Origin: Nitrososphaerota archaeon
GTDB lineage: Archaea; Thermoproteota; Nitrososphaeria; Nitrososphaerales; Nitrosopumilaceae
DNA length: 10,826 nt
Direction of reading: 5' to 3'
Assembly: GCA_005877205.1 (NCBI GenBank)
Contig: VBPL01000016.1
Location: 31,643 to 42,468 of the forward strand
The notes beneath the pieces were generated by a model. It was not told where the DNA came from, searched no databases, and saw only the letters and a program-made list of their open reading frames with translations. The position numbers were made by a program, and so were the translations under genes. Of the stretch, positions 1 through 10,826 are shown piece after piece; the first letter of the stretch is position 1; each line of letters begins with the position of its first letter.

Positions 1-1
1 G

Positions 2-181
2 GAAAAGCCTGTTAGAATAATCGTGGATGGTGAGGAAGATCTCCTCGTAATTCCAACAGCTTTGCTTGCGCCGGAGGATTCTGTTATTTTATACGGCCAG
101 CCTAACGAGGGTATAGTTATTGTTAAAGTAAATCAGGAGATAAGAAATAAGGCCAAGTTGATTATGAATTCTATGAGTTAA
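2..181 (+). CDS. C-terminal fragment (59 aa) of an archaeal DUF359/UPF0218-family protein, the family of GTP-dependent dephospho-CoA kinase. The 5' end lies outside the window.
   Basis: Absent from the ORF track because no start codon lies in the window. Frame 2 is open from base 2 to TAA 179-181. It reads EKPVRIIVDGEEDLLVIPTALLAPEDSVILYGQPNEGIVIVKVNQEIRNKAKLIMNSMS. The DGEEDL..P..LLAP...V.YGQP..G block matches my recollection of the DUF359 signature. Confidence 0.55.
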   Translation, partial: EKPVRIIVDGEEDLLVIPTALLAPEDSVILYGQPNEGIVIVKVNQEIRNKAKLIMNSMS

Positions 182-233
182 TTGTGGGAGGTGTGTGTAT
201 AGTGTATTTCCAAAGATATTACATACTGTTGCG

Positions 234-239
234 TATATT
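234..239 (+). promoter_or_regulatory. TATA-like box (TATATT) for the first response-regulator gene
   Basis: It is centred about 27 nt upstream of ATG 263, the spacing expected for an archaeal TATA box driving a leaderless or near-leaderless mRNA. Confidence 0.35.
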
Positions 240-262
240 CTGCTAATAATAGGAATTAGTAG

Positions 263-628
263 ATGAAAATACTTGTGGTTGACGACAACAGTAGTATAAC
301 TGAACTACTCGCAATGTATTTCAAAAAGAAAGGCCATGATTGTATAACCACGAACGACGGGAAAGAGGGATTGTCACTATGTATGAATAATAAGTTTGAT
401 GCCATCATATTAGATTTGGCTATGCCAGAGTTCACGGGAAAGGATTTTCTTGATTCACTCATTCAAGAGGGAAAAATCGAACAGCAAAAAATAATCGTGT
501 TGACTGCAATGCCACTTGGCAATGTTAAGATCGAGGATCATCGTCACGGAATTTGTGAGGTGTTGCCTAAACCTTGCAAACTAGATGTTCTTATGAAAAC
601 TCTAGAATCATTAACTGTAGCTGCGTAG
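263..628 (+). CDS. Stand-alone receiver (CheY-like) response regulator, 121 aa, no output domain (RR1)
   Basis: Acidic pair D7-D8. Phosphoacceptor Asp in ILDLAMPEFTG (D51, codon 413-415). T81 in IVLTA. K103-P104 in LPKP. The length allows only a REC domain. Confidence 0.9.
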   Translation: MKILVVDDNSSITELLAMYFKKKGHDCITTNDGKEGLSLCMNNKFDAIILDLAMPEFTGKDFLDSLIQEGKIEQQKIIVLTAMPLGNVKIEDHRHGICEVLPKPCKLDVLMKTLESLTVAA

Positions 629-846
629 ATGCTGTTTATCTCTCTCAAAAGTAACCCTTCCTGTTCTAATTCTCTAAATTTGAAATCATAATTGCAAGAT
701 ATTAGAGCGTGGTCTTCTCGTGAATTAGAGGCAAGTCTGTCTTAAGAAATACATACCAGCTCTATTTAGGCGAAAAACGCTCATTCGTACGTGGACACAG
801 TGGTACATAGATTACATCATCAACCAGCTAATCGAATAGTTATTTT

Positions 847-852
847 GGTGAG
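847..852 (+). promoter_or_regulatory. Shine-Dalgarno-like GGTGAG upstream of the kinase start
   Basis: GGTGA is complementary to the UCACC of the conserved 16S 3' tail. It lies 5 nt before ATG 858. Confidence 0.35.
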
Positions 853-857
853 ATGAA

Positions 858-2366
858 ATGAGACTAGGTCTACAAATTGCCATTATAGTATCCCTGTTTG
901 CTTGCGTTATGACAGTTATCGGATATGTTTTATTGGTTCAATGGAATAAACCGGCGACATCCACGACCGAAACAGCTGAGTTGATAAGGACTAGCACACC
1001 AATAATATTATTTGGCATTTTCATTTTTATAGTCATGGCAGGGACTATGACCTTTTTAATCCGTTCTGTTACAAATCCAGTAAAAAAACTGCGAGATGCT
1101 GCAGATAAAATCACAAGAGGGAATTTGGATGTTCAACCCAACATCAAAGGGACTACTGAAGTTCGTGACCTCGTCATTTCCTTTAACACTATGGTAAATA
1201 CACTTAAGAAAGCTAAAGAACTTCAATCTGCCGCTGTAGCAAAATACAAAAACCTCTATGAAAACGCGCCAGGTCTATATCGTACAGTTAGCGTGGATGG
1301 AATTATAGCAGACTGTAACAAGTCGTTTGCAGAACATCTGGGATACACGGTGGAGGAAGTTATCGGGACGCATTATAACAAGTACACTGACCCCAAGGAT
1401 GTGGAGGCCATGACGCATTCATTTGAAACTTGGAAGTTGACCGGAGTTGTTAAAAATATTGAAATTTGGCTCAAGACCAAAGGCGGAACCACTTTTCCAA
1501 CACTAATTAGTGTAAGCAATCTTTATGATGAAAAAGGCAACTTGATTGGATGTAACAACGTTATCAGAGACATTTCAGAAATTCACGAAGCAAGAAAAAA
1601 ACGAGAAAAAGATGCAATAATGGATTTACAACTTGCTGAGGTTAAAAAGATGGAAAAACTAAAGGATGAATTTGCCTCTATGATGACGCATGAATTGAAG
1701 ACCCCGCTCACTCCGATAATGGGTCACTGTGAAATGTTAAAAGAGCCTGGTCTACTTGGTGATCTTAATCAAATTCAGTTAGATTCAATTAATAAAATTT
1801 CTGAAAATGCTCTTAGATTGCAGCGACTAATTGGTGATGTAATGCTAGCCCAGAGATTAGAAATTGGTCAAATGAACTTTGATAAGCAGAAATTTGAGGT
1901 GACGAAATTGATGAGTGAGATACATAACGACTATTCCAAAATTATGAACGAAAAACAGATCGAGTTTGTAAATTCAACACAAGAAAACTTAAGTCTATGG
2001 AGTGATAAGAATAGAGTTAGAGAAGTAATCGATAATCTAATTCAGAACGCGGTAGACTTTACGCCCAAAAATAATGGAAGGATCGAGATTGGTGCAAGGA
2101 GTGAAGATAGCAAGGTTGTCTTCTACGTACAGGATAATGGTATCGGCATTCCAAAGGCCGTGCAACCAACTATGTTTAAAAAATTCTATCAGGTTGATGC
2201 GTCACACAGGAGAAAGCACACGGGGACAGGTCTTGGACTGGTGATCTGTAAAGGAATAGTAGAAGGTTTAGGGGGTGGAATATGGTTTGAAAGTGAACCT
2301 GGGAAAAGTACGAGCTTTTATTTTAGCATTCCAGATGAAGTATATTGGAAGAATCGATTGACTTAA
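858..2366 (+). CDS. Membrane-anchored sensor histidine kinase with TM-TM-HAMP-PAS-HisKA-HATPase_c architecture, 502 aa
   Basis: Two hydrophobic helices (about aa 3-27 and 48-68) are separated by a loop of only about 20 residues. A HAMP-like linker follows. The PAS-like region runs YENAPGLYRTVSVDG...NNVIRDISE. H-box MTHELKTPL (His codon 1689-1691). N-box DNLIQNAVDFT, G1 DNGIGI, G2 GTGLGL. Confidence 0.92.
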   Translation: MRLGLQIAIIVSLFACVMTVIGYVLLVQWNKPATSTTETAELIRTSTPIILFGIFIFIVMAGTMTFLIRSVTNPVKKLRDAADKITRGNLDVQPNIKGTTEVRDLVISFNTMVNTLKKAKELQSAAVAKYKNLYENAPGLYRTVSVDGIIADCNKSFAEHLGYTVEEVIGTHYNKYTDPKDVEAMTHSFETWKLTGVVKNIEIWLKTKGGTTFPTLISVSNLYDEKGNLIGCNNVIRDISEIHEARKKREKDAIMDLQLAEVKKMEKLKDEFASMMTHELKTPLTPIMGHCEMLKEPGLLGDLNQIQLDSINKISENALRLQRLIGDVMLAQRLEIGQMNFDKQKFEVTKLMSEIHNDYSKIMNEKQIEFVNSTQENLSLWSDKNRVREVIDNLIQNAVDFTPKNNGRIEIGARSEDSKVVFYVQDNGIGIPKAVQPTMFKKFYQVDASHRRKHTGTGLGLVICKGIVEGLGGGIWFESEPGKSTSFYFSIPDEVYWKNRLT

Positions 2367-2423
2367 GAAATTGGTTTTACATCGGTAGAATCTTCGCCAA
2401 TGATGGCGAAAGCGGTGGGATAA

Positions 2424-2451
2424 CTATTAGTATCATCCTTCCTACTAATAG
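2424..2451. promoter_or_regulatory. Perfect 9-bp inverted repeat CTATTAGTA-N10-TACTAATAG overlapping the presumed promoter of the second response regulator
   Basis: The arms at 2424-2432 and 2443-2451 are exact reverse complements. The right arm ends 17 nt before ATG 2469 and contains a TATA-like TACTAATA. Confidence 0.4.
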
Positions 2452-2468
2452 GATAGTGAGTTAGTTAC

Positions 2469-2834
2469 ATGAAGCTCTTGCTGATCGAAGACAATGACAA
2501 TATATCAGGTATGATTGCACAGTACCTAAGGTTAAAGGGATACGATTGTATGGTTACGAATAATGGAAAGGACGGACTGAACCAAATTTTAGCTGAGAAC
2601 TATGATGTCGCATTATTGGATTTAGCGATGCCCGAATTTAGTGGATATGACGTTATAGAATCTCTTGAAGTAACGGGAAAGTTAAAAGAGCAGAAATTAA
2701 TTGTATTGACTGCATCCTCTATTACTGAAGGTAAGATGAAAGAATTGGAAAAAAGAGGTGTGTATACGTGCATAAAAAAACCGGTTCAGCTAAACGAGCT
2801 TGTCAAAGTTATTCAATCCTGTGTTGAATCTTGA
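2469..2834 (+). CDS. Stand-alone receiver (CheY-like) response regulator, 121 aa, paralog of RR1 (RR2)
   Basis: E7-D8. Phosphoacceptor Asp in LLDLAMPEFSG (D51, codon 2619-2621). T81 in IVLTA. K104-P105 in KKP. It has the same length as RR1 and shares the LDLAMPEF(T/S)G and QK(I/L)IVLTA blocks. Confidence 0.9.
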   Translation: MKLLLIEDNDNISGMIAQYLRLKGYDCMVTNNGKDGLNQILAENYDVALLDLAMPEFSGYDVIESLEVTGKLKEQKLIVLTASSITEGKMKELEKRGVYTCIKKPVQLNELVKVIQSCVES

Positions 2835-2890
2835 TCTGACACCAACCTAAAGTGAACATATCCATTGAATTGGCACAGAATAGTAGTAAA

Positions 2891-2948
2891 GGGGAATGAT
2901 GACACGGTGGCTGTATGATTTGTGATTAAGCTACACAAGTTCTGACCC
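2891..2948 (+). ncRNA. Candidate archaeal box C/D sRNA (2'-O-methylation guide), about 58 nt
   Basis: C box AUGAUGA at 2896-2902. 12-nt spacer CACGGUGGCUGU at 2903-2914. D' AUGA at 2915-2918. UUU loop. C' GUGAUUA at 2922-2928. 13-nt spacer AGCUACACAAGUU at 2929-2941. D box CUGA at 2942-2945. A 5' GGGG (2891-2894) and 3' CCC (2946-2948) could form a terminal stem. It sits in an intergenic spacer and is followed by a T7 run. Confidence 0.6.
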
Positions 2949-2958
2949 TGAATAACCA

Positions 2959-2965
2959 TTTTTTT
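2959..2965 (+). terminator. Oligo-T (T7) archaeal termination signal
   Basis: TTTTTTT lies 11 nt after the proposed sRNA 3' end and 125 nt after the RR2 stop. Archaeal RNA polymerase terminates at oligo-T tracts. Confidence 0.5.
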
Positions 2966-3045
2966 GGTTGAGATGAAAAAGTATACAACTTCAGATATGA
3001 TGATTGACAATCTAAATTAAACCAGGATTTTAAAATTTTGAATTT

Positions 3046-3408
3046 GTGAAGCTTGATTTCAGTCTTCGTTTAAGAATATTGGAAAAAGTTGGGATTTACT
3101 CAAACAGGTTCGGAATTCAAGAGCCAAAGGTGTTGCTGACGACCAGAGAGGTTCTTGATATGCCAAGAGAGGTTACGCAAGGGAGAAGAACTTCAGCCTA
3201 CAAATACTTGGGTGTCTCCTATCTTCAGCATTGCCTCGTCTTTATAAACATCAAAAAGATCCAAGATGAAAAAATGCTTGAAAATACTGTAGTTCATGAA
3301 TTAATTCATATGCGGTTTCCCTATCTGAGTCATGGAAAAAGATTCAACAAACTCGTAAGACGAAGTCTTGCAGGCAAAACTTTTGCACCATACAAGAAAA
3401 GAAAATAG
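3046..3408 (+). CDS. Small HExxH zinc-metallopeptidase-like protein (SprT / DUF45-YgjP-like minimal domain), 120 aa from GTG; start uncertain
   Basis: VVHELIHMRFPYLSHGKRFNKLV fits the HExxH-x(n)-HG..F pattern of SprT/DUF45-type domains. It is preceded by an R.TS..YLG...I.IN-like block. The ORF opens with GTG. The first in-frame ATG is at 3157 (M38). A TTTTAAAATTTT element lies at 3028-3039. Confidence 0.5.
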   Translation: MKLDFSLRLRILEKVGIYSNRFGIQEPKVLLTTREVLDMPREVTQGRRTSAYKYLGVSYLQHCLVFINIKKIQDEKMLENTVVHELIHMRFPYLSHGKRFNKLVRRSLAGKTFAPYKKRK

Positions 3409-3429
3409 CATCCAAATGTTCTAAGATGG

Positions 3430-3439
3430 TTTATATTTA
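3430..3439 (+). promoter_or_regulatory. TATA box (TTTATATTTA) for the pyrophosphatase gene
   Basis: It is centred about 30 nt upstream of ATG 3464. Confidence 0.45.
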
Positions 3440-3463
3440 CCACAAATAGGCAAAATCTAGTAA

Positions 3464-5512
3464 ATGACGCCTCAAGAAATAATTCCTGTTGGTGCGTCAA
3501 TTGTTGCTTTCATTATTGCTGTAGTCCTTGCGGCGTGGGTATCTAAACAAAAACCTGGAACACAACAGATGCTAGATATTTCAAACGCAGTGGGGGTGGG
3601 TGCAATGGCATTTTTGAGAAGAGAGTTTAAAATTGTTATTCCTATAGCTGTAGGTCTTGCAGTCTTGATTGGCATATTATTACGATCTCCCGATGGATTG
3701 CCAACTAATGGTATTGCTTTTGCAGTTGGCGCTGGACTTTCTGCCGTTGCAGGATTGATCTCACTTAAAATTACGGTAAAGGCCGCAGTTCGAGCTGCAA
3801 ACGCGTCAGGAAAAGGGCTTGGACATACATTTGCCCTTGCATTTAGAGGCGGAGCTACAGTAGGACTTGCTGTACCTGCTATGGCTCTTTTGGGCATGAG
3901 CTTACTTTATTTTGCATTTCCAAGTCCTATCACAATTGCAGGAGTTGGTATAGGTGCTAGTTTGATTGCCTTGTTTATCAGAGTAGGTGGTGGAATTTTC
4001 ACAAAGGCTGCAGACATGGGTGCAGACCTAGTAGGGAAAGTAGAGGCAAATATCCCAGAAGATGACCCACGAAACCCTGCTACAATCGCTGATAACGTAG
4101 GAGACAATGTAGGAGATGCAGCTGGAATGGGCTCAGATATTTATGAATCATATATTGTAACCATGCTTGCATCATTGCTGATTGCTGGACTGATTGAAAC
4201 TCCTCAGAACTTGTTTTATCCAATGTTGGTTGGCGCTTCAGGACTATTTGCATCTATTATTGGTGTTGCAACAATAGGACCAAGAAAGATGACTGATGTC
4301 AACAAACCTCTTGCCCGTGCATTTTATGTTTCTGCTGCAATAGCAATCGCACTTAATTTTGTTTTTACATACATATTCCTTGGTCATACTCAGATTGCAT
4401 ACGCTCTTTTTGGTAGTACGGTGATTGGGGTTATTCTAGTACCAGTCATACAGAGGATTACAGACTATTTTACAAGCTACAGATTCAAACCTGTCCAAGA
4501 AATTGCCGAATCTGCAAGATGGGGATATGCTTCACTTACACTAATGGGAATAATACAGGGAATGCGTTCAACAGGCCCTTTCATGATTGCCATTACTATT
4601 GCTCTAGCTACATCATATGTTTTGGCATCATCTGCAGCTCCTGATCCTTCTCAGACTACACTTTATGGAGTCTTTGGCACTTCACTTACCGCAATGGCAA
4701 TGCTAAGTCTTGCAGGGATTGTTTTGAGTATAGATGCATTTGGTCCTATCAGTGACAATGCTGGTGGAATTGTAGAAATGATAGGTATGGGAGAAGAGAA
4801 TCGTAAAGTTACAGATGAAATTGATGCAGTAGGAAATACTACAAAGGCAGTGACCAAGGGTTTTGCCATCGCAAGTGCCGGTCTAGCTGCGTTAGCTATG
4901 ATTCAAGCATTTCAGTATGAAGCGGGAAAAATATTTCATCACACTTTCGATTATAGTCTCTCAAATCCAGCAATAGTTATTGGATTACTTGTAGGAGGTC
5001 TGCTGCCATTCTTTATTACCAGCCAGCTTATATCTGCGGTCGCAAGGGCAGCTTCTAAGATGGTAGAAGAAGTAAGGCGACAATTCAAAGAGACTCCAGA
5101 AATTCTAACAGGTAAAGCAAAACCTGACTATGCAAAATGTGTTGATGTTGCAACCGTAGCTTCATTACGTGAGCTTTGGAAATCCGCAACCATAACGATT
5201 GCAGCCCCAATAGTACTTGGTGTAGTTTTGGGTCCATCTGCTGTAGTTGGACTTTTGATGGGGGCCGTAATAACAGGAATTTTCCTGGCTTTCCATCTGG
5301 CAAATACTGGTGGTGCGTGGGACAATGCCAAAAAGTACATGGAAATTAAAAAACAAAAAGGAACTGAAGAACACAAGATAGCAATTGTTGGCGATATAAT
5401 AGGAGATCCTTACAAGGACACTGCTGGACCAGCACTTAATACAGTCATAAAATTACTCAATACCGTAGCGATTGTCTTTGTTTCTGCCTTTGTTGCACTG
5501 GTAGTTCTATGA
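3464..5512 (+). CDS. hppA: Membrane-integral H+-translocating inorganic pyrophosphatase, K+-independent subtype signature, 682 aa
   Basis: Hallmark block GGGIFTKAADMGADLVGKVEANIPEDDPRNPATIADNVGDNVGDAAGMGSDIYESY. It is a polytopic hydrophobic protein. GNTTKAVTKG at 4832-4861 carries Lys and Thr at the two positions that distinguish K+-independent from K+-dependent enzymes. Confidence 0.95.
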   Translation: MTPQEIIPVGASIVAFIIAVVLAAWVSKQKPGTQQMLDISNAVGVGAMAFLRREFKIVIPIAVGLAVLIGILLRSPDGLPTNGIAFAVGAGLSAVAGLISLKITVKAAVRAANASGKGLGHTFALAFRGGATVGLAVPAMALLGMSLLYFAFPSPITIAGVGIGASLIALFIRVGGGIFTKAADMGADLVGKVEANIPEDDPRNPATIADNVGDNVGDAAGMGSDIYESYIVTMLASLLIAGLIETPQNLFYPMLVGASGLFASIIGVATIGPRKMTDVNKPLARAFYVSAAIAIALNFVFTYIFLGHTQIAYALFGSTVIGVILVPVIQRITDYFTSYRFKPVQEIAESARWGYASLTLMGIIQGMRSTGPFMIAITIALATSYVLASSAAPDPSQTTLYGVFGTSLTAMAMLSLAGIVLSIDAFGPISDNAGGIVEMIGMGEENRKVTDEIDAVGNTTKAVTKGFAIASAGLAALAMIQAFQYEAGKIFHHTFDYSLSNPAIVIGLLVGGLLPFFITSQLISAVARAASKMVEEVRRQFKETPEILTGKAKPDYAKCVDVATVASLRELWKSATITIAAPIVLGVVLGPSAVVGLLMGAVITGIFLAFHLANTGGAWDNAKKYMEIKKQKGTEEHKIAIVGDIIGDPYKDTAGPALNTVIKLLNTVAIVFVSAFVALVVL

Positions 5513-5513
5513 C

Positions 5514-5711
5514 CTACTGAGAATTTTTGTCATCTACTACAATCGTCATGTCAAGTTCATCTATCTGAGCCTCAATAGTTCTTTTCATGGCATCGCTATG
5601 CTCAGGACAGAATTTGAAGAAACCATCAACAGTCTCAAAGCAACCACAGATCCATCTAGTCTGAATTTCTCCTTCTACAGTCAGTTTGTTATAGGTACTT
5701 TTTTTTGTCAC
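5514..5711 (-). CDS. Hypothetical 65-aa protein with Cys/His cluster (WICGC...FCPEH), GTG start
   Basis: ORF with a GTG start (5709-5711). A TATA-like TTTTTTAGAA on the minus strand is centred about 26 nt upstream. No family recognised. Confidence 0.45.
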   Translation of the reverse strand: MTKKSTYNKLTVEGEIQTRWICGCFETVDGFFKFCPEHSDAMKRTIEAQIDELDMTIVVDDKNSQ

Positions 5712-5730
5712 AGGTAAGATAAGAGAATCA

Positions 5731-5742
5731 TTCTAAAAAAGT
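5731..5742 (-). promoter_or_regulatory. TATA-like element (minus strand CTTTTTTAGAAT) for the 65-aa gene
   Basis: It is centred about 26 nt upstream of the GTG at 5711. Confidence 0.35.
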
Positions 5743-5759
5743 TTGTAAAATAGTAACTC

Positions 5760-5765
5760 AAAAAA
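5760..5765 (-). terminator. Oligo-T (T6 on the minus strand) after the DUF2024 gene
   Basis: The A6 at 5760-5765 on the plus strand is a T6 on the minus strand. It begins 12 nt downstream of the TAG stop at 5777-5779. Confidence 0.4.
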
Positions 5766-5776
5766 TTGAAAGATAG

Positions 5777-6034
5777 CTACGGGCAGCCTTCCATCCTTTG
5801 GATAAAGTAGCCTTTCGTTTGGATCTCATTGGCAATTGGCTCTGGTGCGCCTTGAGTATGGCAAAACTGACATTCCTCGCTTGTGACGGTCGCATCACCT
5901 TCACCGATGGATTTGAGCCATTCTTTTGCATACACTATTGCCTTTTGATGATCTTTTACACCCGTAATCACATCAAAATGCATTGTATGTCCATCCTTTG
6001 CCTCTACATACGTGTCGTATACGTGAATTTCCAT
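5777..6034 (-). CDS. DUF2024-family protein, 85 aa
   Basis: MEIHVYDTYVEAKDGHTMHFDVIT...AKEWLKSIGE...EECQFCH...MEGCP matches my recollection of the DUF2024 pattern (HV.DTYV..KDG..MHFDV, C.FCH, C-terminal GCP). Confidence 0.6.
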   Translation of the reverse strand: MEIHVYDTYVEAKDGHTMHFDVITGVKDHQKAIVYAKEWLKSIGEGDATVTSEECQFCHTQGAPEPIANEIQTKGYFIQRMEGCP

Positions 6035-6056
6035 ATTTTTGAATCAAAACCAAGGG

Positions 6057-6065
6057 ATATTTATT
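6057..6065. promoter_or_regulatory. Single AT-rich TATA-like element (ATATTTATT) in a 53-bp divergent intergenic region
   Basis: Its centre (6061) is 27 nt from the minus-strand ATG at 6034 and 27 nt from the plus-strand ATG at 6088. Confidence 0.4.
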
Positions 6066-6087
6066 CTAAATCGAACAAGTTTTTATT

Positions 6088-6480
6088 ATGATGCATAAGG
6101 TGATCGCTGATCTCCCAAAGCTCAAGACCATAGAACTGGAATTAGACGATAAAGTTGCACCAAAAACAGTGCGATCGTTTCTTGATTGTCTCCCTCTTAT
6201 TGTGGGCATAAATGTATGGGGTGAAGAGTTATACACGGACAAAACTCCGATCGAAGTCAATCCAGAAAATTCAAAATCGCTAGTTGAATTGATGGATGTT
6301 GCGTACTGGCCACAAGGCAAGGCTATCTGTCTGTTTTTTGGACCGACCCCTATGGGAAAAAAGGGAGAGATAAGACCCTACTCCCCGGTAAATGTCATAG
6401 GCAAAATGAGAGAAACGGACAAGACGTTCTTAAAAAATGTGAAGAATGGATTGAAGGTGACTTTTAGACTCCCCAAGTAA
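6088..6480 (+). CDS. Cyclophilin-like-fold protein (PF04126/TM1367-like family), 130 aa
   Basis: DVAYWPQGKAICLFFGPTP...PVNVIGKM matches the (D/G).AYW.PG.A.CIFFG...NVIGK signature I associate with this family. Confidence 0.6.
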   Translation: MMHKVIADLPKLKTIELELDDKVAPKTVRSFLDCLPLIVGINVWGEELYTDKTPIEVNPENSKSLVELMDVAYWPQGKAICLFFGPTPMGKKGEIRPYSPVNVIGKMRETDKTFLKNVKNGLKVTFRLPK

Positions 6481-6508
6481 AGTCTTTTAGGCAACCTACA
6501 CGTACTGT

Positions 6509-6613
6509 TTGCCGTTGTGGGGCCCCAAGACTGAATTAAGATGTAAGCAATGCAATGCAACGTTTGTAGATAAGGAACATCTTGAGAGACACAAAAAAAA
6601 CATACACAAGTGA
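6509..6613 (+). CDS. Candidate micro-ORF (34 aa from TTG) encoding a single classical C2H2 zinc finger; not in the ORF track
   Basis: Frame 2 is open from 6491 to 6610, with TGA at 6611-6613. It reads ..CLPLWGPKTELRCKQCNATFVDKEHLERHKKNIHK. That is C-x2-C-x12-H-x4-H with Phe and Leu at the canonical core positions. There is no in-frame ATG; TTG codons lie at 6509 and 6515. Confidence 0.35.
   Translation: MPLWGPKTELRCKQCNATFVDKEHLERHKKNIHK
6593..6600 (-). terminator. Oligo-T (T8 on the minus strand) downstream of the cupredoxin-JAMM operon
   Basis: The A8 at 6593-6600 on the plus strand is a T8 on the minus strand, starting 15 nt after the JAMM stop (6615-6617). The same bases encode the KKN of the candidate zinc finger. 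Confidence 0.45.
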
Positions 6614-6614
6614 T

Positions 6615-7028
6615 CTATAATATCGTCACAACGATGGGAATAATTCCAGACTCAAAGATATAGGCCTTGAATTGATTCTCAGCAATTGAAAAGATAATCC
6701 ATGGATGTGGCTGATTTAGTTCCATGTATTTCTCATCCATTGGAGATGGATATGCAGCTGAGTCTGGATGCGAATGGAAAATTCCAAGTTCAAGTTCTCT
6801 TTTTTCGGCTTCTTTATATGCCACAATGAGATCTTCTGGAGATATTGAAAACTCAACTGAAGAATTTTTTATATTTTTTGTAAGGAAAGCATCCTTTATA
6901 ACAAAGTTTTCGTTTTCAATTTTACCAAACAAAATTGCGCATGATTCATTCGGTACGCAGTCCCGTGCATGTCTAGTGAGAATATCTATATGATTTTTTG
7001 AAAGAACTAATTTTTTTTGTAATGTCAT
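6615..7028 (-). CDS. JAMM/MPN+ zinc metalloprotease (archaeal desampylase/deubiquitinase-like), 137 aa from the first ATG
   Basis: Glu in VPNESCAILFG, then HSHPDSAAYPSPMD (6735-6776), give E...HxH-x7-S-x2-D. The ORF track's 146-aa version starts at GTG 7055, inside the upstream gene. The first ATG (7026-7028) overlaps that gene's TGA as ATGA. Confidence 0.85.
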   Translation of the reverse strand: MTLQKKLVLSKNHIDILTRHARDCVPNESCAILFGKIENENFVIKDAFLTKNIKNSSVEFSISPEDLIVAYKEAEKRELELGIFHSHPDSAAYPSPMDEKYMELNQPHPWIIFSIAENQFKAYIFESGIIPIVVTIL

Positions 7029-8146
7029 CCTACTGTTACTTTTCCAGTCATCCACGGATGAACCTGACAGTAATAATCAAATGAACCTGCAGAATCAAAT
7101 CTGTGCTCAAAGGTCTTACTCGACTTTATCATACCACTATCAAAAATTGTCCCAGTTTGGTTGTCTGTAGATTTTCCACTTGTAACTGTGTGAGAAGCGC
7201 TGTCATCATTTGTCCAAACTACCGTTGTGCCAATCTTAACATCTATTTCTTGTGAGTCGAAATATTTCTGTCCCTCTTTTTGGGTTGATGCGCCACTCGG
7301 AATTGTAACATTTGCAATTACTGGTTTTGTTGCTTCCGTTATCACTATTTTACCCGTCATAAAAGGATGAACAGTACAGAGATAGTCATATTCCTTAGCA
7401 TCAAGTTTTGATGTATCTAGTCTGTAGCTCTTACCTGCTGAAATGATATTTGAATCAAAGATAGAGCCATCAGGTGCACTTGTTACTGTATGGGGCACTT
7501 TATCGTTGTTAGTCCATTCTATTATGTCCCCTTTTGGAACAGAAACAGTTGCTGGATTGAAGCTGGGGTTACCTTGAACTGACGCATTAAGGGGAATCTC
7601 AACTGGGATTATAGGTGCGGTAGGAATCGGTAGAGCTACAGGTTTTGCAGTAGTTACATTTTGAGGATGTAAAGAGAACTCAGCTCCTGGTCCGATAAAA
7701 CCTAATGCCGTGTAAGAACCAATGCCTACGGCCATGGCTGCTAAGAATATTATTGTAATAGGCTTGAAGTAATGTGGCATCTTCATAGAAGCAAATGCGA
7801 TCACAATAGAGGGTACAAGTATGACAAGCAAAGCTCCAACAAATCGTGGTAATGATGTTACGACAGAATTGAGACTTAATGCATATGCTCCAACCGAGCC
7901 CGCAATTCCAAAAATAACAAGAGTTGTAGCTTTTGCTCTTCCACTTGTAGAAACTCCACCGTTTAGGATGCCAGCTGCCAAAAATACCAGTCCTACAAAC
8001 ATAGTCAAACCAGAAAGTGCTTGCATGCCTGTCAGGAATGTGTTTGCAATGCCCATGTAAGATAAAATCACGCCTGCAAGACCGATAGCCGTAAGGCCCA
8101 TTCCTGGCATCATAAGGTCCCAGTCACTCATTTGTGGTAGTTCCAT
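7025..8146 (-). CDS. Membrane-anchored tandem blue-copper protein: about 5 TM helices, a Pro-rich linker and two cupredoxin (plastocyanin/amicyanin-like) domains, 373 aa
   Basis: There are five hydrophobic segments in aa 13-150 and a linker KPVALPIPTAPIIPVEIP. The type-1 Cu ligand sets are PHTVTS...YLCTVHPFM (7358-7378) and SHTVTS...YYCQVHPWM (7049-7069). The start could alternatively be M6 (ATG 8129-8131). Confidence 0.85.
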   Translation of the reverse strand: MELPQMSDWDLMMPGMGLTAIGLAGVILSYMGIANTFLTGMQALSGLTMFVGLVFLAAGILNGGVSTSGRAKATTLVIFGIAGSVGAYALSLNSVVTSLPRFVGALLVILVPSIVIAFASMKMPHYFKPITIIFLAAMAVGIGSYTALGFIGPGAEFSLHPQNVTTAKPVALPIPTAPIIPVEIPLNASVQGNPSFNPATVSVPKGDIIEWTNNDKVPHTVTSAPDGSIFDSNIISAGKSYRLDTSKLDAKEYDYLCTVHPFMTGKIVITEATKPVIANVTIPSGASTQKEGQKYFDSQEIDVKIGTTVVWTNDDSASHTVTSGKSTDNQTGTIFDSGMIKSSKTFEHRFDSAGSFDYYCQVHPWMTGKVTVG

Positions 8147-8222
8147 GAAGTGAGATACTTAATTCTTTTGAACTCAGTTAGCAAACTTCGAAGAAATTAA
8201 ATTCCCACTTGGTCCGCTAAGA

Positions 8223-9104
8223 ATGATGGGATTAAAAGAAGTATTTGAAATATCTAAACCAAGAATCATAGTTTTACTTGTTATTACAGCAATAACATCG
8301 ATGTATGCAGCAAGCAAACTCATTGGACCTACTCTGAGTTACACTAGTTTTCTGCATATTATCATTGCAGGTTCACTTGCATCTGCGGGCTCTAGTGCTT
8401 TGAATCACTACTATGATAGAGACATAGATCCTTTGATGAAAAGAACGAGTACAAGGCCAATTCCTTCTGGGAGAATGTCTGCAAAAAACGTGCTACTGTA
8501 TGGTCTCATAGTGAGCGGTATTTCTGTAATTTATGCATGGTTCACACTAAATCCAATTTCTACCCTTTTCATTGCTTTAGGAATATTCTTCTATGTAATA
8601 ATCTACACCGCTTGGCTTAAGCGCAGCAATTCATCGAATATTGTGATAGGAGGTTTTGCGGGAAGCTGCGCATCTATGGCAGGTTGGTCTGCAGCTACTG
8701 GATCAATGGATATACTTGGCGCTCTTGTAGGAATTTTGGTCTTTGTCTGGACTCCGTCTCACTTCTGGTGTCTTGCAATGAAGATAAGAGACGATTATGC
8801 AGAAGCTAGAGTTCCTATGTTGCCAGTACTAATTGGTATGCAAAAAACTTCAAAGTATATTCTAGTTAACACTGCAATATTGTTCCCATATTCTTTAGCA
8901 CTTGTAGCATTCGGTTTGGGTTATGTTTATCTTGTAATAGCTGCAGTCTCAGGGGGTTTGATGTTATTGTATCATTACAAGCTTACAAAAAACCCAACAC
9001 CAGCCTTTGCATGGAAGGCATACAAGGTCACTGCTCCTTATCTTACAATAATATTCGTAGGAATTGCACTAGACGCCGCTTTCCACTTTCCTGTTATAAA
9101 ATAA
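8223..9104 (+). CDS. ctaB: Protoheme IX farnesyltransferase (heme O synthase), UbiA prenyltransferase family, 293 aa
   Basis: NHYYDRDIDPLMKRTSTRPIPSG (NxxxDxxxD motif). The second motif is RDDYAEARVPMLPV. The protein is polytopic and hydrophobic. Confidence 0.9.
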   Translation: MMGLKEVFEISKPRIIVLLVITAITSMYAASKLIGPTLSYTSFLHIIIAGSLASAGSSALNHYYDRDIDPLMKRTSTRPIPSGRMSAKNVLLYGLIVSGISVIYAWFTLNPISTLFIALGIFFYVIIYTAWLKRSNSSNIVIGGFAGSCASMAGWSAATGSMDILGALVGILVFVWTPSHFWCLAMKIRDDYAEARVPMLPVLIGMQKTSKYILVNTAILFPYSLALVAFGLGYVYLVIAAVSGGLMLLYHYKLTKNPTPAFAWKAYKVTAPYLTIIFVGIALDAAFHFPVIK

Positions 9105-9105
9105 A

Positions 9106-9420
9106 TTATTCTTGAATATCTTGTTCTTGTTCGACTCCGGGGAATCCTGCTTCATACTCTCTTTCTAGACTTTCTCTGTTTTGTTTTTCTATCTCGTCCC
9201 CTTCTTTCTCTTTTTCTGCTATCTCTATTCTACGCTCATCCTTTGTTAACCAACTTACTTTGATAAGACCGTAAATTTCAAGATTGAGCAATGTCTTGTT
9301 AAACTCATCTTCGGGAATAGACACGCCAGCTTTGATAAGAGTCTTAAATAGATCTGAGTCAGTCAAAGAGCCAGCGTTTTTTATCGTTTCATATACTAAA
9401 TTCCTAAGTGGCATTGTCAT
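9106..9420 (-). CDS. Hypothetical 104-aa protein with a compact N-terminal domain and a strongly acidic Glu-rich tail; cotranscribed with cdc48
   Basis: Its ATG (9418-9420) is 2 nt downstream of the Cdc48 TAG (9423-9425). 15 of the last 40 residues are Asp or Glu. No family recognised. Confidence 0.55.
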   Translation of the reverse strand: MTMPLRNLVYETIKNAGSLTDSDLFKTLIKAGVSIPEDEFNKTLLNLEIYGLIKVSWLTKDERRIEIAEKEKEGDEIEKQNRESLEREYEAGFPGVEQEQDIQE

Positions 9421-9422
9421 AT

Positions 9423-10826
9423 CTAACCATAAAATGCTTTGTCGATTGGCTTTGGTAATGCGTAGGATATGTTCTCTTTGATGGAAGTGTACCAGTCTTC
9501 AACATTCTTTGTTATTGAAGGTTTTATAACTTTCAAGGCGGCGGAAAAATCTGCACTGTTAATTTTGGGTGCATCGTTTCGCATGGCATGTACTGCTGCT
9601 TCTCTACACACCGCAACCAGGTCTGCACCAGTGTATCCTTTTGTTGCTAACGCAATTTCCTTCAAGTCAACATCTGAAAGTGGCATCTGTTTTGTTAGGA
9701 TCTTTATGATCTCAAATCTTCCTTTTTCGTCGGGTGGAGGAATGAAAAGTATCAAATCCAATCTGCCTGGCCTGATTAATGATGGGTCAATCAAATCAGG
9801 TCTGTTTGAAATTCCCGCCACGATCACCCTTGAGGCTCCTCCATCCTCCATTTCGGTAAGTAATTGACTGAGTAATCTTTCGCCCACTCCGCCATCCTCT
9901 ATCGATTTTGCTCTTGCCAACGAATCTAGTTCATCAAATATTATTATACAAGGTGATGATGCCTTCGCCTTTCTGAAAATTTCTCTAATTGCCTTTTCAG
10001 ATTCACCAACCCATTTTGATAAAATTTCAGGCCCTCTGACGAAAATCATGTTCGCGCCACTCTCTGTCGCTAGCGCTCTCGCTAGTAACGTCTTTCCACA
10101 TCCTGGCGGTCCATAAAGTAACGCACCCTTCGGGGGCTTGATTCCCATCTTCTGAAACTTGGTTGGTTCCTTTACGGCCATTATCAAATTATCATTTAGA
10201 GTTCTTTTTGCATCGTCTAATCCACCGACATCTTTCCACCATACCTTTGGGCTCTCAACATAGAATTCTCTCATCGCAGTTGGAACTATTTCATGCATTG
10301 CTTCGTAAAAGTCTGGGAGTCGAATCCGCATAGTTTGCAAAACTTCGGATGAGATTTTTTCAGTCTCCATCTCTATTTCTGGTAGGTAATTTCTAAGAGC
10401 TTTCATCGCTGCTTCTCTACAAAGAGACTTGATATCTGCACCAGTGTATCCATGAAGTTCTGCTGCAAGTGTTTTTAGTTCCACATTCTCAAGCGGCATG
10501 CCTCTTGTATGTATCTGGAGAATCTCCAATCTTCCATCTACGTTAGGTACTGAAATTTCAATTTCTCTGTCAAATCTTCCAGGTCGTCTTAATGCTGGGT
10601 CAACACTTTCTGGTCTGTTTGTAGCACCTAAAACTATGACATTTCCTCTTTCGGTAAGACCATCCATCAATGCTAAAAGCTGCGCTACTACTCTTTTTTC
10701 TACATCTCCATAGGCTTCTTCTCTTTTTGGAGCAATGGCATCTATCTCATCGATGAATATGACACTTGGCGCATTCTCTTTTGCTTCCTTGAATATATCG
10801 CGTAGTCTTGCTTCCGTTTCTCCGTA
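9423..10826 (-). CDS. cdc48: Cdc48/VCP/p97-type double-ring AAA+ ATPase; N-domain and the start of D1 lie outside the window
   Basis: The frame stays open beyond the track's Met 10670 to the window edge: [35 protein letters not shown] is the D1 Walker B region. D2 Walker A GPPGCGKT lies at 10089-10112 and D2 Walker B is [11 protein letters not shown]-like segments [18 protein letters not shown] and [18 protein letters not shown] are present. The C-terminus is ...KAFYG. Confidence 0.93.

Follow-up and report, generated by a model that had tools for sequence, protein, structure and literature searches.

What is encoded in the spacer downstream of the second response regulator gene (RR2) of this Nitrososphaerota contig is the question raised by positions 2891-2948 of the window, by which we mean the whole 10,826-nucleotide stretch of DNA that was analysed. 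A sequence-only reading had placed an unannotated box C/D sRNA there, and the four boxes, the coordinates and spacers, the GGGG and CCC flanks and the run of seven Ts beginning 11 nt downstream that it described are all exact in the sequence. The explanation that we favour, with a probability of roughly 0.8, is that the plus strand of 2891-2948 encodes a canonical archaeal box C/D sRNA that guides methylation of C522 in 16S rRNA.

The predicted RNA has the general plan of this class (Table 1). A C box of the form RUGAUGA lies near its 5′ end and a CUGA D box near its 3′ end, the internal D′ and C′ boxes keep both GA dinucleotides intact and are able to form a K-loop, and a terminal stem joins C and D as stem I of a kink-turn. 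Members of the class usually have spacers near 12 nt, two in number, within a length of about 50-70 nt, and here the spacers measure 12 and 13 nt in a total of 58 nt; in relatives, the D′ spacer is 12 nt and the D spacer 11-14 nt (the norm for archaeal C/D spacers is stated in PMC7229835). A relaxed four-box regular expression ([AG]TGATGA, 10-14 nt, NTGA, 2-8 nt, NTGATNA, 10-14 nt, CTGA) matched once in the window, both strands considered, and 2000 shuffles that preserved dinucleotide composition gave no match at all. Only weak folding is predicted (z = -1.4), as is normal for the box C/D class. A helix between the two guides (GUGG with CUAC) was considered and is not claimed, since RNAalifold gave it just -3.9 kcal/mol and no covariation. 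Oligo-T is an archaeal transcription terminator, and the AACCA-T7-GGTT inverted repeat is probably the terminator of the sRNA; a T-rich AACCAnTTTTTTGGT-like motif recurs 3′ of the element in the clade that resembles the window. A scan of the window for bacterial-type promoters and terminators is uninformative for archaea, and its terminator part produced no match.

Table 1. Features of the window, with positions counted from its first nucleotide.
Feature	Position	Strand	Remark
DUF359 (PF04019) gene, 3′ end	23-181	+	Compare gene 7219-7713 of locus L001, which ends in NQEIRNKAKLIMNSMS before the stop
RR-HK-RR two-component cassette	263-2834	+	Lineage-specific insertion between DUF359 and the sRNA
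Response regulator	263-628	+	Pfam
PAS/HAMP histidine kinase	858-2366	+	Pfam
Response regulator RR2	2469-2834	+	Pfam
Predicted box C/D sRNA gene, ~58 nt	2891-2948	+	GGGGA-AUGAUGA-12 nt-AUGA-UUU-GUGAUUA-13 nt-CUGA-CCC
Terminal stem, 5′ half, GGGG	2891-2894	+	Partner, CCCU at 2946-2949
Box C, AUGAUGA	2896-2902	+	RUGAUGA in nearly every relative
D′ guide CACGGUGGCUGU (DNA CACGGTGGCTGT), 12 nt	2903-2914	+	Positions 2-10 complementary to 16S 519-527 (E. coli numbering)
Box D′, AUGA	2915-2918	+	Invariant
D′-C′ loop, TTT in the window, 3 nt	2919-2921	+	3-5 nt of free sequence among 64 variants
Box C′, GUGAUUA	2922-2928	+	RUGAUUA in 60/64 variants
D guide AGCUACACAAGUU (DNA AGCTACACAAGTT), 13 nt	2929-2941	+	Clade-specific
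Box D, CUGA	2942-2945	+	Invariant
Terminal stem, 3′ half, CCCU	2946-2949	+	Partner, GGGG
Inverted repeat AACCA-T7-GGTT	2954-2969	+	Oligo-T run at 2959-2965, starting 11 nt after 2948
SprT-like/HExxH protein, 120 aa	3046-3408	+	Conserved, synteny anchor; weak PF10263 match
H+-pyrophosphatase	3464-5512		Pfam

Comparison with Rfam places the element in the class and outside its curated families. No family matched it at the gathering thresholds. With E-value reporting, the best match to 2892-2948 on the plus strand was sR20 (25.6 bits, E 0.0017), and snoPyro_CD, sR12, sR3, sR5, sR36 and sR2 also aligned to the same interval from end to end, so that the full-length matches below threshold belonged exclusively to C/D families (seven of them, all archaeal). 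A covariance-model scan had been recommended for the candidate, and the support that it gives is of this full-length, sub-threshold kind and does not reach any gathering cut-off. Such alignments are to be expected of a C/D RNA with guides unlike those of all the curated families. The element does not belong to an existing family such as RF01140 (sR20) or RF00095 (snoPyro_CD), its 25.6 bits comparing with an sR20 threshold of 44, and because it falls below every gathering threshold it represents a new family and not a member of a curated one. Judged from its sequence, the element has every feature by which an archaeal box C/D sRNA is recognized, and only the assignment to an Rfam family fails.

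Further evidence for this identification comes from relatives. Exact copies of proteins encoded in the window lie on contigs from soil metagenomes. The SprT-like protein encoded next to the element has 1249 homologues, the named ones being from Nitrosopumilaceae, including Nitrosarchaeum, and from "Thaumarchaeota", and the window therefore belongs to an ammonia-oxidizing archaeon. A genome scan with the SprT alignment delivered 80 species-level Nitrosopumilaceae loci, which span Nitrosotalea, Nitrosarchaeum, Nitrosopumilus, CSP1-1 and metagenome-assembled genomes, and the element was found in 73 of them, usually some 100-150 nt upstream of the SprT gene; a covariance model (R1), built from the 64 distinct variants, did not detect it in the SprT neighbourhood of the other seven species. 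None of the 64 variants departs from the others in the stem triplets GGG and CCC, in any of the four box cores or in the 14-mer CGGTGGCTGTATGA, which corresponds to D′ guide positions 10-1 plus box D′; CTGACCC is likewise invariant, the D′ guide core (CGGUGGCUGU / CGGTGGCTGT) is identical in 64/64, and variation is seen at guide positions 11-12, in the D′-C′ loop and the flanks, and in the D guide. Mean pairwise identities in the two main clades are 0.93-0.99 for the D′ guide, 0.80-0.90 for the D guide, 0.67-0.71 for the D′-C′ loop and 0.64-0.78 for the flanks, and in the window-like clade a D guide value of 0.90 stands beside 0.64-0.72 for the flanks. This pattern, with boxes, stem and guide core fixed and with loop, flanks and positions 11-12 free, is what a C/D guide RNA would be predicted to display, and it bears out the reading of the element as a box C/D sRNA.

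The structural pairs add to this in different degrees. That the flanking GGGG and CCC could close a terminal stem is upheld by the GGG/CCC pairs, which are the same in 64/64 variants, and the outer, fourth pair is formed in 60 of the 64 (G.U in 54, G-C in 3, A-U in 2 and U-A in 1). The GGG/CCC pairs and the other structural pairs, apart from the one between C′ and D′, never vary and so provide no covariation evidence either way. A canonical kink-turn contains a pair between position 6 of the C box, a G, and position 1 of the D box, a C. The AUGA of D′ and the GUGAUUA of C′ had each been described as carrying one mismatch, and these sequences are correct, but they are not defects: U6 of C′ and A1 of D′ form a compensatory U-A pair, in place of G6-C1, which is kept in 63/64 variants. 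Furthermore, each of the 64 variants has a U directly before D and another directly before D′. Such a U could pair with A7 of C or C′, which explains why guide position 1 does not vary, with no role in target recognition. The expectation that boxes and guides would be conserved together in relatives therefore holds for the boxes and the D′ guide core, and does not hold for the D guide, which is clade-specific.

If the RNA is a guide, the invariant D′ spacer should reveal its target. The 771F primer sequence served to collect 120 rRNA loci of Thaumarchaeota, and we scanned the 29 near-complete operons among them. When the invariant 10-mer was slid along these operons, the sole recurrent match at 9/10 positions or better was (U/C)CAGCCGCCG, in the 530 loop of 16S rRNA (helix 18), and NCAGCCGCCG was found at the same 16S site in all 29; the pattern GUG(U/C)CAGCCGCCGCGGUAA occurs at the same offset in 26 of the 29. 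Guide positions 2-10 and 16S 519-527 form nine contiguous pairs, namely seven G-C, one U-A and one U.G (at position 7), and position 5, a G, faces in Watson-Crick geometry the C that follows CAG. By the N+5 rule, with E. coli numbering and the 515F primer taken to begin at G515, this C is C522, in the context GUGUCAG-C-CGCCGCGG (the C between hyphens being the one predicted to be methylated). Dennis et al. 2015 (PMC4644070) use an archaeal consensus numbering in which G507 equals E. coli G530 and A512 equals A535, and E. coli C522 is accordingly 16S C499. Complementarity to rRNA with a Watson-Crick pair at the fifth position is present for the D′ guide, and for the D guide the rRNAs and tRNAs searched gave no convincing case.

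The sequence-only reading had noticed by eye a pairing of the D′ guide with this loop and had refrained from asserting it. Its count of nine Watson-Crick pairs, one G:U and two mismatches over 12 nt is correct against thaumarchaeal GUGUCAGCCGCCGCGG, and the lead has become stronger and more specific, with C522 as the nucleotide, the site in 29/29 operons, the best duplex in CSP1-1 and the same nucleotide assigned to Ignicoccus sR152 in the literature. The perfect targets that had been predicted for the two guides were not found in the rRNA sampled. CSP1-1 is the single case (n = 1) in which guide and target could be taken from one genome, as contig LDXL01000006 holds both the sRNA (L072) and an rRNA operon (L213); further pairs were sought through the HemL-like gene that adjoins the rRNA operon, and these (P0198, P0208, P0228 and P0257) led to assemblies outside the sRNA set. 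In CSP1-1 the D′ guide forms its best duplex with the 530 loop (-17.5 kcal/mol; next best, -13.2), a value matched by 5 of 100 shuffled guides. By chance alone, a 9-bp duplex that includes one G.U would be no more than moderately unlikely (about 5% of shuffled guides), and the same-genome comparison, taken alone, is suggestive and not decisive. Taken with the conservation of guide and site, the 530 loop is the best-supported of the predicted D′ targets. Helix 18 is an archaeal methylation hotspot according to the literature, including Dennis et al. 2015. In addition, archaeal C/D RNPs read at most 10 nt of guide and modify duplexes of 9-10 bp efficiently in vitro (PMC7229835), and the boundary of conservation observed here, fixed to position 10 and free at 11-12, fits this rule. 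Longer guide duplexes inhibit these RNPs at lower temperature (PMC7229835), with which a 9-bp duplex in a mesophile is in keeping, and a duplex two pairs shorter than that of Ignicoccus would agree with this effect.

The alternative that survives best keeps the element as a genuine C/D sRNA and denies that the 530 loop is its methylation target. The D′ guide would then act on another RNA containing ACAGCCACCG, such as a tRNA, 5S rRNA, RNase P RNA or SRP RNA, or it would serve as a folding chaperone that holds G524-C526 off its pseudoknot partner at 505-507 and methylates nothing. The wobble U at position 7 lends itself to this idea, being invariant in the 64 variants when a C there would make the pairing perfect, and so do the shortness of the duplex (just 9 bp, equalled by some shuffled guides) and the chaperone roles that have been proposed for some C/D sRNAs (Dennis et al. 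2015, PMC4644070). Against it, a search of some 1.3 Mb of fetched thaumarchaeal loci located the perfect D′ complement ACAGCCACCG nowhere but in the antisense of the sRNA, and the guide had no match among 27 distinct tRNAs identified in those loci with ARAGORN, an incomplete tRNA set. As 1.3 Mb and 27 tRNAs are a small sample of a genome, there is room in this respect for a better target among 5S, RNase P or SRP RNA or other tRNAs; reasoning from its sequence, a perfect target would nevertheless be a misfit for the canonical tRNA Nm positions 32, 34 and 56. The same guide, wobble included, is present in Ignicoccus sR152, which is assigned to 16S C499, the length of the duplex is within what is methylated efficiently in vitro (PMC7229835), and the pair at N+5 is a Watson-Crick G-C. 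We consider an alternative of this kind, in either form, quite unlikely.

A second possibility, directed at 23S rRNA, is that the D′ guide targets GCAGCYAUCC in the helix 41-42 region of 23S rRNA (at about operon coordinate 2900), instead of or besides the 16S site. The sequence exists in all thaumarchaeal 23S rRNAs sampled and offers nine contiguous pairs with guide positions 1-9, including a U-A at position 7. In Nitrosopumilaceae, however, the site reads GCAGCUAUCC, which introduces three G.U pairs and yields -12.9 kcal/mol against -17.5 for 16S, and duplexes with three G.U are likely to be inactive (Dennis et al. 2015, PMC4644070). This makes a 23S target for the D′ guide very improbable, and C522 of 16S rRNA stays the preferred one.

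The D guide is a different matter. The search of both guides against rRNA and tRNA that had been called for succeeded for the D′ guide, with nine contiguous pairs in 16S and the N+5 geometry, and failed for the D guide, which has no convincing target in the rRNA operons or the 27 tRNAs examined. It exists in several types, AGCUACACAAGUU in the window clade and Nitrosotalea, CACUACUAAAACU-like in Nitrosopumilus and CACUACAAAAUAUU in Nitrosarchaeum, of which CUAC is the only common part, and its length of 12-14 nt in Nitrosopumilus-type clades argues against a fixed N+5 register there. The CSP1-1 D guide had no rRNA target in its own genome, the best duplex (-10.3 kcal/mol) involving the 5′ end only. 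With one mismatch allowed, the perfect target AACTTGTGTAGCT was matched in the 1.3 Mb of loci by the sRNA antisense and by one site in L188; the latter lies outside the rRNA operon and was judged irrelevant. Another candidate was GAAA-NNN-YGUGUAG, a variable site in 23S rRNA that precedes CGUACC..CCGACACAGGUG by about 30-70 nt. The window D guide forms 11 bp with it in L111 and L153, the L015-type guide forms 13 bp in L165, L210 and L211, and a U/C polymorphism is present in both the D guides and the site. L111 and L153 are Nitrosopelagicus, a different genus, and the 23S rRNA of Nitrosotalea bavarica (L196) mismatches Nitrosotalea-type D guides at positions 3-4. With matching operons from other genera, this mismatch and the null result in CSP1-1, the candidate was weakened and not adopted, which leaves the D guide without a target. 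Because it is more conserved within clades than neutral sequence, it may act on some other target; it may have a variable or a non-rRNA target, or it may have decayed.

The surroundings of the element mark it as an independent gene. Its start lies 0-20 nt beyond the stop codon of the DUF359 gene in 57 of 81 sources, and the seven loci that lack the sRNA also have no DUF359 gene nearby; DUF359 is its ancestral upstream neighbour. The gap between them has been interrupted by insertions in about 15 lineages, and in the window, as in L009 and L011, the insert is the 2.7-kb two-component cassette, which is missing at this position in most relatives. Remnants of the DUF359 3′ end or of the sRNA were looked for at the cassette junctions, and the similarity was too weak to count. 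On the other side, the H+-pyrophosphatase gene is followed by genes for plastocyanin-like, UbiA and AAA proteins. In five lineages (L015, L034, L046, L061 and L074) the sRNA has an intergenic gap to itself, and there a conserved AAAnACTCTTTTTATGAC motif precedes it, with a T-rich box at -31 to -25 when counted from the first stem G. This is the geometry of an archaeal BRE/TATA promoter, so AAAnACTCTTTTTATGAC is presumably a TATA-type promoter belonging to the sRNA in some lineages. The motif is missing upstream of the sRNA in the window, where, given the cassette inserted upstream, transcription could possibly occur by read-through from RR2 or from a weak promoter of its own.

That 2891-2948 is no RNA gene at all, being a chance motif, part of the minus-strand ORF 2813-3010 or a cis element (3′-UTR or terminator) that belongs to the gene upstream, is suggested by its position in a 3′ intergenic spacer beside a T-run, by the overlapping 65-codon frame and by the unremarkable fold energy, and is effectively refuted by the comparative data: the four-box pattern never arose in the shuffles, boxes and one guide are invariant across 73 species as the flanks diverge, the element persists beside DUF359, a response regulator, an opposite-strand gene or nothing upstream, a promoter motif precedes it in five lineages, and no reading frame would be preserved across the 1-2-nt indels that occur in the D guide and loop. 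The ORF itself, rightly held to be spurious from the start, has no Pfam match, and relatives have anything between 20 and 181 stop-free codons in the minus-strand frame that crosses the element, so there is no conserved gene.

For the box C/D sRNA directed at C522, we propose a mechanism that follows the established one. The RNA would assemble with L7Ae, Nop5 and fibrillarin, the GGG/CCC stem closing the terminal kink-turn and the internal C′/D′ kink-loop containing U-A in the place of G-C. D′ guide positions 2-10 would then base-pair with 519-527 of helix 18 (CAGCCGCCG) through the nine contiguous pairs, one of them G.U, and fibrillarin would 2′-O-methylate C522 (C499 in Dennis et al. 2015), opposite guide position 5, during assembly of the small subunit. 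The sRNA most likely directs a methyl group onto this one nucleotide in the 16S decoding centre. The idea gives a concrete prediction, a Cm at the equivalent of C522 in the 530 loop, for the cultivable Nitrosopumilus and Nitrosotalea.

A bolder reading, which we regard as rather unlikely, traces the thaumarchaeal sRNA to an ancient helix-18 guide, TACK-wide and shared with sR152. The weakened duplex of this sRNA would be an adaptation to low temperature, and the RNA would work as a timed assembly chaperone and guide. The invariant G.U opposite G524 and the unpaired positions 11-12 would have weakened the duplex, and since the sRNP must quickly free the 3′ strand of the 530-loop pseudoknot (524-526), it would be a chaperone as much as a guide, with the clade-specific D guide as a second, fast-evolving module. 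If true, this would provide a tractable case of guide-target stability tuned to temperature.

What is gained here is annotation and comparison and not a concept: the family is new, the class and mechanism are known, and no new mechanism is involved. The covariance model R1 is ready for use by genome annotators. Ammonia-oxidizing Thaumarchaeota rank among the most abundant archaea on Earth, and in the searchable literature, whose coverage is incomplete, we found for them (or for Nitrosopumilus or Thaumarchaeota in general) no description of a C/D sRNA and, for the ammonia oxidizers, no mapped rRNA ribose methylation. Fibrillarin is reported from more than 90% of the archaeal taxa surveyed (PMC8481954).

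Set beside described archaeal box C/D sRNAs such as snoPyro_CD, sR20 and sR12, the window element has the same size of about 58 nt, the same C-D′-C′-D order with spacers of about 12 nt, the same short terminal stem and a guide to a conserved rRNA site with N+5 geometry. It differs in its C′/D′ combination, GAUUA/AUGA where GAUGA/CUGA is usual, and in coming from a mesophilic thaumarchaeal lineage. In eukaryotes, yeast snR77 (Um578) and human SNORD65 (Um627) are snoRNAs that act on the 530 loop of 18S rRNA; they share the RNP chemistry and the functional loop, but they modify different nucleotides, are much longer and have the eukaryotic Nop56/Nop58 asymmetry.

Closer counterparts are found among the archaeal guides to C499. 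In Thermoproteus tenax, a guide ending in GUGGCGGCUGG-CUGA (DNA GTGGCGGCTGG before CTGA) is predicted to address 16S C499 (PMC4644070); it has C at position 7, for a perfect G-C, and G at position 1, whereas the D′ guide of the window has U at both. The T. tenax table entry sR5 would correspond to the sequence TtesR105. Together with Pyrobaculum calidifontis sR6 (predicted at C502), T. tenax sR5 (predicted at C499) covers the same stretch of the 530 loop as the window guide, and the boxes and second guide of both RNAs are unlike those of the window. Ignicoccus sR152 and T. tenax sR5, with sequences published in the supplement of PMC4644070, make up a group of C499 guides, and the window element shares its GG(U/C)GGCUG in the C499 N+5 register; it does not share the placement before box D with a partner guide for G527 (the double guide).

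The nearest relative by guide is sR152 of Ignicoccus hospitalis, which was detected by RNA-seq with a coverage of 2600 (Dennis et al. 2015, PMC4644070). It contains GAUGGGGA-CGCGGUGGCUGU-CUGA (DNA CGCGGTGGCTGT before CTGA), with 16S C499 listed as the D target (PMC4644070). Its D guide CGCGGUGGCUGU and the window D′ guide CACGGUGGCUGU are identical in 11 of 12 bases, and they share the register and hence the predicted nucleotide. The target forces neither the U that both have at position 1 nor their wobble U at position 7. The differences concern the arrangement and the extent of pairing. In sR152 the guide sits before box D and pairs at positions 11-12 too, for 11 bp, whereas in the window it sits before box D′ and positions 11-12 are unpaired and variable; the partner guide of sR152 targets 16S G527 (consensus numbering), but that of the window does not, AGCUACACAAGUU not being complementary to the thaumarchaeal AGUGGUCAGGAUGA region. 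Relative to sR152, then, the guide would have moved from D to D′ and acquired a different partner, and the likeness could reflect either common descent or convergence on one target. It offers an evolutionary link between a mesophile and the hyperthermophile Ignicoccus through an almost identical guide.

In most relatives, the box C/D sRNA gene begins 0-20 nt after the stop codon of the DUF359 (PF04019) gene, its ancestral upstream neighbour. The window departs from this arrangement by carrying between the two a cassette in which a PAS/HAMP histidine kinase is flanked by two response regulators, and which recurs in two of the other Nitrosopumilaceae loci fetched around the SprT-like gene (L009 and L011), and this two-component cassette is an insertion specific to the lineage. 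A Nitrosarchaeum-type group (L029, L040, L051, L053, L056, L058, L062, L067, L068 and L082) has about 1.5 kb inserted on the other side, between the sRNA and SprT; here the sRNA has kept its place next to the DUF359 gene. The insert of this group, on the sRNA/SprT side, is the mirror image of that of the window lineage, on the DUF359/sRNA side.

Where the sRNA is intergenic (five loci), it is preceded by a conserved motif resembling an archaeal promoter, AAAnACTCTTTTTATGAC, with a T-rich box at positions -31 to -25 counted from the sRNA 5' end. The window lacks this motif 5' of its sRNA.

Coordinates of the sRNA neighbours, the inserted cassette and the regions with the promoter-like motif
Feature	Locus	Coordinates
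DUF359 gene, 3' end	window	23-181
Response regulator / PAS/HAMP histidine kinase / response regulator cassette	window	263-2834
SprT-like protein, 120 aa	window	3046-3408
sRNA	Nitrosarchaeum-type loci	~1320-1400
SprT	Nitrosarchaeum-type loci	at 3001
Region with AAAnACTCTTTTTATGAC	L015	2734-2849
Region with AAAnACTCTTTTTATGAC	L034	2706-2849
Region with AAAnACTCTTTTTATGAC	L046	2681-2768
Region with AAAnACTCTTTTTATGAC	L061	2684-2847
Region with AAAnACTCTTTTTATGAC	L074	161-241

In Nitrosopumilaceae, the 16S-23S operon has a divergently oriented gene ~200 nt on its 5' side (L087-L219, fetched thaumarchaeal rRNA loci); it encodes a class III aminotransferase of HemL type (432-460 aa) and served as a handle for retrieving rRNA operons by protein look-up. 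A nine-base identity, CAAGUUCUG, links window 2935-2943, which runs from the D guide's 3' end into the first bases of box D, with the 5' strand of 16S helix 18 (e.g., L153, L193), just 5' of the 530 loop and directly upstream of the predicted D' target; the match is of the same sense, not complementary, and is probably due to chance. In 23S rRNA, a variable segment, GAAA-NNN-YGUGUAG, located ~30-70 nt upstream of CGUACC..CCGACACAGGUG (L087-L206, L210, L211, L213, L219), is similar to the sequences complementary to D guides of the window clade, with a U/C polymorphism common to both. The likeness, however, fails in the sole taxonomically matched comparisons. Rfam, in E-value mode, returned weak matches to the plant and animal snoRNA families snoR41, snoR126 and SNORD20 at window 2961-3062 (E 1.7-8), arising from ATGATGA at 2998-3004 in the SprT promoter/leader region; the region has no four-box architecture, and the matches were judged a chance resemblance.

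The downstream neighbour starts with GTG in the window, versus ATG in relatives. Sources name its protein differently, as SprT, ImmA/M78 or M48, so that "SprT-like" is a putative label for a very widely conserved protein (1249 homologues) in which H84, E85, H88 and H96 are invariant.

Follow-up and report, generated by a model that had tools for sequence, protein, structure and literature searches.

The window analyzed here is a 10,826-nucleotide stretch of a genome of a Nitrososphaerota archaeon (family Nitrosopumilaceae), in which a 134-bp gap separates a cyclophilin-like gene from a convergent gene of the Prok-JAB/JAMM type. The gap holds a short frame for a single C2H2 zinc finger, preceded by a conserved promoter-like box. 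The features of the locus are as follows.

3464-5512: H+-pyrophosphatase, neighboring gene
6088-6480: cyclophilin-like protein, neighboring gene on the upstream side
6480-6491, plus strand: promoter-like box AAgtCTTTTAgg, conserved in orthologs; putative promoter
6515-6517, plus strand: TTG start codon; a start codon is found here in 77 of 77 loci
6515-6613, plus strand: probable coding sequence of a 32-aa C2H2 zinc-finger microprotein, including the stop codon TGA (6611-6613); supported by frame conservation, selection, Pfam, and AlphaFold2
6542-6553, plus strand: Cys10 (6542-6544) and Cys13 (6551-6553), first pair of predicted zinc ligands, invariant in all orthologs
6566-6607, plus strand: predicted helix Val18-His31 with the signature D19-[KR]-[ED]-H22-[LF]-E24-R25-H26, from the ortholog alignment and AlphaFold2
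6590-6592 and 6605-6607, plus strand: His26 and His31, second pair of predicted zinc ligands
6615-7055, minus strand: Prok-JAB/JAMM, convergent neighboring gene
7025-8146, minus strand: double cupredoxin, neighboring gene
8223-9104: UbiA-type prenyltransferase, neighboring gene
A Cdc48-like AAA ATPase is also encoded in the neighborhood.

Frame 2 of the plus strand is open from 6491, directly after a TAG at 6488-6490, up to the TGA at 6611-6613, and is translated as ATYTYCLPLWGPKTELRCKQCNATFVDKEHLERHKKNIHK. It encodes C-x2-C-x12-H-x4-H and contains no ATG, and TTG codons are located at 6509-6511 and 6515-6517. Translation of 6491-6613 bears out the original prediction of a textbook C2H2 finger in frame 2, without an ATG and in a frame that is open only from 6491. 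The prediction was also accurate in naming an antisense frame (6378-6560) as the sole open reading frame called over the gap, which holds for frames of at least 50 aa, and in reading TVCRCGAP in frame 3 just upstream (within ORF 6468-6539); the G4C4 run, which it placed at 6518-6526, actually occupies 6519-6526. When all six frames of the 1.56-Mb genome were scanned with the strict finger pattern C-x2-C-x3-[FY]-x5-hydrophobic-x2-H-x3-5-H, five matches were found in the whole genome, compared with 0, 0, 1, 0, and 0 matches in five shuffled genomes. Thus, the occurrence of a finger inside a gap of 134 bp is not due to chance.

A six-frame search recovered the peptide in 21 of 24 congeners (E values from 4e-9 to 5e-17), and a pattern scan of species-representative genomes yielded 80 loci, 77 of which were distinct and usable. 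The 77 loci include those of “Ca. N. devanaterra,” N. bavarica, and strains TS and FS. In “Ca. N. devanaterra,” the ortholog is located at about 1,071,554-1,071,649 of LN890280.1. Identity to the peptide of the window is 54 to 76% in the search of the 24 congeners and reaches 81% among the species-representative loci, while the flanking proteins show 54 to 63% (JAMM) and 63 to 74% (cupredoxin) identity; the finger peptide is no less conserved than these neighbors.

The codon homologous to 6515-6517 is TTG in 50, ATG in 23, and GTG in 4 of the 77 loci and is never a non-start codon. An in-frame stop codon immediately precedes it in 17 loci, in which nothing longer is possible, and the products range from 31 to 34 aa across the entire set. 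The original prediction had left the choice between TTG 6509 (34 aa) and TTG 6515 (32 aa) and had proposed a search for a longer, ATG-initiated ortholog. ATG-initiated orthologs do exist, but they are of the same length rather than longer, and because their ATG aligns exactly with TTG 6515 in all 23 cases, the product is taken to be 32 aa and not 34 aa. Translation of the same gene from TTG 6509 into a 34-aa product (M-P-L-W-G...) can draw on the presence of TTG at that position in 44 of the 77 loci and on the NCBI annotation of two metagenome-assembled genome (MAG) orthologs, in which it was chosen (34 and 35 aa). Against it, the aligned codon is a non-start codon (CTG, TTT, TAC, GTC, ATT, and others) in about 30 of the 77 loci, lies beyond an in-frame stop codon in at least 18 loci, and is only about 24 nucleotides from the TTTTA element of the upstream box, versus 30 nucleotides for TTG 6515. 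We regard the upstream start as very unlikely; of the two predicted starts, it is 6515, with its 32-aa product, that stands in the 77-locus alignment.

Pairwise comparisons of the finger frame gave saturated synonymous differences (pS of 0.75 to 0.82) together with a pN of 0.12 to 0.17, that is, a pN/pS ratio of 0.16 to 0.21, and variable sites were distributed over the three codon positions as 20/10/46 and 25/20/49 in two comparisons, although the relatives are kin rather than independent samples, and both the ortholog counts and the selection figures therefore overstate the statistical weight. Despite this kinship, the conservation of the gene and the result on selection are qualitatively beyond doubt. 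The finger frame is the only one that is open in all 71 relatives compared (pN/pS of 0.21); each of the other five frames carries stop codons in 28 to 71 of the 71 relatives, and the pN/pS ratio is at least 1.1 in all but one of them. As judged from these substitution patterns, purifying selection is acting on the finger reading frame. Among the observations named in advance as ones that would speak against a gene were a lack of conservation of the peptide as opposed to the nucleotide sequence and a lack of codon-position bias; instead, the peptide itself is kept and the variation is phased by codon.

Stop codons in the other frames, together with pN/pS ratios mostly at or above 1.1, rule out the antisense ORF and any purely nucleotide-level element as the source of the conservation. 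Such a source (a noncoding RNA or terminator, the antisense ORF at 6378-6560, or the 3' ends of the neighboring genes) might have been suspected, as the stretch is wedged between two genes whose transcripts must terminate there and as an antisense frame was called in the ORF list. The antisense frames, however, are broken by stop codons in 28 to 69 of the 71 relatives, the variation follows the codons (25/20/49), an Rfam search of 6300-6800 gave no match at an E value of ≤1, and the finger gene and its promoter box are kept where the upstream cyclophilin-like gene is missing. This explanation is extremely improbable.

The accuracy of the sequence was assessed by comparing 6300-6800 with contigs of four soil metagenomes from four different studies, in which near-identical sequences are present. 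No insertion or deletion was found between 6388 and 6800 in these four independent assemblies, which indicates that the homopolymer run is not a sequencing error. The variants that fall within the gene (6568, 6577, and 6580) are without exception synonymous, each of them hitting the third codon position, of Val18, Glu21, and His22, respectively. The gene stretch was absent from three metatranscriptomes of a related study. The G4 half of the run encodes the conserved Trp2-Gly3, and the C4 half encodes Pro4 of the species itself. These data bear on the idea of a decayed remnant, also raised in the original prediction with the G4C4 run as a plausible frameshift site; on this view, a frameshift there or elsewhere has disrupted a once longer C2H2 gene, and the finger is the tail left over, which is no longer translated. 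A frame without an ATG, a Cys-rich TVCRCGAP in another frame just upstream, and the homopolymer pair at 6519-6526 are what one might expect of such a remnant. However, a longer homologous frame was found in no relative, orthologs that start with ATG measure only 31 to 32 aa, and 17 loci carry a stop codon directly ahead of the start codon. Moreover, nonsynonymous divergence remains at about 0.15 while synonymous sites are saturated, the upstream frame-3 reading is unconserved in a spacer that is nearly uninformative outside the TTTTA box, none of the four independent assemblies contains an indel, and the two halves of the run are the codons named above. The remnant hypothesis has to be abandoned as having next to no probability.

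Considering these comparative data, it is very likely that 6515-6613 on the plus strand is a functional gene that encodes a 32-residue protein consisting of one classical C2H2 finger and a basic tail. The archaeon that carries it is an ammonia oxidizer, a “Candidatus Nitrosotalea” species from soil.

The box upstream of the gene (6480-6491) combines a BRE-like AA (6480-6481) with the TATA-like core TTTTA (6485-6489), the first T of which lies 30 nucleotides before the start codon at 6515. In an alignment anchored at the start codon, TTTTA is invariant in all 77 orthologous loci, 29 to 31 nucleotides upstream of the start; the upstream consensus is AA-t-c-C-TTTTA-c-g, and the remainder of the spacer is unconserved. 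Among the 645 genes of the same genome with an unambiguous ATG, the tetramers TTTA, TTAA, and TATA peak at -31 to -27, and no Shine-Dalgarno-type signal is visible. Thus, the promoter-to-start distance of the finger gene is typical of its genome, in which leaderless transcripts appear to be the rule for first genes. Another example of a TATA-like box in the window is located at 6057-6065.

We infer that the TTTTA box would serve as a TBP/TFB promoter. Archaeal TATA elements are centered about 26 to 27 nucleotides before the transcription start, and because the distance between the box and the start codon matches this spacing, the mRNA of the finger gene would be leaderless or nearly leaderless, with transcription starting at, or a few bases from, TTG 6515. 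No Shine-Dalgarno-like motif precedes TTG 6515. Judging from haloarchaea and Sulfolobus, TTG would be an inefficient place to initiate translation when the mRNA has no leader. As far as is known, leaderless transcripts seldom start with TTG, and this is the main remaining oddity of the gene.

The 32-aa product scores 25.0 bits against the Pfam zf-C2H2 family (E value of 2.3e-5), which is 0.2 bit short of the curated cutoff of 25.2; the family model matches 16 of 16 orthologs (best E value, 7.9e-7), and the ortholog of “Ca. N. devanaterra” is above the cutoff, with 28.0 bits. The ligand spacing, C10-x2-C13-x12-H26-x4-H31, fits the classical C-x2-4-C-x12-H-x3-5-H and is kept in the 77 loci, except that one subgroup has H-x3-H; both forms are within the range of the family. 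In alignments, Cys10 and Cys13 coincide with the CxxC of the Pfam zf-C2H2 model and of the PRDM9 and ZFP568 fingers. The hydrophobic core is also that of a classical C2H2 finger, with F17 invariant and L or F at position 23 in all orthologs. The complete set of invariant residues comprises C10, C13, F17, D19, H22, E24, R25, H26, K28, and the last His.

An AlphaFold2 model built from a 16-sequence alignment (mean pLDDT of 85.5) has two short strands and a helix over residues 20 to 30; the protein is thus predicted to fold as a beta-beta-alpha C2H2 finger. Each of the 36 best Foldseek matches among PDB structures is a finger of the classical C2H2 type (Tramtrack, ZFAT, ZNF484, CTCF, PRDM9, and Zif268-type), with TM scores up to 0.84 and, for most, rmsd values of 0.4 to 1.1 Å over 21 to 30 residues, while the Foldseek E values are not significant for so short a model. 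A sequence profile search of the PDB at an E value of ≤0.01 returned 26 sequences, which belong only to C2H2 proteins. Cys10, Cys13, His26, and His31 would bind one zinc ion and thereby fold the peptide. The term “eukaryote-style” used in the original prediction is appropriate for the fold only, as such fingers are common in Nitrosopumilaceae.

The stop codons of the finger gene (6611-6613) and of the convergent JAMM gene (6615-6617) are 1 nucleotide apart, and the same spacing, as had been pointed out for two further gene pairs in the window, recurs at 5512/5514 and 9104/9106; the three convergent pairs are located at 5510-5516, 6611-6617, and 9102-9108. In all loci examined, the finger gene is arranged tail to tail with JAMM and then cupredoxin. 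Because a spacing of 1 to 2 nucleotides between the finger and JAMM stop codons is typical of the relatives, the two transcripts necessarily overlap at their 3' ends. Beyond the finger stop codon, an oligo-T run of at least 5 is not met until about 6798-6806, within the JAMM gene.

On the other side, the cyclophilin-like gene is present in some Nitrosotalea genomes, whereas others lack it or keep just a 3' remnant of it; the finger gene and its box persist even there. The finger gene is therefore an independent unit. The patchy distribution of the cyclophilin-like gene in the genus was seen by tblastn (loci L016, L018-L023, L026-L031, and L042); in L018, L020, and L042, all that is left of it is a piece of its 3' end (…TEITFRLE), and CAA has replaced the stop codon in L018 and L042. 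One relative, in which the stop codon is lost and a 70-aa frame is open, suggested a fusion of the finger with the cyclophilin-like gene. This was rejected, as the two genes of the window are in different frames with a stop codon between them and the finger gene persists without the upstream gene. A variant contig that co-occurs in three soil metagenomes has a 2-nt deletion at 6324 and four single-nucleotide polymorphisms in the cyclophilin-like gene, and it may mark a strain in which this gene is breaking down.

Of the 27 Nitrosopumilaceae genera sampled, 4 yielded orthologs at an E value of ≤1e-14 (9 of 9, 9 of 10, 5 of 5, and 7 of 9 genomes). Two further genera gave weak matches only (E values of about 1e-6 to 1e-7), which are probably paralogs, and no match was obtained in the remaining 21 of the 27 sampled genera. 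In two genera without the finger gene, the convergent cyclophilin-like and JAMM genes practically touch (L140:1488-1495 and L141:1496-1501), and it is exactly at this junction that the Nitrosotalea-side genera have a unit of about 135 bp composed of promoter and finger. In this unrooted comparison, the finger gene was thus either acquired on the Nitrosotalea side or has disappeared from other lineages.

Small C2H2 proteins are frequent in this group of archaea. At an E value of ≤1e-3, zf-C2H2 matches were found in 25 of 26 sampled genomes of the family (one to six in each, mostly in short frames) and in 47 of 81 genomes of the class, versus 1 of 14 control genomes. The genome studied here has at least five other small C2H2 ORFs with products of about 34 to 67 aa, one of them two-fingered, and also encodes longer proteins with a finger at the C terminus.

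C85:25625-25828: small C2H2 frame
C44:12286-12456: small C2H2 frame
C10:16869-17012: small C2H2 frame
C47:34658-34792: small C2H2 frame
C83:12874-12996: small C2H2 frame
C1:2603-3229: protein of about 100 to 200 aa with a C-terminal finger
C90:1843-2172: protein of about 100 to 200 aa with a C-terminal finger

The ESM Atlas likewise contains many clusters of 32- to 74-aa C2H2 proteins, automatically named “Zinc finger, C2H2 type,” some of which are from Nitrososphaerota. Proteins of about 45 aa that carry the DKEHLERHKK signature (L033, L136, and L138) were considered as orthologs and rejected, being paralogs at unrelated loci. This paralog family has a single finger (DKEHLERHKK..HKKGR) and a Lys/Ser-rich N terminus and occurs in other lineages of Nitrososphaerales and Nitrosopumilales, at loci without JAMM or cupredoxin.

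L033:1420-1584, minus strand: paralog of about 45 aa
L136:1453-1599: paralog of about 45 aa
L138:1423-1599: paralog of about 45 aa

The family of the 45-aa paralogs may be the source of the 32-aa gene.

The ortholog group itself is barely annotated, while its kind, small archaeal C2H2 proteins, is known. Exact-sequence look-ups showed that 3 of 16 orthologs are on record, all as “hypothetical protein” and from MAGs of one locus-tag series, and in a few MAGs the NCBI annotation calls the exact 32- or 33-aa frame from TTG. Neither the peptide of the window nor the sequence shared with “Ca. N. devanaterra” was on record in these look-ups, which suggests that the cultured type genome, too, is without an annotation of the gene. 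An exhaustive HMMER search of 1.84 billion representative sequences returned only two single-finger clusters of the ortholog group (35 and 32 aa); the best 150 matches are otherwise almost all longer multifinger proteins, with one 57-aa two-finger protein, and no functional lead was found among them. A word-index protein search with the 40-aa stop-to-stop peptide gave no match, which is attributable to a limit of the tool because exact look-ups and HMMER did find annotated orthologs. An NCBIfam search gave no meaningful match, and a literature search revealed no paper linking zinc fingers with Nitrosotalea (in the ammonia-oxidizer papers examined, “C2H2” stands for acetylene).

What the finger binds can be approached through its helix. 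By hand mapping to the Zif268 numbering, D19, E/D21, H22, and R25 occupy helix positions -1, 2, 3, and 6, which contact bases in eukaryotic fingers. The invariance of the residues at these positions points to a single ligand that is itself conserved. The invariant helix face (D19, K/R20, H22, E24, R25, and K28), combined with a net charge of about +4, would bind a specific conserved partner. This partner would most likely be a nucleic acid, which would make the protein a small regulator or a nucleic-acid-associated factor, while a protein partner is the main alternative. As DNA binding is usually weak for a lone finger that lacks long basic flanks, a nucleic-acid function is a guess, and we give nucleic acid slightly less than an even chance of being the ligand. 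In summary, we picture the product as a zinc-stabilized binding module, most likely for nucleic acid.

Alternatively, the microprotein may bind protein or handle metal instead of binding nucleic acid; it could serve the neighboring JAMM metalloprotease and membrane cupredoxin as an adaptor or regulator, or it could buffer zinc or copper. The constant tail-to-tail arrangement with the JAMM-cupredoxin pair, the neighborhood of metal proteins, and the ability of single C2H2 fingers to mediate protein contacts are consistent with this possibility, as are the pleiotropic, nontranscriptional phenotypes of one-domain zinc-finger micro-proteins in Haloferax (PMC6562870). However, the convergent orientation means that the finger gene is not cotranscribed with these neighbors, and JAMM and cupredoxin have the same arrangement without a finger gene in the two genera examined, which indicates that they do not need it. 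Such a role is possible but distinctly less probable than nucleic-acid binding.

A bolder version of the nucleic-acid reading, which we consider rather unlikely, is that the finger is an innovation of acid-soil Nitrosotalea, inserted with its leaderless promoter between two genes that are direct neighbors in other genera, that would act as a minimal sequence-specific regulator (e.g., of genes for metal or pH adaptation) or whose transcript would run antisense into the JAMM-cupredoxin operon. If true, few natural C2H2 regulators that act autonomously would be as small, and the protein would provide a tractable model, in archaea, of classical zinc fingers before the arrays of eukaryotes.

The 32-aa finger gene is not a new kind of system; as far as its sequence allows one to judge, its product is an ordinary small archaeal zinc-finger protein that is conserved in the soil ammonia-oxidizing Nitrosotalea lineage. 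Our analysis shows that comparative data by themselves suffice to recover, with confidence, a gene of 32 codons that starts with TTG, and it supplies a conserved gene that most Nitrosotalea annotations lack. Ammonia-oxidizing archaea have several stand-alone classical zinc fingers per genome, none with a known partner. The present finger is of a size suited to chemical synthesis and is confined to one clade, and the invariant face of its helix is sharply defined; it thus offers a convenient entry to the roles of archaeal fingers.

Among the closest known systems, the other small stand-alone C2H2 proteins of Nitrososphaerota resemble the 32-aa protein in size, in single- or double-finger architecture, and in phylum, but the present gene has its own signature (MWG...FxDKEH[LF]ERHKK) and its own locus and was found in only 4 of 27 sampled genera. 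AFV1p06 of a crenarchaeal virus is likewise an archaeal protein with a eukaryote-type C2H2 fold; its fold has been solved, it binds DNA, and no homologue was found in Thaumarchaeota (PMC3541406). The 26 PDB sequences that the ortholog profile retrieved at an E value of ≤0.01 do not include it, and, in contrast to this viral protein, the present gene is chromosomal and syntenic. The one-domain zinc-finger micro-proteins of Haloferax volcanii are also archaeal and consist of essentially one zinc-binding domain, as predicted here. They are shorter than 70 aa, are often missed by annotation, have mostly unknown partners, and carry four-Cys C(P)XCG motifs in zinc-ribbon or knuckle-type folds (PMC6562870, PMC10716476, PMC11241148). 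The 32-aa finger, with only two Cys residues (CKQC), no CPXCG, and no sequence relationship, is not a member of this type. It also differs from the Ros/MucR proteins: it has the 12-residue spacer of eukaryotic fingers and is made up of the finger alone, whereas in Ros the Cys-His spacer is shorter and a larger globular domain, of about 58 residues, is part of a chain of about 140 aa. As cited in PMC6562870, Ros/MucR are prokaryotic Cys2His2 regulators that bind DNA via a single finger-containing domain. With the classical eukaryotic C2H2 fingers (TFIIIA/Zif268/Krueppel-type, PF00096), the archaeal protein shares C-x2-C-x12-H-x3/4-H, the core of Phe and Leu/Phe, and the predicted beta-beta-alpha fold; its best matches in sequence and structure are fingers of PRDM9, ZFP568, Tramtrack, and CTCF. 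In eukaryotes, however, such fingers form arrays joined by TGEKP linkers, whereas here a lone finger of 32 residues makes up the entire archaeal protein.
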